Shown here: piece by piece, positions 1 to 64,000 of the stretch
Position numbering within the stretch: the stretch's first letter is position 1
How the letters are laid out: each line of letters opens with the position of its first letter
Assembly (NCBI RefSeq): GCF_006345805.1
Contig: NC_043012.1
Span: forward strand, 6,820,001-6,884,000
Source: Octopus sinensis
Taxonomy: Eukaryota
DNA: 64,000 nt
Reading direction: 5' to 3'
Notes under the pieces: model-generated
Told to the model about the DNA's origin: nothing
The model's database searches: none
Seen by the model: only the letters and a program-made list of their open reading frames with translations
Made by a program: the position numbers and the translations under genes

Positions 1-201
1 TTCTTTTATTCGTTTTAGTCATTTGACTGCAACGATGTTGGAGCATCACCTTTCGTCAAGCAAATTGACCCCAGGACTTATTCTTTGTAAACCTAGTGCT
101 TCTTCTATCGGCCTCTATACCCAAACCACTAAGTTTCGGGGACATAAACACACCAGCATTAGTTGTCAAGTGATGTTGGGGGAATAAACACAGACACACT
201 A

Positions 202-232
<31 letters not shown>

Positions 233-333
233 CAATGGGCTTCTTTCAGTTTCCATCTACCAAATTTACTCACAAGGCTTTGGCCAGCTCAAGGCTATAG
301 CAGAGGGACTGAACCCGGAACAATGTGGTTAGG
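1..333 (-). mobile_element. tRNA-derived SINE family A (~400 bp with internal TA/TG microsatellite); 3' tail abuts the window start
   Basis: Same body (TTCAGTCATTTGACTG...GCTGGAGCA...GACCCCAGGACTTATTCTTTGTAAGCC...GGGACTGAACCCGGAA) recurs about 18 times in the window; the reverse complement of GGGACTGAACC is a B-box-like GGTTCAGTCCC. Confidence 0.85.
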
Positions 334-339
334 ATTATT

Positions 340-512
340 GTTTTATTTGTTTCAGTCATTTGACTGTGGCCATGCTGGAGCACCACTTTTAGTCAAACAA
401 ATCAACCCCAGGACTTATTCTTTGTAAGCCTAGTAATTATCCTATTGGTCCCTTTTGCCAAACCGCTAAGTTACGAATATGTAAAGACACCAACATTGGT
501 TGTCAAGCAATG
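340..512 (-). mobile_element. SINE family A, 3' half
   Basis: Second copy of the same tail directly after the first. Confidence 0.8.
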
Positions 513-561
513 GTGGGAGTACAAAATAATAATGATAACAATAATGATAATAATAATAATG

Positions 562-592
<31 letters not shown>

Positions 593-750
593 TGACATCA
601 AAAAATACCTTATGAATGAGAACCCAGGTTTGAAATTTTCCCCAAGACACCTGATGAAGGCTGGAGGGTATAACAGCCAAAACATTGTGTTAACAACAAA
701 CAAGATGAGGACAAATATCCGTCAAATGTAAATAATGTAAATAATGTAGA
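593..750 (+). mobile_element. Penelope-like pseudo-LTR remnant after an (AAT)n tract
   Basis: Contains a decayed hammerhead: GACAC-CTGATGA-A-GGCTG[10 nt]CAGCC-AAAAC-ATT-GTGTT. Confidence 0.55.
646..691 (+). ncRNA. Decayed minimal type-I hammerhead ribozyme
   Basis: Stem I GACAC/GTGTT; core CTGATGA 651-657; stem II GGCTG/CAGCC. The expected GAAAC-GTT reads AAAAC-ATT, i.e. two CpG-type transitions. Confidence 0.55.
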
Positions 751-1225
751 TCAACCCTAGTACTTATTTGTATTGGACTGTTATTTCTAGCAAAACCACA
801 GAACCTCTGTTGCTCGTTCATCATTGCTAGTATTGGAAAATGCAACTTTTCTTTTGATTTCTTGTATAAGAATTTCATTTTATTGACCATGGAGAGATGA
901 AAGGAATTTTTTAAGTCTGGCTGGATTTAAACAAAGAACCAAAAGAATTGTAACTACTGCAAGACATTTTATGTTATTCTACTGAATCGATTCCACCATC
1001 ACCAATAACAACAACAACATCAGCATCAACATCATGAAGCAGAACTATCATACTCGAAACAGCAACCAGATTTTGATAAAATCACACTCTAAGGAAAGGA
1101 ACTAACTGGACAATGTAACCCACCCAAAAATGATGGAATGGTCAAAGTCAGGATACCTTTAATCATAGATCTGCTTGGTCAGAGCTGACCTGAGGTTAAT
1201 ACATCAAAACAACAACAATAATACG

Positions 1226-1810
1226 ATAATTTATTTTCAAATGCAGAAATGCCGTTAGAATAGCAGAAACATTGGGTAAATTACTCTTACAAAAAGAAAA
1301 AAAATTGTCAAAAATCAGTCATGGGACTCAAACCCACATCTCTTGAAGATTCCAGCCAAGTGCTTTACCATTAAGTTAAACTGCCTGCCGACAATTTAAT
1401 CCACTTTTTAGATGCAATAAAGTTAAATGTATGACCACGTGTATATAAATATAAATAAACTAATATTTGTTTTTTTTTATAAATGCCAAAATGTATATTG
1501 TAAGGTGCAAATAAGACAATAATTTATTTTGAAATGCAGAGACACCACTATAACAGCAGAGACGTTGGGTAAATTACTCTTACAAAGTGGAAAAATTTGA
1601 CAACAACCACCCATGGGACTTGAACCCAGATCCCTTGGCGACTGTAGCCAAATGTTTTATCATTAAGTTAATCTGCCCACTGACAAATCAATCCATGATT
1701 TTAGACACTCTAAAACTAAATGTATATAATATAAACAAAACCAACATTTGATTTTTACAAACATCAAAATGTGTCTTGCAAGATAGAAAATAAGATGATA
1801 GTTTCTTTAT
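1226..1810. repeat. Two diverged tandem ~293-bp units, each with a tRNA-like segment on the minus strand
   Basis: ATAATTTATTTT(C/G)AAATGCAGA...TTGGGTAAATTACTCTTACAAA at 1226 and 1519; GGGACT(C/T)(A/G)AACCC B-box complement in both. Confidence 0.7.
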
Positions 1811-2269
1811 TAAATCATCTAATTTGTATCTTACAAAACAAATTTCTGCTCTTATAAAAAGCAAATATTAGTTTAAAGTGATGGTATGTTGCCAACTTAA
1901 TGCAGCAGTCCCATGAAAGGGAAGGATGTTACTGCTATTTAGCCCCAGGAAACACCGTTTCCAGTTGGCCATGACACATTAAGTTGGCTACACACTATCA
2001 CTTTATTGTGCTGCTGTTGTATAAATCTCTGAGAGATTTAGAAATGTAATATTTCTATTTTTGAAATAATAGTTTGTTCATATTTATCACAACAATAATG
2101 TTTCTTTAAAAAAGGTACAAGACAAACCTGAAAAATTATGAGAGAGTAACAGTTAATTGCATTAACCCCAGTATATGACTGATACTTTATACATCTAAGC
2201 ATTTTATCTGGCAGCATGGTAATGATTCTCCTAGCTCACCTCTTTACTGATAATAATGATATAAATATT

Positions 2270-2485
2270 GGTTTAAAATTTTAGCACAAGGCCAGCAGTT
2301 TCAGTGGAGGAAGTTAAGTCAATTACATCAACCCCAGTATGCAACTGGTACTTATTTTATCGACCCTGAAAGGATAAAAGGCAAATTTGACCTTGGTGGA
2401 ATTTGAACTCAGAACCAAAAGATGGACAAAATGCTGCTGCTATGCATTTTACCAAGATTGCTCATGATTCTGTCAACTCACTACC

Positions 2486-2488
<3 letters not shown>
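2270..2488 (-). mobile_element. SINE family B (Meta/MESC-like core)
   Basis: Reverse complement of GAGTTCAAATTCC..AGGTC...TTTGCCTTT.ATCCTTTC.GGGTCGATAAA..AGTACC; about 25 copies in the window. Confidence 0.8.
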
Positions 2489-2546
<58 letters not shown>

Positions 2547-2568
2547 TAATAATAATAATAATAATAAT
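2488..2568. repeat. (AAT)n microsatellite
   Basis: Direct inspection. Confidence 0.95.
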
Positions 2569-3982
2569 TGTTTCTAACTTAGGGACAGGTTGATGGATAG
2601 GGGCAAAAAAAGAAAATTAAAATGTTGATGTCAGTATAGCAAGAGCTCTGGTTCACTGACTGATCTGACACCCCTGGGGGACAGAAAATGAAAAGCAAAA
2701 TTGAATCCTGCAGGATTTGAACTGAGAAGGCAAGGAACTGAAACTAAATACTCTAAAACATTCTCTCTGATGCTCTAGCCATTCTACCAAATGATAATGA
2801 CCATAATTGGAATCAAGATCTAATTAATTACAGGATGACAGCGACCATTTGGTGATGATGGGTCATGTAGACCACATAAAACTAGGTGTTAATTAGGATC
2901 TGTCACTAATTAACTAGAAATTATATTTGCAGTTTGGCTGCTTGTGTGGGAACTGGACCAAATTATTGTTGATTAACATCAGTCTTCTGCCAACTATATT
3001 CATAAACCATCTTCACGAACTGAGAAATTTCTAGAAAAGGATTGACTGTTGTTTACCGAAGTAGCAGATGTATGAGTAGTGACAAACGTAGAGTGTGTAC
3101 TGGTCAGGGCAGCCTTTGAGTTTGCACTCCCCTCCTACACACTAAGCCTATACCAGCTTATACAGTAGAGCTGAGAGGGTTGCACTCATGAAAATGTTAC
3201 CCCGGGCCCTTCATCCTTCTCTAGCTCTTTTACTGTATAGGAGAAATTATGCTTAATCTCTGCAGAGGCAGGGGTGGCGAATGTGCATGCCTGTATGAAT
3301 CTATACACAGGTGGCTAATCCTAATTTAGAAACCAATAAATTTGTAGTCGGCGCTGGATCACAAGATGACAATAACAACGAAGATTTCAATGAATCAATT
3401 TGATTATTGACAATGCTTGTCTCCTTTTCTCTGCCACAGGTATTTAAATGTGGTTGTTATTTTGTTATGAAGGATATTTTTTTGTTGAGGCATTTCTGTA
3501 GAGTTATGTAAAGGGAAAATTGTAAAGTTTGGTTGAGATAACCACCAACACAGCTGCAGCCCTCACTAAAGTCACTAGAGCAATTTCTATATGTTAGATG
3601 AACAACTGTGATCACCACTGAGAGCTATAACACTGCTGATGCTGCACAAGCCATTACCAATAACACCCCTCTCTGCTGTCCCCTTCAATAACAGCTGGCC
3701 ACTGCTGCTAACTGTTATCCAATGACAAAAAGAAATAAAATACTATGCCGTGTGATCTTTATAAGAAAAACATGTGAATTTCTAGAACTCGCTTCCTAGG
3801 TAAAAATGTAAATACTGTTTGACTTTTTTCCATAATAAAATTCTTTGTGTTTTTTCTCTTTCTAGTTTCCCATCAAATTTACTTGTGTGAAGCCTTAACC
3901 TTTTTTGGATCACTGAATCTTCTGAACCAAAGATGGTCACCTTGGTCAACACTCTCTAAATTAAACAAGTATAAAAATTTAC

Positions 3983-4201
3983 TTAACTCTTTAGTTACCA
4001 TATTTCTGTTGAGCTGCTCTGTGTTTCTTTCAATTAATTTTAAATATAACAAAGAATTTAGTAAAATAACTTAATTAGTGTTAGGAACATAAATTGTGAC
4101 TAAGGTTTGGTGGAAAATTTTCATTCAGAACTTCTGAAAACAAGACATTTGTACTATAGAGCCAGAGGTGGTTTCAGCCAGGTTGGTAACAAAAGAGCTA
4201 A
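3983..4201. mobile_element. piggyBac-like MITE, older copy
   Basis: TTAACTCTTTAGTTACC ... GGTAACAAAAGAGCTAA terminal inverted repeat; body homologous to 4214-4443. Confidence 0.7.
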
Positions 4202-4213
4202 ATTAATTATTTG

Positions 4214-4443
4214 TTAACCCTTTTGTTACCATATTTTTGTTGTGGTGCTCTGTGTTTCTTTCAATTAATTTTAAATATAACAAAGAATCTGGTAAAATAA
4301 CTTAGCTATCATTAAGCTAGTGTTAGGAACTTAAATTGTGACTAAGGTTTGGTGGAAGATTTTAATTCAAAACTTATGAAAACAAGACGTTTGTACTACA
4401 GAGCCAGAAGTGGTTTCAGCCGGGTGGGTATCAAAAGGGTTAA
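4214..4443. mobile_element. piggyBac-like MITE (230 bp including TTAA flanks)
   Basis: TTAA-CCCTTTTGTTACC ... GGTATCAAAAGGG-TTAA. TTAA at both ends and CCC/GGG termini are piggyBac hallmarks. Confidence 0.8.
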
Positions 4444-4671
4444 ATAATTAGATAAAATACAAGTACCTGCGCATTAGTATAAATGATACAAGTTTCTTTT
4501 TTTATCATATTGTAGTGTGCAAAGTACTAGTCTGTGCATAATACCAGATAACTAATCTGGTGGTGGCTGAAATTTGAAGTCTAGACTCATATATTAATGC
4601 AGATTATAAAAGGTTCTGAACCATCAGTGTCCAGAAACTCCCTGTTGCACCAGTATATATATTTTAAAACT

Positions 4672-5055
4672 TGTTTCAGTCATCTGGCTACAACTATGAT
4701 GGGGTTCCACTTTGAAGAAATTTTAATTGAATGTATTCATCCCAGTGCTTATTTTGTTAAGCCTGGTAGTTACTCTATTGGTATCTTTTGGTGAACCACT
4801 AAGTTACAGAGATGTAAACACACCAACACCGGTTGACAAGTGATAGTGGGGAACACACACAAATGCAAACACACACAAACACAAACACACACATACATTC
4901 GACTGGTTTCTTTTGGTTTCAGTTTACCAAATCCACTCACAAGGTTTGTTGGCCTGAGGCTATAATAGAAGACACTTGCCCAAGGTGACATGCAGTAGGA
5001 TTGAACCCGGAACCATGTGGTTGAGAAGCAAGCTTCTGACTACACAGTCAAACCT
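4672..5055 (-). mobile_element. SINE family A
   Basis: Homology to other in-window copies. Confidence 0.8.
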
Positions 5056-5104
5056 GTATATATAATATATATTATATATTATATATATATATATATGTAA
5101 TATA

Positions 5105-5258
5105 ATATGTGACAATTACTTGGTTGCCATAATAAGACTCTGAGTTTCAGATGTCGGGGTGGAAATTGCCTTGATAACTGAGAGATGCCGGAGCAGATTT
5201 CTGCCCCGACATCCGAAACTCAGAGTCTTATTATGGCAACCGAATATTTGTCACATAT
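5105..5258. mobile_element. Penelope-like fold-back element: 62-bp inverted arms (5105-5166 and 5197-5258)
   Basis: ATATGTGACAA..GGTTGCCATAATAAGACTCTGAGTTTC.GATGTCGGGG is mirrored by CCCCGACATCCGAAACTCAGAGTCTTATTATGGCAACC..TTGTCACATAT. Confidence 0.8.
5166..5239 (+). ncRNA. Type-I hammerhead ribozyme with a core deletion (predicted cleavage GTC| after 5227)
   Basis: Stem I TTGCCTTGATAA/TTATTATGGCAA (11 of 12 pairs); core CTGA-GA (N7 missing); stem II GATGCCGGAGCAGA/TCTGCCCCGACATC (12 of 14 pairs); GAAA 5215-5218; palindromic stem III ACTC-A-GAGT, then C. Confidence 0.7.
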
Positions 5259-5334
5259 AACATTACAGATAAATTCCTCTATTTACATAATGCTGAGGTC
5301 TCATTCATTCCTTTGTTGTCTTACCATTACTATT

Positions 5335-5354
5335 AATATCTATCTATCTATCTA

Positions 5355-5390
<36 letters not shown>

Positions 5391-5429
5391 TATCTATATA
5401 TAATATATCTATATCTATATATTATATAT

Positions 5430-5461
<32 letters not shown>

Positions 5462-6001
5462 GTATATATACATATATATGTTTGTGTGTGTATACATATG
5501 TATATATATGTTTGTGTGTGAGTAAATATATGTATATATATATGTACATACATCCATGCATACATGTATGAGTCAGTGGAAAAGAGGGAATGAGAGGCAC
5601 CTTGTAGTGACTCATGTAGACACATTCTTTGAATAAATATTATTCCACTCCATAAAATGGTATTGAGTGCATTTTTTTCCCAACTAATTGGTATTCACAC
5701 CTGTGTGAATACCACAGTACATTATGTATTTGGAGGTAGGGGTGCAGAGGAGGGGGGAGGACGTGTGCATATGTGTGTGTATGTGTGTATGAGCAATGTG
5801 CTTGGGCGTGAAAAGGAAATATGAAAGTCAAATGCAGTTGTGTGTCTGAACTTTGGTTTGGTTAGCTTTATGATTGAGTATACATGCTAGAAAAAAAAAA
5901 AAAACAGAAAAAAAAGGAAAAAAGAAAGAAGGTGAAACAAAATCATGTTACTGGATTGAAAATAAAAGTAAAGAAAAAGAAGTGTTGGTTGTTTGAGTAT
6001 G

Positions 6002-6069
<68 letters not shown>

Positions 6070-6315
6070 AAGCGTATGTGTGTGTGCATATGTATACACT
6101 AGCATATACAAGTATATATATATATATATATATGCCTCTCTCTCGCTCTCTCTCTCTTTCTCCATTATATATATATAATATATATATATATATTATATAT
6201 ATATATATATGTATATGTGTATGCAAATATGCATGCACTCACAAACACATAAGAAAATATGCACAAGAAATTTCCTGTATAATCTTCTCTTCCTCCTACT
6301 CTTACCTTTACATCC

Positions 6316-6377
<62 letters not shown>

Positions 6378-6401
6378 AACTGTACCATATGTTACATATC
6401 T

Positions 6402-6435
<34 letters not shown>

Positions 6436-6449
6436 ATAATATATATATA

Positions 6450-6493
<44 letters not shown>

Positions 6494-6530
6494 CATATAT
6501 ATATATATATTTCATGTGTGTGTGGTGTGT
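5335..6530. repeat. Compound (CTAT)n/(TA)n/(TG)n/(CA)n microsatellite zone
   Basis: Direct inspection; source of the low-complexity ORFs at 5884-6602. Confidence 0.9.
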
Positions 6531-6876
6531 GTCTACAGCTGCATGTTTATGAGGGCTTTTTGTTTCTTCTTAATCTGCTTGAGTGGAGTGAGACTTCTCT
6601 GAAGTTGTGAGAAAAGCAAAAAAAGAAAAGAAAACTTTGAAGAGAACAAAGTCAGAAGCAAGTGCAGTGAGTAGCCAGAACAATAAGGAGAGAAATGAAA
6701 AGAGAGGGAGGGAGGGAGAGAGAGAGAGAGAATAGGGCAAGAAAGAATGGAGATTGGCAGAGAAGGTTAAAAGAAAGGAATTAATTTACTGAAATCTATT
6801 ATTATATGGAAATGTATATAGAAACATGAAAATAATAAAATGAAACGAAACGAAAATATATACTGCAATAAAACAT

Positions 6877-6877
<1 letters not shown>

Positions 6878-6920
<43 letters not shown>

Positions 6921-6947
6921 GTGAGAGAGAAGAGAGAGATTGAGAGG

Positions 6948-6978
<31 letters not shown>

Positions 6979-6980
6979 TT
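6878..6980. repeat. (GA)n microsatellite
   Basis: Direct inspection. Confidence 0.95.
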
Positions 6981-7064
6981 GAAGTCAGTTTACAGAACAA
7001 AAGCTGTGTGGATATCTATTGTGCTGCAATAAAACTCCAGATTAATTAAGATTAAACCACAAAT

Positions 7065-7077
7065 ATGTATGTATGCA

Positions 7078-7116
<39 letters not shown>

Positions 7117-7210
7117 GTGTATGTATGTATGTATGTATGTATGCATGTGTGGTGTGTGTGTATGTATGTATGTGTGTATGTATGTATGTATGTATGTATG
7201 TATGTATGCA

Positions 7211-7249
<39 letters not shown>

Positions 7250-7294
7250 GTGTATGTATGTATGTATGTATGTATGTATGTATGTATGTATGCA

Positions 7295-7327
<33 letters not shown>

Positions 7328-7454
7328 ATGTATGTGTGTATGTATGTATGTATGTATGTATGTATGTATGTATGTATGTATGTGTGTATGTATGTATGTA
7401 TGTATGCATGTGTATGTGTGCGTGTGTGTGTGTGTATGTATGTATGTGTGTGTG

Positions 7455-7485
<31 letters not shown>

Positions 7486-7862
7486 GTATGTATGTATGTA
7501 TGTATGTACGTACGTATGTATGTATGTATGTGTGTGTGTATGTATGTATGTGTGTATGTATGTATGTATGTAAGTATGTATGTATGTATGTATGTATGTA
7601 TGTGTGTATGTATGTATGTGTGTGTGTATGTGTGTATGTATGTATGTGTGTATGTATGTATGTATGTATGTATGCATGTATGTATGCATGTATGTGTGTA
7701 TGTATGTATGTATGTACGTATGTATGTATGTACGTACGTATGTATGTATGTATGTATGTATGTATGTATGTATGTATGTATGTATGTATGTGTGTATGTA
7801 TGTATGTGTGTGTGTATGTGTGTATGTATGTATGTGTGTATGTGTGTATGTATGTGTGTATG
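7065..7862. repeat. ~800-bp compound (TATG)n/(TG)n microsatellite
   Basis: Direct inspection; gives open frames on both strands (YVCM and HTYI repeats). Confidence 0.97.
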
Positions 7863-7982
7863 GATCTCTCCATTTGGCATTCTTGAAGCCAGAAGGTGTC
7901 GGGGTCCTGTCAGGGGCGTGGAAACCTTGAAGTAGTTGGAACCAAATCAAACTATTTTAAATAATATATATATATGTATGTA

Positions 7983-8245
7983 TGGAGGCACAATGGCCTA
8001 GTGGTTAGGGCAGCGGACTCGCGGTTGCAGGATCGTGGTTTCGATTCCCAGACCGGGTGTTGTGTGTGTTTATTGAGCGAAAACACCTAAAAGCTCCACA
8101 AGGCTCCAGCAGGGGGTGGTGATCCCTGCTGTACTCTTTCACCACTCTTTCTCCCACTCTTTCTTCTGTTGGCCTGCTCGCTTAGCCAGCGGGGTGGCGT
8201 CATTCGAAGGCTTAAACAACGCATTGTGACCAGCGATGTGACGTG
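7983..8245 (+). mobile_element. tRNA-derived SINE family D (tRNA-Arg-like head)
   Basis: A box TGGCCTAGTGG and B box GGTTTCGATTCCC; body matches the reverse complement of 14783-15090. Confidence 0.85.
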
Positions 8246-8499
8246 ATATATATATTATATATATGAAAAATTGTGATAAATACCACTTTATATCATAAAA
8301 TGACTACTCAAATTTCACCATTGATGGTTTTCTGTTGTAGTTAAACAGCCACAACAATGAAACGTAAGTAGGGAACTAATGAGATGGACTGGATTTTTTT
8401 ATCACTGTTTCTCCCACATATATGCTCTCTGTATCATAACCAGTAACACTATATTGTATCAATCGAAGAACTATACTAGAAACAGACTACATGATAATA

Positions 8500-8720
8500 A
8501 CCTACATACCATCATCATCATCATCATCATCAGCGTTGTCGTCGTCGTCATCATCATCATCATTTAACATCTATTTTCTATGATGGCATGGATTGGATGG
8601 CTTGACAGGAGCTGCACCAGGGTTTTTAGTCTGTTTTAGTTTGGTTTCTACGACTTTATATCCTTCCTAATGCCAACCACTTTACATGGAGTACTGAGTG
8701 CTTTTTATGTGGCCCAACCC
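8500..8720 (-). mobile_element. RTE-type LINE 3' terminus (family C)
   Basis: (CAT)n followed by TTTAACATC..TTTCTATGATGGCATGG...CCTTCCTAATGCCAACCAC, shared with about 20 copies. Confidence 0.7.
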
Positions 8721-8933
8721 ATACACACACACACACACCACACACACCACACACACGCACACACACTCTCACACTCATACATGCACACATAGCTTTGAAA
8801 AATCAGTAACACTTTTTTTTGAATGGAAATGACACACACTAAACTGAAAAACTTGAAAACTTCTTTGAATAGATTTTGAATGATAGAAGCATGCTTGAAT
8901 GTATGCATACACACATGTAAATGTGTGTGTGTG

Positions 8934-9024
<91 letters not shown>

Positions 9025-9174
9025 GTGAGTATGAATAATTCAAATAAAGGCCAACAAACTATTCTTAGGTGACTGGATCTGGATAGAGCAAAAATTATTC
9101 TTATCATCAGAAATCTTTGATGTAAAAGTAAGAAAAAGCTCACGAGCTGGCTAAGTGTCATTTGCACATTGACC

Positions 9175-9354
9175 GAATGGAATGCTTAGTGGCATTTCAT
9201 CCATCTCCACATTCTGACTTCAAGTGCTGCCCAAGGTCAAGTTTTGCCTTTCATCCTTTTGGGTGTCAATGGAATAAGAACCAATTGGTTCCTGGGGGGT
9301 TATGTTAACGATTAGTCCCCCTCCACCCCAAAATTTCAAGCCTTGTGCCTATAG

Positions 9355-9355
<1 letters not shown>
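9175..9355 (+). mobile_element. SINE family B, diverged
   Basis: Core TTGCCTTTCATCCTTTT and tail AATTTCAAGCCTTGTGCCTATAG. Confidence 0.7.
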
Positions 9356-9356
<1 letters not shown>

Positions 9357-9385
<29 letters not shown>

Positions 9386-9692
9386 TTAACGTCTGTTGAC
9401 CATGCTGCCATGGGTTGGACGGTTTGACCAGGCTGGCATGCTAGAAGGCTACACCAGACTCCAGTCTGATTTGGCATGGTTTTCTACAGCTGGATGCCCT
9501 TCCTAATGCCAACCACTCCAAGAGTGTAATGGGTGCTTTTACATGCCACTGGCACGGGTGCCATTTGCATGACATCAGTATTTGCCATGATTGTTCTTTC
9601 TCGGCTTGCTGGGTTTTTCTTCTCAAGCATGACATAATGCCAAAGGTCTTAGTCATTGCCTCTGTGAGGCCCAACACTCAAAAGGAACTCAG
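9357..9692 (-). mobile_element. RTE LINE 3' fragment: ORF2 C-terminus, 3'UTR and (GAT)n tail
   Basis: Minus frame LGLTEAMTK resembles the RTE ORF2 end; links family C tails to an RTE LINE. Confidence 0.75.
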
Positions 9693-9699
9693 AAAGGAT

Positions 9700-9755
9700 T
9701 ATCATCATCATCATCATCATTCTTCTTCTTCTTCTTATTATTATTATTATTATAT

Positions 9756-9790
<35 letters not shown>

Positions 9791-9831
9791 TTATTGTTTT
9801 TATCATCATCATCATCATCATCATCATCTCA

Positions 9832-9877
<46 letters not shown>

Positions 9878-9905
9878 CATTACTATTATTATTATTATTA
9901 TTATC
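9700..9905. repeat. Compound trinucleotide tract (CAT)(TCT)(TAT)(ACT)(CAT)(TAT)
   Basis: Direct inspection. Confidence 0.95.
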
Positions 9906-10189
9906 AGACAAAATACTTAGCAGCATTCTTTATGTTTTGAGTTCAAATTCTGCTAAAGTCAGCTTTGCCTTTCGTTCTTTCAGGCCAATAACATAAATAC
10001 AAGTTGAGCAGGAAATGATGAAGGGCAGAGTAATCAACATAATCCCCTTTGTTAAAATTGCTGGCCTTGTACTAAAATTGGAAACTGTTATGATTATTAT
10101 GTTTTATGTTTTTACTCCTTTTTTACTTTTTTTTTCTTTTTCTTTTTTGTCTTTTTTGTTGTTGCTATTTTCACTTCAGTTTTATGATG

Positions 10190-10671
10190 TCTCACATGTC
10201 TGCAATTTCTTTGAAAATTGGTCTCTAATCAATAACCTTAAGGACTTTGCGTGTTAACTGATGAGTTTTTGTTTCAATATCCTAGTCCTTTCAAAGAAAA
10301 AAGCCTTCATTCTGGAAGTGTTCCAAAACGTGTGCCAGTTCTTAGATGTTTAATCATCTTCTTTTAACTCTTTGAAATTTTTTTGCAAACCACTTCTAAT
10401 GCTCCAATTACAACTCTAGATTCCCCCCTCCTTCCTTCCTTTACAATGGTCCGATCTATTCTACTTTCCGATCCCAATCCAAGTTGATTGTGTTTTGTAA
10501 TCTATTCGTCTCTCTCCGAGTCTGATTGTCAAGTATTTATGTTGCTATTGTCATTGTATATCAGGACATCTGTCTTTCAGCTAGTTCCACAGGATGGTGG
10601 AAGTGGGTGAAGAGGAAGGGGTAGAGGGGGATGAGGAGGAGGATGAGGAAGAAGAAGAAGGAGGAGAGGAA

Positions 10672-10703
<32 letters not shown>

Positions 10704-11340
10704 AGAAGAAGAGAACAGGTGCAGAAGGCGAAGAAGATGAATGAAGTAGAAGAACAAAGAAGAATTGAAGACGTAAAGGACGAAGAAGAAAATGAAGACT
10801 ACAGAAAATGAATGAAAGAGAAGAATGAAGAAGAAGGTGAAGATAAAGATGGTGATGAACGAAAAAGAGGAGAAAAAAGAAAAGAAAAGTCTTTCACCTC
10901 TGAACATTGTCTCTTTATCATTTCCAGCTGGTGTACTCAAAGAACAAACAATACAAGCACCATTATCTCGGATGCTGTCTGAGTTCTCTTCCTGGTTTTA
11001 GTTTCTATACATTTAGTCATCATGTCTTGACCTTCCTTCACCGCTTAACCTTCATGTAAGCACTTCAATTTTTGTTGACATAGTTGTTGGTGATGATAGC
11101 AGAGTAGCGGTGTTTAAACTCTAGGTCAATTCAGTGGTGGGACAAGGGTTGTCAGCTGTGGATGAGGGTGTGAAGCAGAAACACTTTTCATGATAAGTCG
11201 CCTGAAATTTTGCATCTCATCACAGCATCCCATCCCATCTGCATCCTGGAATGACCGAACCCTCTCCACCACCACCACCACCACCACCATTATAATCAAG
11301 CTCCTGCTGTTCCACATTTCAATACTATAAAAACGTCCAA
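10190..11340 (-). mobile_element. Heavily decayed R4/Dong-like (RLE) LINE 3' region, split by a (GAA/GAG)n tract at ~10600-10890
   Basis: Collinear minus-strand peptide remnants ITNNYV, DNGACIV (cf. DNVARIV), LWN..RCPDI, VVIGALEVV and LEHFQ, in the same order as in 39304-39883. Confidence 0.5.
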
Positions 11341-11658
11341 GAGTTACCTAAGTATCGGAAAGTAAGGCACTTGTTTGGCACCAACCAGCTGTCTATTTAG
11401 AGCTGTATATGGCTATGATAAAAGTCCATACTCATAGATAGCATCTTCCATCCGGAACCTCCACCTTGTCCAGAATATTGATCTACAGGAAGCTATCTAG
11501 AGGTGTGCAACCAGACGAATACCCTCCATCACTCACTTGCTTCTCTGGACATTAACATGCAAAAGTTTGGAGATCTAACAACTGACTTGGAAGAAGCCCA
11601 CAAGATCATCCACCATCTTTTCAATAACAACTTAAGCAATCATTTTGAATTCAATATC

Positions 11659-12010
11659 TATACCACCCATTCATCTATCTTTACGTTCTGAGTTCAAATT
11701 CTGCCTAGGTCGACTTTGCTTTTCATCCTTTCGGGGTCAATAAATTAAGTATCAGTTGCATACTAGGGTTGGTCTAATTGACAGGCCCTCTTTCCAAAAA
11801 TTTTAGGCCTTGTGCCTAGAGTAGAAAAGATTACATATACCACCCATTCATCTGTCTTTACGTTCTGGGTTCAAATTCTGCCGAGGTCGATTTTGCTTTT
11901 CATCCTTTCAGGGTCAATAAATTAAGTACCAGTTGTGTATTGGGGTCAATGTAATTGACTGGGTCCCTCCCCAAAAATTTTAGGCCTTGTGCCTAGAGTA
12001 GAAAAGAATA
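11659..12010 (+). repeat. Local tandem duplication (177-bp period) of a 5'-truncated SINE B plus its flank
   Basis: Both units start with TATACCACCCATTCATCT (11659 and 11836). Confidence 0.8.
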
Positions 12011-12344
12011 TCTATGCCATCTGTGGACAGGCTTATAAAACTCAAAAAACAAACAGTGCTGGTCCATGGCTTTCATAAACATTCTTTCAAGGTCAGAGTT
12101 GTCAAAACATGGAATAAACTACTTACATCAAGTTAGATGTCAGGACATCTAAATCCTTCAAAAATTCTATACTTCTTGAAATATATCAACACTACTGACA
12201 TGCCACTTCATCCTTTCCTCCATATGTCACTTTTTACTGGTCACTTTTCTATCATCTCCTCTTGTATCCTGTGTACGGGTCATGTATTTTTGGCTATCAT
12301 CGCTGTCTGGTCTTGCTGCTTTTTGATCTTTTTAGTTCTTTTTT

Positions 12345-12757
12345 TGTTTTAGTCATTTGACTGTGGCCATGCTGGAGTATTGCCTTTAGTCGAACAAATC
12401 GACCCCAGGACTTATTGTTTGTAAGCCTAGTACTTATTCTATCGGCCTCTTTTGCCAAACCACTAAGTTACGGGGATGTAAACACACCAACATCGGTTGT
12501 CAAGCGATGGTGGGGGGGACAAACACAGACACACAAACACAAACACACACGCACACACACACACACACACAAACATGCACACACACACACATACACTTTC
12601 GATGTGCTTCTTTCAGTTTCTATCTTCCAAATTCACTCACAAAGCTTTGGTCAACCCGGGGCTATAATAGAAGACACTTGCCCAAGGTGCCATGCAGTGG
12701 GACTGAACCGGGAACCATGTGTTTGGTAAGCAAGCTACTTACCACACAGCCACTCCT
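12345..12757 (-). mobile_element. SINE family A, full length
   Basis: Complete copy from the TTTAGTCATTTGACTG tail to the CCACACAGCCACTCC head. Confidence 0.9.
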
Positions 12758-13584
12758 GTGTCACAGATTACGAATTTTTTTCCAATGTTGTTCTAATTGT
12801 TTTCAAATTTGATTATTCCAATTTACTTCTGTCTGCTAATTATGAAAATGAAATTCATTTTTGCCATAAATTAATAACTAAAATGTCAAAAGCTTTTAAA
12901 GTTTTCAAAATTTGGGTAATTTTAGCTAATCAGGTCATAGGAACATAAACCTCCTTCCACCAAAAGATAGCTTAAACTGTGCTCTAAATGGAGGTGTAGT
13001 CAAATCCTATTTTATCGACTCAACCATGTTCTAAAATTAGTCGAAAGGTAAGCTACTATAAATCGGCACAATCTTTCTAGACAACCCAATATTATTATTG
13101 TTGTTGTTGTTATCAGTTTGTTCAATCAGGCCTGACTTTGAGCTGAACAACAAAAACTACAACAATAACATAAAGAACAGCAATAAAAATATCTCCATAT
13201 CTCCTTGAGCAATCAGTCATACTGTGTTTAATTAACAAACATCGACTTAGATCTGACAAAATAAATATTGTTGATCGCTTGACAACTTGGATAGAAATCC
13301 AAAGATTTTAGCACCGATTTACCTGGCTTCTTAGAGAATAGAGAATCTTGTCTTTTGCTTCCATGAAATCTAAGTTGCCAAACAACTCAATACCAACACT
13401 TATATGTTCCTTTCATTGGAATTTCCCAGAACTTGTCAGGAAATGAAAGAACAGAAAATACCTATTTATCTATTTTGGTGGTGGTGGTCATGATGGTGTT
13501 GTTTCTTTGTCTGTTTATCTAAAATCATGATTCCTTTATATTGCGGTAAAGGAAGATATTTTAGCTATTCAAAAACACACAAGG

Positions 13585-13661
13585 TGTTGCAATGTATTTC
13601 GATATATATATATATATATATGTATGTATATGTATATATCTACAAATCTATCTATATATAC

Positions 13662-13716
<55 letters not shown>

Positions 13717-13770
13717 TTTTATATAATATATATAATATATATATATATATATATAATATATATATATATA

Positions 13771-13812
<42 letters not shown>
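13585..13812. repeat. (TA)n-rich microsatellite
   Basis: Direct inspection. Confidence 0.95.
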
Positions 13813-13814
<2 letters not shown>

Positions 13815-13917
13815 ACAAGAAGGGTAGTAATATTATTTACTACCAGGTGCCCAGCACAAAAGACGAATTAGTCATAAGACAAAAATTATTCATATAGAAA
13901 AATATTATTCATGTAGT

Positions 13918-14017
13918 TATACAATTAAGGGCTCCTAAATAAAGATGCCGAGTGCTGGGAACACAAAAAGGGCCCTTTGTGTTCCCAGCACTCGGCATCT
14001 ATTTAGGAGCCCTAAAT

Positions 14018-14023
<6 letters not shown>
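13918..14023. repeat. ~105-bp spacerless palindrome centred on AAAGGG|CCCTTT (13972/13973)
   Basis: AGGGCTCCTAAAT(AA)AGATGCCGAGTGCTGGGAACAC(AA)AAAGGG versus CCCTTTGTGTTCCCAGCACTCGGCATCTATTTAGGAGCCCT. Confidence 0.9.
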
Positions 14024-14055
<32 letters not shown>

Positions 14056-14058
<3 letters not shown>

Positions 14059-14250
14059 GAAACCAAACAAAGAAGAACAAACAAGAGAAAAAACAACAAG
14101 GAGGACGTGTTACAAGTAATGAATTATCAGACACTCAGGAAGGGAAAGAAAGAGGATTTAATGTTTTGAGCAAAGATCTTCTTCAGAAAAAGAGGAAAGT
14201 CCTAAAGAAGAGAAGATGGAGGAAGAAAATCATCAACGATTCACACATGG
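14056..14250 (-). mobile_element. Penelope-like pLTR remnant with a decayed hammerhead core
   Basis: Minus strand TTTTT-CTGAAGA(14186-14180)-A-GATC-TTT-GCTC-AAAAC-ATT-AAA. Confidence 0.45.
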
Positions 14251-14319
14251 TTACATTATATATGTGTGTATGTGTGTGTATATCAATATATATGTATATA
14301 ATGTGTGTGTGCAAACCAC

Positions 14320-14525
14320 CCACTACACTCTGCTGAGTGGTTGGTTTTAGGAAGGCCATCCAACTGTAGAAACCTTGCCAGATCAAGATTGGAGCCTGGT
14401 GCAGCTTTCTGGCTTGCCAGTCCTAAGTCAAACCGTCCAACCCATGCCAGAACGGAAAGCAGACGTTAAACAATTACAACGATGATGACGACGACGATAA
14501 TGATGATGATGATAATGACGATGAC
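14320..14525 (+). mobile_element. RTE 3' terminus (family C)
   Basis: GGAAGGCCATCCAACTGTAGAAAC...AACCCATGCCAG...GACGTTAAA followed by a (GAT)n-like tail. Confidence 0.75.
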
Positions 14526-14746
14526 AATTTAATATTTTGGACTAACGGGTATATGTCGAATGGTGTGTTGCAGTATTGAGTAAAGTATTGCTACAGCTTG
14601 GGCCTACCTGGTGTCATCTGCAGTCGGGGTATATTACCATTGGATCTACTTCAGCAACTTCCGCAGTATTAGTTGAGAAACTAACAGCCAGAAGATGGAT
14701 TTGGTATTAATCTTCATTTTGTACAGCAATTGTTGTAGCAAGATGG

Positions 14747-14782
<36 letters not shown>

Positions 14783-14785
<3 letters not shown>

Positions 14786-15090
14786 ATCACGTGATCACGT
14801 GACCGACCAGACCATCAGATGTTGTTACACATCGCTGGTCACAATGCGTTCGCACTGTTTTAGACTTCAAATGACGCCACCCCGCTGGCTAAGAGAGCAG
14901 GCCAACAGAAGAAAAAGAGAAAGAGTGGTGAAAGAGTACAGCAGGGATCACCCCCCTCCCCTGCAGAAGCCTCGTGGAGCTTTTAGGTGTTTTTCGCTCA
15001 ATAAACACTCACAACGCCCGGTCTGGGAATTGATCCGCGATCCTATGACCACAAGTTCGCTGCCCTAACCACTAGGCCATTGCACCTCCG
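14783..15090 (-). mobile_element. SINE family D
   Basis: Reverse complement of 7983-8245; ends in the palindromic TATCACGTGATCACGTGA. Confidence 0.85.
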
Positions 15091-15118
15091 TGTGTGTTAT
15101 ATATGATGTTGATATCTT

Positions 15119-15290
15119 TGGAGGCACATGGTCTAGTATGACACTCAAGATCCTAAGATTATGGTTTTGATTCCTGGATTGGGTGACGCATTGTGTCGTT
15201 AAACAAAACACTTCATTTCATGCTGGTTCAGTCCACTCGTTAGGCAAAAATGAGTGATCCTGCAAAGGGCCAGTGTCTTACCATCTGGTG
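15119..15290 (+). mobile_element. tRNA-derived SINE family E (head plus CORE-like GTGTC.TT.A.CAA.ACACTT box)
   Basis: Related minus-strand copies at 35585-35860. Confidence 0.6.
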
Positions 15291-15429
15291 AGGGAGAGAG
15301 AGAGATGTATATATATATATGGCCCTTGGTGCATATGGCTCAGGAAGGACTTTTGATCTTTTTGATGTGGGTGTGGAAGATTTTGAGTAGTGGGGAGAGA
15401 AACAAATATATCATCATAATCAATATTCC

Positions 15430-15805
15430 TTTATTTGTTTCAGTCATTTGACTGTGGTCATGCTGGAGTACTGCCTTTAGTCAAACAAATTGGCCCCAGG
15501 ACTTATTCTTTGTAAGCCTAGTACTTATTCTATCGGTCTCTTTTGCCGAACTGCTAAGTTACAGGGATGTAAACATACCAAACATTAGATGTCAAGCAAT
15601 GGTGGGGACAAACACACTCACACACACACACACACACACAATATACGACGGGTTTCTTTCAGTTTTTGTCTACCAAATCCACTGACAAGGCTTTGGTCAC
15701 CCCAAGGCTATAGTAGAAGACACTTACCCAAGGTGCCATGCAGTGGAACTGAACTCAGAGTCATGTGGTTGGTAAGCAAGCTACTTACCACACAGCCATG
15801 CCTGC
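15430..15805 (-). mobile_element. SINE family A
   Basis: Homology to 12345-12757. Confidence 0.9.
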
Positions 15806-15835
15806 ATCTATGATTAACATTATTATAATGTTCCC

Positions 15836-16295
15836 TAAGGCAGTGAGGTGGCAGAATCGTTAGCACACCTGGTAAAATATTTTGTGGAATTTCGTCCGTC
15901 TTTATGTACTGAGTTCAAATTCCGCCAGAGTTGACTTTGCCTTTCATCCATTTAGCATCGATAAAATAAGTGCCAGTTGAACACTTGAGTTGATGTAATC
16001 AACTGTCCCCTCCCCCAAATTGACTTTCCCCCACCCCAAAATTTCTGACCTAATGTCTGTAATTATCATAATGTCCACTAAGGCGGCAAGCTGGCGGAAG
16101 CATTAGCATGCTGGACAAAATGCTTAATAGCATTTTGTCCATCTTTACATCCTGAGTTCAAATTCTGCTAAAGCTGACTTTGCTTTTCATCCTTCCAGGG
16201 TCAATGAAATTGGTATCAGTTACATATTGGGGTTAATATAATCGAATAGCCCCTCCCATCAAATTTCAGGCCTTGTATCTTTAGTAGAAAGGATT
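15836..16295 (+). mobile_element. Two head-to-tail SINE family B copies
   Basis: AAGGC(A/G)G..AG.TGGC.GAA heads at ~15836 and ~16080. Confidence 0.8.
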
Positions 16296-16849
16296 TTTAT
16301 AATGTCCACTTTTCCATGCTTTCATGGGTCAAGAATCATTTGGCAAAACAGATTTTCTTAAGGCTGGATGCCCTTCCTGTCACTAACCCTTACCTGTATT
16401 CAAGCAAGGTCATAATTTCCAAGTCTGTTAAACAATGGACAACCTAAACCTAGTTGCTAGCCTCTTTGTTTGCAAAGATCATGCCGCATGTCTAGACATG
16501 CCAGAAGGCCTTGACATGCTTTGACAGTTAATTGCAAGCATACAACGCTACTTTATTGATAACAAGGTAGTGTCGTTCTTTTTATTACAGTCAGTGAACA
16601 CATATAAGGACAACACAATGCAAACTTACACAAACACAGGAATACACACACACACACACACACACTCACACACACACACACACACGCATTCATCCTTTCA
16701 TAGATGCATATACATGCATGCATATATACACCTGCTGCTTCATATCTATTATTTCTGGAGCAACTGGATACATACCAGCCTGCCTGGTGTAGGGTATGGT
16801 AATTCGGGGGAGAATGCAACTCCTTAATTCACAAACTAAAAATGATCAT

Positions 16850-17706
16850 GATACCTTCCTTCCTTCTTGTGACACTTGTGAAGACCTGTGAAGACCTGTT
16901 GAGGCAAGTGAAAATCAAATCAAATCAAATCAAAATAGATGAACATCAATGGAATTTGTATCTTTGTGGTACCAGTGCCGGTGGCACACAAGAAAACCAT
17001 CCGAACGTGGCCGTAGCCAGTACCGCATCGACTGGCCTCCGTGCTGTGGGCATGTAACAAACACCATCCGTTCGCCAGCCTCATCTGGCACCTGTGTCGG
17101 TGGCACATAAAAACACCATCCGAAGACCCGGCAAGACTAGTCAGGCCATAACCCGTGGCCCCTACCTGGGACGTAGTCAGTCCACCTGTGCATACCTTCC
17201 TTCTTGTGACACTTGTGAAGACCTGTTGAGGCAAGTGAAAATCAAATCAAAACAAATCAAAATAGATGAACATCAATGGAAAATCATCCGAACGTGAACG
17301 TGGCCGTAGCCAGTACCACATAGACTGGCCTCCGTGCTTTGGGGACGTAACAAACACCATCCGATCGTGGCCGTCTGCCAGCCTCATCTGGCACCTGTGT
17401 CGGTGGCACATAAAAACACCATCCGAGCGTGGCCGTCTGCCAGCCTCGTCTGGCACCTGTGTCGGTGGCACATAAAAACACCATCCGAGCATGGCCGTTC
17501 GCCAGCCTCGTCTGGCACCTGTGTCGGTGGCACATAAAATCACCCTCTACACTCTCGGAGTGGTTGGCGTTAGGAAGGGCATCCAGCTGTAGAAACACTG
17601 CCAGATCTGACTGGCCTGGTGCAGCCTTCGGGCTCCCCAGACCCCAGTTGAACCGTCCAACCCATGCTAGCATGGAAAACGGACGCTAAATGATGATGAT
17701 GATGAT
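16850..17706 (+). mobile_element. RTE 3'UTR with an internal ~340-bp duplication and a 62-bp tandem subrepeat
   Basis: ATACCTTCCTTC at 16851 and 17192; ACCATCCG unit at 17356, 17418 and 17480; ends CGGACGCTAAA(TGA)n. Confidence 0.85.
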
Positions 17707-17859
17707 ATCTGAGACAATGTAAAAATCTGCAAGACTTTCTCGGGATTTAAAGGATGAGGAACAAAACAAGATGCTCTCCTTTTCAATCTTGCCATCATGC
17801 AGGTGGACAGCCAAAAACTAATTTTAAATTAAAAAGAGAAAAACAATACATACATACAT

Positions 17860-18365
17860 AAATATATACATACATACATGACATGACATGACAGCCACAT
17901 CCTCGTTACATGAGAAAAACCATTGTCAAGAAGACTTACTGAAATGATTCATGACTGTTGCCATGTGATACCCGTATATGACTTTTAAGCCTGGCCAAGC
18001 TTTGACACATTTTATTACATACTAGACAACTGTGCTGGCTGGCAGGAGAAACAGGTTCCACCATATGCACTCTCTTAACATGTCTTTTTAGACCTCCAAC
18101 TGAGAGGCACTCCCTTCCACATTTTGCACACGTTCTGTTATGCATTTTAATAGCCACATCATTGTTTATCATGGGGCGATTTCTATGAGAATTTTGATGG
18201 CTCACCAGGCCTGCACAACTCAAACCACACACATAAAAAGCAACACTTTCTCACTCTCCACAGGTTCCCCCCTTCTAAACCCCCTCCAACATGCACTGTC
18301 TTCCTCCATCCATCATGGTCTTGTGCCTCCCGCTCCCAATTACCAGCTGCAGTTCCTGTCTGTAT
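17860..18365 (-). mobile_element. RTE (BovB-like) LINE 3' fragment with C-terminal C2H2 zinc fingers
   Basis: WEREAQDHDGWRKTVH (RTE W..LA.DR..WR motif), then CGLSCAGLVSHQNSH, CAKCGRECLSVGGLKRHVKRVH and CLVCNKMCQSLARLKSHIRVSH; (CATGT)/(TATG) tail. Confidence 0.7.
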
Positions 18366-18614
18366 TAGAGCACTTTTACATACATACATACATAAATACA
18401 TACATACACAAATACATATATACATATTATACAATTCTTTCTCTCAAACTCACCTTGTTCCTCAACCTCAAATCTCTCTATCTCTCTTCAGCAAGACACC
18501 TGCCACTACCCTTCTGTCCTAGTTTCTTATCCTTCCATTTTGTATCCCAATCAGTTGAAGGGTCCTGTGTAGGTAACCTCACTGTTGATGGTGCCACATA
18601 GAGACAGCCAGTAC

Positions 18615-18990
18615 AGTCTGTGAAGTGGTTGGCATTAGGAAGGGCATCCAACTGCAGAAACCATACCAAAACAGATGTAGAATCTGGTACAACCCTCTAG
18701 CTTGTCTGTTCTTGTTGAACCATCCAACCCATGCCAGCATGGGAAAATGGAATGTTACATGATGATGATGATGATGATGATGATGTGCATTTGTCTGTTC
18801 TTGTCAGACCTGTCCAGGCCCCAATTTTGGTATGGCTTCTATGTTTTGGTATTGTTTCTATGGCTGGATGCCCTTCCTAATATCAACTACTTTATTTACA
18901 GAATGTGCTGGGTGCCTTTTACGTGGCACTGGCACTAATGCCAGTGTTGCCTGACTGGCACCCATGACATGGCACATTAAAAACACCATT
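18615..18990. mobile_element. Two family C RTE tails, tail to tail (+ then -)
   Basis: GGAAGGGCATCCA on + at ~18640; GGATGCCCTTCC at ~18866; (GAT)n between them. Confidence 0.65.
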
Positions 18991-19289
18991 GGCTTTTTAG
19001 AACAAATAAGAAAAATAGAACTTACTAGATGAGTAAATATATTTTTATTATTTATAATCAGGTAAGGCAGAACCATTGACATGCCAGGCAAAGTGTTAAG
19101 CAGAATTTTTTTCTGTCTTTACATTCTGAGACCAAATTCCTCAGAGGTTGACTTTGCCTTTCATCCTTTTGGGGTTGATCCTTTTGGGATTGATAAAATA
19201 GGTACCAGTCGAGTACTAGGATCAATGTAATCAAATAGACTCCTCCCCCAAATTTCCAGCCTTGAGCTTCTAGTAGAGAGGATTATTTT

Positions 19290-19640
19290 GTGCTATCTGA
19301 CTGGCACTTCTGCTAGTGGCACGTAAAAAGCACCATTTGAGCATGGCTGATGCCAGTGCTGTCTGACTGGCACCCATGCCATGGCACATAAAATGCACCA
19401 TTTGAGCATGGTTGATGCCAGTGCCGCCTGAGTGGCACCTGTGCTCGTGGCCCATAAAAAGTACCATTCGAGCATGGTAATTTTTGTGGTTGGCATTAGG
19501 AAGGGCATCAGGCTGTAGAAATCTTGCCAAATTAGACTGGAACGTGGTGCAGCCACACAGCCTACCAGCTCTAGTCAGACCATCTAACCCATGCCAGCAT
19601 GGAAAGTGGACGTTAAACGACGATGATGATGAGGATGATG
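19290..19640 (+). mobile_element. RTE 3'UTR with tandem AAGCACCATTTGAGCATGG subrepeats
   Basis: Three diverged units, then the family C terminus and (GAT)n. Confidence 0.75.
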
Positions 19641-20029
19641 AGATGAAGCAGCGAGCTGTCAGAATCTTGAGCATGCCAGGCAAGAATGCTCAGCAGCATT
19701 TGATCCATCTTTATGTTCTGAGTTCAAACTCCGTTGAGGTCAACTTTGGCTTTCACCCTTTGGGGTTTGTTACGATAAGTACTAGTTAAGTATTTCCTTG
19801 AAATTGCTGGCCTTGTGCTAAAAATTGAAACCATAATTTGTTATCAGCAGAAAGTTATGAAAATAACTCAAGGGCCAAGAAATTCGTGTATCACACTTAC
19901 CAAACTTCACAAGAGCCATCTATTAAACTAATGGCCCTTGATCCACTTCTAGAATTTTCTGCTGAATATGAACATAAGAGCACATAATCACTCAGACACA
20001 CTCACAGAAATATACACATTTGTTTGCAG

Positions 20030-20032
20030 ACT

Positions 20033-20064
<32 letters not shown>

Positions 20065-20909
20065 CAACACACACACACACACACACATTAATGTTTGTAT
20101 CCCTACTCGAAGGTGACAAGCTGGCAGAAATGTTAGTACACCGGGCGAAATGATTGGCGGTATTTCGTCTCATTACGTTCTGAGTTCAAATTCCACCAAG
20201 GTCGACTTTGCCTTTCCTTCTTTCAGAGTCGATAAATTAAGTACCAGTCGGCTACTGGGGTCAGTCTAATTGACTGGCCATCCCCCCAAAAAAATTTCGG
20301 GCCTTGTGCCTAGAGCAGAAAAGAATATTGTTAAGGCGGTGAGCTGGCAGAAACGTTAGCATGCCGAGCAAAATGCTTAACAGTGTTTCGTCTGTTTTTA
20401 TGCTTTGAGTTCAAATTCCACTGAGGTCGACTTTGCCGTTCATCCTTTCAGGGTCGGTAAATTTAGTACCAGTCGAGTACTGGGGTCGATCTAATTGATT
20501 GGCCCCCTACCCCAAAATTTCAGGCCTTGAGCCTAGAGTAGAAAAGAATATTTATACACTCACACACACACACAAAATAACACGTAGATGCATTCAAGCA
20601 CACAGAGTCATACATACGTTTGCCAGTCTCCACTGATATTGTGTCAGCCTGACATACATTCCCAAGTTGTCCAATGCATGACAGAGGAATTTCAATGTCC
20701 TATATAATTAGAAGAAACATCTCACTCAATTATACACCATTCAGTCTAGAACTTTCCATTATAGAATGCAAAAATTCCCCCCTCCCGCTCACACACTTAC
20801 CCACATGCCCACACATAAACACGTGCACACTCTCTCACACATAAAGTGCACGTGCTTTCGTAGATACGTGCATGCACTTGTAAAAGATTCATAATTCAAA
20901 AATTTAGAA

Positions 20910-20951
<42 letters not shown>

Positions 20952-21305
20952 TCTAATGTGGATATATACATATGAATGTGCATCTATGTATGCATACCTA
21001 TGCATATATTCATATATGCTTGTTTGTGTCTCTATATAAGTATGTATGTACATTTATTTATATGTGCGTGTGTGGGTGGGTGTGTGGGTGGGTGGTTGTA
21101 TGTGTAAATATTAATATGCATGCTGATAATGGATTTAGGAAGAATATTTCTCAGCCATCATTTGGAATATCTCTGGTTTAATAGCTACTCAACTAAAAAC
21201 ATCAGGGAATTCTTCAGGACAGAAATTCTTCTACCAGCAACATCAACAAGGCAAATTTATTGATATATATATATATATATATATACATATATGCACACAC
21301 ACACA

Positions 21306-21338
<33 letters not shown>

Positions 21339-22180
21339 CACACACACACACACACACATTAATGTTTGTATCCCTACTCGAAGGTGACAAGCTGGCAGAA
21401 ATGTTAGTACACCGGGCGAAATGATTGGCGGTATTTCGTCTCATTACGTTCTGAGTTCAAATTCCACCAAGGTCGACTTTGCCTTTCCTTCTTTCAGAGT
21501 CGATAAATTAAGTACCAGTCGGCTACTGGGGTCAGTCTAATTGACTGGCCATCCCCCCAAAAAAATTTCGGGCCTTGTGCCTAGAGCAGAAAAGAATATT
21601 GTTAAGGCGGTGAGCTGGCAGAAACGTTAGCATGCCGAGCAAAATGCTTAACAGTGTTTCGTCTGTTTTTATGCTTTGAGTTCAAATTCCACTGAGGTCG
21701 ACTTTGCCGTTCATCCTTTCAGGGTCGGTAAATTTAGTACCAGTCGAGTACTGGGGTCGATCTAATTGATTGGCCCCCTACCCCAAAATTTCAGGCCTTG
21801 AGCCTAGAGTAGAAAAGAATATTTATACACTCACACACACACACAAAATAACACGTAGATGCATTCAAGCACACAGAGTCATACATACGTTTGCCAGTCT
21901 CCACTGATATTGTGTCAGCCTGACATACATTCCCAAGTTGTCCAATGCATGACAGAGGAATTTCAATGTCCTATATAATTAGAAGAAACATCTCACTCAA
22001 TTATACACCATTCAGTCTAGAACTTTCCATTATAGAATGCAAAAATTCCCCCCTCCCGCTCACACACTTACCCACATGCCCACACATAAACACGTGCACA
22101 CTCTCTCACACATAAAGTGCACGTGCTTTCGTAGATACGTGCATGCACTTGTAAAAGATTCATAATTCAAAAATTTAGAA

Positions 22181-22222
<42 letters not shown>

Positions 22223-22535
22223 TTCTAATGTGGATATATACATATGAATGTGCATCTATGTATGCATACCTATGCATATATTCATATATGCTTGTTTGTG
22301 TCTCTATATAAGTATGTATGTACATTTATTTATATGTGCGTGTGTGGGTGGGTGTGTGGGTGGGTGGTTGTATGTGTAAATAATTAATATGCATGCTGAT
22401 AATGGATTTAGGAAGAATATTTCTCAGCCATCATTTGGAATATCTCTGGTTTAATAGCTACTCAACTAAAAACATCAGGGAATTCTTCAGGACAGAAATT
22501 CTTCTACCAGCAACATCAACAAGGCAAATTTATTG

Positions 22536-22566
<31 letters not shown>

Positions 22567-22580
22567 TGCACACACACACA

Positions 22581-22600
<20 letters not shown>
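20030..22600. repeat. Near-perfect tandem duplication, ~1271-1273 bp period (each unit contains two SINE B copies)
   Basis: ATGTTTGTATCCCTACTCG at 20091 and 21362; GCAAATTTAT at 21251 and 22524. By eye I see only two 1-nt indels. Confidence 0.95.
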
Positions 22601-22623
<23 letters not shown>

Positions 22624-22656
22624 CAATAAATAAATATATACATACATATATGTATG

Positions 22657-22694
<38 letters not shown>

Positions 22695-23607
22695 CATACA
22701 CACATGCATACATGTATGTATATGCCTGTTTATTGATATGTGTGTGTGTGTGTATTATGGATAGGGTAACTTCATAGGTTAATGGATCTTTGAAATGTGG
22801 GTCAGGCGGTGCCGGGGGAAGTAAGAATAAAATAATTATAGAAAAGGAAAAATAAAAAATTTCAAAAATGTATTAAATAAAATCAATAACGGAATTCACA
22901 ATTCCTCAGTGTATTTGACAGTGATGACGATGACGACAATGATGATGATGATGATGGTTGTGATGGAACAAAAGGGAGGAATAATGGTCCCTGTTGATGC
23001 TTTTAGAAATGGCAAACAGTTGGGTCTTTTCAACAAGGGGTGTTCCCCCACAAAACAGGGAGCCTATACAAATGTAATTTCCTAGTTCGGAAATTTCTCA
23101 TAGCTACAGTTTCTAAATTTGATTGTTTCTAGTTAAGTCAGAAAGTATTTTGAATATTCTGTGGCTGCTGCTCTTGTTGTTGTTGTTGTTGTTCTCCTTG
23201 TTGTTGTGGCAGCAGCTGTTGTTGCTAAGTGCCAAGTCGCCTCTCATCAAGCAGACCAACGATCAAAGGCGTTCCAGCTGTGAATGTTCCATTCCATTAC
23301 ATCGTTCTTTTCCTTCCTTCCTCCTCCTCCGCCTCGCCTCCAGGCATGGTGCATCTAGGACAACATTATCCAATATGTTCCGCAGGAATTTGATTTAAGA
23401 GAGATTAGTCTGCTATTTCTAGCAGTCTGATTGACTGCATATAAATACGCCCCTATTGTTTTATATTTTTGTGTGGTGCAAGGAATGCATAATTATAAGA
23501 ATAAATGACAAATAAATATGATATATATATATATGTGTGTGTTTGTGTGTGTAATTTATGTTACATAGGTGTCTCTTTCTCTCTGTCTCTCTCCCTTACA
23601 TCTATCC

Positions 23608-23646
<39 letters not shown>

Positions 23647-23689
23647 AATCTATCTATCTATCTATCAATCTACTCTTTCATTTTTTACT

Positions 23690-23906
23690 CTTTTACTTGT
23701 TTCAGTCATTTGACTATGGCCATGCTGGAGCACTGCCTTTAGTTGAGCAAATCGACCCCAGTAAGCCTAGTACTTATTCTATCAGACTCTTTTGCTGAAC
23801 CGCTAAGTTACGGGTACATAAACAAACCAGCATCGTTTGTCAAGTGATGTTGGGGGGACAAACACAGACACACAAACATATACACACATGTATATATACA
23901 TATACA

Positions 23907-23960
<54 letters not shown>

Positions 23961-24120
23961 CGATGGGCTTCTTTCAGTTTCCGTCTACCAAATCCACTCA
24001 CAAGGCTTTAGTCGGCCCGAGGCTATAGTAGAAGACACTTGCCGAAGGTGCCATGCACTGGGACTGAACCGAGAACCATGTGGTTGGTAAGCAAGCTACT
24101 TATCACACAGCCATTCCTGC
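23690..24120 (-). mobile_element. SINE family A, full length
   Basis: Homology to other copies. Confidence 0.9.
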
Positions 24121-24184
24121 ACCTATCTATCTATCAATCTAGTTATCTATCTCTCTGTACCTCTATCTCTCGATTTATCTACTA

Positions 24185-24232
<48 letters not shown>

Positions 24233-25780
24233 GTCTATCTAATTATCTATCTGTCTGTCTATCTAACTATAACACAATGATGTCACACATACAATTGTGT
24301 GTGTGTTTGTATGTATGTATGTATGTATGTATGTATGTATGTATGTATGTATGTATGTATCAATGTATGTATGTATGTATGAATGTATGTACATAGCATC
24401 TACCCCATGTGACTGTTACAGCAGCACAAACGTGATGAAGGATGAAAGAGAAAGAAAGCGACTGCCCCGCCATCTTACATAATGTGGAATTTTTTATGAA
24501 TGTTTATGAAACAATTAATGATGAATATTTTAGATTAAGAGTTAAAGCTTCTGCTTGCAGTGAGTGGTGTGAAAATCATGTAAGGAATTCCATGTCATAT
24601 GCCATAGCAAACACCCAAAGGACAAATCAATGAGAGAGATTCTACACTGTCACTTAATCTGCTAGAAATAGCAGCTAAACTTTGCTAAATTCACACTGTA
24701 TCACTTTCATGAAAAGGGTGACATATGATGCTGTAATCTTGGATATACAGGTGGCAAATTTACTGAGGCGTTAGAGCATCAAATAAAAATATGTTTCGAG
24801 GGAGGCATATTTTCTGGTATTTGGTATTTTAAGTTGAAACCCTTTTGTGGTTCGCCTTGCCTTTCATCCTTTCTGGGATAGATAAATAGATTACCAATCT
24901 CGGTCACTGGATTAGTGGAATGATTAACACATTTGATATGATGTATTATGGGATGTGCTTTTAGTTCTTTGAATTCGGAGTTCAAATCCTGCCTTGGATT
25001 CCTCTGGTATTTGATTTAATCTGTTTGCTGGTTCAGCATCATCACTGAACCATTTAGTAGAACCAAATTCATTGCAAGCACTCAGGCCTGAACTTTGGTT
25101 TGAAAATACTCTTCCTCTCCCTGCGACAAGTCTTGGAGGTCCTGTAAATGGCCATTGGTACTACCTGTCATCATCATCATTATCATTTAATGTCCACTTT
25201 TTTTATGCTTGCATGGATCAAATGGAATTCGTTAGGACAGATTTCTTATGGCTTGATGCCTTTCCTGTCACCAACATTCGCATCTTTCCAAGCAATGTAA
25301 TATTTCCCCAATTTCAGACATGTTTTTCATAATAATGTATGTAACCTCTGCTAAATGTATTGAGTGCTTCTTTCTTTTGATTATCCTCTCACTTACTTAT
25401 ATATATATACATACATATATTCTTTTATTATTGTATTTGTTTCAGTTTTTGATTGCAGCGATATTGGAGCACTGCCTTTAGTTGAACAAATCAACCCCAA
25501 GACTTATTCTTTGTAAGCCTAGTAGTTATCCTAATAATAACAGGTAAGTTATATTTATTTAACTAATTTTCTTGTGTGTTATTTTAATTATCTTATTTGA
25601 TATAATTTTCTCTGCATATAATTTTCTCTGCATGAGGTTACCCTGAAATAGGAGTTGCGTATCTATTGGAAAGACACCAAGTTTGTAATAATAATATTAC
25701 AAAATATACTTTTTACATTTCATTAGAAAAGTGTAAAATAGTAAACATCCTGATAACCTGGAGTACTTGTTATTCCATAA

Positions 25781-25867
<87 letters not shown>

Positions 25868-26043
25868 GTTATGAGAGGTAATGGTGTCAATAAGACCCAA
25901 AGGTGTCAGGTAATGCTAAGTGCTATGGATAGACCATAGTTACGCTGCAGGTTTGGTGATTATGTGAATAAGGAGCTGTAAGACCTTCTATTTATAAATG
26001 TTCTAAAATCTTCACAGCCTTGGTTTTTTATCTCATTCTGAAA

Positions 26044-26080
<37 letters not shown>

Positions 26081-26246
26081 ACAGGCTCATTTCAGTTTCT
26101 ATCAACCAAATCCACTCGCAAGGCTTTGGTCAGCCTAAGGCTAAAGTAGAAGACCCATGGCCAAGGTGCCATGCAGTGGGACTGAACTTATAACCATGTG
26201 GCTGGTAAGCAAGCTACTTTACCACATAGCCACTCATATCTGTCTG

Positions 26247-26291
<45 letters not shown>

Positions 26292-26529
26292 ATAATGTAT
26301 GTATGTATATATAATACAGGTAGCATAAGTTCCAAGCTATATCCTATTGAAGCAGACTTGCTTATTCCAGTATTACAATCCAGTGTGTTATTGTATTATT
26401 TGAATCTCCGTCTGAAGAATTTCTTATTGGAAATTTCTTACATGTTTATCCAACATGTACAGCCTTTGTAATTCCTGTTAGCAAACGAAACATGTGTAAT
26501 GGTGGAATAAATAATATCAAAGAAACTTT

Positions 26530-27000
26530 CTAACTTTGAGGACAGCTGTGTAAAGAAGATCCAATCTCCAATCATGGAGGGAACCTGTAGAAGGGGTAGA
26601 CCCAGGAAGACATGGGACAAGATGGTGAAATATAATCTTTAGTCTCATGGAGGCGATGACAGGTGATGGACACTTCTGGTGATTTGCTGTATTTGAGAAG
26701 ACATGTCAAGCCAAGTGAAATTGTATAGTTGTGGCCAGTGCTGGTGATATATAAAGGACACCCATGCCAGTAACCCATAAGAGACATCTGTGCCAGTGAC
26801 CCATCAGGGAACCTGTGCTGGTGACACGTGAATGGCACCCACTTACACACTTGGAGTGGTTGGCAGTAGGAAGGGCATCCATCGATAGAAACCAAACCAA
26901 ATCATACTGGAGACTGATGCAGCGCTCCAGTTTACCAATCCTAGTCAAACCCATATCTAGCATGGAGAATGGGCACGAAATGATAATGATGGCGATGATA
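26530..27000 (+). mobile_element. RTE LINE 3' fragment
   Basis: EDSCVKKIQSPIMEGTCRRGRPRKTWDKMVK (RTE G.R.RGRP..W motif), then 3'UTR and family C terminus. Confidence 0.8.
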
Positions 27001-27704
27001 TATATGACAGGCTTCTATCAATTTCCGCTACCGAATCCACATACAGGGCATTGGTTGGCTCAGGGCTATAATAGCAAACGTGCCCAAAGTGCTGTGCACT
27101 AAGTTTGAACCTCTGACCACGTGACTGGGAAGCAGACTTGTTAAAAACGTGCAACCCAGCTGCTGCCTCACACTGACTGTGAAGAGGTTAATCGTGCAAA
27201 GAGCATCCAGCCATTAGAAATGAATATTCTGTCAAAGCATTCCATACACAACAACAAAGGTTGGTAATTTCATTTGTTATGTGTTTATGTTGACGATGGA
27301 TTGTGACAAGTGTGAGATGCTGTGAGGCACATCCATTCCATGCATACATGGAAATAGAAAAATTAATAATAACAACCAAAAAAAAAAACTGATATAGAAT
27401 GATAACAATAAAGGTATTGTATGTTGATGCTATTGTCCATGAAAATAGAATAGTGAATAATGAAAGTTGCATGTATGTTCTGTATGCGGTGTGTGTGTAT
27501 AGATATATAATACACACACACACACGCAGCACACACATACATATACTTTTTATATGTATATATATATATGTATAAAAGTCTTTGCAGAAGCATATAAACA
27601 TAGTTACACACAACAATGTTGTACTCTGGGCAACGTGTGCAGCACGAACACAACAATGTTCAGACTGCAATATTCAAATATTTTACATGTGTTACATATA
27701 AAAC

Positions 27705-27752
<48 letters not shown>

Positions 27753-28011
27753 AGATATACATGCACAGAATGATAGGTAGCTAGACAGACGGATAATGAT
27801 ATAATGATATGCACACACACACACATGCACACACACACATATGCACATACATGCATTCACACATGCTTTTGCATGTAATTGGCTTTGCATGTATGTGTTT
27901 ATAATGATTTATCGCCATAATTATGCCTAAAAACATGAATATGGCTGTTGCACAGTTACGTAGTTAGATGTAGAAAAGCTGAAGCTAGACATGCACACAG
28001 GTATATACACA

Positions 28012-28072
<61 letters not shown>

Positions 28073-28134
28073 CTATATATACATACATACATACATATAT
28101 ACATACATATATATATATATACATATAGATATAC

Positions 28135-28173
<39 letters not shown>

Positions 28174-28174
28174 G

Positions 28175-28208
<34 letters not shown>

Positions 28209-28226
28209 CAATGTGTGTACGGAAGC

Positions 28227-28261
<35 letters not shown>

Positions 28262-28537
28262 TAGAGAGTGTGTGTGTGTACAATATGGCTAGATGAAGTG
28301 ATATATTTATCTTCATGCATGTGCAACAAACAGCTGAATAGTGTTCGGGCAAGTGACAATCAATACATATTTTTCTCTCCGGCATTTCCCAATTAGCTGG
28401 CTCGGAAGATGATGAAAGAAATGAAAGTTTTCTCACTTCTACCACGGAAATCAATAGCATGTTGACTGTAGGAGGAGGAGCAGAAAAAGTAGGAGGCATA
28501 ATGATGATGATGGTGATGATGGTAGTGATGATGGTGC

Positions 28538-28583
<46 letters not shown>

Positions 28584-28639
28584 GATCATTATAATGAATA
28601 ATAATAATAATATAATAATAATAATAATATAATAATAAG

Positions 28640-28902
28640 AAGAAGAAGAATGATAAAAATAATAGTAATAATATGATGAGGAGGAATGAATGAATGAATG
28701 AATGAAATAGAAGCTGAATAAAAGGAAGCAGAAGAGGAAGAAGAAGAGATGATAATGACTTCAAAATTTAGCACAAGGCCAGCAACTTTTGGTGGGAAAA
28801 ATAAGTCGATTGCATCGCCCCCCAGTGCTTGACTTGAACATTATTTCATTGATCCCAAGTTGAGCTTAGCAGGATTTGAAGTCAGAGCTTGAAAAAAATG
28901 CT

Positions 28903-28942
<40 letters not shown>

Positions 28943-29250
28943 GAAGAAGAAGAAGAAGAAGAAGAATGATAAAAATAATAGTAATAATATGATGAGGAGG
29001 AATGAATGAATGAATGAATGAAATAGAAGCTGAATAAAAGGAAGCAGAAGAGGAAGAAGAAGAGATGATAATGACTTCAAAATTTAGCACAAGGCCAGCA
29101 ACTTTTGGTGGGAAAAATAAGTCGATTGCATCGCCCCCCAGTGCTTGACTTGAACATTATTTCATTGATCCCAAGTTGAGCTTAGCAGGATTTGAAGTCA
29201 GAGCTTGAAAAAAAATGCTGTAATAATAATAATAATAATAATAATAATGA
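28640..29250. repeat. Tandem duplication, 316-bp period, bounded by (AAT)n/(GAA)n
   Basis: TGATAAAAATAATAG at 28651 and 28967; units differ only in one A-run (7 vs 8) and in microsatellite length. Confidence 0.95.
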
Positions 29251-29269
29251 TAATAATAATCCTTTCTAA

Positions 29270-29620
29270 TATCGGCACAAGGCCTGAGGTTTTGGAGAAA
29301 GGGGACTAGTCATTTACATCGACCCCAGTGTTTCACTGGTAATTAATTTATTGACTTCGTAAGGATGAAAGGCAAAGGTCGACCCTGGCAGAATTTGATC
29401 TCGGAACATAAAGTCGGACAAAATACCACTAAGCATTTTGCTCAGCATGTTAACAATTCTGCTAGTTCACCGCCTTAATGAAAATGGTTTCAAGTTTTGG
29501 CAGAAGGCCAGAAATACTGGGAGGAGGGTCTAAGGTGATTCCCTTTACTCCCAGTGACTCCAAAAGGATGAAAAGGAAAGTCAACCTCAATGGAATTTGA
29601 ACTCAGAATGTAAAGATGGA
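29270..29620 (-). mobile_element. Two SINE family B copies
   Basis: GGATGAAAGGCAAAG.TC.ACC cores at ~29365 and ~29568. Confidence 0.75.
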
Positions 29621-29624
29621 CTCT

Positions 29625-29921
29625 GATGCAGTACCAGGCAGTGGCTGTCATGGCTTCTGATCTCAACTGATTGGAAGTGTTATCATGTACATTGTTTTGT
29701 CTTGGTATAAAAGATGGGAAAATATTCTGCTCAATAACACAGATTTGCTTGTCAGTTGTTTGACCTTAACCGGTTGAGGATGTCCCTTAGTGGCTGACGA
29801 TATGTGCATCTCTAATCACGAGCAGAAGTAGTGAGGGAGCATCATAGCCATGTGTTGAGAGGGATTCTTTGGGGTTTGGATTATTCACCTGTGTAAACAT
29901 GGGTGTTTCATTCAACATCCT
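29625..29921 (+). mobile_element. Repeat family F fragment, interrupted by a piggyBac-like MITE end at ~29921
   Basis: GGAAGTGTTATCATGTACATTGTTTTGTCTTGGTATAAAAGATGGG...CACAGATTTGCTTGTC, shared with 38755-39235 and 62130-62608. Confidence 0.8.
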
Positions 29922-30060
29922 TAACCCTTTTGTTGCCATATTTATTTTGAGAAGCTCTGTGTTTCTTTCAATTATTTTAAATATAACAAAGAATCTAGTA
30001 AAATAACTTAGTTATCATTCACCTAGTGTTAGGAACATAAATTATGACTAAGGTTTAGTC
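29921..30060. mobile_element. piggyBac-like MITE, left half
   Basis: TTAACCCTTTTGTTGCCATATTT...TAGGAACATAAATTATGACTAAGGTTT matches 4214-4340. Confidence 0.75.
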
Positions 30061-30129
30061 ATACATACATACATACATACATACAACATACATACATACA
30101 TACATACATACATACATACATACATACAT

Positions 30130-30360
30130 ACCCTGTTGTTGATATTGAAATTCCAATGAAGGAACCTTGGATCTAGGTTAGAAACCAGCACTTTCTCTAT
30201 TGGCAAGAAATCTTGAAATAAAACTGAACAATGGCATACATACAGAAATACCCTAATGATTTTGTTAAAATTCCAATAAAAGGGGCTGTGGATCTAACTT
30301 AGAAACTGACTCCTTCTCGATTGACAAGCAATCCTGAAATAAAACTAAAAAATGACATAT
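30130..30360 (+). repeat. Two tandem ~120-bp units (GGATCTA..TTAGAAAC...GAAATAAAACT.AA) after (ATAC)n
   Basis: Direct alignment of the two units. Confidence 0.7.
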
Positions 30361-31395
30361 ATAATATATAGGTTTCTCTTGGTCTTAGTTTAGCAAATCC
30401 ATTCACAAGGCTTTGGTTGGGTCAGAGCTGTTGCAGATAACACTTGCTCAAATTATCATACAGTGAAATTGAACTTGCATCCATATGGCTTGGAAGCAAA
30501 CTTCATAACCACATAGTCGTGCTTGCACCTGTACGTATACACACACGCAAACACCTGTATGTATACATACATCCATGCATATATGCACACACACACACAT
30601 ATGCATATATGCATGGATCCATGTATGTACAAGAAATTGCTTCATAAATCCATGAAATTATCTCCCCTTATATCTGAGTATCTCAAATATTTGCATTCAG
30701 GTTTTCGTTTTCATTCCTCAACCATGAGGGAAATATCTGTTATTTGAACATTTTTTTTTTTTGCATATGTCACTCAGTGCTTCTCCCTTATTCTGTGTGT
30801 ATGTGTGTGTGCGTGTGTGTGTGCATATCTGGTTCTGTTGATTGGTTCTTATTAGCAGAGCAGAACATGCCTGACAGGAGAGCTAATGGGAACAGCGTAA
30901 GAACCATAGTGAAAAGAATCAATATTATTATGATTGTCAGGTTACATTTTTAAGGGCCTGTGTGCAAATATAATTGCACATGCGTCAATGTTTGCGTTTG
31001 CATATGTGTATGTGTGCATGTATGTGTCTATGTTTGTTTGTGTATGTGTGCATATATATATATATATTTATATATATATATATATACTCACACACAAACA
31101 TATCTATATAAAGCATATATGAATATGTATTTTTATGCTTTATAATAATTGTATGTATCTCTCTATACATACAAATGTATAAATCTCTTTCTCATGTATA
31201 TATAATGTAATATAAACCAAGTCAGACCAGACTGCAGAACCTGGTGTAGCCCCAGGCCTTGTTAGTTCCTGTCAAGCCGTCCAACCCATGCCAGCATGGA
31301 AAAAAGATGTTAAATGTTGATGATGATGATGATCTATGTATGTATGTTGTAATTTACATACGATATAATATAATGTGATATAATATTTATAAAAT

Positions 31396-31429
<34 letters not shown>

Positions 31430-31499
31430 CCCACACACATATATATGCATGTATATATCTATGTGTATGTATGTATACATGTATGTGTGTGTGTGTATG

Positions 31500-31535
<36 letters not shown>

Positions 31536-31703
31536 CGTGCATTCAAGGGTGTGTATGTGTATGTTAAAATAAGGTTATTCTCATAAATTATATTTCAGAA
31601 CAACAATGGAACTTTCACTGATTGTGTATCTCCATGTGGAGGGTAAAGTCAAATTTATTGTGTGGGACTTGCCTACACACACAAAAACACACATGCACAC
31701 AAA

Positions 31704-31750
<47 letters not shown>

Positions 31751-31859
31751 CATAAACACGCATACAAGCATACACATACACATGCACACACACAGACACA
31801 CACACATTCACACACACACACACATGTATATATACATACATCTGTATATGCATATACAT

Positions 31860-33270
31860 CATCATCGTCATCACACATCTGTCTTTCAGGTCGATGGCAT
31901 GTGTTGGTTGGTTTGAGAGGCTTCAAATGAGTCGAAAAACTGCCGTGCTTCAACATCAGCTTTGTTATGGTTTCTATGTTTGGATGCCCTTCCTAATGCC
32001 AACCACTTTACAGAGTTCTAAGTGCTTTTCTGTGAACAGCTGCACCGGTGAGGCTGAGGTTGCTTGTAACTTGCAGGACTAAGATCCCCTTTCATCGAAA
32101 GGGACCAAATTAGATAGTCAGGGGGCAGCTGTGTGCAAGGTGTTAAGAAAGGAGGGTCCTGAACTGGTTTCTTGCTGTAGAAGAGATACAAGGCTAACTT
32201 GCATTATATAAAAGTGGATGAGGGTAATCAGAAGGAGCTGGAACCAGAAATAAATCTGGTGATGATACAATGTCAAGGTAGGCCCTCAATGTACATGAAG
32301 ACAAGAAGAGATGGTGGTTAGAGGTTGCAATAACATATATGAGGAGTGAAGGGTGGATAGAAATGGGTAGGGGTGATGCAGTGAAAGAGCGAACTAGGTA
32401 AGGGTGTGCTTGGTGATAAATACGATTCAAAGGGAAGCTAGGGGAGAGTAGGCTATGACTGAAGAGACAGGTTAAGAGTTAGAGGTGAATGTAGTGAATG
32501 GTGAACAAATGTGTTCAATAATTAATATGAGATGGGAGTAGTTGGACAATGTAGGGTGATCAATGTGAAATGCAAGTAGAGAGGAGTTATGTTAAGAATT
32601 AAGGATAGCTGTCAAACAAAGTGGTTCCAAGTAGTGGAAGAAATAACAGGTAGCACAGAGAAGGATAATGAAATATGTAGCTCTTATCTAATTTAATTAC
32701 AACAGCAGTATACTGCACTAATTAGAAAAGTGATGAAGGGATCAGTGCAAGGAAGGTATGATGGATAAATTGGGAAAGAAGCCCATTTGTGTAGATATAC
32801 ACGTTATGCATCCAGGCCCCGAGCTGCACTGAGATGGGTGGGTCTTATTGAGCACTACACTGTATATCACTAGTCACCCTGGTCCTCTGGCATCTCGTCT
32901 GGGAGGTTCGGAGTCCTGAGGTCAGTTTTCACTACTTCATTCCATAACTTCCAGGACATTCCTCTTCCACACACTCCATCCACATATGACATTTCTTTAT
33001 AAAGTTGACCTCATCACATGGCCATACCAGCATAATCTTCTACCTTCCACACTACATCTGATGCGTCTCATGTCCAGTTTTCCTCTTGACCCATTTATAC
33101 TTTGTCATACCTGCACACAGACACTGGACATCCAGCAGAGCATGTCAGCTTCATTTCTTACAGACATTTGCATGTCTTCTACATTCTCAGCCCATGTTTG
33201 ACTACCATGTGGCATTGCCATTCATGCACAGACATCATGCAATCTGCTTTTTGCTCTGAGAGAGAAAAAT
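31860..33270 (-). mobile_element. RTE LINE 3' ~1.4 kb: ORF2 C-terminus, long 3'UTR and (GAT)n tail
   Basis: Minus frames LSLRAKSRL..HGSQTWA..RNEADMLCWM..RRLCWYGHVMR..GVCGRG..WNEVVKTDLR (33270-32850); family C terminus at ~31990-31860. Confidence 0.8.
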
Positions 33271-33289
33271 TCTTTCCACAGAGGAGTAA

Positions 33290-33660
33290 CTATGTGGTAA
33301 GAAGTTTGCTTCCCAACCACATGGTTCTGGGTTCAGTCCCACTGCGTGACACCTTGGGCAAGTGTCTTCCACTATAGCCTTGGGCCAACCAAAGACTTAT
33401 GAGTGGATATGGTACGTGGAAACTGATTAAAGGTCATTGTGTGCATGTATATGTGTGTGTGTTCCTTTGTGTCTGTGTTTGTCCACCACCACTGCTTGAC
33501 AGCCAGTGTTGGTGTGTTTACATCCCCATAGCTTGGCAAAAGAGACTGATAGAATAGGCATCCAGCTGACGAAAACCAATTAGTCCAGGAACTGATTTGT
33601 CTGATCAAAATTCTTCAAGATGATGCCCCAGCATGGTCACTATCTAATGACTGAAAACCA
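33290..33660 (+). mobile_element. SINE family A (one of only two plus-strand copies)
   Basis: GGTAAGAAGTTTGCTTCCCAACCACATGGTTCTGGGTTCAGTCCC head. Confidence 0.85.
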
Positions 33661-34413
33661 GTGAAAGATAAAAAGATAAAATATAGCTTCCAAAACTTGC
33701 TCCAGCCTGATCAAGCTCTAGCTGTATTCATATCATCCTTCTTCGCTGCTAATTAGGTCACTTAAGTAACAGAAGCTATTTACCATGCCTTGGGATCCTC
33801 GTGGGCATTCAAGAAAAATCTATTTCCTGTATGCTCTTAGTGTTGATTGCTTCTGTGCATCTGCTACATACAAGGTCTACTTTCTCTATTAATCTGCCTG
33901 TGATTCCACTCCGCCTTCTATTCGTCCACAGTTTGCATTCAGTACACTATATGGAGTGTCTATCTCCTCCTTTTCTGCACATTGAGCAAGGCTATCACCC
34001 TCATGGAAATCCAGCCTGTTTCTCTTTCTTGCTAAAACCACACACACACACAGATATATATAATTATCTCCTTCTTTCTATCACTATTTGCCTGTCATCT
34101 CTTTCTGAGTCAATTTATCAATCATTCTGTAGATACGTGTGTGTGTGTGTGTTGTGCTCGTGGTAAATGAGCGAATCTATATATTTATCAATTTAGTAAA
34201 TAATTGGGATAGAGTTCTGAAGGCCTATCTGTCAGTCAATCAATTTACCTATCCTCTTCTCCCTCCTTCCCTACTCACCTATGTCTCAGTTCGTTCATCT
34301 ATCTATCTGTATGTCTGTCTGCCTGTCTATTTATTTATATCTCACTCATCTATCTTTAAATATGTATATCTTTATATATGTATGTATGTATATATATATA
34401 TATATTATATATA

Positions 34414-34459
<46 letters not shown>

Positions 34460-35021
34460 TAGTTTGTCTATTCAACACTCTCGTTATCTGTCCATCTCTG
34501 TTCTTACCAGTTTCTACCAAACTATCTCTCCCGCCAATCATCCACACACACACGCACACTCACACTCACACACACACACACATACAAATGGCAGTGAAGT
34601 TGAGAAGTTCATCTCAAGAACAAGGTCTTGGGCTGCATCCCGCTGTAGAGCCTTCTCAAAGCCTTTTGTGAGGGATTTTGATTGATGAGAGCTGAAAAGG
34701 AATTCATCCCTCCCTCCTCCCCCTCCTCCTCCCCCTCATCATCATCATCATCATCATCATCGTCATCATCACTAACATCATTTAACATTTCTTTCCCTGT
34801 GTCGGCATGGGTTGAATGGTTTAATAATGAACTAAGAAGCCAAAAGGCTGCACTTGAACCCTGATTTGGTATTGTTTCTACAGCTGGATGCCTTTCCTAA
34901 TGCCAACCACTTCACAGAGACTACTGGGTGACTCTTTTGTGGCATGACCATATGTGTGTGTATGTGTGTGTATATAAGACCACCCCTTGATATCACATAC
35001 TAGCATCAGTAGTAGTAGTAT

Positions 35022-35065
<44 letters not shown>

Positions 35066-35584
35066 TGGGGGAATGCTTTGTAACAGCACATTGTTGCATG
35101 CACCATTTGTAGGTGATTCCCTCCTACTTGTGGTGGACAACACCTTTGCACCACTCAGGCGACACTCTTCCAGCCCATGGGTCCGTTTGGGTAGTCGTTG
35201 CTGATGAGGGTCTTACGAGATCAGAGTGCAAATCCTACTTCAACCTCTTTTAGTCCCCTTTTAAGGCATGTAGAGGAGATATAGGGTCTGCTCTTTGACA
35301 TGCTGGTCCTCACACAGCATTCGATTTGATTCCATCAGTTACGAATGACCATGGGTGCACCTAAGAGGTTCCCCTCCAGGGTACAAGTCTGGGCAGAAAG
35401 AAATGCTAAATGATGTTAGTGATTATGATGAGGATGAGGAGGAGGAGGAGGTGAACACACAACCTAGGGTTGTTTTATGGAAGACCAGCAGTCGCCCATG
35501 CAAACTAGCCTCTCCTCTGCCACCAATGTTATCTAATGGAAAGGCAAAGGGGCTGATACAGCTTGACACCAGTGATGTTGAAAT

Positions 35585-35860
35585 TCATTTCTACAGCTGA
35601 GTGAACTGGAGCAATGTGAAATAAAGTGTCTTGCTCAAGAACACAACATGCAACCCGGTCCAGGAATCGAACTCACAACTTCTCGATTGTAAGCTCAATG
35701 CTCTAACCACAGAGCCATGCCCCTTCACACACAGCATTGGAGTAACAAGAAATGAAGTGTTTTGCTCAAGATCACAATACTGCCTATTCCAGGAATTGAA
35801 CCTATGATGTTGTGATCGTGAGTACAACACTCTAAGCACTAGACCATGCACCATTACATA
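35585..35860 (-). mobile_element. Two tandem SINE family E heads
   Basis: CTTGCTCAAGA.CAC..CCAGGAAT.GAAC occurs twice. Confidence 0.65.
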
Positions 35861-36689
35861 CTAATTGCAAATAAATCTCACTGTCATACCAGCAGTGTCT
35901 ATAATTTACAGTCTGCCTGTCACCAACCTTGACCTGTGTCCAGTGTACTATTTTCCACTGAACTAGGAAAAATATTGCCTTACTCAGAAAACAAGGAAGG
36001 TTGGCAACAGGAAGTGCTTTAGGCCATAGCAAATTCACTTCAACAAATCTTGTCTGATCCATGCAAACATGGAAAAATAGATGCTAAAACAATGACGATT
36101 ATGATGATGATGATATATAAATTTTCTATATCATTTGTAAGATTCATGATGTAATGAAATAAATTTTTGCTGTATGATGAGTGGGTCATTTTGCCAATAA
36201 TAAACACATGCACTAGTTCTATTTCACTTCTTTTATTATTTGTTTGTCAATTGGTTAACGATTCAATCAATTAATTAATCAACTGTTTGATGAATCATTT
36301 GGTTTAATTAATCATCAATCAATCAATCATGATTCGACCAGTTATGTTTGTCGAATTCTTCTTTTTGCCATTTGGATCTTATTTAACAAAGTTGATCTGG
36401 AGCAGAGAGGGTATGTCAACCCTAGTTGAGCAGACCCGTTTTCAAAGGTACACCTTGTGGTGGTGTTTCAGTAACTCTGAGGGATATGTCAGCAAGGTAG
36501 AACCTTCTGATAGGGCCTATCATGCTGAAAAGGTTAAAGGATGGAGGGCAGACTAATATGTGCCACCACTTGTTAGAGGTAAAAATGGGTTTGCATTGGG
36601 CCAACATCACCCCTACCAAGAAAAAAAAAACATAGTTATAAAAGCATTGATGATATTTTAAAACCAACAGAACCTGGGAGAGCAAAAAC

Positions 36690-36955
36690 CTTTCCTCGGG
36701 GAAATATATAGAACCAGTACAATAAAATGTGCAAAGAATTCTGCATTACACATCATGCCCTGACCTGGAACCCACAAGGGATAGAGTAGAGAGGATGCCC
36801 TGAAAAATAGCTGAAGTGGGGATACTGAGACAGAACTGAAAAAAAAACAAGGATCCAACAGGAGAGAAGCAGGAAAAAGACAGGTCAGAGTTGAAAAGAG
36901 TGGAGAACAGTCATCAATGGCCAATGCTCCATTGGAAGCAAAGGGTCTAAGAGAA
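36690..36955 (+). mobile_element. RTE LINE 3' fragment, second subfamily
   Basis: ITHHALTWNPQG (RTE ALxWxPxGxRxRGRP motif) and a WRTVINGQCS-like end. Confidence 0.6.
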
Positions 36956-37479
36956 AAGAGATGGTCAGAGAAATCCCATTGGTGGCCATCCCATCCTTTT
37001 ATATATATATGTATATATATAATAAATTAAATAATAAAACATATGCATATATACATACATATATGTACGTACCTACCTCTACATGTATATATACATGCAT
37101 ATATGGGTACAGGACTCCAAAAAAAACGTCGAACACAATGAGAAACGAAAACATAAGCACAAAAATAAGGAAATGGACATTTCTTTTAAACAACGAAAAA
37201 ATAGAGTACAGGACATACAAAACAAGGAAAATTCCCCTTCTTCAGTCGCCTTAGTATCATCTACTCCACGTTTCAAAGGTCAAGGCGATACATGACTTCA
37301 ATAAAACTTTCCTTCCCGATTAGGGACTGCATTACCTAATGTATTCATCCAATTCTAAAAATGATTAAACAGGAAAATTTGAAACATGGTTTCCTATAAA
37401 ACTTCTGTTCTCTGTAGACAATACTTTAATGAAATATATTATTAGCTTGTCTATTATTGTTGAAGATGACAAAAGAAAT

Positions 37480-37680
37480 CGAGTGGGAGAAGAGGGATCA
37501 TGATGTGTCCAGCTGTGGCCGATTGGTGCGATGCATGCTCAGAAGGTACTGCTGCAGGTTGGGCACTGGTGACCTGCTGGGACTGAGTGCAAGGTGTTGG
37601 CTCTGAACTTGCGCAGTTCACATTTTCTTTCTGCTCTTACAATGCTGTTTTGTTCGTAGCAGGTAGCACCTCTGTGATAC
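37480..37680 (-). mobile_element. RTE (BovB-like) LINE extreme 3' end
   Basis: GATCYEQNSIVRAERKCELRKFRA...CPTCSSTF*ACIAPIGHSWTH resembles the RTE terminal CPxCxRxFxxxIGLxSHxRTH finger. Confidence 0.6.
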
Positions 37681-37731
37681 ATACATACATACATACATAC
37701 ACACATACATACATACATACATACATACATA

Positions 37732-37798
<67 letters not shown>

Positions 37799-38377
37799 CT
37801 TGCAACAGTAAAGCAAGAACACACAACATTCCTCTTTGCTTGCTTATAGAATTACGCAAATATGGAAAAATATTTTCCATATTACTACCTAAGCCCCCCC
37901 ACCAACTATCGCCACCACCACCACCACCACCACCTACTGTTACTAGTAGTTGTCGTGGTAGTTAGTAACTGGTAGTGTAAAAATAGTAGTAGTAATAATA
38001 ATTTTGAGTTTGGTGTTTTGTTGATGTTATCAAATTATCCCGAAAACTACAAAAATAATGAAATAAGAAATAAAAAGAAAAAAAGAAAAAGGAAAAGCTA
38101 CATTAAGAAACGCATAAAACTAAAAAAAAAGGAGAATAACGTAACACATGACCTATCATGGGATTAGATTCCAGAAATAAATTTTATCAGTTGAAAAATT
38201 CTATTAGTAGAAAGAATATATATGATCAGTATGAATTAGTGTTTTGTAATTAGTTCTCATTTTGTTCATAAGCTGGTCGATATAGATACAAAGATATCTC
38301 ATTAGCAGAAAATATTTATACGTATATACATGTGTACGTATAAATATATATGTACACACACAGCGACACACACACAC

Positions 38378-38426
<49 letters not shown>

Positions 38427-38754
38427 TATACATACCTGTATCTGTGTGTTTCATGTATATATATATATATATATATATATACTTTATTGAAAAGCAGCAG
38501 AAATATCACAAAAACTGTTACTCAGAGTTTTATGTTTCTGTCTGATGAACGGGAATTTTCAGAAAGAGTAATCGACCAGCTGATTCATACATTACAAGTC
38601 CTATCTGTGAGTGGAAGAGTAAAAATATGCAAGACTTTTCTCAAGTTACAAATGTGAATTTGTCTGTGTTAACTACATCCCAAAGATGGAGCCTTGTATC
38701 TTTGTTGGAAACCGGCTCACTCGTCAGTGGAAGATTTATAATAATTAAGAAATA

Positions 38755-39235
38755 GAAGGTTTTGGTATAAAGTATGAGCTACAGCAAATATTCTGCTCAA
38801 TACCACAGATTTGCTTGTCAGTTGTTTGACCTTAACCAGTTGAGCATGTGCCTTAGTGGCTGATGATAAGTGCATCGCTGATCATGAGCAGAAGTAGTGG
38901 GGGAGCATCATAACCATGTGTTGAAAGCAATTCTCAGAGGTTTGGATAATTCACCTTTGGAAACATGGGTGTTTTGTTCAACATCCTTAAACAATACTTA
39001 TTCAGGGACCTTTTGAGCGGGATGGGCTACTCGACCAGAAGAAAATTCTAACTGGATCCCACCTGCAAGGTCATGCGCTGTTTATCTTGATATGAGATCA
39101 CCGTGTCGCGCACATATGGTTGTGATGCATGTGCCTGGTGTACCCTTATCAGACGGCTAGTCCTGATGGGTATACTGGGCTTCGTATATTTTACCCCAGT
39201 ATCACTTTGATGGCATGCTCTGCTCTCTCACTCAA
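38755..39235 (+). mobile_element. Repeat family F, (AAT)n-tailed retroposon
   Basis: Ends CTGCTCTCTCACTC-(AAT)n, as at 62575-62608; 5' ends vary between copies. Confidence 0.8.
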
Positions 39236-39255
39236 TAATAATAATAATAATAATA

Positions 39256-39293
<38 letters not shown>

Positions 39294-39303
39294 GTAATAA
39301 GAA

Positions 39304-39997
39304 AGTGATAAGTGCAGAATTTGTGGACAAAATGGTGAAACCATATGGCATATTACCAGTCAATGTATGCCACTTATCCAGAAAGAATATACGAGATGTC
39401 ATGACAATATAGCCAAGCTTTACCATTGGAACCTTTGCAACAAGTATGGACTTGACAGAGCAAAAAAGTGGTACAAATATAAACCTGAAGGCATCATCGA
39501 AAATGATAATGCAAAGACCCTATGGGATTTTATGATTCAGTGCGACCATGAGATAGAGAATAGGAAGCCAGACATAGTCTTAATTGAGAAAGAACGCAAA
39601 CTATGCTGGATCATAGATATAGCATGCCCAGCTGACAACAAGGTATGTGATATGGAAGAAAGAGATGTCGAAAGGTATAATAGGTTAGCTTGGGAGGTTA
39701 AGCTGTTTTGGTCGATGAAAAAGGTGGTGGTAATACTGATAATTGTTAGAGCCCTGGAAACAGTGAGAAAAAAATCTTGAGAAGTACATGGAACAAATGG
39801 GGGTTGCAATAAGGGTGGAGCACTTGCAGAAAGCAGCACTGCTTGGAACTGCTCGAATACTCCAAATGGTGCTTGAAAAATAAGGTGTGTTACCTTAGTT
39901 CACTGCTAGTGAACAGCTGACACCAAAGTACATCTCCAGTGTTAGAAGCTGAGCAAAGACAAATAACAACAACAACAATAATAATAATAATAATAAT
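39304..39997 (+). mobile_element. R4/Dong-like non-LTR retrotransposon 3' fragment (CCHC knuckle plus RLE endonuclease) flanked by (AAT)n
   Basis: CRICGQNGETIWHITSQC, QKEYTRCHDNIAK, LWDFMIQCDHEIENRKPDIVLI, IIDIACPAD; frameshift at ~39775, then EHLQKAALLGTARILQMVLEK* (stop 39881-39883). Confidence 0.9.
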
Positions 39998-40274
39998 GTA
40001 ATGTGTGTTAGAAAATGTTATCACCTGCTGTTGCAGCTGCTGCTGCTGCCGAGGTAAATGTAATTTTCTTCTTCATTAGGAAAATACCAATAAAATAATT
40101 TTACCACCAAAAACATTTATTCAATTTCGTTTAGTTGTAGCTAAAGAATTTTTTTCTTCTTCTTCACATTGATTTCAAAAAGTGGATTATTGCTTAGCAA
40201 GTAGCGGATTGAACTTGAAATGGTATAAAACTTGTTTAGCAGCCAGCATCACTGAATGATGAGTCGAAACTTAC

Positions 40275-40413
40275 CTTTAATAACGGTTTATTGATTTATC
40301 TTGTAGCTGTTGTGTCAGCGAGAAAGAGTGAGTGTACGATGTAGTGGAGGTTGAGAGGAACCGACTGAGATTGATGTGTGAGTGGCTGAGTGAGACATAT
40401 TTCTTCAACTTAC
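40275..40413 (-). other. Candidate 139-nt non-coding exon / RS-exon beginning with a recursive 5' splice site
   Basis: Acceptor TTTCTCTTTCTATTTTCAG(40414) immediately followed by GTAAGT; donor AAG|GTAAGT at 40275/40274; stop codons in all three frames. Confidence 0.65.
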
Positions 40414-40486
40414 CTGAAAATAGAAAGAGAAATATAAGAAAATGGTATAAGAAACGGTTTGGATATTCAAAAGAATTTTTAGTAAT
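40414..40486 (-). promoter_or_regulatory. Strong 3' splice site: branch-point-like TACTAA (40484-40479), AG-free pyrimidine-rich tract, CAG
   Basis: No AG on the minus strand between 40486 and the acceptor AG. Confidence 0.7.
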
Positions 40487-40639
40487 CTTTTTTCATATTT
40501 GAAAATTTAAAAATATGATTCATGCAAACCAAATTTGGTGAATGCATTAGAGGCACTGGATAAGAATGTTATTTATTACCCTTACTTAAGTTTGGAAACT
40601 AATGGTCCTGGTTCTAATCCTGCTTGGTATCATGTGCAC

Positions 40640-41688
40640 ATCTTTACTCTTTTACTTGTTTCAGTCATTTGATTGCGGCCATGCTGGAGCGCCGCATTTA
40701 ATCGAGCAACTCGACCCTGGGACTTATTCTTTTGTAAGCCCAGTACTTATTCTATCGGTCTCTTTTGCCAAACCGCTAAGTAACAGGGACATAAACACAC
40801 CAGCATCAGTTGTCAAGCAAGCTAGGGGGACAAACACAGACACACAGACACACACACGCATATATATATATATATATATACGACGGGATTCTTTCAGTTT
40901 CCGTCTACCAAATCCACTCACAAGGTGCCCTGCAGTGGGACTGAACCTGGAACCATGTGGTTGGTAAACAAGCTACTTACCACACAGCCACATTTTTTTG
41001 TAATCTTTTACTTGTTTCAGTTATTGGACTGCAGCCATGCTGGAGCACCACTTTGAAGGGTTTTAGTTAAATGGATTGACCCCTTGTTTGTTGTTTTTAA
41101 AGTTTGGTACTTATTCTGTTGTATTCCCTTTGGTGAACACCCTAAGCTATACAGGCATAAACCCATCTTTTATTTTTCTTGTTTCAGCAGTTGGAGTGTG
41201 GCCATGCTGGGGTACCACTTCGAAAAGTTTTTTGTCGAATCGATTGACCCCAGAACATATTTTTTAAAGTCTGGTTCTTAGTTGACTGGAGCTCTTATGG
41301 AGGACATTATGTGGATGTAAACAAACCAGCACTGATTGTCAAGCAGTGGAGAGTGGGGAAAACTCATTCACACACATATATCACACATACATGTATATGT
41401 GTGGGTACATATATGGAAAACGGATGTTAAACAATGATGATGATGATGTTGATGATATATATATATACTCTTACTCTTTTTACTCTTTTACTTGTTTCAG
41501 TCATTTGACTGTGGCCATGCTGGAGCACCGCCTTTAGTCGAGCAAATCGACCCTGGGACTTATTTTTTGTAAGCCTAGTACTTATTCTATCGTTCTCTTT
41601 TTGCCGAACTGCTAAGTGACGGGGACATAAGCACACCAGCATCGGTTGTCAAGCAATGCTAGGGGGACAAACACAGGCACACAAACAC

Positions 41689-41723
<35 letters not shown>

Positions 41724-41930
41724 CACATATACGACAGGCTTCTTTCAGTTTCCGTCTACCAAATACACTCACAAGGCATTGGTCGGTTTTTTCACAGTTT
41801 CCATCTACCAAATTCACCCCCCAAAGCATTGATCAGTTCAGGGCTATGGTAGGAAGACACTTGATAAAAGAGCCATACAATAGGACTGAGCTCAAGATTA
41901 CACGACTGCAAAGCAAGTTCCTTAACCACA
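40640..41930 (-). mobile_element. Cluster of SINE family A copies (40640-40990, 41000-41350, 41480-41930)
   Basis: Repeated TTGTTTCAGTCATTTGA..GC.GCCATGCTGGAGC tails. Confidence 0.85.
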
Positions 41931-42032
41931 CTTCTGTCCTTGCACTTGTAGATATCAGGAATAAAAGTCCGATGATTGGTGATTAACCCGGTTGAAACAT
42001 GGTTTAAACACATATATTACCAATATGTGTGT

Positions 42033-42365
42033 TTATTACCTCCGCCTTAGCAAAGGCGGAGGTATTGTTTCAGTTGCATTTGTTTGTTTGTTTGTCCATG
42101 GACACGATATCTCAAGAACCACGGGTTGGATTCAGATGAAACTTTCAGGGATGTTTGGCCTTATGACTGGCATGAACTGATTCAATTTTGGGATCGATCT
42201 GGTACCGGACAAGGATTCTGGATAGTTTTCCGTATTTCTTACTTAATTTTTGAGAGGGGCTAGGTTTATTTTGCGTATTCTCATTTGTGAGAGCAGCTGA
42301 GTTTATTTCAAATATTCTCATTTAAAAAAATTCCTCTCTGGCTAATCTCTGAGTGCCCTTGTTTT
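42033..42365 (+). mobile_element. Helentron-associated non-autonomous element (HINE/DINE-1-like)
   Basis: 5' TTATTACCTCCGCC-N8-GGCGGAGGTA hairpin, (GTTT)n, GATATCTCAAGAACC..GGATT..ATGAAACTTT block, 3' CTCTGAGTGCCCTTG. Confidence 0.65.
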
Positions 42366-42702
42366 CCTATTGAAAATAGGAACTCAGAATGTAAAGAACT
42401 ATAACTACATACCACATGTCATTACATTCAATACTTTAATGATTTTAGCAATCCATTGACCTCACAAGTAATTATAATCTTTAAAAGCTGATAGTTTTGT
42501 GTCATTTCAGGTAAATTTTCATCAAAGGGTTTGATGCAGGTAACAATAAAAATTAACTAGATACAATAAAGTGAAAAGGAAGGGTAAAAATAGAACAAAA
42601 TAGTATTAGCTAACATATATATAAAATGATGTAAAGCACATTGTGACCAGTGATGCATAACAAAATCTGATAGTCTGATTGCTCACATGATATATATATG
42701 TA

Positions 42703-42872
42703 CCATATATACTTGTGTATAAATTGCACTTATGTTTAATTCACACCCCTAATTTATAATTAAATCTCAGTACAAATTTTTTTCCCCTTTATGGTTTTAG
42801 CTGTGCCCCATGTATAAGTCACACCCCAGTCTTTTCATTTAAAGTCCGTTTGATTTATACAGTATATACATG
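42703..42872. mobile_element. Decayed Tc1/pogo-type MITE
   Basis: TA-CCATATATACTTGTGTATAA at the left end; TTATACAGTATATACATG at the right end. Confidence 0.4.
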
Positions 42873-43139
42873 AATACTGTTTTAATCCCTTAACTGTGAA
42901 ATCAAACTTCATGGTTATGCCATGTAATGATGTTAAATATCTAACAAAAAGTAGAATTGATATTTTTTACAAGTCATGTTGCCTCAGTAAACTTGATGTA
43001 TCTCAATAGAAAATAGTTTCAAAGAGGGATATTCCTCAACAAAAGATATAGTGATATATAAAATTGTTTTCTATAGTGAAGGGCAATGAAATTTTGAGGG
43101 ACTTTATCTAATTCCCACAGAAAAAGGGTTAATTATTTC

Positions 43140-43375
43140 TTATTTCTTTACTGCCCACAAAGGGCTACACACAGAGGGGACAAATAAGGACAGACAAACG
43201 GATTAAGTCGATTATATCGACCCCAGTGCATAACTGGTACTTATTTAATTGACCCTGAAAGGATGAAAGGCAAAGTCGACCTCGACAGAATTTGAACTCA
43301 GAACGTAACAGCAGACAAAATACTGCTAAGCATTTCGCCTGGCGGGCTAACGATTCTGTTAGCTCGCTACCTTAT
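43140..43375 (-). mobile_element. SINE family B with an alternative 3' tail
   Basis: Same head and core; tail reads GTAGCCCTTGTGGGCAGTAAAGAAATA in sense; also seen at ~62745-62800. Confidence 0.85.
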
Positions 43376-43997
43376 TTTTGCAAATAAGAGAGGCAACTCT
43401 AGACACATTTCAGCCTTATTAAACTTCCTTTACCATCAAGACAATAAAAACTGTTAAGAATTTTCTAAGATGCTGCAATGGCTTCATTTAAGAGTAAATA
43501 TGGCTATATTTATAAGTTTTGCCTCCTACTACTTTGAACACAAACATGGTAAAGTAAATAAAAGTAAAAATTTGAAGTTTAAGACATACACACACATGTG
43601 TACCAATAATCATTATGTTTATTGGAAAATACTGGGAGTGAGAAGATTACAAAAGAAATATTTTGTCTATGGAGTCTGGGTGTGAAACGGAATGAAAAGT
43701 AATTATAAAGAAACACTTTAAACAAGCAACTTTGGTTCCTTTCTATCAACAGTTTGAAAGAATTTTCTTGAAGCCTGTTTATGGATCAAATCGCAATGTA
43801 TACATGATAGACATCAAAAGAAACCTATAGATTATTCAACAAATCAATACACATACGTATGTTTGTATGTATGCGTGGGTGTCTGTATGTATTTATTACA
43901 CGTATATATTTGTATGTATTATATATGTATATATATATATCTATATCCATATGAATATATATATATATATATATACTTATATTTAAACATATGTGTG

Positions 43998-44056
<59 letters not shown>

Positions 44057-44489
44057 TATATATATCATCATATATATATATACATATATATAAGAACTGA
44101 AAGAGAACTGAATATATATATGTATATGTGTATATATATATATGTATGTATATATATATTTATATGTATGTGTGTTTACTTACATATATGCATAGATATG
44201 TATGTATGCATGCACGCACACACACATACACACACACACACACACATGTGTCTATATATATATATATATTGTGTTGTGCATGTGTATGTAAACTTTTATT
44301 TATATTATATATTTATACATATATAATTGTGTTCTTATCTGAACGAGATAAGAGATAGCATTCCAACAACGTTTGTAATTGTATACTTGTATGTCAATAA
44401 AAAAAGAGAAAAAGATAAAAAAGTAAAAAAAACCAGACAACTTATTATAGTAGAATCCATAATTCTTTATGTATAAACCCATTTCACAC

Positions 44490-44518
44490 AGTTATTATTA
44501 TTATTATTATTATTATTA

Positions 44519-44559
<41 letters not shown>

Positions 44560-44569
44560 GTTGTTGTTG

Positions 44570-44608
<39 letters not shown>

Positions 44609-44644
44609 TTATTATTATTATTGTTGTTGTTGTTGTTGTTGTTG

Positions 44645-44694
<50 letters not shown>

Positions 44695-45150
44695 GTTATT
44701 ATTATTATATAAAAGAAATCATCATCATTATTATCATTATTATTATTATCTTTCTGCTTTTCTTTTATTTCCAGATAAGGCGTTACGTAGACCCAGAGAT
44801 CTGCTTCTATGAGTCGTATCGATTGTAGCCAGGAGGGTAATTAAAAAGCTGGAGAAATCCACAAAACCAATCATAATACTACTTTCGCATAAATAACACA
44901 ATATCATTTGATCTCATCATCACCACCACCACCGCCACCACCACCACCGCCACCACCACCACCACCGCCACCACCACCACCGCCACCACCACCATCACCA
45001 CCACCACCACAACCACCACCGCCACCACCACCACCACCACCGCCACCACCAATGCCACCGCCACCACCACCACCACCGCCATCACCACCACACCGCCACC
45101 ACCACCACCACCACCATCATCATCACCACCGCCACCACCATCATCATCAT
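44490..45150. repeat. (ATT/GTT)n tract (44490-44710) and (CAC/CGC)n tract (44915-45150)
   Basis: Direct inspection. Confidence 0.95.
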
Positions 45151-45654
45151 CAACATCGGCGTATTTAAATTTGCTTGTAAATTTCTTAAATCTTTTTCTC
45201 TTCTCGTTTTTTTTTTCTCCTTTTTTCCCCCTTATTCTCCATTTAATTTTTTGAATGTGGAATCAGAAGCATATTTTCGTAATTCTTCTTCTTATTATTT
45301 TTCATTGAAGCCTCAGACAGTTACAACCCAAAAGAGAACTGGATATTTTTGCTTGTTCTTTTTAAATTTTTCTAGGAATATTGCTTTGTATATTCGAATA
45401 ACAGAACATAGAAGTCTGTGGTAGAAACCTTTCTGCCTACCTCTCTCTCTCTCTCTCTTTCTCACTCAGCATGTCTCCATCTTTGTCTCTATCTCTCCCT
45501 TCATTTAGTTCTTTCTTTCTTTCTAGTCTAATCTATTTTGCTTATATGTAAAGCTATATCGCTTTGTATTACCCAAGTCCGATATGATAGTTTGTATTGT
45601 ATGATAATTGAATTTAGTTACCGACAGACAATTCAGTAAAGTGGAGAAGTCAAT

Positions 45655-45945
45655 TGTTTGATGGGGTTTGAAATTTTGCGATGGTTATGCCGTGCTTTGA
45701 TATCTATATTTTAGCATAAGTTATTTTTTTAAATAGCAGCTTTCAACAGAAATTCTATGCCAACAAATCTAAATAAATAAATTAATTAATTAAATATAAA
45801 TGATTAAAAAAAAGAAAAATGGTGTTTGATGGTGTTTGAAATTCAGTAATGGTTACACTTTGATATCTATACTTTACCATAAGTTATGATTTTAGCAACA
45901 GTTTTCAACAGAAATTCTGTGCTAATAAAAAAAAATAAAAAAACA
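45655..45945. repeat. Two diverged ~169-bp tandem units
   Basis: TGTTTGATGG.GTTTGAAATT...CTTTGATATCTATA...TTTCAACAGAAATTCT occurs twice. Confidence 0.7.
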
Positions 45946-46069
45946 ACAAAAACAAACGATACCGTTGTATTTTGAAAGAAAACAACAGTTCTAGTGATAA
46001 AGTAATTAAATTTATAATTATTAGATATTGTACTGTGTTATTTGATTAATTAATATTAAACTTTGTGAA

Positions 46070-47500
46070 GCTGGTGAGGTGGCAGAATCATTAGCACACT
46101 GGGCGAAACACTTAGTGGTATTTTCATCTGTCTTCATGTTCTGTGTTCAAATTCTGCCGAGGTCAACTTTGCTTTTCATCATCGTGGGGTCGATAAATTA
46201 AGTACCAGTGAAACACTATGGTTGATATAATCGACTCATCCCCTCCCCTAAAATGGCTGCCCTTGTAGCAAAATTTGAAACCGTTAAATCATCATCATCA
46301 TTATCGTTTAACGTCCATTTTCCATGCTAGCATGGGTTGGACGATTTGACTGAGGACTGGCAAACCAGATAGCTGCACCAGGCTCCAATCTGATCTGGTA
46401 GAGTGTCTACAGCTGGATGCCCTTCCTAATGCCAACCACTCTGAGAGTGTAGGAGGTGCTTTTACGTCCCACCGGCACAAGGGCCAGTCAGGTGGTATTG
46501 GCAACGGCCACACTCAAATGGTGTTTTTTACGTCCACCTGCACAAGAGCCAGTCAAGTGGCACTGGCAAATCTTCATTGTACTATATTCTTTGATTAATT
46601 AATATTAAACGCTAGCGAAGGCAATGAGCTGGCAGAATCGTTAGCACGCTGGGCAAAATGCTTAGCAGCATTTTCTGTATCTTTATATTCTGAGTTCAAA
46701 ATCCACTGAGGTTGACTTTACCTTCATCCTTTTGGGATCAATAAAATAAGTACCTGTTTTCGCTAAACTACTAAGTTACAAGGGATGCAATCAAACCAAC
46801 ACCAGCTGCCAAGTAGCAGTGGGGGACAAACATAACCAGAAACACACACACATACATATATATGCCATGGGCTTCTTTGAGTTTCTATCTCCTGAATCCA
46901 CTTGTAAAGCTCTAGTCAGTCTAAGGCTATAGAGTAGAAGACATTTGCTCAAGGTGCCACACAGTGGGACTGAACCTGGAACCATGTGAATGGGAAGTAA
47001 ACTTCTTACAGTACACCCACATCTACATACATATAATATAATATTTTACTATAAAATTGGATTTAATCCTAAATCTGATTTTTCTCTGTAATTTTGGATT
47101 TATTCCCTAATATTTTATCATATATATATATATATATATATATAAAGTGTAGGAGTGGCTGTGTGATAAGAAGTTTGCTTCCCAACCACATGGTTCCGGG
47201 TTCAGACCCACTGCATGGTACCCTGGACAAGTGTCCCCTACTATAGCTTTGGGTCGACCAAAGCCTTGTGAGTGAATTAGGTAGAGAGAAACTGAAAGAA
47301 GCCTATCTTATATATATATATATTATATATATATATACACACACACACACATATATATATATATGTATTTGTGTGTCTGTGTTCATATCCCCATCATCTC
47401 TTGATGGCAGGTGTTGGTGTGTTTGCATTCCTGTAACTTAGCAGTTCAGCAAGCAAGACCAACAGAATAATTATTAGGCTTACAAAGAATAACTCTTGGG
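46070..47500. mobile_element. SINE/RTE stack: B(+) 46070-46285, C(-) 46285-46570, B(+) 46615-46755, A(-) 46755-47010, A(+) 47150-47500
   Basis: Homology to other in-window copies. Confidence 0.75.
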
Positions 47501-47780
47501 GTTTGCTATGTCTGCTTTGAAATGATTCACAAAGCTGGATGCTCATTGTAATGCCAACCACTTAACAAAATGTACTGGGTATCTTTTATGTGGCACCAGC
47601 ATTAGTGAAGTTGCCAAGTAGCTTATTCTTCGTAAGCCTGGTACATATTCTATTGGCCTCTTTTGCTGAGCTGCTAAGTTACGGGGATGTTAACATACTA
47701 ACATTGGCTGTCAAGTGATGGTGAGGGGACAAAGACAGACACAAACACACAAATACATACATATACATATATATGCATAC

Positions 47781-47858
<78 letters not shown>

Positions 47859-47864
47859 GTATAT

Positions 47865-47915
<51 letters not shown>

Positions 47916-47952
47916 TTATATACATACATACATACATATATATACATATATA

Positions 47953-49242
47953 CGAGGGACGTTCAATAAGTAATGCCTCTGACTCACTTGCAGTTGTTTG
48001 ATCTAGCTGAAATTTTGCATGTGCAATCATTTATATGTCTATAGAGTAAGTGGCAAATTACAGCTCTGAATTAATTGTGGTTTCTGATTTACAGGTGTTT
48101 GAACCGAGTCAAGTGTGAAATGGAGCCTGTTGAGTGTCGAGCAGTGATCCGGTTTTTGTATTTGAAAGGACGCACACCACGGAAGACTTTTGATGAAATG
48201 AAAGTAACTTATGGTGATGATGCCCCATCATATGACTTTGTAAAACGCTGGCATCGTGAATTCAAACATGGTCGGAACTCTGTGGAAACAGCTCCCAGAT
48301 CTGGTCGCCCCTTCTGCCATTGATGAGGCATCTGTCCGTCAAGTTGAGGCTGCCATTTTCGAAGATCGACACATAATTATTCGCCAAATAGCCCATGAGG
48401 TCAAGATTAGTACCGGGTCTGTGGAAACTATCATTCATGAACATTTGCATATGCAAAAGGTGTCTGCCAGATGGATTCCCAGGTTGCTCACGCCTTTCCA
48501 GAAGCAAGAACGCGTCGAGTGCTCGAGGGTGAATTTGGAGATGTGCCAAGAAGATGAGTCAAAATTTTTCAAAAGACTGATTACGCATGAAGAAACCTGG
48601 GTCCATCACGATGATCCAGAGACCAAAGCCCAGTCAATGCAGTGGAAGCACCGTGATTCACCCCCTCCAAAGAAGGCAAGGGTGCAGCCCTCCGCTGGCA
48701 AGGTCATGCTCACAGTCTTCTTGGACCAGGACGGAGTAGTGATGACAGATTTCCTGGCAAAGGGTACCACAATTGCAGGAGCCTATTATGCTTCACTTTT
48801 GAGGAAATTAAGAGAAGTTATCAAAATCAAGAGGCGGGGCAAGATAAGCAAAGGCATCCTCCTCCTGCAGGACAACGCTCCGGTCCACAACTCGCGTGTC
48901 GCCAGATCAGAAGCACAGGCGTATGGCTATGAACTCCTCCCCCATCCCCCTGCTTTCCTGGCCTTGCACCCTCTGATTTTCACCTCTTCCCAGTCATGAA
49001 GTTGTTTTTGAAAGGAAAACATTTCCCAGATGATGCAGCCTTGATTTCTGAAGTCACATTCAGGTTGGAGGACCAAGCTGGGGTCTTCTACAAAAACGGT
49101 CTCCAGAGCTGTATCAAACGATGGGAGAAATGCGTAACTCTGGGTGGTTGCTATGTAGAAAAAGACTAATAACTGTGCCAAGTTTCGTTGCTCTACTGCC
49201 ATGGGAAGTGGGTCAGGGGCATTACTTATTGAACGCGCCTCG
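47953..49242 (+). mobile_element. Full-length mariner (1290 bp) with 25-bp TIRs and TA target-site duplication
   Basis: TA-CGAGGGACGTTCAATAAGTAATGCC ... GGCATTACTTATTGAACGCGCCTCG-TA (2 mismatches). Confidence 0.95.
48120..49169 (+). pseudogene. Mariner DD34D transposase pseudogene, Himar1/irritans-like
   Basis: MEPVECRAVIRFLYLKG..RSGRP, frameshift ~48310, WIPRLL, ITHEETW (catalytic D to E), QDNAPVH, LPHPP, frameshift ~48950, LAPSDFHLF..RWEKCVTLGGCYVEKD*. Confidence 0.93.
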
Positions 49243-50007
49243 TACATACATATACATACATACACCTACACTTACACACACACACACATGCACACATATT
49301 TTCGACAGGCTTCTTTCAATTTCCATCTACCAAATCCACTGACAAAGTTTTGGTCGGCCCAAAGTTGGGACTGAACCCAGAACCATGTGGTTGGTAAGCA
49401 AGCTTCTTACCACACAGCCAGACCTGTTGTTTTAAATTAATCATGAATTATCTCTTAACTTTGAGATTTTGATGATGCAATTGTTTGATTTTAGAATAGT
49501 AGTGTAGGGTAAGTGTGAGAAGCCAGATCTGGTCAGTTTGGGCTGGATATGGCTGGTTTGAAACAAAAGGGTCAAATCTGTGGATTTCGATGATGACCAG
49601 CACAGATATGAGTAAGATGGACATGATCAGAATGTGATTATTCCCTAAGTAGCTCATTAGGTACCAGTTATATTCTGAGGTCTGTAACCTTACAATTGTG
49701 AAAACTCTCATAAAATAAGTATCTGTAATATACTTGGTTCAACTATGCTTTATGATTTGTAATTTGTCGATAGACATTAAGTTTTAAGTAATTAAATATC
49801 AGTATAATCATAAGGAATCTGTTAATTATCGTTTTGCTTGCAATATTCATCATCATCATCATTATCACTACAATCATCATTATTGTTACACACTACCATC
49901 ACGCCAACCCCCATCATCATTCATTCTAATTATCACCAATCACCTAAGGACAATAACGAAGCATGATCAATAGCACAATGGCTTAAATCAACTAAACAAC
50001 TATCAAA

Positions 50008-50055
<48 letters not shown>

Positions 50056-50388
50056 CATACATATATACATACATACACATATACATACATATACATACAT
50101 ACATACATATACATACATACATACATACATACATACCTACATATGTATGCATACATACAAACATACATACATACATATATATATAATGTGTATAGATACG
50201 TATACTCATGAAAATACATGTATGCATATTCCATGCATACATGTAAAATATACAGTGGTGAAACATACATGCACGTATGCATACATATACATGAGCTCAT
50301 AAGAGATACACATGTATACACACGGCCATGTGCATTTTATGTGTATGCAAAACCAGTCATACATGCACATGCATGAGTGTGCTGTATG

Positions 50389-50460
<72 letters not shown>

Positions 50461-50599
50461 GTATATGTATATATATATATATATGCATGTGTGTGTGTGT
50501 ATGTATGCATGTATGTATACATACACATATATATGTATATAACTGTATATGTACATATCTACATGTGTGTTTGTGTCAGTCTCTCTCTCTCTCTATGTA

Positions 50600-50646
<47 letters not shown>

Positions 50647-52543
50647 GCACACATACGTGCACTCGCAGACATACATGCTCGCATACATGCACACACAGCC
50701 CATAAATGCACAACCATGCACATGTAGGAAAGAGAAACAAGAATAAATAAAGGAAGCAAGAAAGAAAGAAAGAAGAAGGAAAGAAAGAAAGAAAGAAAGA
50801 AAAAGGAAAGAAAGAAAGAAAGAAAGAATAAAACACAAAGAGGTAAAAAGGAAGCTGTACTCAAATTTATCAAAGAACACACACACACACACACGCACAC
50901 GCGCACGCACACGCGCACGCACACGCGCACACCCATATATGTACATGAGCTCTTTTCATCAATGCCAGACCATTCCATAGTAACTCAAGAGAGCCTCTCA
51001 TCATACTGATCGTATTGATTTTATATCAGTTTAATATTGATCTCAATCATTATATCAATGTATATATTGATGTTTTTGTTTCGTTGTTGTTAATTTTATT
51101 GATTTTTAAAAAAACAACAACAAAAATATTCTTTATTTGTTTTCTGTTGTTTATTTTCCATTTTTTTCTTCTTTCATTCATTTGCCTATCCATTCCTTTT
51201 CTCTTTTATTGTCCCACATTGAAGCAACCAAAAAGGATATACATTTACACCCCACCCCACACACATACACACACAAAAACATATACAAACCTACGTGTAT
51301 ATATATATATATATATGTATACACCCTCCCACATATATCTTTGCAAGCTTTGTTTTTTCATCCACTTTTCCATGCAGGCATGAGCTGGACGGGACTTTTT
51401 GAGGCATTGCTTATAAACCGGATGTCCTTATATACATTTATACACACATACATAGATCCATATAATATTCTTTGCCTTTCACACAACACACACACACACA
51501 CACACAACACACACACAAACAAACAATAACATAGTCCCTATCAAAAATTACTTTGTATGATTTTTATCACTGCTCAGTTATTCGGAATGTTTCCATTTCA
51601 GCCATTGTTACCGTTTTTTACTTTGTTTCATCTTGTCTGTCTGTTAGTCCGTCGATCTACTTATCGCACACTAGTAGTACACATCATAGATGATGGGGTT
51701 TTATTTCTGTATCCTTTTAATAATTCATAATATTTCTACTTCAACCATTGCACCATTTTCTTCCTGAGTTTTATTACATCTTCTTTCAGTTATTTTTCTC
51801 GTTTTTGCATTCAGCATTGCTTCTGTTTCTTTTTTTTTTGTGCCTGTCATTATTTTGCAGCACTTATTCCTTCCCATTCACAATGAGCATTGATTTCTTT
51901 TTGTGATAATCTTCATCTTTTTTTTGCAGTTTAAAGTAAAGTAGTTCCTTTGTAACTAAGAATATCTTCCCCATTTTTCACTTTCTTTATATTCTTACAT
52001 GCTCATTCCCTTGGTCTCCTTCATGATTTCCTTCATTATTCTCACTAACTCACCCGAATACTTTGTTATTTCTTCTCTTCCACTTTATGTTTGTGTGTGT
52101 GTGTGTGAATAGTTTCCTTCTTTTTTTTCCCTTCTCATTTAAAATTTGCCTCTGTCTTCCATCTTTTCCTACCACAGAAAATTCAGTATTATGCACAAAT
52201 TGTTTCTCTCTCTCTCTCCTTTGCAATCCCAAGCATTTGTTCACCCTCTATACTCCTTTTATTTTATCACGTTTCCTCTCTAATTGCCTCTTTTCTGAGG
52301 AGAGCTCTATCTATCCTCTCACACTTTTGCTATCTCTCATTCATTGTTTCTCTTTCTCTCATCCTTTCCTATTTTTCACTGTCTGCTCACCTGACTACCT
52401 GTCTTACTGAGTGATTGTTGGCTATTTCCCCATCTCACTCTCTATTTACTTATCTCATCCACCTCTCTTTATCAGACTTCTGTCCTTTTTCTTTTACCTG
52501 TCTCAGCATTGCCGCTGCATTTTCTTTTCACATTCTTTTAGCA

Positions 52544-52749
52544 CAGGGTTTCCCAACCAAGGTTGCTCGCAACCCTAGGGGTGCAAGATAGCATTCCAGT
52601 GGATGCAAGCAGGGTTGGATTTATAGGGGGTCAAAGCGAGCAATTGCCCGTAGCACCTTTATTCTTGTATAAATTATTACTTTAAGGTGTGCGAGAACAT
52701 ACTAAAAGTTTTTAGGGGTGCGGGGTATGAAAAAGGTTGAGAACCACAG
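52544..52749. mobile_element. hAT (Charlie-like) MITE
   Basis: CAGGGTTTCCCAACC ... GGTTGAGAACCACAG ends; 8-bp flanks TTTTAGCA and ACTTAGCA with central TA. Confidence 0.75.
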
Positions 52750-52883
52750 ACTTAGCATGATAGGGAGCGAGAAAAATCCAGCATACTAAGAAAAAATGGC
52801 ATATACCTTGACCTTTTGCAATATTTGTATTTGCTATTTCTTACTCTCTCTTCGCCTCTCTTCATTTTTTCTTATTCTCTCTC

Positions 52884-52920
<37 letters not shown>

Positions 52921-52954
52921 ACACACACACACATATATATATGTTCTTTTCTAC

Positions 52955-53160
52955 TCTAGGCACAAGGTCTAACATTTTGGGGGAGAGGGACAGTCGATTA
53001 GATTGACCCCAGTATGCAACTGGTATTTAAGTTATCAACTCCGAAAGGATGAAAGGCAAAGTCAACCTCAGCAGAATTTGAACTCAGAATGTAAAGACAG
53101 GCGAAATACCACTTAGTATTTCACCAGGCATGCTAATGTTTCTACCAGCTTGCTGCCTTA
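52955..53160 (-). mobile_element. SINE family B
   Basis: Full head-core-tail copy. Confidence 0.85.
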
Positions 53161-53179
53161 TATATATATATATATATAT

Positions 53180-53660
53180 ATATGTTGGTGTCTGGCATGC
53201 TAGAAGGCCTCCAGGTGTTGGGCACCCCTTAGCTTTTGTTCAAGCATGCCTCTAGGAGAAGGACACTCTGATAAAATACCAGATATGCAGGGAGTGGCAT
53301 TGAACATTTTGGAGATCTTTTCCTTGCAATTGAGATCAAGGTGCTGCTACATTTCTGAGCCTGTGACCCATGGATATCTTGCTCTGTCTTGTCTCTGGAT
53401 CATGTCAGTAATGTGGAGAGGGTCTGTGAGATACTTGTGCCAGACTTATTGGACCTAAAATTTTCTGCTGTGCAATCACTGGTGAGGTGACCATCCAATG
53501 TCTGCCTGGTCAAGTAGGAGGGTATGGAGGACACAAGCAAGGGTGAAGCTGACTGCTGCTGCTGCAATAACCTCATGTGCAGGCATTGCTGGTATTTTGC
53601 ATCGACAATGGTCATTGACGGTCTTCCTCGGTCTCGAGTGGACAGCCCTCATCATCATCG
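53180..53660 (+). mobile_element. Decayed RTE (BovB-like) 3' end
   Basis: WRGSVR remnant, terminal CRHC, 3'UTR ATGGTCATTGACGGTCTTCCTCGG and (CAT)n tail. Confidence 0.45.
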
Positions 53661-53680
53661 CATACATACATACATACATA

Positions 53681-54138
53681 CAAATCATCGTCAACTTATG
53701 ACCACAGTTGGTTCCGACTGACTGGTCATAAGTTGATTTGGTCGTAAGTCAGCCTACAGGTCAACATAGCTTTGTTTATATTTTTTACATTCTTATGGTA
53801 CATTCTCAGGTAAAAGTCATACACAGCATTCTGTATTATACTATCATACTGGCGTTAATCAAAAATCTTGGAGTCTCAAGCAGTCGTCTTATAAACAAAT
53901 ACAAGGTTGCCTCGATGTCTCCATGACAGGATAGTCATCCAACACAGTGGCAATTGATAACCAAACCTAGAAGAACCATTTATTAGTTGACATCACTCAT
54001 AGACGGGTTAATTTCTACGAAATTAAACCCATTAAATTTCAACTGGACTATTTATTATTGCTACTGCAAGCTGGTGTGCCAATCATTGTAAAGTTGATTG
54101 GTCATAAGTCAGATAGGTCGTAAGTTGACAATGACTTG
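53681..54138. mobile_element. Tigger/pogo-like MITE (458 bp)
   Basis: TA-CAAATCATCGTCAACTTATGACC ... GGTCGTAAGTTGACAATGACTTG-TA, with subterminal GTC(A/G)TAAGT repeats. Confidence 0.75.
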
Positions 54139-54150
54139 TATCATCATTAA

Positions 54151-54199
<49 letters not shown>

Positions 54200-54239
54200 T
54201 CATCATCATCATTATCACCACCACCATCATCGTCATTGT

Positions 54240-54740
54240 CGTCGTCGTTTAACTTCGCTTTCCATGCTGGCATGGGTTGGACGGTTTGACTGAAGACTGG
54301 TGAGCCAGAGGCTGCACTAGGCTCAATCTGATCTTGCAAAGTTTCTACAGCTGGATGACCTTCCTAACACCAACCACTCTGAGAGTGTGGTGGGTGCTTC
54401 TACATGTCACTGGCACGAGGGCCAGCCAAGTGGTTCTGGCAACGACCATGCTCAAAAGGTGTTTTTTACATGCTACCTGTACAGGAGCCAGTCCGGCAGC
54501 ACTGGCGATGACCACACTCGAATTTTGTTTTTCACATGCCACCAGCACGTGTGCCAGTAAGATGACGCTGGCAACAATCATGCTTGAATGGTGCATGGGA
54601 GCCAATCCATGGCCCTGGCAATGATCATGCTCAGACGTGCTGTTAACGTTCCATTGGCATGAGTGCCAATCAAGTGGTACTGTCATCGGCCACATCAGCG
54701 ATGTTGATTTGCTTTCACTTGCCTCAATAGGTCTTCACAA
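54240..54740 (-). mobile_element. RTE 3'UTR and terminus (family C)
   Basis: (CAT)n-TTTAACTTCGCTTTCCATGCTGGCATGGGTTGGACGG... Confidence 0.8.
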
Positions 54741-54972
54741 GCATATATACATACATACATACACACACACACACAACACACATATATATACATATATATA
54801 CATATATATATATATTTGAATAGGTGAATGAATTATCCTATGTTTATCGTCGGCATGGAAAATTCATTGAACCGATACCAGGGTAGCAAATTCACGTCAG
54901 AAACATGGTTGAAGCAACCTGTCCAAGGGTAGAAACTCCAGGTTCATTTGCAGAAATTTGTGTGTTGTATAT

Positions 54973-55281
54973 GAATAAATGAAAGAATGGAGTTGAACGA
55001 AGATGTTAACAAAATTCCTTTACTCTCGACATATGTTTCGAAGACCACATGGTTTCATTCCAAAGGAATAAAGGGTGTATGATGCAATCTTCTCATCAGG
55101 AAAGAAAGGGAGCCTCTCTCGGCAACAAGACAAACAAAAATTTCGATGACTGTCTACATGAGAAGATTGCATCATACACACCTTTATTCCTTTGGAATGA
55201 AACCATGTGGTCTTCGAAACATATGTCGAGAGTAAAGGAATTTTGTTACATCTTCGTTAAACTCCATTCTTTCATTTATTC
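54973..55281. mobile_element. Penelope-like fold-back element: 124-bp inverted arms (54973-55096 and 55158-55281) with a 61-bp spacer
   Basis: Arms differ at about 3 positions by manual alignment; the right arm is truncated inside the ribozyme core. Confidence 0.9.
55017..55109 (-). ncRNA. Intact minimal type-I hammerhead ribozyme (predicted cleavage GUC| between 55028 and 55027)
   Basis: Minus strand: CCUUUCUUUC-CUGAUGA-GAAGAUUGCAU[31 nt]AUGUGGUCUUC-GAAA-C-AUAU-G-UC|GAGAG(U)AAAGG. All conserved core bases are present; stem I has 10 bp, stem II 11 bp, and stem III is minimal with a palindromic loop. Confidence 0.85.
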
Positions 55282-55299
55282 TTATTATATATATATATC

Positions 55300-55693
55300 A
55301 TCATCATCATCATCATCATCGTAAACGTCCGTTCTCCATGCTAGCATGGGTTGGACGGTTTGACCGGGGATCCTGGGAAGCCAGAAGGCTGCCACCAGGC
55401 TCCAGTCTTATCTGGCAGTTGTTCTACAGCTGGATGCCCTTCTAACGCCAACCACTCGTGAGTGTAGTGGGTGCTTTTTACGTGCCACCTGCACAGGTGC
55501 CAGGCGAGGCTGGCAACGCCCACGGTCGGATTGGTGTATTTATGTGTCACTGGCACGGAAGCCAGAACAGGCGGTGCTGGATCGGCCACGAGTCGGATAG
55601 TGCTTTTTTACGCCACGAGTCAGATAGTGCTTTTTACGTACCACCAGACCAGGGATCCTGGCTGGTTCAATTCGATTTCGATTTCGATTTCGA

Positions 55694-55728
<35 letters not shown>

Positions 55729-55744
55729 ATATATATTATATATG

Positions 55745-55823
<79 letters not shown>

Positions 55824-56290
55824 ACATATATATATATATACAAATATATATTTTATATATATATATATATTATATATATATCATCATCATCATCATCATC
55901 GTTTAACGTCCGTTCTCCATGCTAGCATGGGTTGGACGGTTCGACCAGGGTTCTGGGAAGCCAGAAGGCTGCACCAGGCTCCAGTCTAATCTGGCAATGT
56001 TTCTACAGCTGGATGCCTTTCCTAACGCCAACCACTCCGTGAGTGTAGTGGGTGCTTTTTACGTGCCACCGGCACAGGTGCCAGGCGGGGCTGGCAACGG
56101 CCACGGTCAGATTGGTGTATTTTATGTGCCAACGGCACGGAAGCCAGTCGAGGCGGTGCTGGCATCAGCCACGAGTCGGATAGTGCTTTTTACGTACCAC
56201 CAGACCAGGGATCCTGGCTGGTTCAATTCGATTCGATTTCGCTTGCCCCAACATGTCTTCACAAGCAAAGGGGGTTGGCAAGCTTGGCAA
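55300..56290 (-). repeat. Two tandem family C RTE tails (55300-55690 and 55880-56290) separated by (TA)n
   Basis: Both contain ...GGATCCTGGCTGGTTCAATTCGATT at the same position; diverged by a few percent. Confidence 0.85.
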
Positions 56291-57236
56291 GCTTGAAAAT
56301 AAAGAATGTATTTAAATAACTGCTGGCATTTAGAATTATAATTAACATGAAATTATGATGGAAGGTTTTATTTAGATTACTCGAAACAAGGTTGGTTTCT
56401 GGTGGGGTTGGTATTGAAATGATTAAGGGGGTTATAGTTTATAGTGGGCATTGCTCGTGTTGGGTGGGCAGAAGTAACATTTTCTTGTTATGTACCATAA
56501 TTGTGTTTTTGTGCTGATTAAAAAAATAAAATTATCATGGTGTTTTTGAGGTGTTTGCCATGAAGTCAGAACAGGTTTGGTGGTGGTGGGGGGAAAGGGG
56601 ACTCAAGGTTGTAAGTAGATGATGATGGATGGGGAAAAATAGGGAGAAAAGCAGTAATGGCATCATCTGTGTATAAGAGTGGGTGTCTTGAATATTAAAT
56701 GACTAAAGTTTATTTACTGACTCGTAAGGTTATTTAAGATGAAGATAATGAATGGGTAATGAAGGTATTTAATGGTCAAAAAAGATAACAAAAGGTCAGT
56801 GTGTGTGTGAGAGGTAGATGTGGTGGTGAAGAGAAAATTGGGTGATGACACAGTGGGTACTGGCCTGAATGCTGGGTGGAGGGGAGGGTAGGTTATTAGT
56901 GACTTCAATATACAAAGAGCAACAAGAAAAATAAGGTCCATGGGAATATCAGTATTAACAACAGTAGGATCGGGTTTAGGGTTTAATAAAGCCCATAATG
57001 AACAGTGTTAATCTTAGTGGTGTTGGGTGTTGTTGAGTAGTGTTTAATCAACGATGGGAAAACAAACTTGAAATACAAAAACTGACAGTCACAAACGTGC
57101 AATGCAAAAAGTAAACCACCGTAGATTTGCAGCACAAGAAACAGTCTTGGACTTGTAGCACACACACAAAAAAATTCAGTCACAGATATGTAACACAAGG
57201 GACAGACAGTTAGAGATTTAATGAAAGCAGCAAACT

Positions 57237-57430
57237 TCTTAACTTTTTAGCATTTAAATTGGTTGTATCCAGCCCAAATATTCCCCCCGTTTTATGTTCT
57301 AACCAGCCAGATTTTGCCTTTCAAACCTATCCAACAATACCATTCTAAAAATAGACAGTCACATCATTATTTATCTCAAAGCTATGAGATAATGCATAAT
57401 TAATTCAAAAGATAAGCATTATATTTGACA
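57237..57430. mobile_element. TTAA-terminated MITE fragment (second piggyBac-like family); a related piece lies at ~49450-49580
   Basis: TTAACTTTTTAGCATTTAAA..GG.TGTATCCAGCCCAAATATT; related sequence on the opposite strand at 49450-49580. Confidence 0.4.
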
Positions 57431-57545
57431 GAATCATCCAACTGCTAATTAATGGGTTGATGAATGTTGAACCATCAGGATACACCAATTGGCTGCACAT
57501 GCACAACTTCAGCAATAGGTACAGAAGTAGGTGCCAGAAGTGGGG

Positions 57546-57594
<49 letters not shown>

Positions 57595-57714
57595 GATATT
57601 GGTGATGGTGGTGACCAGATATGGACAAGATATACTGAGCTAGAATTTGACAGTCCATTTATTAACTCATTAGGCACCAGTTATTTTCTGATTTCTGGTT
57701 TTGCAAAATCAAAT

Positions 57715-57757
<43 letters not shown>

Positions 57758-58029
57758 GCGAGTAAAATATTTGCTTCAACCCTCCATGTTCCATGCACTT
57801 GTTGCACACACATACATAGACGTTATAGGTTTACTACATGCATACATACATGTGCATGTGTGTGTGATGTGTGTGTGTCATGTGTACATCATGCAGGCTC
57901 CTGTTGCAGCTGAAATACCATTTGAACATTTAACCTACTGTGAAAGCATTCCAATAACCTATATTGCTGGTACAGTGAGGTAGACACTCACATCATTACA
58001 ATCTATAAAACACATACGTACATGCTTGT

Positions 58030-58114
58030 GCGTGCATACACACTCATGCACACACACCTCTCTATCACATTTCCTTGTCTTCTTGCACTCCCTCTCTGTC
58101 TCTAATTATCCCTT

Positions 58115-58153
<39 letters not shown>

Positions 58154-59280
58154 TTCCTTCATCTCTATATTGTTCTGCCTCTTTCTCTCTCTATCAAATT
58201 ATCTCTCTATTGCATTCGCTCTCTTTAACACATCTTTCTCTGCTTCTTCCTCACTATCTCTGTATGTCTGTCTATCTCTCTCTCTCTCTCTCTATTATGT
58301 TTTCTCTATCATATTTCTTCTGTCTTGGTTTTCACTCTCACTCTCTCTGTCTGTCTACCTGCCTCTCTCTCTGTCTCTCTCTATTTCACTCTTTCTCCCT
58401 ATTATGTCTGTTCTCTCTCTCTCTCTCTCCATCAAATTCCTTCTATCATCATCTTGCTCAAATTCTCTCTCTCACACATTCCTTTTACTTCATTTTCACT
58501 CTCTTCCTTTCTCCGCTCTCTTTCACTCCCTCATCTTTCCTCTGTCCTTTTCTCATTTCATTTTGTTTGTCTCTTTCACATTACTCCTCACCCTTCCTCT
58601 CTTTCTTCTCGTCTCTCATTCTTCCCCTCTCACTCTCTCTCAATCACACACACACACACACTGTCTTTATACCTTGCTCTTCTTTCTTACTATCCTTACT
58701 CTTCTTTTCCAGTTACTCTCTTCCTCTCTGTCACATCTCCCCTTCTTCTCCACTCTCTCCCTCTCTCTCTCTCTAATTTATTTTCCTTCTCACTCTCTCT
58801 CTCTCTTTCTCCCTCTTCACCTTTGCAGTCCTTATTTGAACCTACCTTACTCACCTTTGCTTTCTAAACTTTTTCTTGCTCTCCATCAACTCCTTCATCT
58901 CTTTTTGCCTTCATATATTCCCTCCCTCCCTCTCTCCCTCTCTCTCTCATCTCTCTCTCCCTCTCTCCACACTCTTCTCTTTTTTGTACTCTCCTTATAC
59001 TCTTAGCTCTTCTCTTAGTCTCTTACCCTCTGAGTTCCCACACTTCACACCCATTAACACTTTCCCTCTTTTCTCTACTTCCTCCTCCCACTCCCCGCTT
59101 TGTCCTCTCCCCCTCAATCCCCACAGTTTCACTTTCATTTAACTCCTTACCCACCACTCTCTCACAATTCATTTTCTATTTCTACTTCGTTTCCACTGCA
59201 TTTTCCTTGATACTCTCACTACTCCCCCTCTCTCTCATCCTCTTTGCTTTGACTCTTCTTTCTCTCCTTCCTCTCCAATT
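58030..59280. repeat. ~1.25-kb degenerate polypyrimidine (CT-rich) tract
   Basis: Direct inspection; source of the 326-aa S/L/F ORF. Confidence 0.9.
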
Positions 59281-59286
59281 TCTCTT

Positions 59287-59440
59287 TAACCCTTTTGCTA
59301 CCATATTTTTTACTGCAATTCTTTATTTCAATTTATTTTGAAAATAATTTTGAATTTAGCAAAATAACTTTGTCGTTATTAAACTGGTGTATGGTGCGGG
59401 AATTAACCTGAGATTTTAATGGAAGATTTTAAATTAAGTG
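59287..59440. mobile_element. Diverged piggyBac-like MITE, left part
   Basis: TTAACCCTTTTGCTACCATATTT...TTTAGCAAAATAACTT resembles the 4214 copy. Confidence 0.55.
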
Positions 59441-60149
59441 AAGTAGGGGGCTCTGAATAGAAGCAATACCTTTGGTGTCTTTCAACTGCATACATTGCCA
59501 GAGGTGGTCAGGTGGACAGGCATCATTGGGTCCTCATTCAACTCCTAATCTCTCACTTGAAAGGCCACCTGGTACCCCACACCCAGGTACCTCACTTCAG
59601 CCGGTGGGGTAAACCACCTGAGGTGATGGTGTTAAACACTGCACCAGTAGGCAGAAGGCGTTGGGGAAGGCTTCCCAAGGAGTCACTGGTTAGAGTGTAG
59701 AAACTTGCTCGGGTCAACAGCATAGTGTTTGGACCAAAGCATGTGTCAGTTAGAGGCATACAGTTGTGGCTATCAACTGGAAGAGGAATGGGCACTGGCA
59801 AGCTAACTTGTCCATGATACCTCCATGGTGATGACAACCAGACTTGAACCCATATCAGATGGGTCATCGCTCAGGTTAACATCAATGAGTTGACAGGCCT
59901 CAATTTTACTGACTCACGAAGGGCAGCAGAATACCAAAAGAAGTGATGAAATATGGTTACCATGTCATCAATGAAAGCCCCCAACTACTACTCAGTGAAG
60001 GGATAGGAAGAAAGAAGGACAGGAATTTTAAAAAGGGACATTTCAATCTTAGGACCAAGCGCAATCTCAGGCAGGTTGGTATTGAAGAGGTTAATTTACT
60101 TCTGTTTCCTGCGACCTTTCTGTATTCTCCTCACCTTTTTCTTATTACA

Positions 60150-60249
60150 NNNNNNNNNNNNNNNNNNNNNNNNNNNNNNNNNNNNNNNNNNNNNNNNNNN
60201 NNNNNNNNNNNNNNNNNNNNNNNNNNNNNNNNNNNNNNNNNNNNNNNNN
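60150..60249. other. Assembly gap (100 N)
   Basis: Run of N. Confidence 1.
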
Positions 60250-60589
60250 TCATGGCCGATGTAATAAGAGTACGCATATAATAAACGAACGGTCGAGAGG
60301 AGAATGCAGGTCTTGAATGAATCGATTAGATCACTCCAGTAACTTATTTCCCATCAAATTTAGTTGATATCGCAACAAAGACCATCTAAGACCGACTAAA
60401 TTGGATTTTAAACAACACTAGTCAACAAAACATGTCTTATAAAATAAATGAGATGAGTTAGCTCGCCTTGGAACAAAGGAACCGTTTTCACCTACATCGC
60501 CAGCCCCTAACCTCCCCAAAAGAAGAAAAGATTACGTTGGTGCGCACGCACAAGCACACACACACACACACATACACACACATACACAC

Positions 60590-60990
60590 ACACACGACAT
60601 TTATGCCTTCTTACAAGTACACGCACAGGTATATATATATACGTGAAAATGTACACACACACACACACATATATATGCTTATATATATATGTATATATGT
60701 ATCTACATGCATATATCTCTATACATCTGTATATATATCCGTACATATACATATACAAATACACACACACAACACACACATACACACACGACATTAATGC
60801 CTTCTTACAAGTACACGCACGGGTATATATACGTGAAAATGTACACACACACACACATATGCTTATATATATATGTATATATATATCTACATACATATAT
60901 CTCTATACATCTGTATATATATCCGTACATATACATATACAAATACACACACATACACACATATACTACACACACACACACTCACAAACA
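60590..60990. repeat. Two ~195-bp tandem microsatellite-rich units
   Basis: CACGACATT.ATGCCTTCTTACAAGTACACGCAC.GGTATATA...CGTGAAAATGTAC at ~60594 and ~60787. Confidence 0.85.
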
Positions 60991-61230
60991 CAAACACATT
61001 AAAAAATTTACATAAACATATACATTTATTCATATATATGAGTATACATGTATATATATATGCGTATACATATATATGCGTGTGGTTTATATATATATAT
61101 ATATATCAACAATCAAGGAACGGCCATAATAGGCCATTCACCCACTAGAAATAACAGCCAAAGCTTCAACCGCAAATAATATATATATATGTATGTATGT
61201 ACGTATATATGCACACACGTATGTATGCAT

Positions 61231-61695
61231 ATGACTGCCTGAATCGACATAAACGTATCTGTCAAGACCTACCAAAAACTGAGCAAGTATAAAGATCTTG
61301 AAATAGAAATTAGCGAAATGTGGAACCTGAAAACTAAAACAATACCTGTTGTCATAGGTGCCCTAGAAATGATAGCGAAAGGGGCTGATTGCTATCTAGC
61401 TCAGATACCAGCAAACCCCAAATGACAGAAATTCAAAAGATAGTGCTCATAGGAACTGCCCATATCCTACGTAAAATACTGTCTATGTAATCTCAAGTTT
61501 TAAAACAAACACATTATTTTCTTATGGTTTTTTAAAACATTCTCTAGAACAACACTATGCACAAAACCAAATATATGGCACCCTAGGCATAACACCAGCA
61601 TGAACCTCTAACTTGCTGTCTCTTGAAGTCTCTGGGTGAAACTTGGAGCCAAGTTGTACAAATGCAAAGCAAAAGTCAAACATATAATAATAACG
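61231..61695 (+). mobile_element. R4/Dong-like RLE LINE 3' end, second subfamily
   Basis: IDINVSVKTYQKLSKYKDLEIEISEMWNLKTKTIPVVIGAL...EIQKIVLIGTAHILRKILSM* (stop 61488-61490), then 3'UTR and TAATAA tail. Confidence 0.85.
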
Positions 61696-61769
61696 ATGAT
61701 GATGAGGAGGAGGTGGAGGAGGAGGATGATGAGAAGGAAGAGGAGGAGGGGGAGGAGGAGGAGGAGGAC

Positions 61770-61935
61770 AATATCAGCACTCAACTACCAACATGGCTGA
61801 AAAACATCGGTGCATGTGTGAAGGTAGAACACCTACAAAAATCAGCATTGCCTGTAACTGCGAGGATTCTTCGCAGGGTTCTTGAATATAAGGTGTGAGT
61901 TGTCATCACATAATAATAATGATAATCATAACAAG
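61770..61935 (+). mobile_element. R4/Dong-like RLE LINE extreme 3' end, third subfamily
   Basis: VKVEHLQKSALPVTARILRRVLEYKV*, then (AAT)n. Confidence 0.75.
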
Positions 61936-62129
61936 CTTCAAATTTTGGCTCAAGGCCAACTATTTCCGGGGAAGGAGGATAATAAGCCAATTAAATCGAC
62001 CCCAGAATTCAACTAAATCTTATTTTATTGACCCTCGAAGAAGGAAAGGCAAAGTCGAACTCGGCGGTATTTGAACTCAAAACGCAATGACAGACGAAAT
62101 GCCGTCAGGCATTTTGCAATAGTGACTTC

Positions 62130-62608
62130 TGATTTTAAGTGATTGAAAGTGTTATCATGTACATTGTTTTGTCTTGGTATAAAAGATGGGCTACAGCAAA
62201 TATTCTGCTCAATACCACAGATTTGCTTGTCCACTTAGTGGAGCAGAAGTAGTGGGGGATCTTCATAGTCATGTGTTAAGAGGAATTCTTTGAGGTTTGG
62301 ATAATTCACTTTTCAAAACAAGGGTGTTTTGTTCAACATCCTTAAACAACCCTTATTCAGAGACCTTTTGAGAGGATGGGCTACCTGACCTGGAGAAAAT
62401 TCTAACTGAGCCCCATCTGCAAGGTCATGCGCTGTTTATCTTGATATGAGATCACCATTTTACGCACATCTGGTTGGGATGCATGTGCCTGGTGTACCCT
62501 CATCAGACGGGTAGTCATGATGGGTTGACTGGGCTTCCTCAATTTTACCCGAGTGTCGCTCTGATGACATGCATTGCTCTCTCACTCAATAATAATAATA
62601 ATAATAAT
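62130..62608 (+). mobile_element. Repeat family F with (AAT)n tail
   Basis: Homologous to 38755-39235. Confidence 0.8.
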
Positions 62609-62619
62609 ACTGGCTTCAA

Positions 62620-63320
62620 ATATTGACACACGGGCAGAAATCTTTTGGTGGGGGGATGAGACAATTACTTCGATCTAGAAAGGATGAAAGGTAAAGTCGA
62701 CCTCGGCGGAATCTGAACTCAGAACGTAGCTACGGGCGAAATACCTATTTCTTTACTGCCCACAAGGGGCTAAACACAGAGAAGACAAACGAATTAAGTC
62801 GATTATATCGACCCAGTGCGTAACTGGTACTTTTTTAATCGACCCCGAAAGGATGAAAGGCAAAGGTGACCTCGGCGGAATTTGAACTCAGAACGTAACG
62901 GCAGATGAAATACGACTACGTATTTCGCCCGGCGTGCTAACGTTTCTGCCAGTTCGCTAACGATTCTGCCTTTGCCATTGAGGTCAACTTTTCCTTTCGT
63001 CCTTTTAGGGTCGGTAAAGTAAAATAGGAGTTGAGCACTGGGGTCGATGTAAAAAGATTCCACCCACCGCTAAATATTACTGGCTTTGTGCCAAAATCTG
63101 AAACCATTAAGGCGGCGAGCTGTTAGAATCGTTAAAACCCCTGACGAAATGCTTAGCGGCTTTTCGTCCGTCATTACGTTCTGAGCTCAAATTCTGCCGA
63201 GGTCGACTTTGCCTCCCACCTCTTTTGGGTCGACGAAATAAGTACCAGTCAAGCAATGGGGGTCAATGTAATCGACTAGACCCCTTCCCCACTAATTTCA
63301 GGCCTTGTGCCTATAGGAGG
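62620..63320. mobile_element. Nested cluster of CpG-intact SINE family B copies (minus then plus)
   Basis: GGATGAAAGG.AAAG..GACCTCGGCGGAAT.TGAACTCAGAACGTA twice on minus; a full plus copy at 63110-63320. Confidence 0.8.
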
Positions 63321-63520
63321 CAGCTTTATTACTAAAAATAGCCGTCCTCCTCTTCATTATTATCGTCGTCGTCGTCGTCGTCGTCATCATCCTCATCATC
63401 ATCATCATCATCACATCAAACCCTTATGGACTTTCTTAAATTTCATTTGCAAAGAAAAGTGGGATTTTTTAATGGAACGTTGCTTCCCGCCAGAATTTAT
63501 GCTTACACTTTTCGTGCCAT

Positions 63521-63526
<6 letters not shown>

Positions 63527-63552
<26 letters not shown>

Positions 63553-63716
63553 AAGAAGAAGAAGAAGAAGAAGAAGAAGAAGAAGAAGAAGAAGAGCAAC
63601 AACAACAACAAGAATCGATATTTTTCTTGACTCACGAAGAATACCCCTTCCCCGCTTCCACTTCTCGTCACCCCAGAAGTTGATCTCGGCTAGAATTGCC
63701 ACAAATTTAAACTTCC

Positions 63717-63747
<31 letters not shown>

Positions 63748-63921
63748 GACATCATCATAATCATCATCATCATCATCGACATCCTCCTCCTCATCATCCT
63801 CCTCCTCCTCATCATCATCCTCCTCCTCATCATCATCATCGACATCATCATCATCATCATCATCATGATTATCGTTGTCATTAACCTTTTCTCCCCGCTT
63901 CCTCCTCCTCCTACTACTACA

Positions 63922-63959
<38 letters not shown>

Positions 63960-63965
63960 AGCTGT
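63527..63965. repeat. (AAG)n, (CAT)n/(CCT)n and (CTA)n tracts
   Basis: Direct inspection. Confidence 0.95.
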
Positions 63966-64000
63966 CACCATGGTTAAACAACAGCTGTGACATTGAAGCT

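What the first reader, a model, noticed from the sequence alone, without database searches (positions are those of the whole stretch)
40270..40486. Recursive splice site plus RS-exon architecture on the minus strand
Seen in sequence: branch-like TACTAA, a ~70-nt AG-free pyrimidine-rich tract, then TTTTCAG|GTAAGT (a perfect acceptor fused to a perfect donor at 40414/40413), and a second perfect donor AAG|GTAAGT 139 nt downstream. The segment between them has stops in all three frames and is unique sequence. Established: this layout marks ratchet points in Drosophila and RS-exons in long vertebrate neuronal genes. I am not aware of it being characterised in cephalopods. The alternative is an ordinary 5'UTR or poison exon that happens to begin with GTAAGT.
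Basis: partly seen in the sequence, partly recalled or inferred. Interest (0 to 1): 0.75.

Follow-up and report, generated by a model that had tools for sequence, protein, structure and literature searches.

The report
Recursive-splice-like motif, function unproven
The minus strand really does carry a near-perfect acceptor fused to a perfect donor, with a second perfect donor 139 nt downstream, which is the textbook layout of a recursive-splicing exon. Nothing I could run shows that it is transcribed, lies in a gene or is conserved, so it is a good candidate and not a demonstrated case.

Summary
Observation: confirmed at the stated coordinates. On the minus strand TTTTCAG|GTAAGT sits at 40414|40413 behind a 71-nt AG-free zone. 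The last 20 nt of that zone are 85% pyrimidine. AAG|GTAAGT closes a 139-nt segment (40413-40275) that has stops in all three frames. It is the only site in the 64 kb, on either strand, that passes even a relaxed recursive-site motif.

Chance: a loose version of the layout is expected about 100-200 times per ~2.7 Gb genome. A version as strict as observed is expected about 0.3-2.4 times.

Context: the 630-bp block is single-copy within the window and sits between a LINE 3' end and a SINE. I found no host-gene exon in the window. Every protein-like ORF that I could identify is transposon-derived.

Limits: no transcript data or related genome could be reached, so strand of transcription, intron context, conservation and genome-wide copy number are untested.

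Two features fit a competing or included exon better than a silent fly-type ratchet point. The downstream donor is as strong as the recursive one. Two poly(A) hexamers lie just before that donor.

My estimates: spliceosome-used, recursion-competent exon ~0.45 (true recursion ~0.3); fortuitous pseudo-exon ~0.4.

The parts
40479..40484 (-). TACTAA, a distal branch-point-like hexamer at the 5' edge of the AG-free zone
   Evidence: Read directly; coordinates.
40416..40486 (-). 71-nt AG-free zone ending in the pyrimidine tract. It holds two nearer yUnAy branch candidates (CTTAT) with their A at 40448 (-35) and 40435 (-22).
   Evidence: no AG in the zone; 70% pyrimidine overall and 85% in the last 20 nt; only 3% of AG-AG gaps on this strand are this long.
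40408..40416 (-). CAG|GTAAGT: a 3' splice-site AG (ends 40414) fused to a consensus 5' splice-site hexamer (40413-40408). This is the putative recursive site.
   Evidence: It is the only YAG|GT site in the window, on either strand, with a pyrimidine tract >=0.75 and a 5'ss-like hexamer.
40275..40413 (-). 139-nt candidate RS-exon or pseudo-exon. It is non-coding (stops in all three frames), A/C-rich and G-poor (A46 C41 G16 T36), 41% GC against 20% in the 100 nt upstream, with a GAAGAA purine motif at 40406-40401.
40276..40292 (-). Two poly(A)-signal hexamers inside the last 18 nt of the segment: AATAAA at 40292-40287 and ATTAAA at 40281-40276, directly upstream of the strong donor.
Evidence: The naive chance of >=2 hexamers in 30 nt is ~0.001, though the local sequence is A-rich.
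40269..40277 (-). [quoted passage not shown]
39301..39960 (+). Downstream flank in minus-strand terms: the 3' part of a LINE (ORF tail), followed by an (AAC)n(AAT)n tail to ~39998. The candidate block is not part of this element.
   Evidence: There is 74-75% nt identity to elements in two ENA contigs, one with an RVT_1 ORF just upstream of the tail. In the longer alignment the homology ends at 39939.
40640..40985 (-). Upstream flank in minus-strand terms: a tRNA-derived SINE ('B') in sense orientation whose 3' end lies ~225 nt upstream of the AG|GT. The candidate block is not part of it.
   Evidence: Other copies end at the same point (~40640-40643).

Best explanation
The unit 40486-40269 on the minus strand is a recursion-competent, non-coding cassette exon, an 'RS-exon' in the broad sense of Blazquez et al. 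2018. The proposed mechanism is inferred, not shown.

1. If the minus strand is part of a pre-mRNA, U2AF and U2 engage the long AG-free pyrimidine tract and the CAG at 40414.
2. U1 engages AAG|GTAAGT at 40275|40274, and the 139-nt segment is defined as an exon.
3. Ligation to the upstream exon rebuilds a 5' splice site from that exon's last bases plus GTAAGT (40413-40408).
4. The rebuilt donor then competes with the equally strong downstream donor. Use of the rebuilt donor removes the segment without trace, which is recursion. Use of the downstream donor includes a segment that carries stops in every frame, giving a poison or untranslated isoform.

Because the two donors are matched, I expect a competitive, switch-like outcome of the vertebrate type. 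I do not expect a fully silent zero-length ratchet point of the fly type.

What is shown is only that the sequence has all the signals. Transcription, use of either site and recursion itself are inferred. I put about 0.45 on the unit being used by the spliceosome at all, and about 0.3 on recursion actually occurring.
For: - The signals are near-perfect and correctly spaced: 17/20 pyrimidines, a 71-nt AG exclusion zone, branch candidates at -22 and -35, CAG|G, a 139-nt segment and AAG|GTAAGT.
- This is the only site in 128 kb of strand sequence that passes even a relaxed recursive motif.
- Two of the window's three AGGTAAGT octamers lie 139 nt apart on one strand, with no sequence similarity beyond the motif, so they are not a duplication.
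- The constellation as strict as observed is expected only ~0.3-2.4 times by chance in a 2.7 Gb genome.
- The block is single-copy in a window that is 52% repeats, and it belongs to neither flanking transposon.
- GC is higher in the segment than upstream of it (0.41 against 0.20), and a GAAGAA motif lies near its 5' end.
- Stops in all frames and a 3n+1 length match the described properties of cryptic RS-exons (PMC8605326).
- The absence of recognisable exons across 64 kb is compatible with a very long intron.
Against: - There is no evidence of minus-strand transcription, a host gene or conservation. Every route to outside data came back empty.
- The absence of exons in the window fits an intergenic desert equally well.
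- Under looser criteria the layout is expected 100-200 times per genome by chance, and the strict criteria were chosen after seeing the site.
- The segment is low-complexity-like (CACTCA-type, G-poor), as expected from decayed microsatellite in this genome.
- The downstream donor is not weaker than the recursive donor, and the segment is longer than fly cryptic RS-exons.
- Two poly(A) hexamers sit in the segment, whereas typical RS-exons lack them (PMC7997972).
- Genome-wide copy number is unknown.
Confidence: 0.45

Rival explanations
1. Fortuitous pseudo-exon. The two donor motifs and the pyrimidine tract arose by chance in neutral, AT-rich, microsatellite-prone DNA between transposon insertions. 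The region is either not transcribed in this orientation or is ignored or tolerated by the spliceosome, and it has no function.
For: - There is no independent support of any kind for use of the sites.
- The window is 52% repeats, and every protein-like ORF I could identify is transposon-derived.
- Under loose criteria the layout is expected 100-200 times per genome. Even under strict criteria about one is expected.
- The segment looks like decayed CACTCA-type low-complexity sequence.
- About 2% of all positions have an upstream 20-mer that is >=85% pyrimidine.
- No RNA structure or known RNA family is present.
Against: - The probability per 64-kb window is ~1e-4 for the strict layout.
- It is the sole site in the window with both halves of the motif.
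- Such a perfect exon-like unit would be deleterious in a sense-transcribed intron, so under this reading the region should be untranscribed or antisense. That is untested.
Confidence: 0.4
2. Cryptic or alternative last exon. The 3' splice site at 40414 brings in a short terminal exon that ends at the AATAAA/ATTAAA signals (40292-40276). The consensus U1 site immediately downstream (40274) normally suppresses cleavage and polyadenylation. The unit would then act as a U1-guarded premature-termination site and not as a recursion point.
For: - Two poly(A) hexamers lie within the last 18 nt before the donor. The naive chance is ~0.001.
- CA dinucleotides and a moderately GU-rich stretch follow within ~50 nt.
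- Cryptic last exons lie in long introns of neuronal genes and use AATAAA or ATTAAA, and typical RS-exons lack such signals (PMC7997972).
- That U1 bound close to a poly(A) signal inhibits its use is established knowledge (telescripting). I did not test it here.
Against: - The local sequence is A-rich, and poly(A)-like hexamers occur about once per 670 nt on this strand, so the hexamers may mean nothing.
- The same lack of transcription, host-gene and conservation data applies as for the other readings.
Confidence: 0.07
3. Part of an unrecognised transposable element, for example an exon-intron boundary of a transposon-borne gene or an old element fragment. Its copies would lie elsewhere in the genome, so the motifs would be inherited from a repeat consensus and not selected at this locus.
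For: - About half of the window is repeated within itself, and more must be repeated genome-wide.
- The block is bounded on both sides by transposon ends.
- 'Unique' was only tested inside the window.
Against: - There is no second copy in 64 kb, and no terminal inverted repeats or other hallmarks.
- No ORF in the block has a homologue among 5.8 billion proteins.
- Homology of the flanking LINE and SINE stops short of the block.
Confidence: 0.05

Closest known systems
Drosophila intronic ratchet points with cryptic RS-exons (Hatton 1998; Duff 2015; Joseph 2018; Pai 2018; Joseph & Lai 2021, PMC8605326)
   Same: A juxtaposed strong acceptor and GTAAGT donor behind a long pyrimidine tract; a downstream donor that allows exon definition; an exon body that is out of frame and stop-rich; a setting compatible with a very long intron.
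   Different: Fly cryptic RS-exons are ~50 nt, and most downstream donors lie <100 nt away; here the distance is 139 nt. In flies the ratchet-point donor is generally stronger than the RS-exon donor; here the RS-exon donor is itself perfect. Fly sites are ultraconserved and supported by saw-tooth and junction reads, none of which is available here.
Vertebrate recursive sites and RS-exons in long neuronal genes (Sibley 2015, as described in PMC6224609 and PMC8605326)
   Same: An RS-exon defined first, then competition between the reconstituted donor and the RS-exon donor. Inclusion introduces premature stops. The matched donors here fit this binary-switch behaviour best.
   Different: The vertebrate cases lie in very long introns of identified, brain-expressed genes and are conserved. 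Here no host gene, intron length, expression or conservation is known.
Annotated (expressed) RS-exons repressed by the exon junction complex (Blazquez 2018, PMC6224609)
   Same: Any exon whose first bases rebuild a 5' splice site after ligation qualifies. An exon starting with GTAAGT is an extreme example.
   Different: Those exons are mostly constitutive coding exons. This segment cannot be an internal coding exon because it has stops in all frames.
Poison or pseudo-exons and cryptic last exons in long introns (for example SFPQ-repressed cryptic last exons, PMC7997972)
   Same: A strong acceptor, a short non-coding segment with stops and AATAAA/ATTAAA hexamers, and a TE-rich, exon-poor setting that could be a long intron.
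   Different: Cryptic last exons end at a cleavage site, not at a consensus donor. Here a perfect donor follows the hexamers immediately.

Membership tests
Recursive splice site / ratchet point with RS-exon | [quoted passage not shown] | tested here: met
   TTTCTATTTTCAG|GTAAGT at 40414|40413, with 17/20 pyrimidines and a 71-nt AG-free zone.
Recursive splice site / ratchet point with RS-exon | A downstream 5' splice site that defines a short cryptic exon (flies: ~50 nt, mostly <100 nt) | tested here: inconclusive
   A perfect AAG|GTAAGT is present, but 139 nt downstream. That is longer than the fly norm (PMC8605326, PMC6224609) though within ordinary exon size.
Recursive splice site / ratchet point with RS-exon | The recursive donor is stronger than the RS-exon donor, so that the exon is skipped | tested here: inconclusive
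   The intronic hexamers are identical (GTAAGT). The RS-exon donor has an ideal AAG on its exon side. The recursive donor's exon side comes from an unknown upstream exon, so at best the two are equal.
Recursive splice site / ratchet point with RS-exon | The exon body is out of frame or stop-containing, and is not itself conserved | tested here: met
   139 nt = 3n+1, with stops in all three frames. The conservation part was not testable.
Recursive splice site / ratchet point with RS-exon | Location on the sense strand inside a long intron of an expressed gene | not testable with these tools
   No host-gene exon was recognisable in the 64 kb. All hits are transposon-derived. The genome is absent from the searchable collections.
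Recursive splice site / ratchet point with RS-exon | Evolutionary conservation of the AG|GT motif and of the downstream donor | not testable with these tools
   No orthologous sequence could be retrieved.
Recursive splice site / ratchet point with RS-exon | RNA evidence: saw-tooth coverage, junction reads from the upstream exon to the RS site, and lariats that start at the RS donor | not testable with these tools
Cryptic last exon / intronic polyadenylation site | A 3' splice site followed by a poly(A) signal and a used cleavage site | tested here: inconclusive
   The acceptor plus AATAAA (40292-40287) and ATTAAA (40281-40276) are present. Cleavage-site use is not testable. The hexamers are common in this A/T-rich DNA.
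Interspersed repeat | Multiple copies, or membership of a flanking element | tested here: not met
   The block is single-copy within the window. LINE homology ends at 39939 and the SINE ends at ~40640. Genome-wide copy number was not tested.

The most novel reading that the evidence does not exclude
The unit is a three-way decision point inside a giant intron of a cephalopod gene. [quoted passage not shown]

- the regenerated donor removes it (recursion);
- the equally strong downstream donor includes it (a stop-containing isoform);
- when U1 is limiting, the two poly(A) signals immediately upstream of that donor end the transcript.

This would be both the first recursive site described outside insects and vertebrates and an RS-exon with a built-in, U1-guarded termination signal.
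Probability: 0.04. Interest if true: 0.7.

Novelty: new member of a known kind. Interest (0 to 1): 0.3.

Why it matters
Recursive splicing has been documented experimentally in Drosophila and in vertebrates. The held literature contains no paper that links it to octopus, and the few papers that mention it together with cephalopods or molluscs do so only in passing. A validated site in a large, long-intron lophotrochozoan genome would show that stepwise intron removal through RS-exons is a general bilaterian answer to very long introns. It would also give a comparison point for the fly pattern (many silent sites) and the vertebrate pattern (few silent sites, many included RS-exons). On its own, one motif-level candidate without RNA or conservation support changes nothing yet. 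Its value is as a precisely defined, cheap-to-test target.

Tried and rejected
1. Exact look-ups of window ORFs, including two next to or across the site, in the contig and protein collections. None is on record, so this genome is not represented there.
2. Homology search with a concatenation of all ORFs overlapping 40144-40499. No hit, so there was no route to orthologous or paralogous DNA.
3. Metagenome scan with the 21-mer across the junction. It gave two contigs that match only 21-23 nt, which is chance.
4. Host-gene hunt:
   - I inspected ORFs >=45 aa, and later >=40 aa in unique sequence.
   - I ran Pfam on the ten most protein-like ORFs.
   - I ran a word-based search and a full HMMER search of the longest unique minus-strand ORFs.
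   - The zinc-finger ORF at 17939-18250 is the C-terminal tail of a LINE ORF2. The others match anonymous repeat-like ORFs. No gene exon emerged.
5. LINE membership of the block is rejected. Homology to related elements stops at 39939.
6. SINE membership is rejected. SINE copies end at ~40640.
7. Non-coding RNA or a structured element is rejected. There is no Rfam hit, fold z = -0.5, and there are no inverted repeats of note.
8. Strand of transcription from U1-site and poly(A) asymmetry is uninformative. The GTRAGT excess on the minus strand (46 against 22) can be traced in part to the internal TGGTAAGTAGC of sense-oriented SINE B copies. Poly(A) hexamers are symmetric.
9. A U1 snRNA gene on the plus strand (ACTTACCT) is rejected by inspection. 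There is no further U1 similarity, and Rfam is negative.
10. Species identification from SINE sequence in the literature found nothing.

Full report
**1. The observation**

Reading the minus strand confirms every element at the stated coordinates.

| Element | Minus-strand coordinates |
|---|---|
| TACTAA | 40484-40479 |
| AG-free stretch | 40486-40416 (71 nt) |
| TTTTCAG\|GTAAGT | AG ends 40414, GT starts 40413 |
| AAG\|GTAAGT | last exon base 40275, GT at 40274 |
| Segment between them | 40413-40275, 139 nt |

The segment has stops in all three frames. One frame stays open until a TAA two bases before the donor. The AG-free stretch is 70% pyrimidine overall and 85% in its last 20 nt. Only 3% of AG-to-AG gaps on this strand are that long. 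Two nearer branch-point candidates (CTTAT, with the A at -35 and -22) make the distal TACTAA unnecessary.

**2. Chance**

- AGGTAAGT occurs three times in the window on both strands together, and two of the three are these sites.
- Of seven YAG|GTRAG sites, only this one has a pyrimidine tract.
- Under a relaxed definition (>=75% pyrimidine, YAG|GT, partial donor score) it is the only hit in 128 kb of strand sequence.
- In Markov-model simulations a loose constellation (any GTRAGT 30-300 nt downstream) appears 0.0025-0.005 times per window. That is roughly 100-200 times in a 2.7 Gb genome.
- With criteria as strict as the observed site (>=17/20 pyrimidines and a second MAG|GTAAGT), the expectation falls to about 0.3-2.4 per genome.

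The strict figure is post hoc, and the genome size is my assumption for an octopus-like genome. The fair reading is that a genome would hold only a handful of such sites by chance, but not none.

**3. Surroundings**

- The window is 37% GC, full of microsatellites, and 52% repeated within itself.
- The 630-bp block 40011-40642 that holds the site has no other copy in the window.
- Downstream in minus-strand terms lies the 3' part of a plus-strand LINE (39301-39960 plus a microsatellite tail). Its homology to related elements in two ENA contigs, one of which carries an RVT_1 ORF just upstream, ends at 39939.
- Upstream lies a sense-oriented tRNA-derived SINE whose copies all end near 40640.
- The block has no inverted repeats of note, no Rfam match and no unusual RNA structure.
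- On the plus strand I found only a 56-aa ORF without homologues, plus weak GTGAGT-type motifs that are the mirror image of the CACTCA-rich exon body.

**4. Host gene**

I found none.

- ORFs over 40-45 aa on both strands look like low-complexity or transposon debris.
- Pfam identifies a decayed mariner at 48075-49166.
- A full HMMER search of the twelve longest unique minus-strand ORFs hits only transposon-type proteins. The zinc-finger ORF at 17939-18250 is the C-terminal tail of an RVT_1 LINE protein.

The absence of exons fits a very long intron and a gene desert equally well.

**5. Strand clues**

These are uninformative.

- The GTRAGT excess on the minus strand (46 against 22) is traceable in part to a donor-like motif inside the SINE, TGGTAAGTAGC, in at least three copies.
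- The SINE is 12:2 sense on that strand.
- Poly(A) hexamers are symmetric.

**6. Outside data**

Exact look-ups, a homology search across the site and a metagenome pattern scan all failed to reach this genome or a relative. Transcription, conservation and genome-wide copy number therefore remain untested.

**7. Mechanism**

The signals are good enough that any pre-mRNA containing this strand should define the 139 nt as an exon. After ligation to the upstream exon, the first six bases rebuild a donor. That is the definition of an RS-exon (PMC6224609).

The literature says efficient, traceless recursion needs the rebuilt donor to beat the RS-exon donor. It also says fly cryptic RS-exons are about 50 nt, with donors mostly within 100 nt. 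Here the downstream donor is itself consensus (AAG|GTAAGT) and lies 139 nt away. I therefore expect competition and partial inclusion, closer to the vertebrate switch model than to a silent fly ratchet point. All of this is inference from sequence.

**8.

AATAAA (40292-40287) and ATTAAA (40281-40276) lie in the last 18 nt before the donor. Typical RS-exons lack poly(A) signals, whereas cryptic last exons in long introns use exactly these hexamers (PMC7997972). A poly(A) signal followed directly by a U1 site suggests a guarded termination site as a minor rival. The sequence there is A-rich, however, and the hexamers may be noise.

**9. Weighing**

I compared rough genome-wide counts of real and chance sites that would look like this one. 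All of these counts are my own estimates.

| Class | Rough genome-wide count |
|---|---|
| Chance sites | 0.3-2.4 |
| Ordinary non-coding exons that happen to start with GTAAGT | 0.5-1 |
| True recursive sites | 0.1-6, depending on whether this lineage resembles vertebrates or flies |

From these I put:

| Reading | Probability |
|---|---|
| Unit is used by the spliceosome | ~0.45 (recursion proper ~0.3) |
| Pure chance | ~0.4 |
| Last-exon reading | ~0.07 |
| Unrecognised repeat | ~0.05 |

**10. Novelty and verdict**

The held literature has no paper that links recursive splicing with octopus, and only passing co-mentions with cephalopods or molluscs. If real, the site would be a new member of a known kind in a new clade. 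That would be useful but not surprising, because the mechanism is regarded as unified across animals.

The interpretation can be neither supported nor refuted with the tools at hand. Interest is modest until a genome look-up and RNA data are brought in.

Noticed in passing
window 40276-40292 (minus strand): Two poly(A)-signal hexamers (AATAAA, ATTAAA) lie in the last 18 nt of the candidate exon, immediately upstream of the consensus donor. This arrangement is atypical for RS-exons and resembles a U1-guarded termination site.
   Followed up: partly
window, 14 copies, for example 12337-12747, 15424-15793, 23684-24108, 40640-41210, 41479-41776: A tRNA-derived SINE ('B') is strongly orientation-biased: 12 copies are sense on the minus strand against 2 on the plus strand. 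At least three copies carry a donor-like TGGTAAGTAGC, which inflates minus-strand GTAAGT counts. The cause of the bias is unknown.
   Followed up: partly
window 48075-49166 (+): A decayed mariner/Mos1-type transposon (HTH_48 and Transposase_1 domains), split over at least two reading frames.
   Followed up: yes
window 39301-39960 (+), 61243-61900 (+), 10367-10501 (-): Three 3' fragments of one LINE family. The family tail has no Pfam model, but it has 65-67% aa relatives in ENA assemblies, in one of them just downstream of an RVT_1 ORF (L001).
   Followed up: partly
window 17939-18443 (-): A C2H2 zinc-finger ORF that looked like a possible gene exon. It is the C-terminal tail of another LINE ORF2 family (RVT_1 plus terminal zinc fingers in homologue P0033).
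   Followed up: yes
window 20027-21300 and 21298-22575: A head-to-tail duplication of a ~1.27-kb unit at 99.4% identity. It is either a very recent tandem duplication or an assembly artefact.
   Followed up: partly
window 60150-60249: A run of 100 N, which is an assembly gap.
   Followed up: no
window 1313-1385 (-): An Rfam tRNA match (36 bits) that ARAGORN does not call. It is probably a SINE-derived or degenerate tRNA-like sequence.
   Followed up: partly
window 35594-35860 (-) and 36425-36745 (-): Two unique-in-window ORFs with 41-48% aa matches to anonymous short proteins from other assemblies and no Pfam domain. They are probably unclassified repeat families.
   Followed up: partly
window 6990-7950: A ~900-bp imperfect tetranucleotide-type microsatellite (TGTA/TGCA-like) that produces long spurious ORFs on both strands.
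   Followed up: no
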